A DNA stretch of 45,476 nucleotides from Promethearchaeota archaeon (GTDB lineage Archaea; Asgardarchaeota; Lokiarchaeia; Sigyniarchaeales; SOKP01), in NCBI GenBank assembly GCA_048941015.1, contig JBHLNZ010000022.1, positions 1,874-47,349 of the forward strand, given 5' to 3'. The notes under the pieces were generated by a model, which was not told the DNA's origin, did not search any database, and saw nothing but the letters and a program-made list of their open reading frames with translations. Made by a program: the position numbers and the translations under genes. Shown piece after piece: positions 1 through 45,476 of the stretch; positions within the stretch are counted from its first letter, which is position 1; every line of letters starts with the position of its first letter.

Positions 1-629
1 CAATTTCTTTTATTAATACCGATTGAAAGCGCTTGAGGTAATTCAATTTCACCCCGATCCGAAGGTTTTAATTTCTTCAGTATTTCAAAAATTTCAGTTG
101 AGAGGATAAATATACCACAATTATTGAGTTTCGACTCTGATTTTCCTTTAGGAGGTTTTTCAATGATTTTTAAGCAATATAAACCATCAGTATAAATTGC
201 AGCGCCTAAATATGGATCAGTTGAATAGTTTGTAACCAATATAAAGTCTTGTTTCTCCCTTAAAAATAGATTATATGTATCTTTATATACTTTGTAAGGC
301 ACTAAGACATCACCCCAGGTTAAAAAAAAATGTTCTTCATCGATTAAATCTTCGCATAATAGTAAAGCTCCTCCAGTTCCGTTTAAAATCTTTTGTTCAA
401 TATAATTTATTTTGATATTCCAACTTTCACCATCTTTAAAATAGTTTATAATCTGCTCTTTACGATAACCTACAACGATTATAAAGTCAGTAAAACCTGT
501 ATTTCTTAGACCAACTAAGATATACTCTAATGAAGGTTTTCCATGGAGAGGCAACATAGTTTTTTGATAAACTTTCGTATAAGGACGTAAACGCTTACCC
601 AAGCCCGCACATAAAATAATTGCTTTCAA
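1..629 (-). CDS. Sugar-phosphate nucleotidyltransferase (GlmU/RmlA-like), truncated at window start
   Basis: Manual translation from TTG at 629 (overlaps the upstream stop): MKAIILCAGLGKRLRPYT...KTMLPLHGKP...GTGGA...WGD...IIEKP...RGEIEL. Not in the ORF track. Confidence 0.9.
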   Translation of the reverse strand, partial: MKAIILCAGLGKRLRPYTKVYQKTMLPLHGKPSLEYILVGLRNTGFTDFIIVVGYRKEQIINYFKDGESWNIKINYIEQKILNGTGGALLLCEDLIDEEHFFLTWGDVLVPYKVYKDTYNLFLREKQDFILVTNYSTDPYLGAAIYTDGLYCLKIIEKPPKGKSESKLNNCGIFILSTEIFEILKKLKPSDRGEIELPQALSIGINKRN

Positions 630-1729
630 TATGTTTTCACTCCAGTACTTGTGTTAATAGGATATGATTCTCCGCCGTTAGCCTTTATAATGTTTTTAAT
701 TAATTCCTCATTACCAAGTGAGAGAGCAAATAATGTTCCGCCAAATCCAGAACCATTAATCTTACACCCTAAAGCTCCAGATTCTAAACATTTTGAAATA
801 ATTTTATCAATCTTACTTGTAGAAATTTGGATATTTTCTCTTAATTGATAATGATGTAGATTTAATAGATTACCTAAGTCTTGATAAAACTTTGTTATTA
901 ACTTTGGATTTTTTTTATTATTTAAGGCATTTAAGTTTGCCTCAATTAAATTTTTTGCTTTAATTGTTATGTCACGATTTATTATATTTCCTATTATTTT
1001 TTTTTGTGATTCTAACTTAAGTTGAGGTAAAAAAGATTTTAAATCTTCGAGCGAACTCTTAAAAGGGTTAAATCTTGGCATGATTTCCTTAATTTCCCTA
1101 AAGGCTTGTATTGAATTTGTTTTTACTCTAACTAAATCATCAACAGTCTTCTTCCTTTCTAAAGAATTTCCTAAAATAAAACCCTCTAAATTTAAATTAT
1201 AAGTAATTAATTTTGGCTCGGGTAAATTTGGCTTTAAATGAATTAAATTCCCAAAAGTAGAACAAAAGTGATCCATCATCCCCCCACCTTCCTTGAATTC
1301 TTTTACTTCAGTATTAAAGCCTTCAATAGCTAATTCAAATAAAGATAATTTATTCCCAGTAATAATATTCAAGAAAAAAAGCCATGCAATGACTAAAGCA
1401 GAAGAACTAGCAACACCAGAATTTATAGGAATATCGCCTGTAATCTCAACCTTATATCCGTTTTTAAAAAGATTTCCTTTTCTTAAAAAGTGATTATAGC
1501 CACTTCTTATATAATCTCTTTTTGACTTGTACTCCACTTCTTTTCTATTTAATGGAATTTCTAAAGTTTCATTGATATCTGGAAGGGAAATGATAAATTT
1601 TGGTTGTATAATTTTTTCTGCTTTGAGATAAATATATTTAGATATAGACATAGCAATGACAGGATAGCCTAAATAGTCTTGATGTTCTCCAAATAAACAA
1701 ATTCTCCCAGGAGCTCTAATTTGTATCAT
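626..1729 (-). CDS. GHMP-family sugar kinase (galactokinase-like)
   Basis: APGRICLFGEHQDY, PINSGVASSSA and GCKINGSGFGG motifs; coupled to the nucleotidyltransferase. Confidence 0.88.
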   Translation of the reverse strand: MIQIRAPGRICLFGEHQDYLGYPVIAMSISKYIYLKAEKIIQPKFIISLPDINETLEIPLNRKEVEYKSKRDYIRSGYNHFLRKGNLFKNGYKVEITGDIPINSGVASSSALVIAWLFFLNIITGNKLSLFELAIEGFNTEVKEFKEGGGMMDHFCSTFGNLIHLKPNLPEPKLITYNLNLEGFILGNSLERKKTVDDLVRVKTNSIQAFREIKEIMPRFNPFKSSLEDLKSFLPQLKLESQKKIIGNIINRDITIKAKNLIEANLNALNNKKNPKLITKFYQDLGNLLNLHHYQLRENIQISTSKIDKIISKCLESGALGCKINGSGFGGTLFALSLGNEELIKNIIKANGGESYPINTSTGVKTY

Positions 1730-1914
1730 TTTGAATTATAAATTTTTATCAATAAAAATAATTCTTTAAAGAATGGTGTAATACTTCGATATTACATTTT
1801 TTTTTCTTTTTGTGAACTTAGATTTTATTGTTATATTTATTAAGGATTTTTCTTTAAGTTTTTAAATTTATCTAGATAAGTTAAGTGACAATATCAGTAA
1901 GAGAAATATAAGCG

Positions 1915-2664
1915 ATGATACATGATTTCTTGATAATAAAAGATGGTCTTCCTTTATTCGTTAAACATTATTTTACTTCAGATAATGCTTTTACTCAAGG
2001 AGATAATTTAATAATGGTTTCTGGTTTTTTTTCTGCATTAAATTCTTTTTCTGATTCATTTGATGATTTAGGAACAATAAGTGAGTTAAAGTTATCTAAT
2101 AATGAGCTTAAGCTTTCCTTTTTAAAGGATAGAAGTATCCCAAATCTGATATACCTTGCTACTTATGATGAAAATTCTAACGCTGTGAATGTTCAAAGAA
2201 CATTGAGGAAAATATCACGATCTTTTTTAATGAAATTTAACATTAATGAGATTTTAAATTGGAACGGAAGAAGAAATACATTTAATTCTTTTGAAAGCAT
2301 TCTAAATCAATATGTTGAAGAAGAAAAAGAAGAGAAAGAAAGCGAGTTTAAAGATCGCGTCGTAAAGTTAATAAAGACTGTAGAAGACAAATTAAATGAA
2401 GAATCAACATTATTGGCTTTAAAAAGTGAAGTGAAGAAGCCTGATAACTTACCAGAGTATTGTTATCAGATTCCAAGATTCACAAGTTCTATGAAAATAA
2501 ACCCAAAAAATTATCTTACAGGTGAAAGTTCATTTAAAGTGTTTTATCAAATCAATGGGAAAAAATCGATTAGTGATATCACTGAAAATTTGAATTTGGA
2601 ACATATACAAGTATATAATATTTGTAAGAATCTTATAAAATTAGGATTTATTAAGTTATTTTAA
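1915..2664 (+). CDS. Longin-like N-terminal domain plus C-terminal winged-helix protein
   Basis: LIIKDGLPLF...MVSGFFSALNSF longin-like pattern; C-terminal INGKKSISDITENLNLEHIQVYNICKNLIKLGFIK wHTH pattern. Confidence 0.65.
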   Translation: MIHDFLIIKDGLPLFVKHYFTSDNAFTQGDNLIMVSGFFSALNSFSDSFDDLGTISELKLSNNELKLSFLKDRSIPNLIYLATYDENSNAVNVQRTLRKISRSFLMKFNINEILNWNGRRNTFNSFESILNQYVEEEKEEKESEFKDRVVKLIKTVEDKLNEESTLLALKSEVKKPDNLPEYCYQIPRFTSSMKINPKNYLTGESSFKVFYQINGKKSISDITENLNLEHIQVYNICKNLIKLGFIKLF

Positions 2665-2666
2665 CT

Positions 2667-2972
2667 CTATTTATGCTTTCTTTTTTGATGCCTTTTTTTT
2701 CTCTTATGTTCTCTTTCTGTAATTTGTTCTTCCAATTGTTTCAAAGCTAATGAGTTTCCACATTGAAGATTAAAAGAACCAAAAATCTTACTTTCTTCTC
2801 TTTCTCCACCCCTACTTATCTTTTCAAAGGATAAGTGTATTTTATTTTTTTGATTTAATGCAAGTTTAACCAATTTCACTAAACCTAATTGTTTAGAAGG
2901 AGCAATTTTAAATTTAATTTTGATTTCTTTACTATTTTGGTTTGTAGTTGTAAGAATTAATTGTAATTTCAA
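2667..2972 (-). CDS. Small basic hypothetical protein, paralog of 2987-3208
   Basis: TTG start with GGTGA Shine-Dalgarno; clear similarity to the adjacent ORF. Confidence 0.75.
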   Translation of the reverse strand: MKLQLILTTTNQNSKEIKIKFKIAPSKQLGLVKLVKLALNQKNKIHLSFEKISRGGEREESKIFGSFNLQCGNSLALKQLEEQITEREHKRKKRHQKRKHK

Positions 2973-2986
2973 TTTATATCACCAAA

Positions 2987-3208
2987 TTAAGGTTTGCTTT
3001 CAAAATTAAATGTACCTGATACATTAATATCTTCTTTTTCTCCGTTTTCATTGATTTTTTCAAATGAAATCTTTACAGAACTTCCTTGCTTTAGGGCAAG
3101 ATTAACAAAATTAATAAAACCAATATGTTTTGAAGGTGCTAAATTAAATTTAATAGAATTTTCTTTATTCTTTTTAGTTTTTGTCTTTAAAATTAAGCGT
3201 AATTTCAA
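2987..3208 (-). CDS. Small basic hypothetical protein, paralog of 2667-2972
   Basis: TTG start after GTGA; shares MKLxLIL, IKFxxAPSK, LAL.Q and SFEKI with its neighbour. Confidence 0.75.
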   Translation of the reverse strand: MKLRLILKTKTKKNKENSIKFNLAPSKHIGFINFVNLALKQGSSVKISFEKINENGEKEDINVSGTFNFESKP

Positions 3209-3333
3209 TTAAATTCACTATTGTTGTATTTATATTTAGAAGTTAATAAGATTCTAAAACTATAAAATTAAAAATTATATTATTGATATAATTTAATATT
3301 ATATAAAAATAAAAAGAATTTCAAGTTTTTATT

Positions 3334-4137
3334 ATGTCCTCTAATCTTTTTCCATATAAATTCGGAAAAGGGCAATGGTATAAAGCAGATAATATTAATG
3401 AAGATGATTTAGCGGTTATTGTTGATCCTAATAGATATAATATTTGGTTTTTTGAAGGTTCTAAAAGTGCAGCAAGAGATCGAAGTAATGCTCGTGAATT
3501 ATTAGGAGAGTTACAGAATAATTATCCGCAATACGAATTCAAAGAGATTACAGATTCTGCACCTTTTGAAGTTTTAGAAGAAGTTGAGAAACTTAAAGAG
3601 ATGAGCTATATTAAAGGATTCCTGGGTATTAGATACAATTTGAAGAATTTTTCAAAATTATATTTTTATTTGAATTATGGTGGTGCTTTTCTGCTTATAG
3701 TTAATATGATTCTTCTTACAGAATTTATATTGGCATCAAGTACAATCATATATAATTCATATCAACACTTTTCAATTGTCTATAATACTTTCCTTTTTAA
3801 TATCAATTTGATTTCAATTCTAATTTTATGCTCATTTCTAGTTTTCTTAATCTCTTCATTATTGGCATTGTTTTTAAAGAAATTTAAATCATTTATGTAT
3901 AGTTTCGCTGCGTCTATATTCTCTTTTATGGGATTCTTTATCCTTAGAATATGGGATATCATCATTTATTATGAACAGAATAACTCAATTATATTTATCC
4001 GAAAAGATGTTTTGATCTTACTAATATTTGATATACAATTACTCCTAGTAATTAGCATGGTGCTAGGTTTTCTTACAGGATTAATTGGAATAAAATTAGA
4101 TAAGGAGATTAAATATTTGCAGGAGTTAAAAGAGTAA
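3334..4137 (+). CDS. Membrane protein with N-terminal gelsolin-like domain
   Basis: DDLAVIVDPNRYNIWFFEGSKS resembles the gelsolin repeat core; about four hydrophobic segments follow. Confidence 0.55.
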   Translation: MSSNLFPYKFGKGQWYKADNINEDDLAVIVDPNRYNIWFFEGSKSAARDRSNARELLGELQNNYPQYEFKEITDSAPFEVLEEVEKLKEMSYIKGFLGIRYNLKNFSKLYFYLNYGGAFLLIVNMILLTEFILASSTIIYNSYQHFSIVYNTFLFNINLISILILCSFLVFLISSLLALFLKKFKSFMYSFAASIFSFMGFFILRIWDIIIYYEQNNSIIFIRKDVLILLIFDIQLLLVISMVLGFLTGLIGIKLDKEIKYLQELKE

Positions 4138-4145
4138 TAACTAGT

Positions 4146-4766
4146 ATGCCCTCACGATTGCGTTTAAGAAAATTGTTTCGGCCTCTTATTACATTTTTAG
4201 CTAAAACCTTAAATAAAATTGGAATTACACCAAATCTAGCTACATTAATTGTGATTTTGTGTTCAATGGCAGGAACTTTTTTTCTCATTTTATTTTCAAA
4301 TCTTCTTATCTTTTCAATTTTTATTTTTTTAACTGGAATTTTTGATGGAATCGATGGAGCAATAGCAAGATTGACTAAAAAAGCTACATCTCTCGGTGGC
4401 TTCTTAGATTCAATTTTGGACAGAGTAAGTGAATTTATTATATTCTTTGGACTGTTAATCTATTGCTGGGATAAAACAATTTTTTTTTTAGTGGATATGA
4501 AAATAATTATTTTTTTTTCTTTTTTCGCATCGGTTATGATAAGTTATTTAAGAGCAAGAGCAGAAGTTTTTTATAAAGGTGATTTTGATATCGGATTAAT
4601 GGCGCGATCAGAAAGGTTATTCTATTTATTTATAACTTGCTTAATTTCTCATTTCTGGGGATTTCTAAACGAATTTTTGTTTATATTTATGATTTTAGTA
4701 ATTATTACTGTCTTTATTCGTTATTTAAAGATAAATAGAATGATTAAAAAATTTGAGAATAATTAG
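4146..4766 (+). CDS. CDP-alcohol phosphatidyltransferase (archaetidylinositol-phosphate synthase-like)
   Basis: ITPN plus DGIDGAIAR...GGFLDSILDR signature. Confidence 0.92.
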   Translation: MPSRLRLRKLFRPLITFLAKTLNKIGITPNLATLIVILCSMAGTFFLILFSNLLIFSIFIFLTGIFDGIDGAIARLTKKATSLGGFLDSILDRVSEFIIFFGLLIYCWDKTIFFLVDMKIIIFFSFFASVMISYLRARAEVFYKGDFDIGLMARSERLFYLFITCLISHFWGFLNEFLFIFMILVIITVFIRYLKINRMIKKFENN

Positions 4767-4802
4767 TTAAAGGTTTTAAAAAGAGAATTTTTTGGTTTTT
4801 AT

Positions 4803-5513
4803 TTATTTCCTATTCTTAATTAATTCTATAATTAATCTATCCCCATCCTTGAGCTTATAAAATTCTCTCAAATATGGCTTAGCTAAGATTTCAATGATAT
4901 TTTTTTTATGGTGAGTTCTTTTTATATCTAAAATTGCAGCTTTGCGGCGATTATTTTTATCATCCATTCTAGATATATACACATCATAGCATTTAACAGG
5001 ACCATATTCTCTATTTTGGTCTTTAAATCCTTCGATAATTACAGGTGTAATATTATTTAATTGTTCTCTTAAAATATTGTTATCAGTATCGCTTAATTTT
5101 AAATTTAAAGTACCCTTGAACGGCTCAAATCCTAATTTATCCTTGAATTGATCATAATAACCTTTAATAGAAACATAATAACTACCTTCATGCATTCCTT
5201 CTACAACTTCACCTATGATTAATATTGATTCTAACAATTCTTTTAACTTCTTATACACACTTAACATAATATTCGCTCCTTCTTTCGTAATCGAGATCAT
5301 CTGTGTTTTTCCTATACTCTCACGCTTTATCCATCCTAAATTTTCTAGATTTTTTATTCTTCTACTTCCTGTTTGTTGACTAAGCCCTAAAAGTTCACCA
5401 AATTCGACTGTACTTATATTAAGTTTTTTTCTAGTACTTGCCAATTGACAAAGACGATAAAGAGCAAACCAATTAGCATAATTTTCGGGAGTTATTTCTT
5501 TTTCATTAATCAT
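4803..5513 (-). CDS. ribK: CTP-dependent riboflavin kinase with N-terminal HTH (RbkR-type regulator/kinase)
   Basis: HTH LGLSQQTGSRRIKNLE; GEVVEGMHEGSYY, PFKGTLN, RTHH and LKDGD motifs. Confidence 0.92.
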   Translation of the reverse strand: MINEKEITPENYANWFALYRLCQLASTRKKLNISTVEFGELLGLSQQTGSRRIKNLENLGWIKRESIGKTQMISITKEGANIMLSVYKKLKELLESILIIGEVVEGMHEGSYYVSIKGYYDQFKDKLGFEPFKGTLNLKLSDTDNNILREQLNNITPVIIEGFKDQNREYGPVKCYDVYISRMDDKNNRRKAAILDIKRTHHKKNIIEILAKPYLREFYKLKDGDRLIIELIKNRK

Positions 5514-5965
5514 CCTTTACTTTTTCCTTTTTCTTGATGTCGTTTAATGATTTCATCTTTTATTAATCTAGATGAATGAAGATTATATTTGTTATAATAT
5601 ACCTCTAATCTTCTTACTTCAATATTATCTAAACCTTTTCTCTGCAATCCATTTTTTAATGTGTGAATATCATATTTCTGATCTGGTCCTAAAAGAATAA
5701 TATCAGGTCTAATTTCTTCTACTGTTTTTAATGTATCGTTATCACTTCTCCCTAATCTTGCATCCTTTACATTTTTTATGCTTTTAATCACTTCTAATCT
5801 TTGTTGTTCTGGAATTATTGGACGTTCGCCAGAATATTTTTCACGATTATTGTCTGTAGCCACTATAACATAAACATCTCCAATTTTAGCAGCTTCGTTT
5901 ATCAAAAATATATGACCAGGATGTACAAGATCAAAAGTTCCTGCAATTAAGACCTTCTTAACTAT
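5510..5965 (-). CDS. ribL: Archaeal FAD synthase; extended 5' of the track ORF to a probable ATA start
   Basis: In-frame upstream sequence encodes VKKVLIAGTFDLVHPGH (HxGH motif); also PDIILLGPDQ; adjacent to riboflavin kinase. Confidence 0.88.
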   Translation of the reverse strand: MVKKVLIAGTFDLVHPGHIFLINEAAKIGDVYVIVATDNNREKYSGERPIIPEQQRLEVIKSIKNVKDARLGRSDNDTLKTVEEIRPDIILLGPDQKYDIHTLKNGLQRKGLDNIEVRRLEVYYNKYNLHSSRLIKDEIIKRHQEKGKSKG

Positions 5966-5988
5966 ATTAATTCAACTCTACTTTTATT

Positions 5989-7548
5989 TTAATTTTTAAC
6001 ATTAAATGTAAGTCCAATAAAAACTGGTCCTCGAATATCGATTTTTTTTTGTTTAGAATGAATAAATTCTAATACGATATCGTCAAGTTCCAAATTTACT
6101 TCAGAGGCACGATAACACATTTTAACCCTATGATCATAATTAAAGATACCTTGTTCAAGAAGGATTTCTATATTATAAGCCATTTCAGAAGCAATGCCTT
6201 CTAAATAAGACTTATTAGCTGAAATAGCATTTTCTGGGACAGTATCTTTTGGAAATCCAAATACATTTCCATCTTTAATCCAAACTTCATTTAAAGCCGC
6301 AGGACCAAGCAACTTTACATTATCATCTTTCTCCCAAATCTTTACTTCAATATTGTAATCTTTGATAACTCCTTCCCAGACTTCAATTTCTATTGGGGAA
6401 TCTAAATCTTTATTTTCAATAGCAGTTTTTATAATTGCATTTTTAATTTCTATTCCTTTCTCTGTAAATGGTAAATTTTTGTATCGAATTGATTTTGAAA
6501 TTTCTTCATCTGAAAATGAGATATCCTCATAGTAATAAGGATAGATTAATTTACGAATGTCATCAACATGAGATTTAATCATACAAATCCTTTCAACTCC
6601 GAAACCGATATTGAACACGGGAAAAGGAATATTATATTTTGCAAGACTTACAGGACTATAGAATCCTCCATCACCTATTTCAATCCATTCATCAGTAATC
6701 GGATGCTGAACAAAAATTTCAAACTCTGTTTGAGGAGCATAGTATTTTGAAGTAGCTTTTTTAATTTCTACTCTATTAGAAGGAAATCCTAACTCATCAC
6801 ATATAATGGAGGAAATTTTGCGACAATCCTCCAAAGAAATCTCTTCAGCCATAACAACTATAGAAAGTGTATTAGATACAAATAAGTGAGTAGAATCTAT
6901 TTTTTGTTCCCGTCTGAATTTTTGCCCTATTGTAAAATACTGTAGCGGTAATTGCTTTTTTCTCATTAGAACTTCTAATACTTTAAACCATAAAGCGGTT
7001 GTATGACTTCTAAGGGTCATTTTCGTAGGAATCGGCTTTAATTGCTTTAACTCTGGAAAAATGTTATCAATAATTAATGATGCTTCACTTTCATTAATAT
7101 TAAGTTTATTTAAAAAAGTTTCAATTAGATCATCTGCCTCAATATCCCCTTTTTTATAATCTCTGAAAATTTGCTTTAAAGCATCAATTCTATTAAATTC
7201 GGGTACTATTTCACGAATCCTTTCTAACTTCTCTTTAGAAACTCCAATATCGGGACGAGGAAGTCCCGCTAAATAAAATAGTCTGTCAAGGATTAAAACA
7301 GCTTCAGGACCATATTGTTTATATACGTCTTGCTCATCTACAAACATGGGTAGAATTAATTCTTCAAATCCTAAAGAGATCATTTTGTTTCTCGCTTCAA
7401 ATATGAAATCATTGACAATATGAGAAGAACCTTTCCTTTTTAAACTGAAATAAGCTCCTTTAAGCTTTAGAAGATTAGCTGTTTCTAGCCAAGTCTTTTC
7501 ATAATTAATGCTACTTTCATTATTTATTTTTTTAATATCAAATGGCAT
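5989..7548 (-). CDS. sepS: O-phosphoserine--tRNA(Cys) ligase (SepRS)
   Basis: DVYKQYGPEAVLILDRLFYLAGLPRPDIG, TLRSHTT, FRREQ, SKYYAP, LLGPAALNEV and IDIRGPVF are SepRS-typical. Confidence 0.93.
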   Translation of the reverse strand: MPFDIKKINNESSINYEKTWLETANLLKLKGAYFSLKRKGSSHIVNDFIFEARNKMISLGFEELILPMFVDEQDVYKQYGPEAVLILDRLFYLAGLPRPDIGVSKEKLERIREIVPEFNRIDALKQIFRDYKKGDIEADDLIETFLNKLNINESEASLIIDNIFPELKQLKPIPTKMTLRSHTTALWFKVLEVLMRKKQLPLQYFTIGQKFRREQKIDSTHLFVSNTLSIVVMAEEISLEDCRKISSIICDELGFPSNRVEIKKATSKYYAPQTEFEIFVQHPITDEWIEIGDGGFYSPVSLAKYNIPFPVFNIGFGVERICMIKSHVDDIRKLIYPYYYEDISFSDEEISKSIRYKNLPFTEKGIEIKNAIIKTAIENKDLDSPIEIEVWEGVIKDYNIEVKIWEKDDNVKLLGPAALNEVWIKDGNVFGFPKDTVPENAISANKSYLEGIASEMAYNIEILLEQGIFNYDHRVKMCYRASEVNLELDDIVLEFIHSKQKKIDIRGPVFIGLTFNVKN

Positions 7549-7581
7549 AGTGCATCGTTTTATGAATTTCGATAAAAATTT

Positions 7582-8202
7582 TTATTTAGAGTTAATGTTA
7601 TTTTTAATACACTTCTTTAGGTCATTCATTTGGAGTGAAATTGAGATATCTCCTCTCGTCTTTTCTATTATATTTCTTACTTGATCGACTTTATGTCTTA
7701 AATCTTGAGTTAAACCAGAAGGGTAATCAAATGAGAATAACTCAGAATAAATCTCATCCATATTTTCTAATGTAGCATTTAAATCTTCGATTTGAGAGTT
7801 CCTTATATTATCTAATGCATATCTTCGCAATTCTCCTACAACATCTGCAAATCCTAACACATAATTTAAAGGATGAATATTTAAATCACTAGCTTTAGGA
7901 AGATCTTTTTTTGCTATAATTGAATGAAATAATACTGCTTCCGCATATTCTTGCTCAGGAGTTTTTAAATACTTGAAAAAAATGCCAGGATTTTTATCAA
8001 TTAAATTTAATAATCTCTCATGATTGACCTTTATCATCTCTATTTTTTCTTGATAAAAACTAAATTCTTTCCTATGTACATTTTTAATCGCTATACTACA
8101 ATCTCTGACAATTATTCGAGATATTCGCAAAATTTCTTCTCTGTCATGATCTAGATTATCTAATTCCTTGGTCAATTCAGAGAAAATATTTTTAAGATTC
8201 AT
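7582..8202 (-). CDS. Translin/Trax-family protein
   Basis: REEILRISR, QEYAEA, YVLGFADVVGELRR and LRHKVD motifs. Confidence 0.88.
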   Translation of the reverse strand: MNLKNIFSELTKELDNLDHDREEILRISRIIVRDCSIAIKNVHRKEFSFYQEKIEMIKVNHERLLNLIDKNPGIFFKYLKTPEQEYAEAVLFHSIIAKKDLPKASDLNIHPLNYVLGFADVVGELRRYALDNIRNSQIEDLNATLENMDEIYSELFSFDYPSGLTQDLRHKVDQVRNIIEKTRGDISISLQMNDLKKCIKNNINSK

Positions 8203-8328
8203 CGTAATAGATAAATATTTTAGTAATAATTAATTTGAATTTTAAATATATTTAATTATCAAAAGCAAGAAAAATATTTAGGATTTTTTGTTAAAAATTG
8301 AATAGAAAATTATGATTATGGGATAATC

Positions 8329-10389
8329 ATGAAAATTTTGTTAATTCATTCAGATGGTGTAGAAGTTATAAAAAATAAAGAGGCTACTAGTAATCCTCAG
8401 GAATTCGAAGAAGAAGTTATTAAAATGGATGGATTAATTTTAATCGCATATGTTTCTGTAGAAGACCAGGATACATATGATACCGATTTAATAGCTAAAC
8501 AAGGTGCACAAGTAATAGAAGATGCAATAATACAAATTACGAGTTTTCCAGAAAAAATAAGAGAAAAAAATGAGGAAATTAGAGAACATAATGATCAAAT
8601 AGAGAAAGGGAAAATAAAAGGAAAACCACGAAAACTTGCTCATTTAGTAAAAGAAAGAGAATTATATCATGTAGATAAAGTTCTTGTTTACCCTTGGGCA
8701 CATTTAAGTAAATTTTTAAGTAATGATCCTGCAGCAATGGAAGTTTGTCCAAAAATCGCAAATAATTTAAGAGAAAAAGGAATAGAAGCGAGATTTTCTC
8801 CATTTGGATGGTATAAGTCTTTTAAAATCAACTGTATTGGACATGAAGTAGCGGAGATGTATCGGGATATTAAGTTAGCTATACAACCAGAAGAAATAAT
8901 AATGAATTCAAAATTTAAATTAATTACTCCAACAGGAAAAGAGTTGGACTTAAATTTTGATGATGAAAAGAATTTAATCCCTTTGAAAGATGTAAAAGAT
9001 CAAGAATACTATTCATTTCTTAATTCAGAATTAGGTTCAAGGAGAGTGGATAAAGCCTTTGAACCTGCACATATAAAAGTAATGAAAGAATTTGAATTAG
9101 TTGATTTTGATCCTAATACGGATGCTGGTAATCTAAGGTGGTATACTAAAGGAGTGATAATGAAAAATTTAATTAAAAATTTTATTGAAGAAAGAATAAT
9201 TGATTATGGCGCTATATTAATTGACACTCCAATAATGTATTCTGTCAAGAAAAAAAAATTAACTGCTCAAACTGCTCGCTTTCCAGCTAGAAGTTATTGG
9301 CTTGAATCGGGAAACGATAGGTATCTTTTAAGGTATGCTTCAGACTTCCTTTTATTTGATCTATTTAGTTCAATGAATTTAAGACCTCAATATTTCCCAT
9401 TAAGAGTGTATGAGTGGGAACAATATGATTTTAGGAGAGAACAAGAGGGAGAATTGTCGGGCTTACGTAGATTACGGGGATTTATAATGCCAGATATGCA
9501 TACTTTATGTGAAAACATGGAATCTGCAGCAGATGAATTCAAAAAACAATATTTTTTAATTAAAAATCTATTGGAAGAGCTTGGAATAAAATCTTATGTA
9601 ATCTTCAGAGCAACAGAAGAATTTTATAGAGATAATAAAGATTGGATAATAGATTTAATAAAAACAGAAAATCTTCCAGCACTTTTGGAGTTATGGGAAG
9701 ATAGATATTACTATTATATATTAAAATTTGAAAGAAATGTGCTTTCTGCTGAAAGTAAAAGCGCTACATTATCTACTAACCAAATAGATGTAGAAAGTTC
9801 ACTAGAATATATGGTAGATAATAATGGAAAAAAGCGTGAAAAATATAATATCCATTTTACAAATGTAAATGGAGAAGAAAAATATCCGATCATTCTTCAT
9901 AATTCACCTACAGGAGGTTTAGAAAGGGTTTTATGGGGTCTAATTGAAATCGCAATAAGAGAGAAAGATAAACTAGTCCCGGGATTCAAAACCTGGTTAT
10001 CACCAATTCAAATTAGAATTATCACTGTAAGCGATGATCAGAATGCTTATGCTGAAAAAATTTTAGAGATAATTAATAAGGAAGGATTTCGGTGTGATTT
10101 TGACGATCGGGAAGAAACTGTCGGGAAAAAGATAAGACAAGCAGAGGTAGAATGGATTCCCTATACTCTTGTTATAGGAAAGAGAGAGCAAGAAAAGCAA
10201 TCAGTATCGATAAGGAAAAGATTAATTGGTAAACCATTTGGTCCGAAAAAAAGCACCTCTGAACAAATAAATAATGTTAAAATAAGTAAATTACTTGAAT
10301 TATTGCAAGAAGAGACAAGAAGTTTCCCTAAACATAAATTACCAGTTCCCTTTAGAAGATTTTCAACAAAAGTTTCCTTTAGACAATAA
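8329..10389 (+). CDS. thrS: Threonine--tRNA ligase, archaeal type with N-terminal editing domain
   Basis: MKILLIHSD, YPWAHLS, PFGWYKSFKINCIGH, FRREQEGEL, PDMHT and GKKIRQAEVEWIPY. Confidence 0.96.
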   Translation: MKILLIHSDGVEVIKNKEATSNPQEFEEEVIKMDGLILIAYVSVEDQDTYDTDLIAKQGAQVIEDAIIQITSFPEKIREKNEEIREHNDQIEKGKIKGKPRKLAHLVKERELYHVDKVLVYPWAHLSKFLSNDPAAMEVCPKIANNLREKGIEARFSPFGWYKSFKINCIGHEVAEMYRDIKLAIQPEEIIMNSKFKLITPTGKELDLNFDDEKNLIPLKDVKDQEYYSFLNSELGSRRVDKAFEPAHIKVMKEFELVDFDPNTDAGNLRWYTKGVIMKNLIKNFIEERIIDYGAILIDTPIMYSVKKKKLTAQTARFPARSYWLESGNDRYLLRYASDFLLFDLFSSMNLRPQYFPLRVYEWEQYDFRREQEGELSGLRRLRGFIMPDMHTLCENMESAADEFKKQYFLIKNLLEELGIKSYVIFRATEEFYRDNKDWIIDLIKTENLPALLELWEDRYYYYILKFERNVLSAESKSATLSTNQIDVESSLEYMVDNNGKKREKYNIHFTNVNGEEKYPIILHNSPTGGLERVLWGLIEIAIREKDKLVPGFKTWLSPIQIRIITVSDDQNAYAEKILEIINKEGFRCDFDDREETVGKKIRQAEVEWIPYTLVIGKREQEKQSVSIRKRLIGKPFGPKKSTSEQINNVKISKLLELLQEETRSFPKHKLPVPFRRFSTKVSFRQ

Positions 10390-10404
10390 CAAAGGTCTTT
10401 AAAT

Positions 10405-11028
10405 ATGAAAATAAAATGTGTAATTTTTGATTTAGGTGATGTTATCATTGATTTAGATTTTAGTAGGTTTTTTAATGAAGTAATAACCGAATCGCCTTTA
10501 AATAAGCCACAAACCCCAATAATGTTAGAATTTTTCCGACAATCAGATACTTATCATCAAGGGAAAATTACAGATCAAGAGTTTTATCAACAAGCATGTG
10601 AAATACTTCAAGTTTGTATGTTAAACCAGTCGCAATTTTTTGACGCTTTTAATAGTATTATTGCAGATTTGAATTTAGAAATGGTTGAATTAATCAGAAA
10701 CATTCGACAATTCAATAAATTAAAGCTAATGTGTATGTCAAACATAAATTCAAGTCATTGGAATTATTTGAAAAAGCAACAATGGGATATTTGGGAACTT
10801 TTTGATGAATTTATTTTATCCCATGAAATTCAAATAACTAAGCCAGACCCCAAAATATATAAATACGCAATTAAAAAAGCAGGATGTAAACCCAAAGAAA
10901 TTCTTTTTATAGATGATGGCAGAAATAATGTACGTGCCGCAAATGAATTAGGGATAAATGCTATAAGATATACAGATTTACAAAATTTAACTGAAGAATT
11001 AAAAAATTATAAAATCAGATTAGAATAA
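10405..11028 (+). CDS. HAD-superfamily hydrolase
   Basis: IFDLGDV, SN, KPDPKIY and FIDD motifs. Confidence 0.9.
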   Translation: MKIKCVIFDLGDVIIDLDFSRFFNEVITESPLNKPQTPIMLEFFRQSDTYHQGKITDQEFYQQACEILQVCMLNQSQFFDAFNSIIADLNLEMVELIRNIRQFNKLKLMCMSNINSSHWNYLKKQQWDIWELFDEFILSHEIQITKPDPKIYKYAIKKAGCKPKEILFIDDGRNNVRAANELGINAIRYTDLQNLTEELKNYKIRLE

Positions 11029-11050
11029 AAAATACCTTCGAGCTTAACTT

Positions 11051-11572
11051 TTACTCTCTAGAACTTTCTAAACAAGCTTGAGCTATTTTTTCAAAAGCAA
11101 CTTCGACATTTTCACCCGTTTTTGCCGATGTTTCTAAATACTCGCAATTTAATCTTTTCGCTAAATCATCAGCTTCGTCTTTTTCAACCTGACGTTCTAA
11201 ATCAATTTTATTTCCAAGAATGATCATTGGAATCGATTTTTTAACAGATTTTTTTATACTACTTACCCATCCAGGTAATTTTAACAATGATTGGGGACTT
11301 GTGACATCAAATACCCCTAAAGCACCATTGCTTCCTTTAAAGTAGATGGTACGTAGTTTTTGAAAAGCTTCTTGACCCCCAATATCCCAAAGTAGTAATC
11401 TAATGTATTTATTTTCAATTTCAACATCTTTAATTAAAAAGTTTGAACCAATTGTTTGTTTCAAATCAGGATTGAAATAATCCTTAATATATCTAATTAA
11501 TAATGAAGTTTTTCCTACTCCCCCCGCACCAAAGAGAGTAATCTTGAATTTATAAGATTCCTTTTGAGAAAT
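11051..11572 (-). CDS. Rab/Ras-like small GTPase; extended to a probable ATT start
   Basis: The upstream in-frame region encodes FKITLFGAGGVGKTS (G1); WDIGGQ (G3), GNKID (G4) and ETSAK (G5) follow. No C-terminal Cys prenylation motif. Confidence 0.93.
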   Translation of the reverse strand: MSQKESYKFKITLFGAGGVGKTSLLIRYIKDYFNPDLKQTIGSNFLIKDVEIENKYIRLLLWDIGGQEAFQKLRTIYFKGSNGALGVFDVTSPQSLLKLPGWVSSIKKSVKKSIPMIILGNKIDLERQVEKDEADDLAKRLNCEYLETSAKTGENVEVAFEKIAQACLESSRE

Positions 11573-11745
11573 TAATAAAACCTCTTAAAATTTATTTTAA
11601 TTTGATTATGAAACTCTCGTTTTATATATTGAATATTATCTTACAGATATTTATATCTTTAGAATTGAAATAAATTATAAAGTAGTAATTTAAGTTGTTA
11701 TTGAATTTTTTATCTTCTCTAAAAAATTATAAGATTTTTGTATTT

Positions 11746-13098
11746 TTATTGACCATCTTTCTCTTTATGTTCTGTTTTAACTTTGTGAATTGACTCCTTT
11801 ATTTCTGTTTCGATGATATGTATCTCTTTTTTTACTGTTTTTCCTGTTTTATGCCCGATACGTCCTATTTGTACTATTATCCATTCTGGAGAACCTACAC
11901 CATTAAAAAATTCATTCCAGATATACATCAGAAAGCCCATAAACCCTGTATAACCTAAAAAGATTAATACAAGAAATATGATATTTAATTGGTTTAAATA
12001 TAGTGTAATAAAAGCATAGTGGACCAAAAACAAGCTTAATGAAACTTTTCCATAATAGATTAACATTGAGTAGAAATTATTCATTTTTTCTTTAATATCT
12101 AGATAATAAAAACTTACAGCTATAATTGTTAATGAAGCTCCTAAATTATACCACATGTTAGATGCCCTACCTCTTATTAAAAAATCGGGCATACCCGGGA
12201 ATCTGAAAGATGTAAAATTCTGAGAATTTGCTATTCTCAATAAATCCAAGTGAGGGTAATTTTCAAGAGACAATGTGTCAGGGGTTTGTAACTTAAATCC
12301 AAGTAAAATACCAAATCCTAAAAAAATAAGACCCCATATCAAAAAAATTCGGAATAGTACTCTATAATCTTGTTTTGTACCCGCAATCATAGCATCATAT
12401 AAATATTCTCCAAAAATAGTAGAAATAAAGCAGATCGATAACCAAGGGATAAGTGGCGTCATAGGTATCGGAGAAATAAGGATATAATGAAGGAAGGTTA
12501 AAATTGGATTTCCAGCATCTTTTCCATCAGCGAGATTAGTTGTTATATATTCTGATGAAAAAATAATAAGCATACCTATAATAATTCGAGCCATTTTATT
12601 TAGCTTGAGAGCATAAAATGAGAATATCTGCGAAAAACCAAGAAAAACGAGAATACTCCAGCCCCAAAATCTAAGATATAGTGGATAACCTCGAATTGTA
12701 AATTCAAATGAGAAAAGATTGAAGATTATTCCAATGATGATTATTACAAGTCCTCGAGTAATTATTCCATTTCTTATGACTTTATCTGGTAATTTGCCTT
12801 GTTTTCTCTTAACGCTAAAGATGACGCTGAGAGCAGACATAAATACAAATAATGAAGGCCCAAGAATGTCAAGCAATGAATATACTATTCCATAAATGTA
12901 AATCCATTCAGAATCAATCCAAGCTCCTGCAATGTGAGCTAGTATAATAAATATGATAGCCAATCCTTTTACGGCATCTATACTTTTAATACGCTTTGGG
13001 GATTCAATATCTCTTAATTCGTCAACTGGAATTTCCATTTTTAAGTAATGAAGTAGATCAATTGAATCCATATCAGCTTGCTCATCTTCAGATGACAT
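11746..13098 (-). CDS. Multi-pass membrane protein, HGSNAT/DUF1624 acyltransferase-like
   Basis: RIKSIDAVKGLAIIFIILAH, PLIPW and GKVSLSLFLVH. Confidence 0.75.
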   Translation of the reverse strand: MSSEDEQADMDSIDLLHYLKMEIPVDELRDIESPKRIKSIDAVKGLAIIFIILAHIAGAWIDSEWIYIYGIVYSLLDILGPSLFVFMSALSVIFSVKRKQGKLPDKVIRNGIITRGLVIIIIGIIFNLFSFEFTIRGYPLYLRFWGWSILVFLGFSQIFSFYALKLNKMARIIIGMLIIFSSEYITTNLADGKDAGNPILTFLHYILISPIPMTPLIPWLSICFISTIFGEYLYDAMIAGTKQDYRVLFRIFLIWGLIFLGFGILLGFKLQTPDTLSLENYPHLDLLRIANSQNFTSFRFPGMPDFLIRGRASNMWYNLGASLTIIAVSFYYLDIKEKMNNFYSMLIYYGKVSLSLFLVHYAFITLYLNQLNIIFLVLIFLGYTGFMGFLMYIWNEFFNGVGSPEWIIVQIGRIGHKTGKTVKKEIHIIETEIKESIHKVKTEHKEKDGQ

Positions 13099-13224
13099 AA
13101 ATCCAAACCATGTATATGAATATTAAATATAATGATTGTTTTTTTGGAAATAAATTAATATTAATATTTTTTTTTATAGTATTTGAATGTTTATATATTA
13201 AAAATGTCTAAGTAAATTGAAATT

Positions 13225-13629
13225 ATGATGAATGTTAAGAAATATTTAGATTTTAGATTATTAGGTTTATTGGGTTCGATATCTTTGATAATCTCGGAAT
13301 TTTTATCTTGGTATTCAGAATTATCACTTTTTAGTATCTATGTTCTCTCAACCTCATTATCATTGGGAGATTCTTTTTTATATTTATTTCCATTAATATG
13401 TGGAATTATTTGCTTATTTGGAACATTATTGTTAATCTATAAGTTCGATTATAAGATAAATTCGGTAATTATTAATTTTATTGGTTTAGGATTCTTTCTT
13501 ATATTCATCTCAAATATCATCGTTAAAGATATCATTTATATTTCAACAATTCGAATAGGTTTTTATTTTGCCGTAATAGGAGCAATATTAGTTTTTCTTG
13601 ATATTTTGAACATTCTCTTATCTAAATAA
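13225..13629 (+). CDS. Small membrane protein (about 4 TM)
   Basis: Four hydrophobic stretches. Confidence 0.7.
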   Translation: MMNVKKYLDFRLLGLLGSISLIISEFLSWYSELSLFSIYVLSTSLSLGDSFLYLFPLICGIICLFGTLLLIYKFDYKINSVIINFIGLGFFLIFISNIIVKDIIYISTIRIGFYFAVIGAILVFLDILNILLSK

Positions 13630-13652
13630 TAAACTTTGAGAGGGATTTAAAA

Positions 13653-14537
13653 ATTAGTAAAAGAGAAGATCAATCAGAAAAAAAAGAGAATCAAGATATT
13701 GAAGCAAATTTTTATTATGCATTAGGGCATGAGTTGAGAAGGAAAATCATAAAAATGATTGGAGATAATGAATTTTCTTCATTCACGACTCTAAAAAAGG
13801 AGTTAAGAGTAAGTACTGGTACAATTTATCACCATTTAGATTCTTTATCGCAATTGATCGAACAGCGTGAAGATAAAAAATATTATCTTACTGATTTGGG
13901 AATTCATGCCTATAATTCTTTGAAAAACAATATTGAAACAATTATTTCGCCTAATTTCTCAAGTAGGGAATTTAATTCGCCTATAATTAAGGGGTTAATG
14001 TTTTTAACACCAAATAAATTTTTTAATTATACTGATAATATGAAATTTTACACTCTTTTAGCTTCCTTTATAATCCTTATAGTTGGTGCTATATTATGTG
14101 GACTTAATAATCTAATTCCAATATTTTTATTTTTCGGAGAATCATTCTTAAATTCAGGATTAGAGGCTTTTACTTTTATGGGCATTTTATATGTCATAAA
14201 TTTTTTTGTATATGCTTTAATAATTGAAGCAATTTGCAGAATATTCTATAAACGAAAAGAGAATTCGAACAAATTGTTTTTTTCCTTTGGGATTATCTTT
14301 TTTCCAATGATTTTTTATCTTATTATTCATCTAATTTTAGTTTTAACGGATATCATTGTATTTCCAATTGTAGAAGTTATAGATAATATTTTAATAATTT
14401 TATTACAAGTTTGGTCTTTATGGTTATTAGCATACAATTTAATTGTAAATAAAAATTTAAAAATTGAAAATGCTCTGATTATTTCCTTCTTATTACATTA
14501 TGGAGGTTTTTCGATTATTTTATTACTCTCCATTTAA
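13653..14537 (+). CDS. ArsR-like winged-helix plus multi-TM protein; probable ATT start
   Basis: Extension gives FYYALGHELRRKII (ArsR helix 1), then STGTIYHHLDSL and YYLTDLG, then about five TM segments. Confidence 0.78.
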   Translation: MSKREDQSEKKENQDIEANFYYALGHELRRKIIKMIGDNEFSSFTTLKKELRVSTGTIYHHLDSLSQLIEQREDKKYYLTDLGIHAYNSLKNNIETIISPNFSSREFNSPIIKGLMFLTPNKFFNYTDNMKFYTLLASFIILIVGAILCGLNNLIPIFLFFGESFLNSGLEAFTFMGILYVINFFVYALIIEAICRIFYKRKENSNKLFFSFGIIFFPMIFYLIIHLILVLTDIIVFPIVEVIDNILIILLQVWSLWLLAYNLIVNKNLKIENALIISFLLHYGGFSIILLLSI

Positions 14538-15839
14538 TACTCTAAATCCTTGATTTTTTAAGAAAACAAAAATTTGTTTTATTCTTGAGTTTGAAGATTC
14601 CTGATCTTTTGTTTTTGTAGCTATAAAACAAGAAAATTTTTGATTTTTTAGATCAGGTGAACTACTGAAAGAAATTGGTGGAGTTATTAATTCTGGGATA
14701 TTTCTCATTAGATTTGTTATTATATTGTTAGTATTTTTTGCATAATCCTTATCATCAGTTCGTTCTAATTCTAAGCGGCAGAACTTTGAAAAGTAATGAG
14801 GTTCAAGATCATAATGATCAAAGTCGTATTTATCTGGATTTAACATTAATTCAACAAGATTCGTCTTAATAACATTCCTGATCCCGATATATGAGGTTGT
14901 TAGTCTAGGATTTATTTCTATAAAATAATCGAGATGCTGCTTATCCTTTATGAAATCAATGCCAAGAAAACTATTAAATTTAGTTAAATCTAATTTCTTT
15001 AAATTTGCTTGAATTTGGGCCTTAATTGAATAAAAATTTTCTACTGGCGTATAACCTCCAAAGTATTGTGAGTCAAAATTAGTCTCTTTAATGTTAATAA
15101 ATTGAGAGTTAACACTTAGAATTAATGGATTTGAATCTCTATAAATAAGGAGTGAAATGCTTAAATCATCTCCACTAATAAACTCTTGAAGGATAAACTT
15201 TCTGGATAAATCAAATTTGTCTTCATAGCTATGAAAGAAATTCTCGATTTGCCTTCTGCTTTCAAAATAGTATATCGATTCCGCTCCTACGCCATCATCG
15301 GGTTTAATAATTATTGGTTTATTAATTTCATTTAATTTTTGTAATATAAAGTTTAAATTTAAATGACTTTCTTTATACGGAATAGAATAGGTTGTTGGAG
15401 TCAATACTGAATACGTTTTAAAATAATTATAAGTTAATAATTTTGAAGATGCTAACTGAATCCCTTCTAGTTTAACACTTAATATTACCTTATTCATCAT
15501 GATTGCTATTTTTGTTAAATTGTAAAGAATATTTGAGAATTCAGGAGCGATAATGAAACAGTATTTGCACTGCTTCATGTTTTCCTTAAATTTTGAAATA
15601 AAATTATCATCAGGATTTACAACATCTATAAAATCAGCATTAAGATATTTGGTGAAAGAAGTAATTCTGTGATCTAATAAAGTGGAGATTTCATAATCGA
15701 TTCTTTTAAAATCAGATATCAATGATCTTAACATTGCAAATCCTTCACAGAATAAGGAAGAAGGGAGTTCGATGTTATTAAAACCTCCCCCAGAAACATA
15801 TTCAAAAATGAAAATTTTATTTTGATTCATTTTTTTCAA
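14523..15839 (-). CDS. ATP-grasp ligase, tyramine--L-glutamate ligase (MfnD)-like
   Basis: FEYVSGGG...EGFAML, IIAPE, KPDDGVGA, QEFISG and EINPRLTTSYIG. Confidence 0.78.
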   Translation of the reverse strand: MKKMNQNKIFIFEYVSGGGFNNIELPSSLFCEGFAMLRSLISDFKRIDYEISTLLDHRITSFTKYLNADFIDVVNPDDNFISKFKENMKQCKYCFIIAPEFSNILYNLTKIAIMMNKVILSVKLEGIQLASSKLLTYNYFKTYSVLTPTTYSIPYKESHLNLNFILQKLNEINKPIIIKPDDGVGAESIYYFESRRQIENFFHSYEDKFDLSRKFILQEFISGDDLSISLLIYRDSNPLILSVNSQFINIKETNFDSQYFGGYTPVENFYSIKAQIQANLKKLDLTKFNSFLGIDFIKDKQHLDYFIEINPRLTTSYIGIRNVIKTNLVELMLNPDKYDFDHYDLEPHYFSKFCRLELERTDDKDYAKNTNNIITNLMRNIPELITPPISFSSSPDLKNQKFSCFIATKTKDQESSNSRIKQIFVFLKNQGFRVLNGE

Positions 15840-15962
15840 AGTTTATTTTATCAGATCGTAATAAATTCGATTAAAATTAAAATATTTTTATAGATTAGTT
15901 TTAAAATGATGAATAAATATTTTAATTAACATTCATTTAACAAAAAACCGTATTATTAGATT

Positions 15963-17204
15963 ATGTCTCCTTTTTTCCAAGAAGAATTAATGCAGCGTAT
16001 ACGCTACCTGCATTTTAAGATAAAAAAGTTAGAAGAAGCATTAGAAAAATCAGAAGAAAATTTTACTTTAGATGATCTTAATTTAATTTTAGAATATACT
16101 AGAATTTTAAATCTAAATTATGAAAACGAAAGTCATTTAAAAATTCTTAAAGAATTAGATATCACACCAAACTTTCAAGATCCTTTAGAAAATAATAAAG
16201 AGATAATAATTAAAGACTTAATGTTTGAATGTGCTCGAGTATTATGGATAATGGCTAGAGCGTATGGTCAAATCTCTGAAAAATTTGAAGAAGATGATGA
16301 TTGGGAAAATTCCATTATAGCAATGGTAGAATCAAGCAAGATGTACAAAACCGCTGCTTATTTTAGTGCTGCATCTATATATCAGGATGATATTGGGACT
16401 TCATTAAATTCAGAAAATCTTGAACTAAACTCAGAAGAATCTCGTGTTTTCGCTCAGAGTATAGCTGCATTAAAAGAGGAAAATCATAACAATATGTATT
16501 TTTCATCTAAACTGTATTCTGGGCTAAGTGTATTATCTAAAAGGCTTTTTTATTTAAAGAAGCATGAAGAAAAGAAAAAACAACAACTTAGAGCGCAATT
16601 TCATTTCGATATGGGTAAATCATGTCAACTTAAAGCACAAGCATCTTTAGAATCATCCATTACAACAGTAAATCAAGAAAAAGTTAAAAAGCTCAAGCAA
16701 AAAGCTAATTTCTATTATGAAAAAGCACAAGAAATCTGGAAAGAAATGTTAGAAGATTTAACTAACATATCAAGTGAAGAAAGAGAAAATATAGAATTAA
16801 ATTTATCAGTTGTAAGAGATTTATTGAATGATAACAAAATTGAATCATTAGAATATGAAGAAGTCAAAAAAATTCAAGATCCAGAACCAATTATTGTTAT
16901 TCCTGAGAATTTAGCTCCTTTTGTACCTAAAACGACAATTTATTTAACTAAATTCGTACCTAAAGATCTAAATATTAAAAGATTTAAATCGTTTCAAAAG
17001 AAGAAGATAGAACAAAAAATACCGTATAGTAAAAAGGAGAAATTAATTGATAAAAGAGCTGCGGTAGTAAGAACTCTAAATGAACTAAAGGCATTAAGAG
17101 AGAGTAACGAAATCGAAATAGAGAAATTTGCTGAATTAACTGAGAAATATTCAACAAAACTAAAAATGATTGATACTGCAATGGAAAAATTGGCTAAGCA
17201 ATAA
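15963..17204 (+). CDS. Alpha-helical protein, candidate BRO1 (ALIX-like) domain
   Basis: By-eye similarity to BRO1 blocks (see findings); the ORF itself is solid at 413 aa. Confidence 0.55.
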   Translation: MSPFFQEELMQRIRYLHFKIKKLEEALEKSEENFTLDDLNLILEYTRILNLNYENESHLKILKELDITPNFQDPLENNKEIIIKDLMFECARVLWIMARAYGQISEKFEEDDDWENSIIAMVESSKMYKTAAYFSAASIYQDDIGTSLNSENLELNSEESRVFAQSIAALKEENHNNMYFSSKLYSGLSVLSKRLFYLKKHEEKKKQQLRAQFHFDMGKSCQLKAQASLESSITTVNQEKVKKLKQKANFYYEKAQEIWKEMLEDLTNISSEERENIELNLSVVRDLLNDNKIESLEYEEVKKIQDPEPIIVIPENLAPFVPKTTIYLTKFVPKDLNIKRFKSFQKKKIEQKIPYSKKEKLIDKRAAVVRTLNELKALRESNEIEIEKFAELTEKYSTKLKMIDTAMEKLAKQ

Positions 17205-17238
17205 GTAATAATTTTATAAAAGATAGCCAAGATTTTCT

Positions 17239-17712
17239 TTAATTATTAAAATATAGCTTACGATTCTTATCTAGCTCTAATTTTCTTTCAGCTTCTTCTT
17301 TAAAAATAAGGTCATAAATTTCTTTAAAAATTAGCCCGATTATTAATAATTCTATAAAAAGGATAAGGTATACCATTATTAATTGTAAACTATGTAATCC
17401 CATAGTTAATAGAATGAATAAAGTAAATAAATGGGGTAAATAAAGTATCGTAATAATACCAATCCTTCTGCCAAATTTAATTATATATTTCTCTTCCAAT
17501 CTAAAAATCTTTTGTAACCTAAATCCTTCTAAAAGAAAGTAGAAACAAAAAATAATATTAACAAAATTGATTACTAATATAAAATCCCTTTCAGATGGTT
17601 CTAAGGCAATATATGGTTTCAAAATTATGGACCCCATTATAAAAGTAAGGGAAAATATAAATAGAAGTGATGCTAGGGAGATTAAACCATCATGAAAGTC
17701 TTTATAATCCAT
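17239..17712 (-). CDS. Membrane protein (about 4 TM)
   Basis: Hydrophobic segments; ATG start. Confidence 0.7.
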   Translation of the reverse strand: MDYKDFHDGLISLASLLFIFSLTFIMGSIILKPYIALEPSERDFILVINFVNIIFCFYFLLEGFRLQKIFRLEEKYIIKFGRRIGIITILYLPHLFTLFILLTMGLHSLQLIMVYLILFIELLIIGLIFKEIYDLIFKEEAERKLELDKNRKLYFNN

Positions 17713-17834
17713 TTATAATATATTTTTTTTTTAAATTTTTTTCTTTAAAAGATAAAACCGATGAATATTGAAATTTTTTTATATATTAAAATTTAAGATA
17801 TATTAATAATAGAAATTTAAAAGGGGATATAAAT

Positions 17835-19541
17835 ATGAGCATATTAAGTGAAGAAGAGATAGAGCGTTTAAAAAATACCCATCCAAAAAAGAAAATTTTA
17901 CGTTTAATATTTTTACTTATTGGATTACTTTTTATAGCCTTAGGATTCATTTTATTAATGATCGGATTTGATTTTGATTTTACGATTGATGAAATAAACG
18001 TTTCTTTTATTATTGATATTTTAATAATAGTTTTTGGAATGGTAATAGCTTCCAAATATTTTATTGCTCCATATTATATCCGTGAAAATTCTTTAACTTT
18101 AAAAAGACTCCGTAATTTAAGGGAACCCGTTGAAGACGTTATAAAATTTTTTTCACTCTCTGTGTCTAGACTAATTGCTGCCCTAATTTTGATAATAGCT
18201 GGAATCATTTCTTTTAGTATTTTTGGTTTGGATGTGGGACATGAAGTTAAGTATGGTAGTGCAGTAGTATTAGGAGGACCTTCCTGGTTTTATGTCACAG
18301 GATTACCAATATTAGGAATTGGTTTTACATTATTATTATACTTTTTTTTAAGTCCATTTCATGGGACATTTTCTAAATCGAATAACTTTTTTTTCTTTTA
18401 TGAAATACGTCCTGGATTCCCATGGTTAACAGAAATAGTAAGAAATGATATTGAGGCAATTAGATACCAAAATAACCATTTAGGTCCAAAATTAGGCTGG
18501 CTAGTATTTTTTATGCCCTTTATTGTATTACAACTTATGACAGCAATCCCTCTTTTTGGCGCTGAAAGAGCTGCTCCTAAATATACACTGTCATGGATAT
18601 TTATTATTATTTCTATCCTTGAAATTATTGCTTTAGTTTATCTAGTTGGTTTTCCACAAAACTATTTTGAAATTGCAACTAAAGAAAGGCTATATGAAAT
18701 GTGGTTTTCTCCGTATAAGATTCGGGGTCAGTATAATTTTAAGGAAGAATTTAGTGAATTTATAGGTTGTAATTTTGAGACTAGTAAAGAAGAAAGAATA
18801 AGCATGGATGATAATGACGATTCAATATTTAAGGATGTTAGTAAAACCCATTTTCAATTGTTTTCCTTGATATTTGGATTATTTCTAATAGTTAGTGCAA
18901 TTATTATGTTAACCCAGATGGTTTTATTTGGGCCTCTTGTATGGTGGATTGCTATAACTTATGGTTTTATTTTGCTAGTTAAATCATTTTGCTTTGATTT
19001 TAGTAATCATGATGAGGATCATTTTTATTACGATAATGATAACGAGATTTTCAAATTCAAGAGAAAATTTAGCTATAAATTTCATTATGTATCTGCATTT
19101 AACGTGAACGATATCGGAGTTAAAAAATGGTTTAGAAGATTAGATTTTTTTGATATTGCTGGTATTTGCGGTTTATTACTTTTCTTAACAATCCAACAAA
19201 CAGAAGGTTGGGTCGTTGCTGATACTCAAAGGTTGATTATTGATAACTTATTTAGTACATTTTACATGATTACGGTATTTATTTTTATCTTTCTTTATCT
19301 TTGCCTTCCCGTTGATGTTATCGAATTTAAAACGCCTTCCATTACTTATAGAATAAATATTACATCAAGGTTAAATCATAAAAAACCGTTCAAGAAATAC
19401 CTGATAAACATGAAGAATATGCCAACTGATCTACGAAAGCCGGGTATGAAAAAAACCCTCTTATTACGCGGAGGTATCATGGGATCGATTATAGTAGGCA
19501 CATTGATATATATAACATTCTATTTGGTTTTTTTCTTCTAA
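17835..19541 (+). CDS. Large multi-pass membrane protein with apparent internal duplication
   Basis: Many TM segments interleaved with two beta-rich soluble regions; GGGG SD upstream. Confidence 0.75.
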   Translation: MSILSEEEIERLKNTHPKKKILRLIFLLIGLLFIALGFILLMIGFDFDFTIDEINVSFIIDILIIVFGMVIASKYFIAPYYIRENSLTLKRLRNLREPVEDVIKFFSLSVSRLIAALILIIAGIISFSIFGLDVGHEVKYGSAVVLGGPSWFYVTGLPILGIGFTLLLYFFLSPFHGTFSKSNNFFFFYEIRPGFPWLTEIVRNDIEAIRYQNNHLGPKLGWLVFFMPFIVLQLMTAIPLFGAERAAPKYTLSWIFIIISILEIIALVYLVGFPQNYFEIATKERLYEMWFSPYKIRGQYNFKEEFSEFIGCNFETSKEERISMDDNDDSIFKDVSKTHFQLFSLIFGLFLIVSAIIMLTQMVLFGPLVWWIAITYGFILLVKSFCFDFSNHDEDHFYYDNDNEIFKFKRKFSYKFHYVSAFNVNDIGVKKWFRRLDFFDIAGICGLLLFLTIQQTEGWVVADTQRLIIDNLFSTFYMITVFIFIFLYLCLPVDVIEFKTPSITYRINITSRLNHKKPFKKYLINMKNMPTDLRKPGMKKTLLLRGGIMGSIIVGTLIYITFYLVFFF

Positions 19542-19610
19542 TTTCATATTTTTTTTAAATAATTTTTACTTTTGAAAAAAGAATTAATTTTGTGTTAAAT
19601 TGACTTTATT

Positions 19611-19886
19611 ATGTCAGATCAAATAAAGTTACTACTTTATCTTAAAGATATGGTTTCAGACCTTATCTATGTTAATAGCATAATCGCAAGTGAATTATTA
19701 AAAATTACTGAAAATACTGCTGCCTTAAGACACGGACAGGAGTTTTTAGATAAGAGTAATTGTTTAAGTGAACACAATAAGCTAAGTGAGCATATAGTAT
19801 CAATATTAGAGAAATATAATAAAACCCCAATCGAGATTGAAAGAAAAGAATCATTAGAAAAACACATATTAAAACATAATAAATAG
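19611..19886 (+). CDS. Small helical hypothetical protein
   Basis: 91-aa ORF, 8 nt upstream of the hydrolase gene. Confidence 0.65.
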   Translation: MSDQIKLLLYLKDMVSDLIYVNSIIASELLKITENTAALRHGQEFLDKSNCLSEHNKLSEHIVSILEKYNKTPIEIERKESLEKHILKHNK

Positions 19887-19894
19887 GATGGTTT

Positions 19895-20614
19895 ATGGAA
19901 AATATTACAGTTGAAAATGTTGATATCCCTGTTAAATCAGACAACATTAATCTAAAAGGGTCAATTTATTATACACACCAAACTCCTGCAAAAACTCCAT
20001 TTCTAATTAATCTTGCTGGATTATTGGATCATCGTGATAGTTATTTTGTAAAATATTATAGCGAAAAATTTGCACAAGCGGGATTTTATGTTCTTTCCTA
20101 TGATTACCGAGCTCATGGAGAAACAAAGAAACAAACTGGTTCTAGATGGGATAAAATGGTATTGAAGATATTTGAAGATATTCATGTTGTTATAAATTGG
20201 ATAATTGAAAAGCAATTTGAAAGGCTTTTAAGTAATAAAATTGCTCTATTTGGAAGAAGTATTGGAGGAGCAATTATCTTGACCCATGGTTTCATTGAAG
20301 AACGAGCAAAAATTTTGATAGCGCTTTGCACTCGATATGATTATAGCACAACCAATATCACATTTCCAGAAGAAATCATTCAGAAAATAAGCCCAAAATA
20401 CTTTTTGAAAAATGAATCTTCTAATAATGAGAGAATTCTCATTGCTCATTGTAAGGATGATAATAGAATTCCATTTAAAAATGTAAATCTTATTAAAAAT
20501 CATCTTAATTTAAAAGAAGAGAATGTAATAACCTTTGAATCGGGAGGACATTCGTTTAAAGGTCATAGGGATGAAATTTTTAAATTTTCTTTAGAATTTC
20601 TAAAAAATTTATAA
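19895..20614 (+). CDS. Alpha/beta hydrolase
   Basis: YDYRAHG, nucleophile GRSIGG, HCKDD and GGH triad motifs. Confidence 0.88.
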   Translation: MENITVENVDIPVKSDNINLKGSIYYTHQTPAKTPFLINLAGLLDHRDSYFVKYYSEKFAQAGFYVLSYDYRAHGETKKQTGSRWDKMVLKIFEDIHVVINWIIEKQFERLLSNKIALFGRSIGGAIILTHGFIEERAKILIALCTRYDYSTTNITFPEEIIQKISPKYFLKNESSNNERILIAHCKDDNRIPFKNVNLIKNHLNLKEENVITFESGGHSFKGHRDEIFKFSLEFLKNL

Positions 20615-20665
20615 AATAAGAAAAAATATGTAAATAGAGTTTTAAATATAGGAAGTGAAATATCG

Positions 20666-21574
20666 ATGAACAAAATTTTAATTGTTGGGCCAGCATCACA
20701 AATACTTGGAGTAAAAATAGCAAAGGAATTAGGAATTGATGCTTTAAATACAGAAACTAAAACGTTTCCTGATGGTGAGACTTACATAAGGATTAATATT
20801 GAAGATGAGACTCTTATTCAAGGAAAGGAAGTAATAATAGTTCAATCAACAGGGCCTAATGCAAGTGGAAATCAAAATTCTCGATTATTTGAACTTTTTA
20901 TGATGATTGATGCTGTAAAACGAATAGGAGCTTCTAAAATTGTAATAGTTTCACCATATTTAGCATATGCTCGTCAAGATAAGATATTTAGACCGGGAGA
21001 GTCTCCTTTTGCTAATGTTATTATGAGTTTTATTAACTCATTAGGGATTGATGAGTTTTATACAGTAGATGTCCATGCACCAACTATAATGCAGTTATGC
21101 ACTTGTAAAGTAGTTAATATAGATTCTATGAAATTACTAGCAGATTATATTAAATCATTAGGAGCAGAAGATATTGTTGTAGTATCTCCAGATAAAGGGG
21201 CAATAGAAAGATCTAAAGCTTTCGCAAAACATTTTGGAGATAATATCCCCGTTGACTGCTTTGAAAAAAAAAGAGATGTAAAGTCGGGGGAGATAAAAAT
21301 GTCTGGCACTTTAAGTTTAAAAAATAAGGATGTTGTCATTGCAGATGACATTATTGCAACAGGAGGAACGATGGCATCTGCCATAAAATTATCTAAAGAG
21401 AGTGGTGCACGAAAAGTATACGCAGTAGCAACTCACGCTTTAATGTTAGAACAAGCTAAATTTAGAATTTTGAAGGCAGGAGCAGATAATATTATTGGTA
21501 CTGATTCTATCGATAATGAAATGGCTAAAGTTTCTCTTGCAAAGACAATAGCAGATTATTTAAAATTCGATTAA
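20666..21574 (+). CDS. prs: Ribose-phosphate pyrophosphokinase
   Basis: FPDGE, PYLAYARQD, VSPDKG and DDIIATGGT. Confidence 0.96.
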   Translation: MNKILIVGPASQILGVKIAKELGIDALNTETKTFPDGETYIRINIEDETLIQGKEVIIVQSTGPNASGNQNSRLFELFMMIDAVKRIGASKIVIVSPYLAYARQDKIFRPGESPFANVIMSFINSLGIDEFYTVDVHAPTIMQLCTCKVVNIDSMKLLADYIKSLGAEDIVVVSPDKGAIERSKAFAKHFGDNIPVDCFEKKRDVKSGEIKMSGTLSLKNKDVVIADDIIATGGTMASAIKLSKESGARKVYAVATHALMLEQAKFRILKAGADNIIGTDSIDNEMAKVSLAKTIADYLKFD

Positions 21575-21595
21575 GACCTCAAAATAAAAATCGCA

Positions 21596-22138
21596 TTAAT
21601 AATTATTAATTATTTTCAAAACTAGATTGCGTGTGCGGATTCTTAAATTAGCTTTAGTTGAATTATTTAGAATCTTAAAATCCGCATTTTTTATGACTTT
21701 TTTAAGTCCAAATTTAATCTCTCTTTCATCTCTTTCCTTGATCTTTGTTTTATTTTTTGGATCATCGGTTCTAAATCTTTCAGAAATCCTCTTGTATCTT
21801 AACTTCTTTTTTGTTTTTATTGCAATTAATGGAAATTTCCAATAGCCCTTAAAAACTTTTACTTCATCCCAAGATCGAATCCCATCGATAAATATGACAT
21901 TCTCTTCTTTACTTTGAATTAAATTTACACACTTTTTTGCGATTATATCATCTCCTTTATCCTCTCTTAGCTTTTTGGCAATTTCTCCTAAGTTTTGATC
22001 AGTAAGCTCAATATTTCTATTTTTTGCCTCATTTCTTATCACATCGCCCATAGTAATAATAATCCCTAGATCTTTAATTGATTCTATTGCAGTAGATTTA
22101 CCTGAACCAGGTAAGCCACAAAAGCCAATTACTTTCAT
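21596..22138 (-). CDS. P-loop kinase, UPF0200/dephospho-CoA kinase-like
   Basis: GLPGSGKST, MGDVIR, IDGIRS and RDERE. Confidence 0.82.
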   Translation of the reverse strand: MKVIGFCGLPGSGKSTAIESIKDLGIIITMGDVIRNEAKNRNIELTDQNLGEIAKKLREDKGDDIIAKKCVNLIQSKEENVIFIDGIRSWDEVKVFKGYWKFPLIAIKTKKKLRYKRISERFRTDDPKNKTKIKERDEREIKFGLKKVIKNADFKILNNSTKANLRIRTRNLVLKIINNY

Positions 22139-22245
22139 TTTTTAAAATTTGAATTTAATTTATTTAGAATTAAAAGATTATAAAAGAATATATAACATTC
22201 AAACTATAATTAATTTGTCAATTTATCTATCGAACTGAATTTGTA

Positions 22246-23484
22246 ATGAAGGATAATTCTATTAAAGAAGATCTTGCAGATAATACAAAAAATAAAATCA
22301 ATCAAAAAGAATCCTTATCAGATTCATTAAAACCAAATGACTTATCATTAACTTCTCAATTAATAAAAAAATATGGACTTAACCCTGCAAAAACACCAGT
22401 CCTTTTAAAATACAATGCTTATAGACGGATGGTTGGTTATGCAATTCGATATGCAAGTGAAGATATACCAACTAAATATTGGCGTGAAGTTTATGGAATT
22501 TTAATTGGTTCGGTGGAAAATAACCAAGAAGTGATAGTTAAGGACGCAATTCCAATGGTTGTAGGAGATAGAGCCGGAGTTAAATATGAAAACAAACAAT
22601 ATGTTGATATGGCTCAAATTGATGAGTCTATTCATGAAAGATCAATAAGGGATAAACGAAGTGATTTTATAGTCGGATGGTGGCATACTCACCCCAGTTT
22701 TGGGTTCTTTTATTCACCAATTGATTGTCTTACTCAATTAGGTTATCAAATTCCAAATCCATTCGCGGTAGGATTGATTTTTGATCATTGCGAGAAACTT
22801 TCAGATAAATATTACCTAGGCGTTGCAGGTTTAAGATTAATGAATCCTGAACATGGAACATTATCAACATACAATTTGATCGAGCTTAAACCTGAATTTG
22901 AAGCAAAAAAGATGGTAGATAAAGTTAATAAAGTTATAAAAGAGGTAAATAAAGAAATAAATAAAATTTTAAAAGAATTAAAATATATCGAGGAAACCCT
23001 TCGCAAAAAAGCATTAGCTAAGCTACAAAAAAATTATGGTTTAATGCTTATACCTAAAAGAGATATTAAAGTAACAGCCAATGAAGAAGAAGCTGAAGAT
23101 GATGAAGAATTTCTTTATGAATGGGATCCAGATTTTTTTAAAAAAAGTTATCGTATTCCTAAATTTAGAGAAAAAATAGAAAATGAGATAAAAAAGTATG
23201 AAGATATTTTACTAGATTTTAAAAAATCAAATGATATCAAGATCTTTGAACAGAAAAAGGAAAGATACAGTAAAAAAATTCGATCTCTTATGAGTAAACC
23301 TAATGATTGGTATAATAAAATAATGGATGACTTTACTAAACGTATTGAGATAATTTCTCCTTATTTCGATTATTTAGATACCGATGAAAGAAAAATAATT
23401 GAATATTTTGAAAGCAGAATCACCGAATATAATAAAATTTTAGATAATTTAAATAATAGAGCAGAATTTAACCTTAAAGATTAA
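22246..23484 (+). CDS. JAMM/MPN+ metalloprotease (Rpn11/CSN5-like) with long helical C-terminus
   Basis: EVYGILIG...VGWWHTHPSFGFFYSPID: intact E, HxH, S and D residues. Confidence 0.88.
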   Translation: MKDNSIKEDLADNTKNKINQKESLSDSLKPNDLSLTSQLIKKYGLNPAKTPVLLKYNAYRRMVGYAIRYASEDIPTKYWREVYGILIGSVENNQEVIVKDAIPMVVGDRAGVKYENKQYVDMAQIDESIHERSIRDKRSDFIVGWWHTHPSFGFFYSPIDCLTQLGYQIPNPFAVGLIFDHCEKLSDKYYLGVAGLRLMNPEHGTLSTYNLIELKPEFEAKKMVDKVNKVIKEVNKEINKILKELKYIEETLRKKALAKLQKNYGLMLIPKRDIKVTANEEEAEDDEEFLYEWDPDFFKKSYRIPKFREKIENEIKKYEDILLDFKKSNDIKIFEQKKERYSKKIRSLMSKPNDWYNKIMDDFTKRIEIISPYFDYLDTDERKIIEYFESRITEYNKILDNLNNRAEFNLKD

Positions 23485-23616
23485 ATAGGATTAAACTTTA
23501 AAAAGTATATTAAAAGAACCATAAAAAATTAGTTAATTTAATATTATTTAAAAGATAATTATATTTAGACTTCTTTTAAAAGAATCTAGATTAAGTTTAT
23601 TCTATGTGGTATTTTC

Positions 23617-23940
23617 ATGCCTAATGATACAACATTTATAATAAAGAATCGATCTGATAAAGATAAAACTATTAAAAATGCTATTTTTGCGTTTTCTGGT
23701 GGAACTAAGTCATTATTAATAAAAGGTGAAGGACAAGAAATATCTACTGCAGTAGAGGTTGCAGAAATTTTAAAAAACCGTATGTATCCCTCATTAGAAA
23801 TTGCAAATGTTGAATTAGGAAGTCGCCCTTTCTTTAGAAACAGAAATCGCAGATATAGCAAACAAAATTATAAAAATAATCGAAATAATAATGATTTAAT
23901 ATCTAAAATAGAAATAACACTTTCAAAATCTAATATCTGA
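23617..23940 (+). CDS. Alba-family DNA/RNA-binding protein
   Basis: IKGEGQEISTAVEVAEILKNR, VELGS and ISKIEITL. Confidence 0.85.
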   Translation: MPNDTTFIIKNRSDKDKTIKNAIFAFSGGTKSLLIKGEGQEISTAVEVAEILKNRMYPSLEIANVELGSRPFFRNRNRRYSKQNYKNNRNNNDLISKIEITLSKSNI

Positions 23941-23949
23941 ATTCATTAA

Positions 23950-24123
23950 ATGACATTTAAAAATTTAGGCCCTTTATTAGGCGAGACTAGAACAACAACC
24001 ATTTGCCAAATCTGTGGAGATTTTATTTATAAACAAATTTATTATGATGAAAAATCAAAAGAAAAACAAAAAACTGTTTTTGTCTGCAAAAATTGCCTAA
24101 AAAAAAATAATAATTCTATTTAG
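23950..24123 (+). CDS. Small zinc-finger protein (57 aa)
   Basis: Manual translation MTFKNLGPLLGETRTTTICQICGDFIYKQIYYDEKSKEKQKTVFVCKNCLKKNNNSI; two CxxC pairs; starts 9 nt after the Alba stop. Confidence 0.7.
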   Translation: MTFKNLGPLLGETRTTTICQICGDFIYKQIYYDEKSKEKQKTVFVCKNCLKKNNNSI

Positions 24124-24949
24124 ATTCGCTTTTTTTGGAATTTTTTAGCTTTTTTTGTTTTCTTTTATTGATATATTTATTCCAGTTAAAGGACATAATA
24201 AAAAACATAAAACTAATAGTTAATAATAACATTATCGCTTCTGTAATTACACTAGATATATCATTTGGTTGTCCACCGGTAAACGAAAATCCTAAAGCAA
24301 TAAATACCGGCCAAAGACAATAGATCATAGTTATTACATTTTTTCCAATCCATCCCGGAAGAATGGATTTCCAAAAAGGATATTTAATCATGCCTAAGGG
24401 AATGAATAATAAATCATCTGGAAGGGGGGTTAGAGCAAAAATAAAAATATATAATGGTGTCCTCTTTTTATTTTCTAATACTAATTTTCCAAAACCATCG
24501 ATATTAGCTAAGATATCCGGATTTTTCTCTTGAGCTATCTTTTTAGCTCCATAACCTAAAATATATCCGCTAAATTCACCTAAGGCGCTACCTAATCCTC
24601 CTATTATTGCGATAAAACTAATTTCAAGCCAAAATGAACCTGATATTAAAATTTGATTAGTTAATAAGCCCCTACTCAAATACTTCAAATATATAGAATT
24701 AGAAAGAGAAAAAAGTACAAAAGGAAATGGAATTGGGAATCCTATAGATGCTGAACCTAAAAAGCAAATAGTTAGAGAAATTAAAAGGGCCCAAAAATAA
24801 TTAGGTCCTTGAGTAATATTTGATAAATTGTTCCTTGATTTGATTATAACTTCTTGAATATCTGGTACAAATAAAAAGAGAAATAAGTAAATAATTATCG
24901 CTAAATAAAAGAAAGTAAAAACTATAATCAATTTTTTTGGAACAGCCAT
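24116..24949 (-). CDS. DedA/VTT-superfamily membrane protein (VMP1-like)
   Basis: GLGSALGEFSGYILG and FALTPLPDDLLFIPLG...PFWK...GWIGK. Confidence 0.82.
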   Translation of the reverse strand: MAVPKKLIIVFTFFYLAIIIYLFLFLFVPDIQEVIIKSRNNLSNITQGPNYFWALLISLTICFLGSASIGFPIPFPFVLFSLSNSIYLKYLSRGLLTNQILISGSFWLEISFIAIIGGLGSALGEFSGYILGYGAKKIAQEKNPDILANIDGFGKLVLENKKRTPLYIFIFALTPLPDDLLFIPLGMIKYPFWKSILPGWIGKNVITMIYCLWPVFIALGFSFTGGQPNDISSVITEAIMLLLTISFMFFIMSFNWNKYINKRKQKKLKNSKKSESK

Positions 24950-24964
24950 AATTGAAATTAATCC

Positions 24965-25363
24965 CTATGTATTTAAAGAAGCTTTAGTAAATTTTGTATT
25001 TAATCCATTTTTTGCTTGAAAGAATAATTCTAGGTTTTCAATAATTTTTCCAATTTTATTAACTTTATTCGGCATTTCAATATTTTTTAATATAATTATC
25101 AGTTCATCACTTTTGGGATTATAAATAATGTCTCCTTTCTCAACTTTATTCAAAGCTTTTGGATTCAAGCCTTTAAATATTTGAGGTCCTGGAAGGGTCC
25201 AATAATCTTTCTTACCAAAACTGAATCGCCCTCTTAAAACAATTGGCATCTTATTTAAAATTGCATCAGCAGATAATGGTGCTAAGTGGCGAATTATCAC
25301 TCCCTTAGCTGTTCCAATTCCGAATAAATCAATTTTAATTGGGATGTTTCCGACATTAGACAT
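24965..25363 (-). CDS. Cyclophilin-like fold protein (TM1367/DUF369-like)
   Basis: RHLAPLSADAILNKMP, VEKGDIIYNP and VNKIGKI. Confidence 0.7.
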   Translation of the reverse strand: MSNVGNIPIKIDLFGIGTAKGVIIRHLAPLSADAILNKMPIVLRGRFSFGKKDYWTLPGPQIFKGLNPKALNKVEKGDIIYNPKSDELIIILKNIEMPNKVNKIGKIIENLELFFQAKNGLNTKFTKASLNT

Positions 25364-25471
25364 TTTTTATAAATAAAATACATCCACATATTTATATTAT
25401 TTCAATAAAGAAAAAATGCTTAATCCGACAAATTATTATAAATCTTCTGATTTATATTGAATTACATTAAT

Positions 25472-25486
25472 AAAAAGATTTAAATA
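25472..25486 (+). promoter_or_regulatory. BRE/TATA box for the putative ncRNA
   Basis: AAAAAGA followed by TTTAAATA (25479-25486), about 23 nt before the 5' strand of the terminal helix. Confidence 0.55.
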
Positions 25487-25507
25487 TTCATTTCGCCATT
25501 TATCTAT

Positions 25508-25997
25508 TGGACAATAGTAAAGCATTGGTTATAGATTCAACAATCCTTGTTAAACAATGATAAATTTTTAAACGTTGAATTAAATGATTCATCTTTCTGG
25601 ATTTTTTTTTTGACCAGAATATAATAAATACATTGATTTTTAAAAAAGATAAGTTTCCAATGTTCCTTAAGTGCCACAGAAGATTTAATTTTTACTTTAG
25701 ATCTTAAATACTTTAAATAATATAAGCACATGGGAGCACAATAATTTAGTACGTTAAAATACGTTATAATTTAAATAGCTTTTATAAAATACCTAGGAGC
25801 TAAGTTGCCTGTTCTCTTGTTGAATTGAGTAATTTTTTTTGATACACGAGACAGAGAAACATGACAATTTGACTTTCAAAAAAAATTATATAATATCACA
25901 ATAGGAGCTTTGAATCAGGATTTGGCTTCACGGGAGTAAAATAGTAAATATTCCTTTGAAACAATCTTTCTGAGCTACTCGAAGCTACTATTGTCCA
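25508..25997 (+). ncRNA. Putative large structured non-coding RNA (about 490 nt), family unassigned; partial RNase P-like motifs
   Basis: Perfect 12-bp end pairing TGGACAATAGTA/TACTATTGTCCA, several internal helices with G-U pairs, upstream TATA, downstream T-tract, and no credible ORF inside. Confidence 0.65.
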
Positions 25998-26868
25998 TCT
26001 TTTTTTTTCTTGAATTTAATAACATCAAATCATATTTATCATCGATGTCGTAAAATTCGAGAGCTGGATGTACTTCATAAGTTAAAATTTTTTGCCCACT
26101 TAATATCATAAAATTTAGTGCTTCACTAATAGTTTTTATTGGAAATTTACTTGATATTTCTTGAATATATTTTACAGAATAATAGTTTAGAAATAAAACT
26201 GGAATCATTAATTTAATATTTTGCTTTGAGGTGTCCTGTAATTCTGTTTTAATGATTTTTTTAAGGATAACTTCATTACAATCTTTTTTAGTTTTAATAA
26301 TAGAAAGGGATTTAGGAATTTTTTTGAAGAATTGTTCATATTTCTGCCTAACTGATCTTATATCTATTTTTTTAAAAAAAACAGCAGGGTAATTTTTTAT
26401 TAAGTTGAGGTTCAGAGATGCAATCTTGAAAATTTCTTTTAAAAGAACACTTTCAAAGATGGTGTCACATGGAAGTATGACGAAAAGATACTTCTTTTTA
26501 AACAGTTTAGCATTTCTAGTAAAACTTAAGAAAGAATAAATCGGTCCTTTTGTATATTCTAGTCCAGAATTAATGAAAATTAATTTGTCAGTTAGCGATT
26601 TATTATCGCTTAAATTGGCATTAAAATGTTCTTTTAGTTGAGAGCCTAAGTAACCAGTTATTATAACAATTTTTTGGATTCTAAGATTAGTTAATGTTAA
26701 AATTAAATAATCAATTATAGACCTGCCATTTAAAGTCGCAATTTGAATCAAAGATTTAGGTTTATCTTGAGAGAGATTTTTAATTCGGGTTCCTTTTCCC
26801 GCACAGGGGATTATAGCTATTAATTTTTCTTTTAACTTATTTTCTTGTGGTAACAATAGGATTTCCAT
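25975..26868 (-). CDS. NTP-transferase family nucleotidyltransferase
   Basis: AIIPCAGKGTRI, PKSL, LPCD and FYDIDD; start uncertain because it overlaps map. Confidence 0.8.
   Translation of the reverse strand: MEILLLPQENKLKEKLIAIIPCAGKGTRIKNLSQDKPKSLIQIATLNGRSIIDYLILTLTNLRIQKIVIITGYLGSQLKEHFNANLSDNKSLTDKLIFINSGLEYTKGPIYSFLSFTRNAKLFKKKYLFVILPCDTIFESVLLKEIFKIASLNLNLIKNYPAVFFKKIDIRSVRQKYEQFFKKIPKSLSIIKTKKDCNEVILKKIIKTELQDTSKQNIKLMIPVLFLNYYSVKYIQEISSKFPIKTISEALNFMILSGQKILTYEVHPALEFYDIDDKYDLMLLNSRKKKMDNSSFE
25998..26011 (+). terminator. Oligo-T terminator of the putative ncRNA
   Basis: TCTTTTTTTTTCTT immediately after the 3' strand of the terminal helix. Confidence 0.5.
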
Positions 26869-27754
26869 CCATATCTATTATAATAGTATCTTCTTGTTGA
26901 GCTACAGGTGCACCTGATCTCTCGATAAGTATGGGATAATGGTCTAGAATTTTTTTCCGGACAAATGAATCGATAATTCTTTGTACTTTACTCTTAGGAA
27001 TAATGTCATGCTTTTCAAGTAATCGAGGAGAGAAAGGAAGGTTATTAGTGAGTTTCTCGATTTTATTCATGTATCCTTGTTCTTCATAAGGTATATTCTT
27101 TTTCATTTTTTTAGCAAATCTATAAATATATGATTGTTTTCCATTAGTAACCTTTCCAATTCCTGAAGTGGTAAACGGTTCACAAGCATAAGCATCACCT
27201 GGTTTTAAGACTTGATTATGTGCGATATCTTTATAGTTTGGAATAAATGGCCCTGCATGTAAATTAAAGCGCTTTAATTCATGTCCTCCTAAATTTGTTA
27301 TTGGTCTCAGACCAAAGTTAACGATCTGTTCAGCAATAACTTCACCTAATTCATAAAGCTTCTTTCCTGGTTTAAATATTAATATAGCAGCATCTAAAGC
27401 TGCCTGAGCAGCGTCAATATAGATTTGTAAATCTTTATCATTATTTAAATTAATTGTTAAAGCAGAATCTGCAATATAACCATCATAATGAGAACCTAAA
27501 TCTATTTTTAATAATCCTTTCTCTGGAATGATGGTATTATCATCTATAGGAGGACTGTAATGAGCTGCTATCTCATTTAGAGACATATTTATAGGAAATG
27601 ATAAACTACATCCAGAATCTAAAATTTTTTCTTCACATTGATTCGCAACTTCTAAAAAGGATTTTCCAGGTTTAACAACTTTTTTTGCAAGCTCTTTAGC
27701 AGAATGTACTGCTTTACCAGCCTGGATATAAGACTCAATCCAATTTTCTGTCAT
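26837..27754 (-). CDS. map: Methionine aminopeptidase type II
   Basis: AAHYSP, KIDLGSHYDGYIADSA, NLGGH, LHAG and EPF. Confidence 0.95.
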   Translation of the reverse strand: MTENWIESYIQAGKAVHSAKELAKKVVKPGKSFLEVANQCEEKILDSGCSLSFPINMSLNEIAAHYSPPIDDNTIIPEKGLLKIDLGSHYDGYIADSALTINLNNDKDLQIYIDAAQAALDAAILIFKPGKKLYELGEVIAEQIVNFGLRPITNLGGHELKRFNLHAGPFIPNYKDIAHNQVLKPGDAYACEPFTTSGIGKVTNGKQSYIYRFAKKMKKNIPYEEQGYMNKIEKLTNNLPFSPRLLEKHDIIPKSKVQRIIDSFVRKKILDHYPILIERSGAPVAQQEDTIIIDMDGNPIVTTRK

Positions 27755-27795
27755 TTTCTCAATAACAATTAAAAATTTAAATTTATAATTTTCAT

Positions 27796-29115
27796 TTAAG
27801 GAGTTAACCGATCCGGAGTTCTTGGGTACATTACTGCTTCTCTAATGTCATCAAGCCCACATAAATAAGTTATCCAACGAGCAATTCCTAAGCCGAATCC
27901 TGCATGAGGTGGCATACCATAACCAAAAACATTTAGATGATCTTGAAAAGATAAAGGATTTAAGCCTTTATTTTCTAGTGCTGCAATTAATTTATCTTTA
28001 TTATGGACTCGTGTTCCCCCAGAAGTTAATTCAAGCCAACCCATCTGAAGATCAAAGGATTCACTATACTTGGGATTACTTGACGGCATAATATAAAAAG
28101 GCTTTATTGACATTGGCCAATGTGTAATATAGTAATATCCCTTAATTTCTTCACCCAGCTTTCGATATGCTTCAGTAGATATATCTTCACCCCATTCAAT
28201 ATCAAAATTGAATTTATTTCTGATAAGCTCAAGAATTTCATCATACTTATACCTTATTAATGGTAATTTAGGTAAAACAGTTTTATTTTCCATCTGTAAG
28301 ATCTTTAGTGCATCCATTTTATGAGTTCTGATATCTTTTATAACCTGATATACAAGTTCTTCTAAAATTTTCATAACATCATTCATATCAGAAAATGCCA
28401 TTTCAACATCTAAGGTGAAAATTTCACATAAATGCCTTCTTGTCCGGCTTTTTTCAGCACGAAAGGCAGGACTTATCTCGAATACCCTTTCATAGACTCC
28501 ACATAATTGTTCTTTATATAATTGAGCTGATTGGGTTAAAAAAGCCTCCCTATCAAAATACATAATAGGAAATAGTTCTGTTCCTCCCTCGGTAGCAGAT
28601 CCAATTATTTTGGGAGTTGTAATTTCTGTAAAGTCTCGATCTAATAAAAAATTTCGAATTGATTTTAATGCTTCTGCTCTAATTTCAAAAATTGCTTGAC
28701 TTCTTATAGATCTTAGGTCTAAAGCACGATGGTTTAGCCTTAAATCCAATTCTGATATAGTCTCTCCAGTCATATCGATAGGTAATTTTTCAGGTGTTTT
28801 ATTTAAAACTTTGATTTCTATAGGAATTATTTCTATTCCTCCAGGTGCTGATTTAAATTCCTTAACTTTTCCTTTCACCATAATACAATCTTGATATCCC
28901 AATTTTGCTTTTTCGAAAAGCGCATCAGAGACTTTTCCTTTTTTTAAAGTTATTTGACGTTCTCCATACTTATCCTGCAGAATAATAAATCTTAAACCAC
29001 CTAAATCCCTAAAATTTCTAACCCATCCACCTAAAATTATTTCTTTACCGATTAATTTCGACGAAATATCTTTTGTATAATGAGTTTTTCTCCAATCTCC
29101 AAAATCGTCTAACAT
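27796..29115 (-). CDS. aspS: Aspartate--tRNA ligase, archaeal/eukaryotic type
   Basis: RDLGG, ATEGGTELF, QSAQLYKE, FRAEKS and GMPPHAGFGLG. Confidence 0.95.
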   Translation of the reverse strand: MLDDFGDWRKTHYTKDISSKLIGKEIILGGWVRNFRDLGGLRFIILQDKYGERQITLKKGKVSDALFEKAKLGYQDCIMVKGKVKEFKSAPGGIEIIPIEIKVLNKTPEKLPIDMTGETISELDLRLNHRALDLRSIRSQAIFEIRAEALKSIRNFLLDRDFTEITTPKIIGSATEGGTELFPIMYFDREAFLTQSAQLYKEQLCGVYERVFEISPAFRAEKSRTRRHLCEIFTLDVEMAFSDMNDVMKILEELVYQVIKDIRTHKMDALKILQMENKTVLPKLPLIRYKYDEILELIRNKFNFDIEWGEDISTEAYRKLGEEIKGYYYITHWPMSIKPFYIMPSSNPKYSESFDLQMGWLELTSGGTRVHNKDKLIAALENKGLNPLSFQDHLNVFGYGMPPHAGFGLGIARWITYLCGLDDIREAVMYPRTPDRLTP

Positions 29116-29203
29116 AATAATGCAATGACTAAATTTTCTACCATAAAATTAAATGGTAAAAGGAAAAAAAGAATAAAATTTTTTGCTTTCTTAAGAAGTA
29201 ATA

Positions 29204-30721
29204 ATGGTAAATTTAGAATGGAATGGTAAATCTAATCAAAAGTTATCTGAAGAAAAAAATTTATCACTTGAATTAATTGAGTATATTAATTCACCTTTAA
29301 ATGATAAACTAGAAAAAAACGCTTCAGTAGAAGATAAAAGAGAATGGGAGAATATTCTAATTTTAGGAGATAATAAATTAGTTATGCAATCTCTATTGCA
29401 TGATTTTAATAGCAAAATTAATCTTATTTATTTTGATCCTCCATTTGCCACCGGTGGAGACTTTAATTTAAAAATACTTATTGGTGAAATAAATCAACCT
29501 ACTGGTACTCAAAAATGGATAAATAAAGTTGCATATAATGATACTTGGAAAGGGGGAATAGATGCTTATTTAAGCTTTATGTATGAGCGCTTATTACTTA
29601 TGAGCAGACTACTTTCAGATTCAGGAAGTATTTATGTCCATCTTGATTGGCATATGGTTCATTACCTTAAAATTATTATGGATGAAATATTTGGTGCTGA
29701 TAATTTTAGAAATGAAATAATTTGGGCTTATCCTGCTGCTTCAGTACAAACTAAAAACTTTTTTGTCAGATCCTTTGACGCAATACTATTTTATACTAAA
29801 TCTAATGATTATTTGTTTAATGATGATCCAAATATTTATATGGAATATTCAGATCGGGTAAAAAGTGCCTTAAAAAAAGATGAGAAAGGAATTTATTATC
29901 ATCGAGGTGGAAGTCATAACGGAAAGAAGTTATCTCAAAAAGTTTATATCAAGAAAAAAGGAGTTTTTCCTCGAGATGTTTGGAATGATATCCCTTATGT
30001 TCGTGCAAATACAGTTGAGTATCAAGGATTCTCTACTCAAAAACCTGAACGATTACTTAAACGAATCATTTTAGCTTCTACTAATAAAAATGATCTTGTC
30101 GCAGATTTTTTCTGTGGTTCAGGTACGACATTAGTTGCTGCTGAAAAATTAGATAGGAGGTGGATAGGTTGTGATTCTTCTAAATTTTCTGTTAATATGA
30201 CGTATAAAAGAATTATTGACATAGGGAATGGAAATGATCTTTTAAATTGGAAGAAAACATATAGTAAAAAGGCTAAACCTTTTAAGTTATACAGATTAAA
30301 TGAAAGAAAAGTAGAATATAAGATTCCAATAGAATTTACTTCAATAAAAAAGAATAATGGAGATCTTTTAGATATTTCTAACAATCCTTCGTTTAAAGCA
30401 GATATAATAAATGAACAGAATAAATTTTTTATCGAACTAAAAGGTTATACCATTCCTTATAAAAATTTAATTTCAGAAGAGATTATAGCAAAAATTTTAA
30501 ATTGGTCTGATTGGATTGACTATTGGGCTATTGATATTAATTATCAAGAAAAAGAATTTATCCCTAGCTGGATTTCTTACAGAACGCCCAAAAATCGAGC
30601 ACTTATATTGAAAGCTGGACCTTTCGAGTTTACAAATTCAATTTCTAACAAAATAATGATTAAAACATATGATATTTTGGGAATAGAAATTTTTCAAAAA
30701 TTCAACTTTGAGAGAGAATGA
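29204..30721 (+). CDS. N6-adenine/N4-cytosine DNA methyltransferase (beta class, Mod-like)
   Basis: Catalytic DPPF precedes TQKPERLL and the SAM-binding DFFCGSGTT. Confidence 0.9.
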   Translation: MVNLEWNGKSNQKLSEEKNLSLELIEYINSPLNDKLEKNASVEDKREWENILILGDNKLVMQSLLHDFNSKINLIYFDPPFATGGDFNLKILIGEINQPTGTQKWINKVAYNDTWKGGIDAYLSFMYERLLLMSRLLSDSGSIYVHLDWHMVHYLKIIMDEIFGADNFRNEIIWAYPAASVQTKNFFVRSFDAILFYTKSNDYLFNDDPNIYMEYSDRVKSALKKDEKGIYYHRGGSHNGKKLSQKVYIKKKGVFPRDVWNDIPYVRANTVEYQGFSTQKPERLLKRIILASTNKNDLVADFFCGSGTTLVAAEKLDRRWIGCDSSKFSVNMTYKRIIDIGNGNDLLNWKKTYSKKAKPFKLYRLNERKVEYKIPIEFTSIKKNNGDLLDISNNPSFKADIINEQNKFFIELKGYTIPYKNLISEEIIAKILNWSDWIDYWAIDINYQEKEFIPSWISYRTPKNRALILKAGPFEFTNSISNKIMIKTYDILGIEIFQKFNFERE

Positions 30722-30726
30722 TGATT

Positions 30727-32097
30727 CTATTTTATTATTTCACGTAAAAGAATAGTAGCATAGGATCCTTTCTGGAGTGAAAATTCAAATTTGAAAAGCA
30801 TTCTATTTGGAAAAATATCATCCTCTGTGATATTTAATATTTTAAAACCTGATGGTTTAGCTGTCATTGTTCTAAATGAACCCTTGAAGTCATATTTAAT
30901 TAATAAATCACTTTTAAAAATTTCTTCATTAAAGTTTTCTTGTTCGATAATTTCATTAACTAATTGTTTCATTAACGGAAAATCGTCTAAATTGGTATCA
31001 TATCCAATTAATGGGACCACTATGGCAGCTCTATTTAATCTCAAGGCTTCCATTAAATATTCGTCATATAAACCACCATAGATATACTTAACCTGAGTAA
31101 TATTTCCATTATCATCATCTAAAATACTTATTACATCTCCTTTTACGGGCTCAAATAGAGAATATCCCTTAGACACTCTTAGACTAACCATCTTATTGAA
31201 CAAATAAGATTGAAAAGAGCTTATTAATAATTTTATAAGATGAGAAGGTAATTTATTCACTGCCCCTTTATAGTCATTTGGCGAATGTATTAAGTGTTTA
31301 ATCATTATTCTTTCATAATTTAAACCTTTAGAAAAGGAATTATATGCTTCTTTAAGGTTTCCTGTAGTTTTCAATTTTCTACGACTATCTTGGGCTTCAA
31401 CTGATTCTGTAGGATACACGGATAATACAAATTCATTATATACCTCCTTATATTTCTCTTCTAATATAAAACGTCCAAGGAGATGGGAATTTGGTCTGAA
31501 TGTACCAAATCTTTGGAGGCCATAGTAATTTGGAAAACCTCTTTTATTCAATTTATCATATAATTTGGTGATTTTACCTCTTAAATCTTTAGATTCATCA
31601 ATATTTCTAATTACAATTATGAATTTATTCCCCCAATTACTTCCTAAATCAACTCTTTTTTTTGAAGGACTAATATTTCGAAAGAAAAGATCTCTTATTT
31701 TTAGTTTTTTTAATTCCCTTATGTAATTACCTCTAATTGAAAATCTTTGGACACTAATAGAACACTTGTCCTTTAAACCAGAATAATAAATCGATTCATA
31801 TGGAATTTGTAAGGCATCACCAATTGCCTTTATAGCTTCAAAAGTGTCCTTATTTAATTTTACTAAATTGAAACTGGTATATTTATCTTTTAATTCCTCA
31901 GAGAAGTTAGAAGAAAAATAATCTTCCTTAATTTCTAGTACTTTTCCATTATCAAGAATCTCTTTTACAATAAAATCTCTAAAGCTGTGTTTATATATTC
32001 CTCCAATCCCAGAATGTTCAGGTGTAGAATAATTATCAATCCCTACAATTTTTTCAAGAGAATTCTCATTATTAAGATTCTTGTTATTTTTTACCAA
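30727..32097 (-). CDS. truD: tRNA pseudouridine(13) synthase
   Basis: DFIVKEI, SGLKDK, GNKF, PNYYGLQRFG and KGSYAT. Confidence 0.95.
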   Translation of the reverse strand: MVKNNKNLNNENSLEKIVGIDNYSTPEHSGIGGIYKHSFRDFIVKEILDNGKVLEIKEDYFSSNFSEELKDKYTSFNLVKLNKDTFEAIKAIGDALQIPYESIYYSGLKDKCSISVQRFSIRGNYIRELKKLKIRDLFFRNISPSKKRVDLGSNWGNKFIIVIRNIDESKDLRGKITKLYDKLNKRGFPNYYGLQRFGTFRPNSHLLGRFILEEKYKEVYNEFVLSVYPTESVEAQDSRRKLKTTGNLKEAYNSFSKGLNYERIMIKHLIHSPNDYKGAVNKLPSHLIKLLISSFQSYLFNKMVSLRVSKGYSLFEPVKGDVISILDDDNGNITQVKYIYGGLYDEYLMEALRLNRAAIVVPLIGYDTNLDDFPLMKQLVNEIIEQENFNEEIFKSDLLIKYDFKGSFRTMTAKPSGFKILNITEDDIFPNRMLFKFEFSLQKGSYATILLREIIK

Positions 32098-32121
32098 TTT
32101 TATTATCCTTTACCAATTAAT

Positions 32122-32478
32122 TTACAATAGTTTAAGATCTCCAGTAATTTTGTCTAATTCAGCTGAACTAGCTGGACCAATACCTAATGCCGTTGTTGTT
32201 CCAGGAGGTAATTGTGTTAATCCCGCATCTTTTACCAAAAAAAAAAGGATTTGATCCTTTTCTAATTTCTTAACTATTTCAATTAATTTCTCCAAATTAT
32301 TTACTTTTAAAACTACTTTTTTTTGCCCTGTATCTTTCCATTTTTTCCAAAGAACTTTATTTTTGGCTCTAACTAGATCTGAAGCAGATACAGAAGCGTG
32401 ACATGACTGTGCACACTTCTTACCCGTACCCATTTTTAAATCTGTTCTAATTAATATAACTTGTTTATATTCCTCCAA
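32122..32478 (-). CDS. pth2: Peptidyl-tRNA hydrolase Pth2
   Basis: [29 protein letters not shown] and GIGP. Confidence 0.95.
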
Positions 32479-32534
32479 AATAGATTAAACCTCTTATAAA
32501 TAAATATAAAAATTGCCACGTTATTTATGTTAAT

Positions 32535-33044
32535 TTATTCAAACTCAACTCTTATAACATTTCCAGTGATTTCAAGAAATAATTCTTCAAGTTCTTCCGC
32601 AGTAAATAAAACATCATCTTGATCTTTTTTAGAAAGAACTGCTTTAAATTCAATATCGCCTGTAGCTAAAAAGATTTCATTTAGAGAAATTAACTTAAAA
32701 GGAGCTATTAATGCTTCTATCACAGGCCTCGGTTTATTTGTCCTTTCAATTAATATTAACTTATCAATTTCATAGGTTTCTTTAATCCAATCAACTAATT
32801 CTTTAGATATTCTAATTTTATCTTTTTTTCCTACAATAAGAATGACAACATCTTCAAAATCGATAGCTTTGAAGAAAGATACGTCTTTAAGAAAGCTATA
32901 CTTTTCATCATTTTCTAAGTCAAGTAAATCTTTACCTAAATCTAACTCAAACTCCGTAATCGCTCCTGCATCTAATTTTTCTTGACAGCTAGTGCAGAGA
33001 AATCCTGATTTTACGCATGTTATACACGCTGGAAGATTTTTCAT
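32535..33044 (-). CDS. Archaeal NusA-like protein with N-terminal zinc finger
   Basis: PACITCVKSGFLCTSCQEK followed by KH-like segments; ATG at 33044 preferred over the upstream TTG. Confidence 0.75.
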   Translation of the reverse strand: MKNLPACITCVKSGFLCTSCQEKLDAGAITEFELDLGKDLLDLENDEKYSFLKDVSFFKAIDFEDVVILIVGKKDKIRISKELVDWIKETYEIDKLILIERTNKPRPVIEALIAPFKLISLNEIFLATGDIEFKAVLSKKDQDDVLFTAEELEELFLEITGNVIRVEFE

Positions 33045-33073
33045 TAGATTTATTAGATGTATATTCAATTAAT

Positions 33074-33268
33074 TTATAATTCAATAATTTCGCACGTAAT
33101 ATTTTTCAGGATTCTATCAGCAGTTGTAGGATCTGTTTTATACGTATAGAGTTGTTTTTTTGTTCTAAGTTTCAATTTTACAATATCTTTTACACGTTTA
33201 ACCCTACAATGAACAGCATAGTTTGCTAATTCAAGAAATTTCTCTTCTTTAAATACTTCTTTTGGCAA
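33074..33268 (-). CDS. rpl38e: 50S ribosomal protein L38e
   Basis: MPKE...FLELA...RVKR...VKLKLRTKKQLYT. Confidence 0.88.
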   Translation of the reverse strand: MPKEVFKEEKFLELANYAVHCRVKRVKDIVKLKLRTKKQLYTYKTDPTTADRILKNITCEIIEL

Positions 33269-33451
33269 ATCTAATCAACAACGTATTGGAACGGTTTTAT
33301 TTCAATTATTTAAATTCTATTAATTATAGAATTTGAATTTTTTCATTAGTATCCAAAAATTTAATTTAAATCAAGTGTTTAAAAATATAATTTACTAAAC
33401 GAATTTAATTTTCAAATTTAAATTTTACACATATACTTTATTGAGTTAATA

Positions 33452-33613
33452 ATGCCGATTGACGATTTATATAAACGAAAGATTGCTCGATATCATTTAT
33501 TAGAAAAATCTGTTTGTAGACGTTGCGGAGCTTTAAATCCAATAAGGGCTAGGAAATGTAGAAGATGCCATGGGAAGGATTTAAGACTTAAAAAGCGGGA
33601 TTTAACTAAATAA
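33452..33613 (+). CDS. rpl40e: 50S ribosomal protein L40e (53 aa, not ubiquitin-fused)
   Basis: Manual translation MPIDDLYKRKIARYHLLEKSVCRRCGALNPIRARKCRRCHGKDLRLKKRDLTK; below the ORF-track cutoff. Confidence 0.93.
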   Translation: MPIDDLYKRKIARYHLLEKSVCRRCGALNPIRARKCRRCHGKDLRLKKRDLTK

Positions 33614-33813
33614 CTTTTACTTATTTGTTGAATTGTTCTTACTTTTTTCGATCCATATTTTTAGATATCCATATTTCAATTTTATAAAATATTTATAAAA
33701 AATGGATTTTAAACCAAATTCATAAAATTTTTTAAGTCTTATATATAAAGATGCATAAATCACAAATTACTTTTTTCAAAGTATTATAAAAAATATAAAG
33801 GTGAAAATGTTAA

Positions 33814-35490
33814 ATGGCACAACTTGGTGGAACACCTGTTCTTATCATGAAAGAAGGAACTGAACGAACTCGCGGAAAAGATGCAATGGAAAATAATATT
33901 GCTGCCGCTATTGTAATTGCTGAAGCTGTTAGAACATCACTCGGTCCACGAGGAATGGATAAAATGCTTGTTGATCAGTTTGGTGATGTTGTCATTACTA
34001 ACGATGGCGCGACTATTCTGAAAGAAATTGACGTTCAACATCCTGCTGCTAAAATGATGGTCGAAGTAGCTAAAACTCAGGATTCAGAAGTTGGAGATGG
34101 AACTACTACAAGTGTAATTCTCGCAGGAGAATTATTAAAACGAGCTAAAAAATTGTTAGAGCAAAAAATTCATCCAACTGTAATAACTGAAGGATTTAGG
34201 AAAGCTGCTGAGAAAGCTGTTGATATTTTGGATTCAATATCCATTAAAGCTGATATTAATGATTATGATGCATTAAAGAATTCAGCAATGACTTGTATGT
34301 CAAGCAAAATAGTATCAGAATCTAAAGAGAAACTAGCAGAATTATGTATTGATGCTATTAAATCAATTGCAGAAGAAGTTGAAGGAAAATGGGTAGCCGA
34401 CATAGAAAAAGTCCAAATCCAAAAGAAAGAAGGCGAAAGCATCGACGATACCAGACTTATTAAAGGAATAATCCTTGATAAGGAAGTTGTAAGTCCTGGT
34501 ATGCCTAAAAGCGTAAAAGAGGCAAAAATCTTATTACTTCAATCCGCAGTTGAAATTGAAAAAACTGAATTCGATAGCAAACTCCAAATTACAAGCCCAG
34601 AACAAATACAACAATTCCTAGATGAAGAAGAAAATATGCTTCGAACAATGGTCGATAAAATTGTCGCTTCAGGAGCAAATGTTCTTATTTGCCAAAAAGG
34701 AATCGATGATCTTGCTCAACACTTCTTAACCAAAGCTGGAGTTCTGGCCGTAAGAAGAGTGAAGAAATCCGACCTTGAAAAATTATCGAAAGCTACTGGT
34801 GGTATGATCTTCACTAATCTTGATGATGTGACTCCTGAGAAACTTGGTTTCGCAGGTTTAGTAGAAGAACGCAAAATTATGAATGATAGCTGGATCTTTA
34901 TAGAAGAATGCAAAGATCCTAAATCAGTCGTAATTTTAATACGTGGTGGCACAGAACTCATTGTAGATGAAGTAGAAAGAGCTATACATGACTCATTATG
35001 CGTAGTTCGAGATGTTGTCGAAGACCAAAAAGTCGTCGGTGGTGGCGGTGCTCCTGAATTAGAAACCGCTATTCAATTAAGAAAATTTGCATCGACACTC
35101 GGTGGACGTGAGCAACTCGCAGTCGAAGTTTTTGCTGATAGCCTTGATATCATTCCAAAAACTCTCGCAGAAAACGCAGGATTAGACCAAATCGATGTCC
35201 TAATGAAATTACGAGCATCTCATCAAGCTGGTAATAAATTTGCTGGAACTGACCTAGACACAGGAGCCGTTGTTGATGACATGTTCGAAAGTGGTGTTGT
35301 CGAACCTACCGCAGTAAAAGTTCAAGCTATTAAAAGCTCTGCCGAAGCAACTTCAATGATTTTACGTATTGATGATGTAATTGCGGGAGCAAAATCCGCT
35401 ATGCCCCCTGGAGGAATGCCCCCTGGAGGAATGCCCCCAGGTATGGGAGGTATGGGTGGTATGGGAGGAATGCCCCCAGGAATGTATTAA
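33814..35490 (+). CDS. ths: Thermosome (group II chaperonin) subunit
   Basis: [23 protein letters not shown] and GGGAPE; GGM-rich tail; AGGTGA SD. Confidence 0.97.
35401..35483 (+). repeat. Coding tandem repeats of the chaperonin MPPGG/MGG tail
   Basis: ATGCCCCCTGGAGGA x2 plus variants and ATGGGAGGT-type units. Confidence 0.85.
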
Positions 35491-35620
35491 AATTAATTTA
35501 TTTTATTTTTCTTTATTTTTTATTAATCTTTTTATTTTATCTCCGAATATAGTTAACATTATTGACCATAATATTTATTAAGATTAAACAATCTGATGTC
35601 TTAAAATAGTTGAGCCTATT

Positions 35621-36760
35621 TCAGTCTCTAATACCATCATCAGTTATATTAAATGATACTTCTCCTACTGGTAGGTTAGGTGAATGTATTAAATGAGCCA
35701 TTCTAGACGGATGCAACTCTGAATGCAGATTCTGAATGTAGATTCTTGTATGGTTCTCTTGACCAAGAATTGTACCACCAAATGGTTTAAGAGGATCACC
35801 TAACCTGGATTCGGTTATATGTCTTATAGAGTAAGTAAAGAATACAATGATATTATAATCCTGAGCTAAGCGGTACAGGTTCAAAAGTAAGGCTTTAAAT
35901 AATGAATTAACCTTGAAAAGATTGTCTATTGGCAAATAGTCTTCTGGCCATTCAGAATATTTATACATCAAATTTTTGGGTAAAACTTGATTAGAATCTT
36001 TATATAAATATTCATTAATGATATGAGAAGTCAAACCATCCATCACTAATAATTTGATATTTTTTTCTTTTAATAAGGGTTCAATTTCTTTTAATCCTTT
36101 AAATTGATCATCAGTTTTCTCTGCTCTTCTAAAAAAAATTCTTTTTAGCACTCTTTTATAATCTAAATTTAGCGAGTCAGCCATCTGTATAATCCTCTCA
36201 TGCCTAAATGAACCATCTACATCAATATGACATGCTGAAGCTTCTAAACCACCTTGTTCATAGGGAAGTTGGACATTAACACACAACTGATGTGAAAGTT
36301 GAGATTTCCCTACTCTATAATCCGCAAATACTTCATAAATAGAACCCAGTTCCAAACCTCCTCCTAAAAGAGCATCCAGCATTTTGCTACTAGTAGTTAA
36401 TTTATTTTCTTTGTTCAAATTATTAAGTTCTGGTTTTATCCCCGAGATACGTTTTAGCTGCGGATGTGGCTCTAAGCATTTAGTGGCATAATCTTCACGA
36501 TTTCTTTCTTCATTCTCTTTCCACTTCCTAATATGATACTCTTCATTAAAAAAAGAAATGTAAACCTTCTCTTCATTTATATAGATCATCGCTTCATATA
36601 ACAAGTCTGTAATATATCTCTCTAAGTCTTTTTCGGAGATGTGGATTAGAGATATTATATCTTTAAAGCTCAATCCGTTGGTGGAATTATGAATCAAATA
36701 GAATATTTTTTTCTTGATTTCATAATCATTATCCCTTAACCCTTCCTCATCTCGAAACAT
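35621..36760 (-). CDS. RadA/Rad51 paralog with N-terminal winged-helix domain
   Basis: LDALLGGGLE, YRVGKSQLSHQLCVNVQLP, IDVDGSFRHERI, LLVMD and SPNLP...GIRD. Confidence 0.85.
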   Translation of the reverse strand: MFRDEEGLRDNDYEIKKKIFYLIHNSTNGLSFKDIISLIHISEKDLERYITDLLYEAMIYINEEKVYISFFNEEYHIRKWKENEERNREDYATKCLEPHPQLKRISGIKPELNNLNKENKLTTSSKMLDALLGGGLELGSIYEVFADYRVGKSQLSHQLCVNVQLPYEQGGLEASACHIDVDGSFRHERIIQMADSLNLDYKRVLKRIFFRRAEKTDDQFKGLKEIEPLLKEKNIKLLVMDGLTSHIINEYLYKDSNQVLPKNLMYKYSEWPEDYLPIDNLFKVNSLFKALLLNLYRLAQDYNIIVFFTYSIRHITESRLGDPLKPFGGTILGQENHTRIYIQNLHSELHPSRMAHLIHSPNLPVGEVSFNITDDGIRD

Positions 36761-36938
36761 TATATTTATTTAAAGTCAATTGTCTTTACTTTATTTTTTA
36801 AGTAAATCTAATATTTAAATGGTATTTGTTAAAGATTTTGCCTCATAATATAAGATAAGGATGAGGGTAAAAAAATATTATATATATCTCTGATACTAGA
36901 TAAACTGAAGCATAAATATTTTCAAGAGGAATCTGAAA

Positions 36939-37178
36939 TTGCCATGTTTTTTTAGAAAAGTAAAGATAAAAGAGATTCTTGATGAATTAAAGATCATAGA
37001 TACGGATCTTTTGTACCAAGAAATGCTCAAACGGTATTCGGATGAGCAGTTACATGAGATGTCAGAAGAGGAAATTATTAACCTCATCAATGAAATATGG
37101 AGAGAAATGAAGATGTTATTTTGGAGGTTAAAAAAGGCAAAGAAAAAGACCATAGACGTGGAATTAATGTATCGTTAA
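36939..37178 (+). CDS. Small helical hypothetical protein ending in MYR
   Basis: 79-aa ORF with GAGG upstream; start codon uncertain. Confidence 0.6.
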   Translation: MPCFFRKVKIKEILDELKIIDTDLLYQEMLKRYSDEQLHEMSEEEIINLINEIWREMKMLFWRLKKAKKKTIDVELMYR

Positions 37179-37208
37179 TAAGCTCTACTAAAACGCTTAA
37201 ATTCTAAT

Positions 37209-37499
37209 ATGGTTTATTTTTTATGTATGATTGAATCCAATGATCTTGGCAACATGGTGTGTCCAAATTGTAATACGTTAGTTGAAGAGACGGCAAGAAA
37301 GAGTATTTTCTACAATTTTTACAGGTGTCCTAATTGTAAAAAAACCTTTAGAGTCAAAAAAGAGAAATTTGCGACTTCCACTGTATTGGAGCATCAATTG
37401 GAGAAAATAATTAACATCCTTTATTTATTAGTGACGATTTTCATAATTTACATTATCATTGATCTCGCTTTATTTTTCCTTCGGTACCCATTTACATGA
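37209..37499 (+). CDS. Zinc-ribbon protein with C-terminal TM anchor
   Basis: CPNC...CPNC followed by one hydrophobic helix. Confidence 0.7.
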   Translation: MVYFLCMIESNDLGNMVCPNCNTLVEETARKSIFYNFYRCPNCKKTFRVKKEKFATSTVLEHQLEKIINILYLLVTIFIIYIIIDLALFFLRYPFT

Positions 37500-37573
37500 T
37501 CTAGCAATTACAGAGAACTATTGTGGAATATTATTCCGGAATAAATTTAAGTTAGTGCCTTAAGGAATTTAGC

Positions 37574-38041
37574 TTATAATGAATCTATTAAAGCATTACA
37601 TCTAAAGCATTGTGTAGCTCCGCGATAGATACTATTTCCACACTCTGGACACTTATAACGGTTTTCAACACTTTCAACCCATTTTTCTGTCCCCATTTCA
37701 CGCCAAGATTGTATTTCTTTAAGTATGATTTGTTTACCTTCTGGACTGGGCCAATTATTAATAATATCACATGGAAAATCATTACACTGATGGCATCCTT
37801 CTAAATTTTTTTCTTTAATACAACTTTTTATAGAACATGTTTGGCAGAAAGGAAATACAATATCATCTGACAAACAACCCGTGCAAGCGATATCTTCAAT
37901 GGACTTTGCACCCCATTTCTTGAAAATGGGAAGTAACCGTTCTTTAAGCTCATTATCATTTGAACTATGAACAATATATACCGCACAAACTCCACAGTAT
38001 AATCCACAGGGAGCTAACAATTCTTTTTTTATATCCACCAT
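37574..38041 (-). CDS. DUF3795-like cysteine-rich protein with C-terminal zinc ribbon
   Basis: APCGLYCGVC, CTGC, CSIKSC, CHQCNDFPC and CPECG...CFRC. Confidence 0.82.
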   Translation of the reverse strand: MVDIKKELLAPCGLYCGVCAVYIVHSSNDNELKERLLPIFKKWGAKSIEDIACTGCLSDDIVFPFCQTCSIKSCIKEKNLEGCHQCNDFPCDIINNWPSPEGKQIILKEIQSWREMGTEKWVESVENRYKCPECGNSIYRGATQCFRCNALIDSL

Positions 38042-38189
38042 AATGAAATCTCGAAAAATTTTTCTTTCTTTTTAGATGTGATAAAAATGTATTTTATTGT
38101 TCACATTAATACAATTATTTAAAAAAATTTTCCCAAATAAAATTAAAAGATTTAAGGGGTTTTAATAGTTATAAGTAGAACTAGAGGTA

Positions 38190-38516
38190 ATGCTTAGTTT
38201 TATATCAATTGAGTTTAGTATCGCATTTTTATTATTTCTCACAGGTTTAAGTATTATAAACATAATTTTCTGGACCTTTCAAATAAAGTGGTACAAAAGG
38301 GTAAAAATCAAAATCCTTATGCGAATTCTTTTAGTTGTAGGATTTACAATTTTAATCGTGGATTCGATTCCATATTTGTTTACCGATATTTACACTGTTC
38401 CTATTGTTAATATCGTGTTAAGTAATGTGTTTCTTCTATTGTTTTGTTTAGCGGTGGTATTCTATGGAATTTTATTAGTTGACTTAAAGAAGGAAGAAAG
38501 CGGATTAAAATCATAG
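38190..38516 (+). CDS. Small membrane protein (about 3 TM)
   Basis: Hydrophobic segments. Confidence 0.6.
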   Translation: MLSFISIEFSIAFLLFLTGLSIINIIFWTFQIKWYKRVKIKILMRILLVVGFTILIVDSIPYLFTDIYTVPIVNIVLSNVFLLLFCLAVVFYGILLVDLKKEESGLKS

Positions 38517-38567
38517 AAATTTGTTTTTATTTGTAGACTTTAAATATCTAATTGTAGATAAAGATCG

Positions 38568-39197
38568 ATGATATCATCTCTGATGTCCAATTTATTTTTA
38601 ATGTCTCTATTGCCAGGTTTGAATCCCATCATTGATGAAGTATGTTCAAATATAAATGGTTTTTTAGAAGTTCTTTTCGGCTACTTGAAGTACATCTTTT
38701 TTGCAATATTGCTGGCTATTGGTCTCTTGACGCTATTTAGTTTACGGGGAAAATACTTCTTGGAGCGATTGAGATATAGCCAAGAAGAGAAATTGACAGA
38801 TAATCCCTTAACGAAGCCTCGTATAGTTATAAGTACTGTATATCTTGTTATTGCGTTTGGAGTGTTATTTGATTGGTTTACCTATTTTTTGATAATAATT
38901 TTAGATCCATTGCCAGATCGCTTTCTTTTTGTATTTATTCAATTATCTGGAATAACTGATCCATTTGGATTAAATATTGTTGCAGATATTAACCAAGCAA
39001 CACGACCATTTGAAGCAACAATTTATTATGCTGTTGCGATTGTTTCCTTTATCGCCCTTTTAGATATTCTCATTAGTATTTGGCAGATGTCAGTACGCGA
39101 TAATATCAACGAAAAGAAAGCGATTTTTGCTCTAGTGGGAGGAATTATTCTTGGGATGTTAACTGGCTTTACAACATGTCTTCCGCTATTTTTATGA
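38568..39197 (+). CDS. Membrane protein
   Basis: About four hydrophobic segments. Confidence 0.68.
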   Translation: MISSLMSNLFLMSLLPGLNPIIDEVCSNINGFLEVLFGYLKYIFFAILLAIGLLTLFSLRGKYFLERLRYSQEEKLTDNPLTKPRIVISTVYLVIAFGVLFDWFTYFLIIILDPLPDRFLFVFIQLSGITDPFGLNIVADINQATRPFEATIYYAVAIVSFIALLDILISIWQMSVRDNINEKKAIFALVGGIILGMLTGFTTCLPLFL

Positions 39198-39287
39198 ATA
39201 GAAAACATTTTTATATGGATTTTACATTTTTGTATAAGTGAAATTCAATATTCTATAAAAAATAAGAAAAAAAGATGGGAGTTTATA

Positions 39288-39725
39288 ATGAGATTCGATT
39301 CAATTAATATTGCTGTAATTTTACTTCTAATTACTGTAGCAGGTCTTATGATGTACGCTTTTACTTTTATAATATTCGGTGGATTTAACTTATTAAGTGG
39401 ATTTTCGTATATTGGAAAAACTGAAGCTGAAATTCTAGCTTTTGATCCTACGCTACACGTTACTATTAACACAGCATTACGAACATTGGGCTTCACAGAT
39501 TTAGCTTTAGGAGAATTAGCGATTTTTGTTATCGTGATACCTTTCAGAAAAAAAGAGAAATGGGCATGGATATCAACTTTTATTGTGGTGCTTATATTTA
39601 CATTACCAATTCTTATTATACAAGCTTTTACGATAGGATTGACTTTTTATTTATTAATAATTTTCATTGTAATACAAATTGCAGCATTAGGAATTACGTT
39701 TAAAGACTTTTTTAAAAAGGAATAA
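39288..39725 (+). CDS. Membrane protein (about 4 TM)
   Basis: GGGAG SD; IPFRKKEKWAW loop between helices. Confidence 0.7.
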   Translation: MRFDSINIAVILLLITVAGLMMYAFTFIIFGGFNLLSGFSYIGKTEAEILAFDPTLHVTINTALRTLGFTDLALGELAIFVIVIPFRKKEKWAWISTFIVVLIFTLPILIIQAFTIGLTFYLLIIFIVIQIAALGITFKDFFKKE

Positions 39726-39888
39726 CTAGCATTCAGATGAAATTTCAATTTTTAAATTTAACTTTCTTTTTTTTTTAGAAATTCACACTAGATTGACAGA
39801 AATGTTAAGATTTAAAAATCTTCGCGATAATTAATCCTTACCCCAATCCAATGTAAAATAAATTAAACATCATATAAAGGTGAAAATT

Positions 39889-40215
39889 ATGGTATTAGTA
39901 ATGACAACAAATTATTTTCCAACAGATAAATCAGAAGTAGTTGGTAAAAAATATATTGAAATAACAAAGAAATATCCCCCAGATAGATCTATATCTAAAC
40001 CCATTTTACGAGTAGGAGTAAGAGTAACCCCTGATGGTATGAAAGCAATTAGTATTTCCGAGGTAAAAGAAGATAAGTTTAGTGAGTTTATGAGACTCCT
40101 GTATGAACAAATACTCTTATGGTCAGAAATAGAGGGCTATAGGATGGACGTGGAGGTTTTTATGTCTGGTACTGAAGCGATGCCCTTAGTTGGACTAAAA
40201 ATGCCCGAAGAATAA
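39889..40215 (+). CDS. Hypothetical soluble protein
   Basis: ATG at 39889 after AGGTGA SD; the track's GTG lies inside the SD. Confidence 0.72.
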   Translation: MVLVMTTNYFPTDKSEVVGKKYIEITKKYPPDRSISKPILRVGVRVTPDGMKAISISEVKEDKFSEFMRLLYEQILLWSEIEGYRMDVEVFMSGTEAMPLVGLKMPEE

Positions 40216-40399
40216 AATATTAAAAGTCATCCAAAGAAAAGCTCCTTTGAAATAGACACTTTTTAGAGCTTAAAAATAAAATTTTTTTTTCTTATTGCTG
40301 TCTTTTTAGTATAAATTTAAATTATTATAGTAAATCTTTCGAAAAAATAATAAGTAATTGAAACATGGCTTCAGTTATTTTTATAGTTAAAATTAATGA

Positions 40400-40798
40400 T
40401 TAAACAACAGCTACTTGAGATGGTTTCATAAGATTTGATTCAATTTGGATTGGCTTTAACAGGCTTCTTACATCTCCATTACAATTTTGAAATTGACTTT
40501 TTAATTCTTGAATTACTGCTTTCATTTGATTCTTATTTACATCCCTTTCTGAGCCCGTTTCCTCTTTTCTTATTCTAAGTATGGGGGAATCTTGGTTTGG
40601 TGTAAAGTTATTAGATTTTAATTCCCTTAGAGCTTTCTTGAGCATGTTTATTTCTAATTTTAAGAATTTAATTTCTTCTTGTATATTAAGGGGATTATCA
40701 TGAAATTTTATTATTCTATAACAAGTGGGTCCATATCCTAATTTAATACTTTTAGGGGATTTTAACACTCTCCCACATCTCTTACATAAAAATACCAT
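40400..40798 (-). CDS. DUF6011-like zinc-finger protein with coiled coil
   Basis: CKRCGRVLKSPKSIKLGYGPTC pattern. Confidence 0.75.
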   Translation of the reverse strand: MVFLCKRCGRVLKSPKSIKLGYGPTCYRIIKFHDNPLNIQEEIKFLKLEINMLKKALRELKSNNFTPNQDSPILRIRKEETGSERDVNKNQMKAVIQELKSQFQNCNGDVRSLLKPIQIESNLMKPSQVAVV

Positions 40799-41083
40799 TT
40801 TGCCTCACTTTTTAACATTATATTATATAAAGGCTTATTTCTTTACCTCTTTTTGAATCATAATAAAAATATACTAATTTATAATTTTGGAATTATATCG
40901 ACTATTTAAAAAGGGAAAATTTTGAAGAATGACATATTCATCAGAATCAAAGATTAGCATTAATAAGGCATATTTATGCAACTTTTGAGAAAATCAACTT
41001 TAATCTTTAAATAATTTAAAATTCAATACTCTAATTACAATATTTTCAAATTAAAATAGGTAAAGTAATTATAGGTGTAAAAA

Positions 41084-41242
41084 TTGGAAGAATTTTCTAA
41101 TAAGCCAAATTATGTTGATGAAGATAAAATGAACGAAGCTATTGGGCGGATACTCTGGGGTAAGAACGGTAAAAAATTCTCAATGCGTCGATTAATATTT
41201 GCCTTTATGAAAAAGAGAATTAGAGGTAAGAAGAAACGATGA
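41084..41242 (+). CDS. Small basic protein (52 aa) coupled to the corrinoid gene
   Basis: AGGTG SD and TTG start; MEEFSNKPNYVDEDKMNEAIGRILWGKNGKKFSMRRLIFAFMKKRIRGKKKR; ATGA overlap with the next gene. Confidence 0.6.
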   Translation: MEEFSNKPNYVDEDKMNEAIGRILWGKNGKKFSMRRLIFAFMKKRIRGKKKR

Positions 41243-41880
41243 GTAAAAAGGATGATTTGTATCGTAGTGTTGTGGAATTAGATGAAGAGGAAGCTTACAA
41301 ATTTGTTCGGGAACTATTAGAAGATAATACCGATCCAAAAGAAATTATTGAGATTTTGCGTAAAGCCGTAGAAGAAATTGGTGATAAGTTTAATAGAAAA
41401 GAATACTTTCTTACAGAATTAGTTATGGCTGGCGAGATTTTCCAGCAATCAACAAAGATACTTGAACCTGCACTTAAAAAGGAAGTTGGTCAAGAAAAGA
41501 GTAAAGGTGTTGTAGTAATAGGGACGGTTAAAGGGGATGTTCATGATATTGGAAAAAATATATTTGTAACGCTTTTGAAATCAGCTGGATTCGAAGTATA
41601 TGATTTAGGTATTGATATTCCTCCTCAAGATTTCGTTGAAAAAGTAAAAGAAACGAACGCTAATGTAGTTGGATACTCAGGATTGTTAACCGTTGCTCTT
41701 GAGGCAATGAAGGAAACCACTGAAGCTTTAAAATCTGAAGGATTAAGAGATAAAGTAAAAATAATTATTGGAGGTTTACCTACAGATGAGATGTGGATGA
41801 AAGAAGCTGGTGCAGATGCCTTTACTGATAATGCCTTTGAAGGTGTAAAAATTGTAAAGAAATGGTTGGAGGTAGGATGA
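41239..41880 (+). CDS. Cobalamin-binding corrinoid protein of a methyltransferase system
   Basis: GTVKGDVHDIGKN, SGLL and IIGG, plus an N-terminal cap domain. Confidence 0.93.
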   Translation: MSKKDDLYRSVVELDEEEAYKFVRELLEDNTDPKEIIEILRKAVEEIGDKFNRKEYFLTELVMAGEIFQQSTKILEPALKKEVGQEKSKGVVVIGTVKGDVHDIGKNIFVTLLKSAGFEVYDLGIDIPPQDFVEKVKETNANVVGYSGLLTVALEAMKETTEALKSEGLRDKVKIIIGGLPTDEMWMKEAGADAFTDNAFEGVKIVKKWLEVG

Positions 41881-43046
41881 ATATGGAAACAGAATTTGAA
41901 CCCATAAAGGAAGAACCTATGACCTCCGTCGAGAGGGTAATGACCGCATTGAGTTTAAAGGAACCTGATAGAGTACCTGTATGGCCTTTAATTGATTTTC
42001 TCCCAGCACATTATATTGATATCACTGCTCAAGAAATATTAGAAGACCCCGACAAGTCTCAATACGCTTATGAGTGGATTTATCATAAATTGGGAGGATA
42101 TGACATATCAATGGCGGGTGGGGGGATGTATATGATGTATATTAATCCATTTCCCGATTTCTTTTCAGCATATTATGTTGATTGGAGATTACCAGGACGC
42201 ATGTTAGGAGTTAATGAACCTCCACAGTTAGTAGAACGAAGCCTTGATAATCCAATATTAACTGAAAATGATTATGACAAAATAATCAATGAAGGATTAT
42301 TATGGTTAGCAAATTTTGATAGAGCGGGAATTGGTGATATGACCAAATTAAGTAAGATTGGAGCAAAAGTAGAAGAATATACCATTAAATGGTGGACACA
42401 TTATAAAGTCCCTACTTTTACTGATGGGGCAGTAATAGTCCCTTTTGATCTTTTATCTGTGTTTAGAGGTGCGACGAATTTCATGAAAGATATCTATCGA
42501 TATCCTGATAAAATAAAGGAGGTATGTGATTTTCTAGTTGATAACGTTATACTAATGGGAGAATATGGCATTTCTCAGATGAAAGGTAAGACAATTTTGG
42601 TTGGAGCTGTTCGAGCCAGTGCGGATTTTGTTTCAATAAAGCATTTTGAAGAATTATTTTGGCCTTACTTTAAAAAAATAGTTACTAAATATGTAAACGA
42701 TGGATTCATTGTACAACTTCATATGGATACTAACTGGACAGATCGGCTGCATTACTTACTAGAATTGCCTAAAGGGAAAATTTATATGCATATGGATGAA
42801 CGAACTGACATATTCAAAGCAAAAGAAATCCTTGGCGATCACATGTGCATCCAAGGAAATATGAAACCTTCATTGTTTACATTAGGAACTCCAGCAATGG
42901 TTGAAAAACAAACTAAAGAAATCATTGATAAGTGTGCTGAGGGTGGTGGACTATTCGTTGGTGCTGAAATTCCAGATAATGCTAAACTTGAAAATCTCAG
43001 AGCTATGATAGACACATGCAAAACTTATGGTGTATATCGGAAATAA
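41877..43046 (+). CDS. UroD/MtaA-superfamily protein (putative corrinoid methyltransferase)
   Basis: ERVMTAL...EPDRVPV, FEELFWPY, AKEILGDHMCIQGN and AKLENLRAM; ATGA coupling to the corrinoid gene. Confidence 0.85.
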   Translation: MNMETEFEPIKEEPMTSVERVMTALSLKEPDRVPVWPLIDFLPAHYIDITAQEILEDPDKSQYAYEWIYHKLGGYDISMAGGGMYMMYINPFPDFFSAYYVDWRLPGRMLGVNEPPQLVERSLDNPILTENDYDKIINEGLLWLANFDRAGIGDMTKLSKIGAKVEEYTIKWWTHYKVPTFTDGAVIVPFDLLSVFRGATNFMKDIYRYPDKIKEVCDFLVDNVILMGEYGISQMKGKTILVGAVRASADFVSIKHFEELFWPYFKKIVTKYVNDGFIVQLHMDTNWTDRLHYLLELPKGKIYMHMDERTDIFKAKEILGDHMCIQGNMKPSLFTLGTPAMVEKQTKEIIDKCAEGGGLFVGAEIPDNAKLENLRAMIDTCKTYGVYRK

Positions 43047-43226
43047 GAAAGTTAAAATCTAAAGTAATTTTTTTAATTTTTTTTTTAATTAACGTTTATG
43101 TTTATTTTACCGTGATTTATTATTCACCTTCTTTTTTTATTTAAAATGTTTTTTATCGAATTATTAATTTTTAAATGCAGAGGAAATTTCTATGATGGTG
43201 CATTCAAATAATTCAGGAGATAAATA

Positions 43227-44087
43227 ATGCGAATCGATTTCCACTGCCATGTATTTGAAAATGTTGTTAAACTGGATGCGATGAAAAGACTCTTCAATAT
43301 TTTTGAGGATTATGGGTTCTATGAGAGAATGGTAAAAAAGATTGAGGAAATTCCCTCAATAGAAACTACAGATATTATTGAGAAAACTCTTTATCACATA
43401 AACAAAGCTAAATTCGATAAAGTTGTTTTGCTTCCTGTTAGTGCTAAAGAGAATCAATTAGTAAAGAAGTGGGTTGACACTGCGCCTGATATTTTTATTC
43501 CTTTTTATAATCCTCCTGAGAAGGCATCTGAACAATTGGATATAATGGAAAAAATGGAAAAAGATCTTCAAGAATTTAATTTTAAAGGATTAAAAATAAT
43601 GTTATCATTTAGAAATAAGCGGTTAAATGATGAGATTTTATATCTAATTTTGGAATTTGCTCAAAATCATAATCTTATTTTATTAATGCATACCGGATGG
43701 CCTCCGCCGGGCACAAAAAGGACGGTCTTAACCTATTCAAACCCTGTAGATATGGAAATTTATTATAATTCCTTTCCTAAGGTTAATTTTGTTATTGCAC
43801 ATATGGGATTCCCCTTTTCTGATATTGCGATTGCATTAGTAACTCAATATCCAAACATCTATTTAGATATAAGTAATTTAACATACATGGCGCCCTATAA
43901 ACTAAAAAATTTATTACTCGAAGCTAAGGACATAATTGGTACTCATAAGATTTTATTTGGAACAGATGGTTTTTCCCCTGAAATGATTGAAATTGCGGTC
44001 AATTTCTTCAATGATGTGGATTATCTATCTAAAGATGATATAGACAAAATCTTAGGATTAAATGCCGCAAAGTTGCTCAAACTTTAG
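43227..44087 (+). CDS. Amidohydrolase_2 family metal-dependent hydrolase
   Basis: IDFHCH, GLK, HTG, AHMG, YLDIS and ILFGTD. Confidence 0.9.
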   Translation: MRIDFHCHVFENVVKLDAMKRLFNIFEDYGFYERMVKKIEEIPSIETTDIIEKTLYHINKAKFDKVVLLPVSAKENQLVKKWVDTAPDIFIPFYNPPEKASEQLDIMEKMEKDLQEFNFKGLKIMLSFRNKRLNDEILYLILEFAQNHNLILLMHTGWPPPGTKRTVLTYSNPVDMEIYYNSFPKVNFVIAHMGFPFSDIAIALVTQYPNIYLDISNLTYMAPYKLKNLLLEAKDIIGTHKILFGTDGFSPEMIEIAVNFFNDVDYLSKDDIDKILGLNAAKLLKL

Positions 44088-44218
44088 GTTAAATTAATTA
44101 TATCTCTATTATTAAGATTTCAGCACCCAATCATAGCGATTTATCAGATGATTATTTAACTTAATGATTAAATTAAATATATTGATTAAACTATTAATTT
44201 TTATTAAAGTAAATCTTT

Positions 44219-45034
44219 TTGGTGATCAAAATAAAATTTATAGATTTATCAATTCCGATTATGGATTATGATGAGGGGATTTATGATCCTGCTCCTTATG
44301 CCCCACATATCACCTACAAGGATCATAAAAGAGGTGGTTTAGAGATGGGAATATTATATCCCAGATTAAAACCAGAAAAGTATCTTCCTGATGGAGGAGG
44401 TTGGGCTGCTGAAGATATAACTTTGTCTACTCACAGTGGAACTCATATGGATGCGCCTTGGCATTATGGCCCCACACAAGATAAAGAAATTGGAGAAAAA
44501 AATGCACTTACAATTGATAAATTCCCTTTAGAATGGGGAATAGGTTCATTGATTGTTCTAGATGTTACTGACTTAGAAGATGGCTATGTAATGAAGCCAG
44601 GTGACATTGACAAGAAGTTAGAAGGAATAAATCATAAATTAAAAGAAGGAGATATTTTATGCATACATACTACAGCACCTAAATTCGTTGGCACCAATGA
44701 ATATCTGCAGCATGGTGTTGGAGTGGGGAGAGAAGCAACGCTTCATATAATTAGGCAAGGAGTTCATGTAGTTGGGACTGATGCTTGGAGTTGGGACGCC
44801 CCATTCATATATACAGCTAGAAGATGGAAATCTTCAGTGAAAAGGAAAGAGCCTAATCCATCAATTATATGGGAAGGCCATTTTGCGGGAATGGAACTGG
44901 GATACTTTCAAATGGAAAAATTGGCGAATTTAGATAAGGTTCCTGCTGTAGGTGCAACAATTTATTGTTTCCCTGTAAAAATAACTCGAGCTAGTGCTGG
45001 TTGGGTAAGAGCGGTCGCTACTATTTCAGAATAA
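44219..45034 (+). CDS. Cyclase/kynurenine formamidase family protein
   Basis: HSGTHMDAPWH, GTDAWSWD, EKLANL and RAVA; the true start may be ATA at 44231. Confidence 0.9.
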   Translation: MVIKIKFIDLSIPIMDYDEGIYDPAPYAPHITYKDHKRGGLEMGILYPRLKPEKYLPDGGGWAAEDITLSTHSGTHMDAPWHYGPTQDKEIGEKNALTIDKFPLEWGIGSLIVLDVTDLEDGYVMKPGDIDKKLEGINHKLKEGDILCIHTTAPKFVGTNEYLQHGVGVGREATLHIIRQGVHVVGTDAWSWDAPFIYTARRWKSSVKRKEPNPSIIWEGHFAGMELGYFQMEKLANLDKVPAVGATIYCFPVKITRASAGWVRAVATISE

Positions 45035-45056
45035 AAAATAAAAGATGAAAAAAAAT

Positions 45057-45476
45057 TTAAACTTCTTTAAAAATATCTTCAACAAGTTTATGGTCTTCTT
45101 TAAAATGTATCAATGCGCCACTCCAATCGACTAGAACTTCTGAATATTTGGTTTCAAAAGTTTCAACGAATTCCTTGAGACGGGCTCTCACTTCTGCAGT
45201 TTCATTTCCTTTTACAAATAATGCACAGAAAATGTATTTTCCATATTCAATAAGAATAGTTATATCACCATGATCGATCTTTTTAAGTAAATCTTCTGAT
45301 TTTGTTGTTTCCTTTACAAAAGAAGTTATTGCTGAGAACATTCCTGAAATTAGAGCTGGATCTTGTGTCATTCCTTCAGCAAATTGATAACTAAATACAT
45401 CTCGACCATCTCCATAGATTACGTATAATCCTTGTTTTTCAACCCTCTCGAAGGTATAACTAAATTCAGGACGTAA
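45057..45476 (-). CDS. C-terminal longin-like domain of a larger protein, truncated at window end
   Basis: Frame open to the edge: GLYVIYGDGRDVFSY...DPALISGMFSAITSFVKE...FVETFE. Confidence 0.72.
   Translation of the reverse strand, partial: LRPEFSYTFERVEKQGLYVIYGDGRDVFSYQFAEGMTQDPALISGMFSAITSFVKETTKSEDLLKKIDHGDITILIEYGKYIFCALFVKGNETAEVRARLKEFVETFETKYSEVLVDWSGALIHFKEDHKLVEDIFKEV

Follow-up and report, generated by a model that had tools for sequence, protein, structure and literature searches.

Positions 25508 to about 26000 on the plus strand of the analysed window, a 45,476-nucleotide stretch of DNA from a Promethearchaeota archaeon, in all probability (about 0.8) constitute a single-copy gene for a structured non-coding RNA of approximately 490 nt, which belongs to an undescribed RNA family that, within the genomes searched, is limited to a single family of Lokiarchaeia. 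An initial annotation had proposed an independently transcribed, stable and large structured RNA at this site, and this proposal is supported by an invariant promoter, invariant ends and an invariant terminator, by compensatory changes in the terminal helix P1, by the lack of a conserved open reading frame and by the lack of a match in Rfam. Transcription would start from a strong TTTAAATA promoter of the gene's own and would end at an oligo-T run. The 5' and 3' ends form the 12-bp helix P1. In the fold that we propose, an irregular hairpin of about 80 nt would stack onto this helix, an invariant GCAUUGG box would lie at the junction, and the middle of the molecule would comprise a domain built of helix, internal loop and helix together with two hairpins carrying U-rich loops.

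The element resides in an ORF-free gap (25364-25974), in which the ORF list of the window contains no frame longer than 64 aa and which is indeed, as had been claimed, the largest such gap in the region. The reported 12-bp inverted repeat proved to be perfect (TGGACAATAGTA/TACTATTGTCCA; Table 1) and encloses an AT-rich spacer of 466 bp. The TATA box and the T-tract noted along with it are likewise present: the centre of the TTTAAATA box lies about 25 nt before 25508, and a T9 run (26000-26008) begins three bases past the 3' arm. Inverted repeat, box and T-run are kept in every relative examined. The distance between the end of the box and the 5' arm is 21 nt throughout, the only variant of the box being TTTATATA in a few species, and a T-rich run directly follows the 3' arm in all homologues. 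A TATA box at such spacing conforms to archaeal promoter geometry, and oligo-T terminates archaeal RNA polymerase. Judged from the TATA distance, the start site is predicted at about 25506-25510; the 3' end is predicted at the oligo-T run. The GC content of the element (27%) is no higher than that of its surroundings, a situation that is uncommon among stable structured RNAs and counts against an RNA gene.

Table 1. Features of the RNA gene and of its immediate surroundings, in window coordinates
Feature	Positions	Strand	Remarks
Upstream promoter element TTAATAA (putative role)	25467..25473	+	About -41 to -35; nearly invariant in the window's genus and in g18
TATA box TTTAAATA	25479..25486	+	Preceded by a purine-rich BRE-like stretch (25472-25478)
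P1, 5' strand UGGACAAUAGUA	25508..25519	+	Perfect complement of 25986-25997; 9-bp core invariant
Invariant box GCAUUGG	25522..25528	+	Junction after P1; kept in all genera carrying the RNA
Hairpin UUCUGG/CCAGAA	25595..25619	+	U10-rich loop 25601-25613; in the MFE fold
Central domain	25661..25738	+	Outer helix UGUUCC/GGAGCA (25661-66/25733-38), internal loop, inner helix GUGC/GCAC (25671-74/25726-29), variable tip
CUCUUGU...U8-loop hairpin...UGAUACACGAGACA	25814..25853	+	Small hairpin, with the U-run 25833-25840 as its loop, inside CUC/GAG and UGU/ACA
Junction strand CAAUAGGA, from P2 to the 3' hairpin (putative role)	25899..25906	+	Repeats CAAUAG of the 5' arm; nearly invariant
3' domain, long irregular hairpin stacked directly on P1	25907..25985	+	Pa GCUUUGA/UCGAAGC, Pb CAG/CUG, Pc UUCA/UGAA, Pd GGGAG/UUCCU
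P1, 3' strand UACUAUUGUCCA	25986..25997	+	Pairs with 25508-25519
Convergent NTP-transferase gene (25975-26868), last codons and stop	25975..25997	-	Overlaps the 3' arm of the RNA
Terminator, YY followed by the T9 run	25998..26008	+	T-rich run kept across homologues; 3' end predicted

The stop region of the convergent NTP-transferase gene (NTP297) overlaps the RNA by 23 nt in the window. Among relatives this relation varies from -30 to +36 nt, and it is therefore the RNA arm and not the tail of the protein that is conserved. The NTP-transferase ORF reads into the reverse complement of the RNA terminator and 3' arm and ends in ...KKKMDNSSFE; since in relatives its stop may fall up to 30 nt inside or up to 36 nt outside the RNA, this tail is a by-product of the RNA sequence.

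Pairing of the two arms as helix P1 is proven by at least five independent compensatory events. P1 is 91% paired in the family alignment of 82 sequences, and the pair 25518/25987 (position +5), which is the next one inward of the core, is represented by UA (38), GC (25), AU (6), GU (3), UG (2) and AC (1). A C-G pair is replaced by U-A in genus g20 (GGAUAAUAG/CUAUUAUCC) and a G-C pair by A-U in g24 (AGACAAUAG/CUAUUGUCU), while g22 exhibits AGAAG/CUUCU. In eleven species of g18 the 5' arm lacks the inner AGG and has gained an outer extension (GAAAAGGACAAU/AUUGUCCUUUUC), that is the helix is shifted outward. The conserved helices also fix the plus strand, because G-U combinations outnumber A-C combinations about 3:1 (360 versus 123), in agreement with the earlier statement that non-Watson-Crick positions are G-U pairs on this strand. 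Helix Pa of the 3' hairpin, with 161 G-U versus 12 A-C, is unable to form on the minus strand.

These data also bear on the possibility that the site acts at the DNA level, the inverted repeats being paired protein sites (ORB-like origin boxes or operators) on either side of an AT-rich spacer, whose arms change together since one protein reads both. A perfect inverted repeat around an AT-rich 466-bp spacer, conservation of the arm sequence itself beyond mere complementarity and a GC content that is not raised are all compatible with such an element. We consider it very unlikely nevertheless. Mismatches in the arms are mostly of the G-U type on the plus strand, and Pa keeps two U-G pairs that would be C-A mismatches in the other sense. 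Furthermore, a canonical TATA box at a fixed distance of 21 nt, a T-run right after the 3' arm, several conserved internal helices and the outward shift of the helix along both arms in one subclade speak against it. Archaeal origins are marked by ORB or mini-ORB repeats beside orc1/cdc6 and by a switch in strand skew. No Orc1/Cdc6 gene is present among the seven flanking genes, no strand-skew switch occurs at the site, and the arms do not appear to resemble the ORB consensus.

The element is present as one copy in the 3.59-Mb genome. BLAST found it in all 36 sampled congeners with its overall length kept, the most similar stretches being the promoter with the 5' end and the last 200 nt. Among 37 distinct sequences of the genus the RNA measures 345-515 nt, the value of 345 nt stemming from a short contig and all others amounting to at least 412 nt; each of the 37 has the TATA box at 21 nt, invariant arms and a T-run thereafter. 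A covariance model of the 3' hairpin, R1, was searched in 151 genomes of the order and matched 93 of the 131 genomes of the window's own family (g1, 37/41; g18, 48/53; g22, 5/8; the single g29 genome; single weak matches in g23 and g25). Where R1 failed, synteny disclosed a version of 460-630 nt in g19, g20, g21 and g24, which is located between the same two genes and has promoter, arms, GCAUUGG box and T-run in common with the other copies. On the other hand, R1 gave no match in the 19 genomes of families f2 to f4, four of which are single-contig genomes (three of f2, one of f4), and altogether no copy of the element turned up in 26 genomes from six other families. At the cyc132 homologues of three complete genomes from outside the family no gap is present, and matches to the pattern GAYAATAG-N-GCATTGG in other families of the class came without promoter or 3' arm and in several cases look coding. 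As far as searched, the RNA is thus confined to one family of Lokiarchaeia (Promethearchaeia), in which it occurs in at least eight genera. It had been put forward as a possible new Asgard RNA class; the novelty of the class holds in view of the missing Rfam match, whereas an Asgard-wide occurrence does not.

Synteny is strict in 82 loci, where the RNA occupies the same interval between cyc132 on one side and NTP297 followed by map on the other, all three genes being oriented opposite to it. The wider order comprises genes for a VTT-domain membrane protein and the cyclophilin-like protein (24965-25363 in the window) upstream and for the NTP-transferase, methionine aminopeptidase and AspRS downstream, again all in the orientation opposite to that of the RNA. 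As no co-oriented gene lies downstream, the RNA is not a leader. The NTP-transferases of different species share only 30-40% identity and the RNA arms remain unchanged; likewise, promoter, paired ends and terminator are invariant in about 90 homologues with neighbouring proteins at 30-70% identity.

Two further interpretations, a mobile-element relic of the MITE type and a small protein-coding gene, can be weighed against this distribution and carry next to no probability. Terminal inverted repeats and a suitable size are indeed reminiscent of a MITE, but there is one copy per genome and it occupies the same syntenic site in eight genera; the MITE was rejected on these grounds. A coding function could be read from an ORF of 64 aa on the minus strand, which is, however, missing from the closest relative (82% identical). 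In the homologues the longest ORFs (median 44 aa) vary in strand and are not conserved, and multiples of 3 are not favoured among the gap lengths. Accordingly, a protein-coding gene was dismissed for want of a conserved ORF.

The RNA matches no class represented in Rfam 15. No match at gathering score was obtained by cmscan for the 45-kb window, only chance-level matches of 13-23 bits appeared at E≤10 for positions 25300-26100, and nine homologous loci from seven genera did not match any family at E≤0.5. The families covered include OLE, ROOL, GOLLD, raiA, HEARO, snoRNAs, introns and riboswitches. This outcome is consistent with the earlier claim that no known class is involved; the more specific statements about tRNA and SRP RNA are borne out as well, since ARAGORN finds no tRNA and a helix-8 motif was not seen by eye in the conserved sequences. 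A full-text literature search did not retrieve a description of this RNA, and a scan of metagenomes (contigs of at least 1 kb) returned none recognisable as a transcript.

A divergent or permuted version of a universal RNA, that is RNase P/MRP or SRP RNA, had to be considered separately. Identification with RNase P RNA was tempting, since RF00373 (gathering cut-off 84 bits) is silent both at 25300-26100 and throughout the 95%-complete genome, even at E≤10, and since size, paired ends and a multi-helix junction loosely resemble this molecule. Archaeal RNase P RNA is a stable RNA of 300-450 nt with several bound proteins. It shares with the element the single copy and the paired ends (P1) that lead into a multi-helix junction. 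However, 26 of the 36 congeners possess both the element and, at a separate locus, a canonical RNase P RNA (115-142 bits), as exemplified by genome G032 with RNase P RNA on contig C97 and the element on C80. Candidacy as RNase P RNA was abandoned on this account, and its absence from the present genome is most likely an assembly gap. Inspection by eye revealed no motifs similar to CR-I/CR-V (helix P4) among the family-wide invariant motifs. Archaeal SRP (7S) RNA (RF01857), an abundant RNP scaffold of about 300 nt whose internal loops bind protein, can be likened to the element with regard to its paired ends and long irregular helices. It was rejected as well: the genome has its SRP RNA elsewhere (C45:33640-33875, L017; 68.9 bits) and RF01857 is silent at the element. 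In addition, cmscan gave no RNase P, MRP or SRP match at E≤10 in the region or at E≤0.5 in the nine loci. Overall, we regard a divergent or permuted copy of any of these RNAs as extremely improbable. The SRP RNA on C45 itself stays below the cut-off of 96.5 bits and covers model positions 67-307 only; measured against the Rfam model, SRP RNA in this lineage seems to have diverged or to be truncated at its 5' end.

Guide RNAs are recognised by box C (RUGAUGA) and by box D (CUGA) next to a terminal stem, or by ACA located 3 nt from the 3' end. A C/D-box or H/ACA guide was discarded after inspection by eye, as a conserved C box is missing and the 3' end is an arm of P1; CUGA occurs near the 3' end in g1 and is absent in g18. 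K-turn, loop-E, C/D and H/ACA motifs were not found by eye. The best predicted duplexes with pre-16S and pre-23S rRNA of the congener G008 did not surpass those of shuffled RNA, with -209 and -205 kcal/mol versus -209 ± 7.5 and -212 ± 4.4 kcal/mol for the shuffled sequences, in a crude, unrestricted comparison with which short guide pairings remain compatible.

As for the internal structure, the plus strand folds better than shuffled sequences (minimum free energy -105.4 kcal/mol, z = -4.36), and the minus strand reaches -90.5 kcal/mol (z = -2.73). Values of z between -2.5 and -6 were obtained for the plus strand in eight of ten homologues (six genera), the remaining two folding no better than shuffles. 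The helices discussed here were defined with the help of anchors and a hand-made model. RNAalifold yielded almost no consensus structure for the 3' 200 nt of a plain MAFFT alignment, and when the entire RNA was analysed with ribosum scoring, little more than P1 and the 3' hairpin survived, together with a few other pairs. Apart from P1, covariation is thin, the other conserved helices being mostly invariant in sequence. The motifs that are invariant family-wide are GGACAAUAG, GCAUUGG, GAGACA, GGAGC and CUAUUGUCC.

The ten internal helices that the initial annotation had read by eye were tested on the 82-sequence alignment in comparison with slid controls. About four of them are conserved and more than half are not. 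The two helices of the central domain, TGTTCC/GGAGCA (76% paired versus 44-51% when slid) and GTGC/GCAC (81% versus 16-55%), are conserved. Conservation of GGGAGTA/TATTCCT is limited to its GGA/UCC core. For TTCTGG/CCAGAA, a hairpin with a U-rich loop can be seen by eye at the same place in other clades, albeit with a different stem; column by column, support is absent. ATTCAAC/GTTGAAT, CATTGG/CCAATG, AAGATTTAA/TTAGATCTT, TAGCTTTTA/TAGGAGCTA, TGATTCA/TGAATCA and AGGATT/AATCTT perform no better than slid controls (38-57%). Conversely, Pa (GCTTTGA/TCGAAGC, 25907-13/25979-85), with 95% pairing the best internal helix, had been overlooked, and the same is true for CUC/GAG and UGU/ACA around the U8-loop hairpin and for the invariant GCAUUGG box.

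R1 scores the 3' hairpin at 35-96 bits in 87 loci. In 87 distinct sequences 79.8% of its cells are paired versus 29-52% in slid controls and covariation amounts to 0.175 versus 0.02-0.07, although the underlying alignment was fitted to R1, which favours this model. RNAalifold pairs in the 25814-25853 hairpin are retained family-wide (74/78, 65/78, 74/78, 67/77 and 74/77), and the inner pair of the U8-loop hairpin varies between U-A, G-C and C-G from clade to clade, as judged by eye. A helix P2, in which AUUG of the GCAUUGG box would pair with CAAU (25899-25902), is 83% paired, but its two sides are nearly invariant and the pairing is therefore unproven. As an alternative, the internal CAAUAG might pair with the 3' arm.

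The two internal U-runs raise the question whether the full-length molecule is the main product. Transcription might stop at U10 (25604-13) or U8 (25833-40) to give several short RNAs with a rare long form, or the transcript might act in cis or as an antisense RNA on the NTP-transferase mRNA. The internal T-runs match the terminal one in length and might bring archaeal RNA polymerase to a premature stop; they are also about 50 times denser than runs of T8 or longer in the sense strand of long ORFs (0.085/kb), and the RNA shares 23 nt with the NTP297 stop region. Yet the long-range covariation of P1 requires both ends in one molecule, and the best-conserved parts, the 3' hairpin and P1, lie beyond both U-runs. 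In addition, read-through must be common, because 186 runs of T8 or longer are found genome-wide in the sense strand of long ORFs, and the extent of the overlap with NTP297 is variable (-30 to +36 nt). Taken together, we rate short RNAs or antisense action as quite improbable.

Provided that the RNA of about 490 nt is real, its most likely role would be that of a stable, trans-acting scaffold in a ribonucleoprotein particle, an idea to which we give somewhat less than even odds. Proteins would recognise the sequence-invariant platform formed by P1 and the junction as well as the conserved internal loops: the arm sequence, the GCAUUGG box, the AGGA junction strand and several internal loops are kept beyond what pairing demands, as is typical of sites recognised by proteins. 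The U-rich loops might be bound by Sm-like proteins, whose archaeal members bind oligo-U. In common with Sm/LSm-bound RNAs, namely snRNA-type Sm sites and the ligands of archaeal SmAP, the RNA has conserved single-stranded U-runs flanked by helices (AAU(8)GA, 25831-25842; AU(10)GA, 25601-25613). It differs from them in that the U-rich loops, which are candidate sites, do not occur in every genus (g20 is A-rich instead) and in that no snRNA model matches. Going further, the RNA might be the core of an abundant, family-specific RNP of a novel kind, perhaps bound by Sm-like proteins, involved in RNA processing and foreshadowing snRNPs, or it might form an RNA-only assembly similar to ROOL, GOLLD or OLE; we deem these proposals improbable.

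Large conserved non-coding RNAs are rare, and nearly all those that have been solved are fundamental, as is evident from the ribosome, RNase P, SRP and tmRNA. OLE, ROOL and GOLLD are unsolved and count among the best-known open problems of RNA biology. To our knowledge, all of these large orphan RNAs are bacterial. The RNA described in this work would represent a large orphan RNA from archaea and, in particular, from the Asgard archaea, to which eukaryotes are most closely related. It is passed on vertically as a single copy, with a terminal helix unchanged across at least eight genera. The resemblance to OLE, ROOL and GOLLD comprises a length of several hundred nucleotides, many conserved helices together with conserved unpaired sequence, own transcription, which is predicted here, lineage restriction and discovery by comparative genomics ahead of function. 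On the other hand, no sequence or structure match exists in Rfam 15, the RNA is archaeal with an archaeal TATA promoter, it is bound to one fixed chromosomal site instead of phage or mobile contexts, its GC content is much lower and its covariation far thinner. The bacterial representatives are large orphan structured ncRNAs, and RNA-only oligomers have been shown (PMC12286853). Should the present RNA turn out to be a self-assembling ornate RNA of this type, it would be the first archaeal example. Its occurrence is limited to a single uncultivated family; a ready basis for further work is provided by predicted gene ends, a partial structure and a collection of about 90 homologues to which about 80 copies from metagenomes can be added.

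Several observations were made along the way. Upstream of the RNA and on the same strand, the window encodes a JAB/MPN-domain protein (412 aa) and Alba (107 aa; 23617-23940) at 22246-23940, and several relatives show the same synteny of these genes with the RNA. Alba, which binds RNA and DNA, might be a partner of the RNA. Public records with the 3' motif comprise MAGs assigned to Promethearchaeota/Promethearchaeia (Lokiarchaeia) plus seven chance bacterial matches. The submitter taxonomy of public copies is unreliable: DATKTW010000163.1 (L065), labelled 'Candidatus Nanopelagicaceae bacterium', carries this Lokiarchaeial locus, and other copies are labelled Hermod-, Hod- or Odinarchaeota. The bin of congener G014 contains two diverged copies on contigs C57 (L010) and C117 (L044); two strains are likelier than a duplication, because contamination of the bin amounts to 9%.

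In a genome of genus g23 (G099:C32, L174) the gap beside the cyclophilin-like gene contains neither the RNA nor the NTP-transferase gene. A candidate 5' end (GACAATAG...GCATTGG) is situated about 9 kb from this gap on the same contig, which suggests that the RNA may have been relocated in g23. Finally, the 23S rRNA of congener G008 (L293:3743-3751) contains CUAUUGUCC, a 9-mer identical to the 3' arm of the RNA. The 5' arm could in principle pair with this stretch, a coincidence that may be due to chance. The G008 23S gene has a length of 3368 nt versus 2987 positions in the model, which suggests that it carries expansion segments.
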